Positions 1 to 6,863 of a stretch of DNA of 6,863 nt are shown here, piece by piece (within the stretch, counting starts at the first letter, position 1; every line of letters begins with the position of its first letter). The stretch is taken from assembly GCF_006345805.1 (NCBI RefSeq), contig NW_021829024.1, positions 1 through 6,863 of the forward strand. Reading direction: 5' to 3'. This DNA comes from Octopus sinensis. Its lineage: Eukaryota. Under the pieces are notes generated by a model. It searched no databases. It saw nothing but the letters and a program-made list of their open reading frames with translations, and had not been told where the DNA came from. The position numbers and the translations under genes were made by a program.

Positions 1-528
1 GAGTAGAACCATTAGTTTTTTTTCCTTGTTTTAATTGCTTTGTCTCACTTTAATCTATATACACTTTTATCTCTAAACCGCACCTCCTTCCCACGCTCGC
101 TCCCTCGACTGCCATTCCCGTCACTTGCCCGTTAATCGCTCTCTGGAGAACCATCGTTCTTCTCTCTCAGTCCAACATATTTTGTCCTGAATATATTTCA
201 TGGGTTAATTCTCGAAATTTTCAAACGATTTACTCAACCCTACCCACTTCATATCCAAACGGGCATGCGGGGGTTAAGGGGTGATTTTGCAAAATTTGGA
301 AACGAGATGTGTTGGTGTGTAACCCTTCCTCCTTCCTGTGTCTCTCCTGTATCTGGTTGTCACTACTGAGAACTCATTAAGACCCTCTTCCCCAACACCT
401 CTTCCACGGTCTTTGCTCAATCTTTCACCATCCTTTAATGTCTACCACTGTTGCACATGGTCAACATCATTTGTCCGTTAATCTTTCTCTTTTATAATTA
501 TCCGTTAACTACAACCAGAAATGTCTTC

Positions 529-545
529 CTATCTATCTATCTATA

Positions 546-596
<51 letters not shown>

Positions 597-611
597 TATC
601 TATCTATCTAT
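529..611. repeat. (CTAT)n tetranucleotide microsatellite, slightly interrupted
   Basis: Tandem CTAT units read directly from the sequence. Confidence 0.97.
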
Positions 612-663
612 CGTCGATCTGTTTGTCTATCCGTTCATTCATCTCTCACTTGCCTTCTCTATT

Positions 664-700
664 TCTCTCTCTCTCTCTTCTCCCACTCTCTTTCTGTCTC
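664..700. repeat. (CT)n / pyrimidine-rich simple repeat
   Basis: TCTCTCTCTCTCTCT followed by degenerate CT units. Confidence 0.85.
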
Positions 701-715
701 ACTGTATGTATGTGT

Positions 716-725
716 TATATATATA

Positions 726-779
<54 letters not shown>

Positions 780-870
780 ATATAGTAATCTATATATATA
801 TATAATATATATATATATTTATATATATATATAATGTATATATATATAGATATACTATATATAGATATAT
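716..870. repeat. Interrupted (TA)n microsatellite
   Basis: Long TA dinucleotide run with point interruptions. Confidence 0.97.
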
Positions 871-927
871 AACTTTGATGAGGGTTCGGCATTATTGGCC
901 CAGGCCATGGTCTAACTTAATAGCACC

Positions 928-972
928 ATATGATATATATATATATTATTATATATATATATATATTATATA

Positions 973-1018
<46 letters not shown>

Positions 1019-1057
1019 CTATATATATAATATATATATATATATGTATATATATAT
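928..1057. repeat. Interrupted (TA)n microsatellite
   Basis: Long TA dinucleotide run with point interruptions. Confidence 0.97.
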
Positions 1058-1058
1058 T

Positions 1059-1229
1059 GATAGAAATGGTAAGACAAACAAAAGAATGAAAGAGACCTCG
1101 GTATTATGTAAATAGAGGAATTATCTGTAAATATAATAATTAATATTACAGCAAAAACTGTCTGATGAACGGCAACGAGAAACTCAAAGAGTAACAGATT
1201 TTGTTGAATTTCTGCTGCTCTTAAATAAA

Positions 1230-1230
<1 letters not shown>
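1059..1230. mobile_element. Short complex island between (TA)n tracts; probable Penelope-like element (pseudo-LTR) or retrozyme remnant
   Basis: About 170 bp of non-repetitive sequence bounded on both sides by (TA)n and carrying a type I hammerhead. Hammerheads in animal genomes are commonly associated with Penelope-like elements and retrozymes. The family assignment is inference. Confidence 0.5.
1149..1206 (+). ncRNA. Type I hammerhead ribozyme
   Basis: Core CTGATGA (1162-1168) and GAAA (1179-1182). Helix II CG-GCAA-CG (1170-1177). Helix III ACTC-AAA-GAGT (1182-1192). Cleavage triplet GUA (cut after 1193). Helix I CAGCAAAAACTGT (1149-1161) pairs with ACAGATTTTGTTG (1194-1206) at 12 of 13 positions, including one G-U. 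Confidence 0.85.
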
Positions 1231-1231
<1 letters not shown>

Positions 1232-1271
<40 letters not shown>

Positions 1272-1317
1272 GATATATATATATATGTATATGTGTTGTG
1301 TGTGTGTGTGTCTGTGT
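1232..1317. repeat. Compound (TA)n-(TG)n microsatellite
   Basis: TA run grading into a TG run. Confidence 0.95.
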
Positions 1318-1701
1318 ACGGTAGTGCTTTGTTTAGCGCTCTAGATACGTTCCTAAAAACGCATCTCTTCATGAAACAACATTATACGCAGTGTTTATAA
1401 TATAGAAATAGAGAGACAAGTTTACGAACGCAAATTGTAAGTAAAAAAGATTCAACGTCTCAGCCTCCCTATATTTAATAAATTCAGATAATCCCAATCG
1501 AAATGTTATTACAATTTTGTGATCATGAGTTATAATGAAATTAGAAAAGAAGAATAATTCAATTATGTTACTTAATTATATTTAAACGAATTAAATTAGT
1601 GAAATTTAATCACTCCTGCACAGATCTAATCAGTCTAAAAGGAAGCGAAACCAAAATGATGCAGTATTCCTTTCTCTACAAACTAAACCCTTTTTCTGCA
1701 G

Positions 1702-1788
1702 GGACTTCATCGTGCCATGATGTCAGATTTTGTCCATTTTCAGAAGCCGATGCGAGTTACTCCTGAAGTTTTCTTTGCACAATCAGAT
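1702..1788 (+). CDS. Candidate internal coding exon, 87 nt, phase 0-0, peptide GLHRAMMSDFVHFQKPMRVTPEVFFAQSD; product unknown
   Basis: Branch-point-like ACTAAAC (1682-1688), pyrimidine tract and acceptor CCCTTTTTCTGCAG (AG at 1700-1701), and donor GAT|GTTAGT at 1789. Length is divisible by 3, only frame 0 is stop-free, and the segment is more GC-rich than its flanks. No homology recognised. Confidence 0.45.
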
Positions 1789-2060
1789 GTTAGTTTACCT
1801 GGAAAGAAACAATATAGTTATTAATAAGAGGAGTTGAAATTACTGTATGCAAAATTTCACGGCTCTAGCATCATTCTTTCATAATCAGCCTATGATCTTT
1901 TCAGCCTATTCTCTTAATCCCGATAATCCATAAATGTTGTAAATATAGTCTAAGAGTGATGAGTAGATTAGAGATAAATGTTATTTTGTTTAAGACATTG
2001 GTCTTTTTGCAGTTATTCCTTAATTGCACCTATTTCCCACAACGAAGCGAGCTTCGTTAA

Positions 2061-2200
2061 TCTATAATAATAAAAGCGAAATTCTGTCCGTCCGTCTGGG
2101 ACCCCTGTATCTCAGTCTACATTTGCTCTATATAGACATAGTATACCTTTTTGGAATCAGGACGATCCAGGGATTGAAAACTTACCCTTCATTTGGTTCT
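2061..2200 (+). mobile_element. 5' terminal region of a non-autonomous Helitron (3' extent uncertain, possibly to CTAG at 2940-2943)
   Basis: A|TCTATAATAATAAAAG start (5'-TC after a target A) followed by short (TCCG/TCTG) repeats, typical of small Helitron-N elements. It resembles the 5' end of the 4068-5533 element (TCTCTTATTATAAAAG). Confidence 0.55.
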
Positions 2201-2454
2201 TAAAAGACTTAAAAGCATTTGAGTTGTTATTTCTAGCAGGTAAAGCTTGATACATTCACGCCATCTTGGTGGCGTTTGTCAGATGACATCAGAGATCAAG
2301 GGGGCAGATTGATGACATTCGCTTCGTCGAGATAAGAAATTTGGAACAAACTGGCCAACAGTTGGAATTCAGCTTGGGACTCGAACACTAGAATGATTGC
2401 ATTGCATTGCAAAATTAATTTTTATCCATCCTCAACCTCTGATCAGATACCACC

Positions 2455-2823
2455 CTCTTTTTTACTTGTTTCAGTCATTTGACTGCGGCCATGCTGGAGC
2501 ACTGACTTTAGTCGAGCAAATCGACCCCGGGACTTATTCTTTGTAAGCCTAGTACTTATTCTATCGCTCTCTTTTGCCGACGTAATCACACCAACATCGG
2601 TTGTCAAGCGATGTTGGGGGGGGGGGACAACAAACACTACACACAAACACACACACAAATATATTTATATGCATATATACGACGGGCTTCTTTCAGTTTC
2701 TGTCTACCAAATCCACTGAGGCTATAGTAGAAGACACTTGCCCAAGGTGCCACGCAGTGGGACTGAACCCGGAACCATGTGGTTGGTAAGCAAGCTACTT
2801 ACGACACAGCCACTCCTGCGCCT
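2455..2823 (-). mobile_element. Near full-length tRNA-derived SINE (octopus OK/OR-type as recalled), with internal CA/TA microsatellite
   Basis: On the - strand: 5' GGCGCAGGAG, A box TGGCTGTGTCG (2812-2802), B box GGTTCAGTCCC (2769-2759), CORE-like CCTTGGGCAAGT (2747-2736), and A-rich tail ...CTGAAACAAGTAAAAAAGAG. The family name is from memory. Confidence 0.88.
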
Positions 2824-2968
2824 GGGGCATATAGTAATTATAGATGTATTGTAGTCATGCTATTTAGCTCTCTTTAGTTTTAGGTCTCAGGCCCAATTAG
2901 CCCTTTGCAGGCGCCAGGTTAAAAGCCCGCACGGATGAGCTAGTGCAGAATAAAATGAATTGCAAAAA

Positions 2969-2970
<2 letters not shown>

Positions 2971-3036
<66 letters not shown>

Positions 3037-3038
3037 AA
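2971..3038. repeat. (GAAA)17 perfect microsatellite preceded by A7
   Basis: Direct count of tandem GAAA units. Confidence 0.98.
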
Positions 3039-3634
3039 ACGAAACAAACAACAACGGATCGGCTGTTGGCAATGAGAATTCATGATTTATGTCGGAGAAA
3101 TAATTCCAATACCAAATCGAGTCAACTGATTCACCTTTTCTTTCATTTTTCGAATTCACAAACATGATATACAAATTGGAAAGCCTTGAACTCTGCACCT
3201 CCGTAGGTAAACTTGACAAGCCACCTATCACTGAGCCACCGACAATGTTTATATAGCAGATTAACATTCCATTAATACTTTGCTCCTAATATTTTCTAGA
3301 GTTTACTATTTTAGCTTCTTTTTTTTTTTCTTCTTCTTTGTTGTTTTTGTTCTCTCAACAGAAATAAAAGCTGGAAAGCGAATATATTGCATTTGTTTAC
3401 GCTTAGGCCTCTGCTAGACTAAACAGAACCACTTGGAGGCTAGAAAAGAACACTGAATGCTGTATTAAACTGAGCACAACCAACCTCACTGCTGTTTCTT
3501 TGGCAAGACGATGGAGTTGCTTCCGGCTTGCTCTGGTAGAATTCAACTCGAAACGAGTTGCAGTGATGTCGTCACAGCACGTGGCTCAATGAATGGAGTT
3601 AAAAGAATACCCAACACTTCACTAAAACTGATAC

Positions 3635-3660
3635 TGTTGTTGCTGCTGCTGCTGCTGCCG

Positions 3661-3695
<35 letters not shown>

Positions 3696-3897
3696 ACTGC
3701 TAGTACTGTTCCACTATTGGTTCTTCTTCTTCTGCGGCTGCTGCTGCTACTGCACCTCCTCCTCCTCCTCCTTAGATTTATTACTATTTAGACATCGTTA
3801 TTATCCTTGTTTGTTGTTGTTGTTGTTGTTGTTATTGATATCATCAACATTGCTTTCTGATTCTTCTGCCTTCTTTTCCTCTTCCTCTTCCTCTTCA
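3635..3897. repeat. Compound trinucleotide repeat field: (CTG)n, (TTG)n, (TTC)n, (CTC)n
   Basis: Successive triplet runs read directly from the sequence. Confidence 0.93.
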
Positions 3898-4067
3898 GAG
3901 TCGACACATTTTTTTATTATCGTCAGCTTTTCGTGTTCAATTTTTTTCGTAGCGTCTCTGTAGCCAGTAAAAGCCGACGAGAATGCATCGTAGCACTTCG
4001 CTCCGACATTCGAAGCTCTGAGTACAATAATAACAACCATTTACTGTTTGCTCTATTTTATAACATA

Positions 4068-4937
4068 CTAGCAGTATCGCCCGGCGTTGCTCGGGTTTGT
4101 TTCGACCCGCTGGAATTGTAATTTTGAAAAGTAAAAATTTTGTGAACATTTTTCTGGTCGAAATACACCGAAAAGTGGCGACACAGCAGTGAAAAAATCG
4201 TAAAAAATAGGGATTTTCATAGAAAAAAGCATCTTTTTGATGTAAATAATTTTTGGTGTTAACATGGTCCGATTGATTTTATGTTCTACGGAAGGAAGAG
4301 CAACCCTTCTTCTTCTACATACTCTCAATTTTGGTCAACTTGCGCCGCAGGGTCTCGGAGGAGATAGTGTTTAGTTGAAGGTTACCATTCTAGGTGCCTG
4401 AGTAACAACCTCGCGGATTTACAGATAAATGAATTAATTACTATTTTACAGAATAAAATTAAATAATTCTTGAAAATTAATTAATATTAATATTTTTGAA
4501 CAAAGTAAATAATTTTTTAAAACTTAAATAAAATTTTTTTATACAAACGCGAACGGGGAAAAGGGGGTGGCGAATTCGATTTACATACCTAAATTTTTTC
4601 TTTTTCATGACATTGTAGCAAAATAGTAGTGAATTATAAATAAATACCAGCAGTACATTTTTTTTTCTGGGGTATTTTTTTCAACCTCTCACATATTTGC
4701 CCTTTCAATTTAAACAAAGTCTTAATTAAGCAATTACGGCAGCTTAGCAATGGTTTCATAATACAGGCGTGACATCTGTATCTCAATTGTTCAAAACCCT
4801 TCGAATTTTTTCGCACTTGATGATATCATAGTGAAAACTTCAGTTTTTCTGTCTTTCACTCTGTCGGTCTCTTTACACACACACTAAACAACAAGCCTCT
4901 ACACTTACACACCACACTTTCTGTGTCGCACAACCTC

Positions 4938-4979
<42 letters not shown>

Positions 4980-5533
4980 ACACTCACGCACGCACACATG
5001 TACATCAATGCTTTCGGAGTGAAATGTTAAAATATTGAGTTTTCTCGAATTTTGTCTTAATTGGGGGTGAAATTGAAAGAAATATATTATGGCAATGAGC
5101 GAATGGAGTACTTTGAAAATCTTAGGAGGTAAATTCTAATTGAAGAAATTGTGTGAGGAGTAATCGTTATGTATTTATTATTTCTGTTTGCTGTGTTTTT
5201 TATTTTTTGAGTAGTGGTTTAAATACTTTCTGTTTAGTCTTCCTCAAATCACTCTGTCGCTATTTACTTTCATTTTATTCGTTGCACACTGTGGTGTGCG
5301 TTTGCGTGTGGTGTAAACCAGACTAAGAAAAGCATTTGACACACACACCAGAATGTGAGTTTTCTGTAATTTTGCTTAATTGGAGTTTAAATTTTTAAAA
5401 ACTGGACCTGGCATGACCCGATGCATTCTACTCTTAAAAATGCTAGGTAAATTGTAATTGAAGAAATCCTATATTGTAGATTTCTATAACTCCCAAAGGG
5501 AGGCAGATAAAATCTGCCTTTTATAATAAGAGA
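4068..5533 (-). mobile_element. Non-autonomous Helitron, ~1.47 kb, both termini present, no RepHel ORF
   Basis: On the - strand: A|TCTCTTATTATAAAAG at 5533 (5'-TC). The 3' end reads CCCGAGCAACGCCGGG (GC hairpin, 4095-4080), then CGATACTG, then CTAG|T (4071-4068). Insertion is between A and T with no target-site duplication, the canonical Helitron signature. Pairing the two ends into one element is inference. Confidence 0.75.
4939..4978. repeat. (AC)20 microsatellite within the Helitron
   Basis: Direct count; degenerate CA units on both flanks. Confidence 0.97.
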
Positions 5534-5584
5534 TAATCCTCTATTTCTACAAATATCGAGGTCTTATTCTTTTGCTGTTATACA

Positions 5585-5618
<34 letters not shown>
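5585..5618. repeat. (TAT)11 microsatellite; possibly the (ATA)n tail of the adjacent - strand SINE
   Basis: Direct count; lies just 3' (in - orientation) of the SINE fragment. Confidence 0.95.
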
Positions 5619-5631
5619 GCTGTTATATATC

Positions 5632-5794
5632 GTAGCATTCCGTCGATTACGACGATGTGGGTTCCAGTTAATCCGATCAGCGAAACAGCCTGCTCTTGGA
5701 ATTAATATGCAGGAGGCTGAGCACTCCACAGACTCGTGTACCCTTAATGTAATTCTCGGGGAGATTCAGCGTGACACAGAATATAACAGAATAT
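5632..5794 (-). mobile_element. 3' part of a SINE (octopus family as recalled)
   Basis: ...GGAGTGCTCAGCC...GAGCAGGCTGTTTCGCTGATCGGATTAACTGGAACCC... matches my recollection of a high-copy octopus SINE 3' body. A simple-repeat tail follows. Confidence 0.6.
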
Positions 5795-5799
5795 GATAA

Positions 5800-5952
5800 G
5801 GATTAAGTCGTCGACCCCAGTGCGTAACTGGTACTTATTTAATTGACCCCGAAAAAATGAAATGCGGAAATTGAACTCAGAACGTAACGGCAGACGAAAT
5901 ACCGCTACGCATTTCGGTCGGCGTGCTAACGATTCTACCAGCTCGCAGCCCT
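5800..5952 (-). mobile_element. 5' part of a tRNA-derived SINE with Pol III boxes and a conserved central-domain-like segment
   Basis: On the - strand: GGGCTGCGAGC, A-box-like TGGTAGAATCG (5940-5930), B-box-like GAGTTCAATTTCC (5878-5866), then TTTCATTTTTTCGGGGTCAATTAAATAAGTACCAG. Confidence 0.8.
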
Positions 5953-6168
5953 TTAAGATCCAAGGATCGATGGGTAGGAAGACAGTTAGCTTCAAGCAAA
6001 TCGTAGTAAATATTAAAAACTACTTTCAAGGACAATAGTAGTTTATTGAGGTGGAAGGTTGTGGATTTTGTTCTTATCAAAGCACGATAAATTGATTAAA
6101 AGTTCTCTTTACATTTCACGGTAGGCAACCAGGGTTGCCGGATCTTATCTACTCCAATACTTAACTCT

Positions 6169-6212
6169 TGTGTGTGTGTGTATGTGTGTATGTATATATA
6201 TATATATATATA
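6169..6212. repeat. Compound (TG)n-(TA)n microsatellite
   Basis: Read directly from the sequence. Confidence 0.93.
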
Positions 6213-6323
6213 GCAAATCTCTCCCCCCCCACCAAAAAAAAACGAACAACAAAAACAAAAAATATGGCGAGGATGTGATGCATGTAAAGTATTAGCAGAC
6301 GCTCAGGGAAGGAAGGAAAGGTG

Positions 6324-6358
6324 GTTTTACGTTTCGAGCAAAGCTCTTCTTCAGAAAC
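6324..6358 (-). ncRNA. Minimal type I hammerhead ribozyme of the Penelope-like-element kind
   Basis: The - strand reads GTTT CTGAAGA A GAGC-TTT-GCTC GAAA CG TA AAAC. Intact core, 4-bp helix II, palindromic ACGT in place of helix III, GUA cleavage triplet, and 4-bp helix I GTTT/AAAC. Confidence 0.65.
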
Positions 6359-6734
6359 AGAAGAAAGTCTAATATTAAAAGAAGACGGAGGAAAAAAATC
6401 GTCAACGGTTCACATGTGGTTACATGTTTGTATGCATGTATGCTTGTAGGTCATTTGCAGGATTCCTAGAGTCTAGGTATTTCAACAAGTAGGACGACAG
6501 GATAGGTCGAGTACTGAACTTGCAATACGCTGGAGCAACTTAAAGCTGTCGCTCGTTGGTTGTATGCTGCATGTATGCATATATGCACTCACACATGTAT
6601 CTGTCGATTTAAATACACATAGACAGATGCATATATACGTAGGTATCGAATCTAGTATAAACTAGAGATCCAACTCAGAGATGGTTCCAAATGTAATGCA
6701 TGTATAAAAGTAGAACACAAGTAGGGTTTAAAAT

Positions 6735-6817
6735 TCAATACAGCTGTTTCGGCAGCATTTTATTGATGTATTCTTAGATTACATCATGGCAGAAATCCGC
6801 CACCATCCTTAGCTTAC
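6735..6817 (-). other. Degenerate hammerhead-like motif with expanded helix II
   Basis: On the - strand: CTAAGGA (6812-6806, one change from CTGANGA), then GGTGGC...GCTGCC helix II, GAAA, palindromic ACAGCTGT, and GUA. Helix I is poorly paired. Confidence 0.4.
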
Positions 6818-6863
6818 AGATGTTTCTGCTATAGAAAGCATTGCACTGGCAGCAGAGTGCTTG

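What the first reader, a model, noticed from the sequence alone, without database searches (positions are those of the whole stretch)
1149..1206. Well-formed type I hammerhead ribozyme hidden between (TA)n microsatellites
Seen: both core motifs (CUGAUGA, GAAA), a GUA cleavage triplet, a perfect 4-bp helix III hairpin, a GNRA-capped 2-bp helix II, and a 13-position helix I with a single A-A mismatch. Established: this is the type I hammerhead topology found in Penelope-like elements and retrozymes. Inference: with a stable helix III it could cleave as a monomer, unlike minimal Penelope hammerheads. The first helix II position is A1169-A1178 instead of a purine-pyrimidine pair, which may lower activity. 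It is on the same strand as the candidate exon ~500 nt downstream, so it could sit in an intron of a sense transcript.
Basis: partly seen in the sequence, partly recalled or inferred. Interest (0 to 1): 0.75.

Follow-up and report, generated by a model that had tools for sequence, protein, structure and literature searches.

The report
Truncated Penelope retrotransposon hammerhead relic
The hammerhead-ribozyme motif is really there, but it is an 81-base leftover end of a jumping gene that carries the same motif in thousands of copies in this animal genome, where it is predicted to cut only as a pair, so this copy is ordinary and its 'stronger' stem is a private two-letter oddity.

Summary
The type I hammerhead at 1149-1206 is as described and above chance. 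It is the terminal-repeat (pLTR) ribozyme of a young Penelope-like retrotransposon with Hydra-clade hallmarks. G000 holds 3,302 exact core matches with a palindromic helix III (ACUC-N-GAGU) against 11 with a 3-nt loop; the window's loop is unique among those 11. In 9 of 20 full-length loci this hammerhead stands on both sides of an RT-endonuclease frame, 3.3-3.4 kb apart. The window keeps only the last 81 bases, ending at the family's usual short end in (TA)n. The family form folds as a double hammerhead, not alone (P 6e-5). The window's two extra bases make the monomer fold the minimum only in a trimmed RNA; seven more downstream bases form a rival hairpin that abolishes it. The stretch where the 'exon' would lie is a dispersed repeat. 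A second Penelope-type hammerhead lies at 6324-6358 (-). This scan has already reported Hydra-clade hammerhead ends on other DNA of this genome. New member of a known kind; cleavage untested.

The parts
1149..1206 (+). Type I hammerhead motif (helix I arms 1149-1161 and 1194-1206)
1162..1168 (+). Core CUGAUGA (C3-A9)
1169..1178 (+). Helix II: A.A at 10.1/11.1, two pairs, GCAA loop; same as in the young subfamily
1179..1193 (+). G12-A13-A14, helix III (1182-1192) and predicted cut after A1193
   Evidence: cut site inferred from hammerhead numbering, not tested
1186..1188 (+). Loop III AAA: two bases longer than the family's 1-nt loop; private to this copy (mutation or assembly error)
1150..1230 (+). 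5'-truncated 3' end (pLTR) of Hydra-type Penelope-like family A; stops at the family's short end, 37 nt after the cut site
1189..1222 (+). Predicted rival hairpin that sequesters the cut site and the 3' arm of helix I
   Evidence: prediction
1231..1292 (.). (TA)n target flank, right
1058..1138 (-). Inverted 3' tail of a second high-copy hammerhead-bearing family (B), cut off before its own hammerhead
716..1057 (.). (TA)n-rich flank, left (interrupted)
6324..6358 (-). Second, unrelated minimal Penelope-type hammerhead (family C), not part of the finding

Best explanation
This is the hammerhead-bearing 3' end of a Penelope-like retrotransposon family with thousands of copies in the genome, likely of the Hydra clade, and the window's copy is an 81-base truncated piece that is likely inert. 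Shown: the same motif sits on both sides of a 711-aa RT plus GIY-YIG frame in full-length copies; copies end in (TA)n 37 or 108 bases after the predicted cut; the window ends at the 37 site. Inferred: the element's protein nicked the (TA)n tract, began reverse transcription at the +37 site of an RNA not cut at this hammerhead, and stopped 12 bases upstream of the core. Predicted: in the element's own RNA one hammerhead cannot close helix III; two, 3.3-3.4 kb apart or on two RNAs, pair through the palindrome ACUC-A-GAGU into a double hammerhead that would cut slowly after GUA, perhaps with help from the element's protein. The window's two extra loop bases arose after or during insertion, or in assembly; they would allow monomer folding only until the next 10-16 bases are transcribed.
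For: 3,302 exact matches with a 1-nt loop vs 11 with a 3-nt loop, controls 0. Hammerhead on both sides of the frame in 9 of 20 protein-hit loci and in L072. 7 frames of 705-712 aa read from Met; four of them differ by 0.8-2.2% in DNA. 17 of 18 3' hammerheads end at +37 (9) or +108 (8) into (TA)n. 31 of 37 inverted arm pairs join one short and one long end (counted by hand; the short side is partly chosen by my query). Protein motifs RLRWK, DKT, YRDD, C-terminal VVY...YTG, CxxC and CxH match the Hydra diagnostics in PMC8557442 section 11; the published Hydra-2_aMil hammerhead has the same helix I, core, helix III arms and cut triplet (supplement table). Family monomer P(hammerhead fold) 6e-5; two copies co-fold into the double hammerhead. 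In 7 of the 10 other +2 loci a partner arm lies in the same insertion and none of the 7 carries the +2. Contigs of 4 of 4 independent runs show the two bases left out at 1186. PMC4209133: single metazoan minimal hammerheads did not cleave, dimers weakly, an extended helix III only at non-physiological Mg2+. PMC11167929: insertion used uncut RNA, ribozyme needed the protein.
Against: No cleavage data for this family. Covariation across 33 aligned copies is not above shuffles (score 36 of 500; pairs 164 of 500), and helix III and one arm of helix I were fixed by my search pattern. Pfam and PDB sequence searches gave no hit for the protein, so RT and endonuclease rest on motifs, homologs and the paper. 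The CxCX5C linker is intact in only 1 of 12 frames examined. No tree against reference Hydra proteins was built. The co-fold gain for the family dimer is small (-2.2 kcal/mol over two monomers). The unit (3.3-3.4 kb) and tail (71 nt) are longer than the published norms (<3 kb; 30-40 bp).
Confidence: 0.88

Rival explanations
1. The two extra bases are real and turn this copy into a ribozyme that cleaves on its own in a read-through transcript, co-transcriptionally, before the rival hairpin forms.
For: Hammerhead fold is the minimum for 1149-1206 and 1140-1215, P(fold) 0.24, helix III pairs 0.73-0.81. Core and triplet are intact.
Against: Fold lost once 1216-1222 is present (gap 3.4-4.1 kcal/mol; 7.9 with the upstream flank). 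No G10.1-C11.1 pair. No gene or promoter shown; the downstream 'exon' stretch is a repeat. An engineered version of this design cleaved only at non-physiological Mg2+ (PMC4209133).
Confidence: 0.06
2. The two extra bases (and the neighbouring indels) are a consensus error of this contig, and the real locus has the ordinary family hammerhead. This changes only the detail, not the identity of the element.
For: The window arm has 3 gap openings in 82 nt (3.66 per 100) vs 0.41 per 100 in 91 arms on chromosome-scale contigs and 0.91 in 22 arms on small contigs (both sets include loci chosen for the +2). The neighbouring family-B piece also shows 1-nt indels at 1076 and 1120. 4 of the 11 +2 matches lie on high-numbered contigs.
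Against: 7 of the 11 +2 matches lie on chromosome-scale contigs, so slippage at the AG repeat also seems to occur in real copies. One arm is a small sample.
Confidence: 0.35
3. The hammerhead belongs to a non-coding tandem retrozyme (170-400 nt units, circular RNA).
For: Type I topology and many short copies without a frame.
Against: No tandem unit in the window; short copies are head-to-head pairs or single truncated ends with the same 3' ends as full-length coding copies.
Confidence: 0.03
4. Chance match to a loose descriptor in AT-rich DNA.
For: No Rfam hammerhead hit; z only -1.95.
Against: 0 of 500 shuffles at this strength; thousands of copies at the pLTR position; near-identity to a published Hydra hammerhead.
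Confidence: 0.01

Closest known systems
Hydra clade of C-terminal-endonuclease Penelope-like elements (Craig et al. 2021, PMC8557442; seen: abstract, passages, section 11, supplement part 2 of 59 and search hits), nearest hammerhead Hydra-2_aMil
   Same: Single RT-GIY-YIG frame; RWK, DKT, CxxC and CxH motifs; (TA)n insertion; hammerhead in the pLTR with stem I ctgt/acag, core ctgatga, stem III actc-n-gagt and GUA cut; unpaired base pair at the foot of helix II occurs in several listed Hydra hammerheads; tail on one end only.
   Different: Not Hydra-1_Obim: its listed hammerhead and protein differ, and three peptide motifs and the core DNA of this family were not found in the supplement text (long runs there are cut, so absence is weak). 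Helix II is only 2 pairs; unit 3.3-3.4 kb; tail 71 nt; linker second Cys replaced in 11 of 12 frames.
Minimal metazoan PLE hammerheads (Cervera and de la Pena 2014, PMC4209133; seen: parts 1-2 of 4 of the text)
   Same: Type I, in pLTRs about 3 kb apart, pairs on opposite strands close together, palindromic 15.2-16.2 and loop 3, predicted dimer.
   Different: Lacks the usual bulge after A9 with G10.1-C11.1 and the long helix II; helix I is longer. The window copy resembles their engineered extended-helix-III monomer.
PAc, Poseidon element of the green anole (Frangieh et al. 2024, PMC11167929; seen: parts 1-2 of 4)
   Same: Two 3' ends downstream of the hammerhead defining a tail; AT-rich target.
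   Different: Other clade; there the frame starts inside the hammerhead, here the ATG lies about 205 nt after the core start.
Animal non-LTR retrozymes (PMC7229834, passages seen; bioRxiv 10.64898/2026.07.22.740005, part 1 of 5 seen)
   Same: Type I hammerhead; weak helix III works as dimer.
   Different: Those are tandem non-coding units; this is a truncated end of a coding element.

Membership tests
Type I hammerhead ribozyme | Core C3-U4-G5-A6-N7-G8-A9, G12-A13-A14, A15.1-U16.1 and NUH triplet | tested here: met
Type I hammerhead ribozyme | Helix I open, helices II and III closed | tested here: met
Type I hammerhead ribozyme | Purine-pyrimidine pair (usually G-C) at 10.1-11.1 | tested here: not met
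   A1169.A1178; an older subfamily has A-U (488 matches with non-A at 11.1); mismatches here also occur in published Hydra hammerheads, so this lowers expected activity, not the family link
Type I hammerhead ribozyme | Covariation of helices | tested here: inconclusive
   36 of 500 shuffles reach the score; search pattern fixed several columns
Type I hammerhead ribozyme | Rfam hammerhead model match | tested here: not met
   none among 22 matches at E<=10
Type I hammerhead ribozyme | Self-cleavage after H17 | not testable with these tools
   needs an in vitro assay or raw RNA ends
Penelope-like element (EN+) | Single frame with RT then GIY-YIG endonuclease | tested here: met
   (motifs); homologs, one carrying PF01541; direct Pfam scan blank
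Penelope-like element (EN+) | pLTRs in direct and inverted arrangement, 5' truncation, tail on one end | tested here: met
Penelope-like element (EN+) | Hammerhead in the pLTR | tested here: met
   9 of 20 loci with sense hammerhead on both sides of the frame
Hydra clade | RWK motif and DKT in place of DKG | tested here: met
   RLRWK at 35, DKT at 113
Hydra clade | CxCX5C linker | tested here: inconclusive
   intact in 1 of 12 frames, second Cys replaced in 11; CxC kept in all 20 rows of the homolog alignment
Hydra clade | CxxC and CxH around the conserved E and N; no CCHH inside the endonuclease | tested here: met
   (absence of CCHH judged by eye from the sequence)
Hydra clade | Insertion into (TA)n | tested here: met
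Hydra clade | Placement in the RT phylogeny | not tested
   reference proteins were not available as stored sequences
Non-LTR retrozyme | Head-to-tail tandem non-coding units each with a hammerhead | tested here: not met

The most novel reading that the evidence does not exclude
The most recently expanded subfamily has a worn-down hammerhead (A.A at the foot of a 2-pair helix II, where an older subfamily has A-U) and has also lost a linker cysteine, yet reached over 3,000 copies with near-identical open frames; so either cleavage is dispensable for Penelope spread or it is supplied by dimer and protein help. Two-base slips in loop III then repeatedly create natural monomer-type variants such as this one, a few of which could cut host read-through RNA on their own.
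Probability: 0.12. Interest if true: 0.4.

Novelty: new member of a known kind. Interest (0 to 1): 0.17.

Why it matters
For this copy, little: it is one of thousands of truncated ends. The family has modest value: several open 711-aa frames within 1-2% of each other give a likely recently active Hydra-type element, a clade known only from sequence in the papers I read, and its natural series (A-U vs A.A helix II; 1-nt vs 3-nt loop III) is a ready test of whether Penelope hammerheads need to cut at all.

Tried and rejected
Rfam scan: no hammerhead model matched. Pfam and PDB sequence searches of the protein: blank. Expression: no RNA holder listed; only contigs were available, so cut ends could not be read. 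Independent support for the two extra bases and for the 1138-1149 junction: no listed contig of 4 runs bridges them, and 1110-1145 had no cover at 98% likeness (123 pieces not shown); a hole proves nothing. Covariation test: not significant. Idea that the locus is one chimeric insertion of a family-B long arm and a family-A short arm: the junction occurs once in G000, and L047 shows family A simply inserted next to a complete family-B insertion, so two separate insertions into one TA tract are preferred. Retrozyme and Naiad readings rejected (no tandem units; endonuclease is C-terminal). Look-up of earlier findings by sequence was blank; the permuted hammerheads listed are other elements. Paper searches: 'hammerhead ribozyme'+'octopus', 'hammerhead'+'ribozyme'+'cephalopod', 'Penelope'/'cephalopod'/'Hydra clade' gave no description of this family; PMC13282606 (passages) counts Penelope families but never mentions hammerhead or Hydra. 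Repbase/Dfam could not be searched, and only part 2 of 59 plus search hits of the PMC8557442 supplement were seen, so the family may be catalogued there.

Full report
Observation. The fold is the minimum-energy structure of 1145-1210 but only at z -1.95, and Rfam lists no hammerhead among 22 matches. A descriptor null is more telling: 4 of 500 shuffles of the window give any relaxed hit and 0 of 500 one this complete.

What it belongs to. The pattern with the window's 3-nt loop III has 11 matches in G000; ten read AGA, only the window reads AAA. The same pattern with a 1-nt loop has 3,302 matches, control 0 (the free positions also admit older subfamilies). So the family form is ACUC-N-GAGU, a palindrome. 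Stretches taken between neighbouring matches showed hammerhead-frame-hammerhead in L072 and a 723-codon open frame with an inverted truncated arm in L073. A protein search gave 63 matches among 62 scored candidates of 32,760. In 9 of the 20 loci fetched, a sense hammerhead stands on both sides of the frame, 3.3-3.4 kb apart, with the ATG about 205 nt after the first core. Seven frames read 705-712 aa from Met, and four differ by 0.8-2.2% in DNA: a young family.

Clade. The protein has RLRWK, DKT, YRDD, a C-terminal VVY...YTG endonuclease motif, CxxC and CxH, which are the Hydra diagnostics given in section 11 of PMC8557442; copies insert in (TA)n as Hydra elements do. The supplement's hammerhead table lists Hydra-2_aMil with the same helix I, core, helix III arms and cut triplet. 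Against a clean call: the CxCX5C linker is intact in only 1 of 12 frames, Pfam and PDB searches were blank, and I built no tree. The listed Hydra-1_Obim is a different family. That the genome is an octopus is my recall from the repeat landscape and was not tested.

The window's copy. It matches the family from 1150 to 1230 and then runs into (TA)n. Of 18 3' hammerheads in the protein-hit loci, 9 end 37 nt after the predicted cut, 8 end 108 nt after it and 1 elsewhere; 31 of 37 inverted arm pairs join one short and one long end (hand count, short side partly chosen by my query). The window ends at the short site and starts 12 nt upstream of the core, so it has no frame and no upstream pLTR. Because inserted copies extend past the cut site, the template was likely uncut there or re-joined; PMC11167929 reports the same for the anole element, with two RT start sites defining a tail, uncut RNA as the main substrate and a protein-dependent ribozyme. 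On its left, 1058-1138 is the inverted tail of a second high-copy hammerhead-bearing family, cut before its own ribozyme; this junction is unique in G000.

Monomer or dimer. The family 56-mer has P 6e-5 of the hammerhead fold, and two copies co-fold into a double hammerhead with an 8-pair intermolecular helix III, though by only -2.2 kcal/mol. But adding 1216-1222 lets a hairpin at 1189-1222 win by 3.4-4.1 kcal/mol (7.9 with the upstream flank), and helix III probability falls to 0.0. The ten AGA-loop variants are not predicted to fold either (helix III 0.02 in the one tested). In 7 of those 10 loci the partner arm of the same insertion is present, and none of the 7 has the extra bases, so they are one-off slips, not a subfamily. 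Contigs from 4 of 4 independent runs show the two bases left out. The window arm is indel-rich (3 gap openings in 82 nt vs 0.41 per 100 nt in 91 arms on large contigs), so an assembly error is a live possibility. PMC4209133 found no cleavage by a single metazoan minimal hammerhead, weak cleavage by dimers, and cleavage of an extended-helix-III monomer mostly at non-physiological Mg2+. PMC544870 (passages) shows short helix II is tolerated when G10.1-C11.1 is kept, which this family lacks.

Helix II history. 488 matches have a base other than A at 11.1, most listed ones A-U with a GGAA loop; these look more diverged and so older (inference). Pair counts on 33 aligned copies did not exceed shuffles (36 of 500), so covariation is not shown.

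Host context. The stretch 1683-1916 matches 39 other places at 79-83% among 40 scored of 1,947 candidates, so the likely 'candidate exon' is a dispersed repeat; no gene was shown. A second minimal hammerhead of another family lies at 6324-6358 on the minus strand, with 455 exact pattern matches in G000. Such motifs are common litter here.

Verdict. A real hammerhead motif, the ordinary pLTR ribozyme of a Hydra-type Penelope-like element, in a truncated and likely inert copy with a private two-base change. Earlier notes of this scan reached the same class for other pieces of this genome; I reached my reading before seeing them and do not count them as support. New member of a known kind; interest 0.17.

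Noticed in passing
window 6324-6358 (-): Second minimal Penelope-type hammerhead (4-pair helix I, bulged A after A9, G-C-closed 4-pair helix II, ACGU palindrome); 455 exact pattern matches in G000.
   Followed up: partly
window 1058-1138 (-); L013, L018, L030: Tail of another high-copy family whose hammerhead has a long helix II region; L018/L030 hold a GIY-YIG-like frame with CxxC and CxH near it, so likely a second Hydra-type family.
   Followed up: partly
L115-L126, L131: The second cysteine of the CxCX5C linker is replaced in 11 of 12 frames of the young subfamily, though kept in all 19 aligned homologs; these copies still insert in (TA)n.
   Followed up: partly
L031-L132 (37 arm pairs): Inverted two-arm insertions nearly always join one +37 end and one +108 end; the tail is 71 nt, about twice the 30-40 bp published for other Penelope elements.
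   Followed up: partly
L047:1179-1582: A family-A end sits directly on the short end of a complete family-B two-arm insertion; a similar junction appears as a loose end in runs X4 and X7.
   Followed up: no
window 1683-1916: Dispersed repeat of about 230 nt, 79-83% like at least 39 other places; type not determined.
   Followed up: partly
window about 2060-2400 (+) and 4070-5530 (-): Ends resemble non-autonomous Helitron-like elements (recalled resemblance, no call).
   Followed up: no
window about 2460-2820 and 5620-5950: Look like SINE-type repeats (recalled resemblance, no call).
   Followed up: no
protein search: At least 2,091 relatives at 43-58% identity among the best 120, almost all unnamed and on short contigs; the clade is far larger than the few dozen published families.
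   Followed up: no
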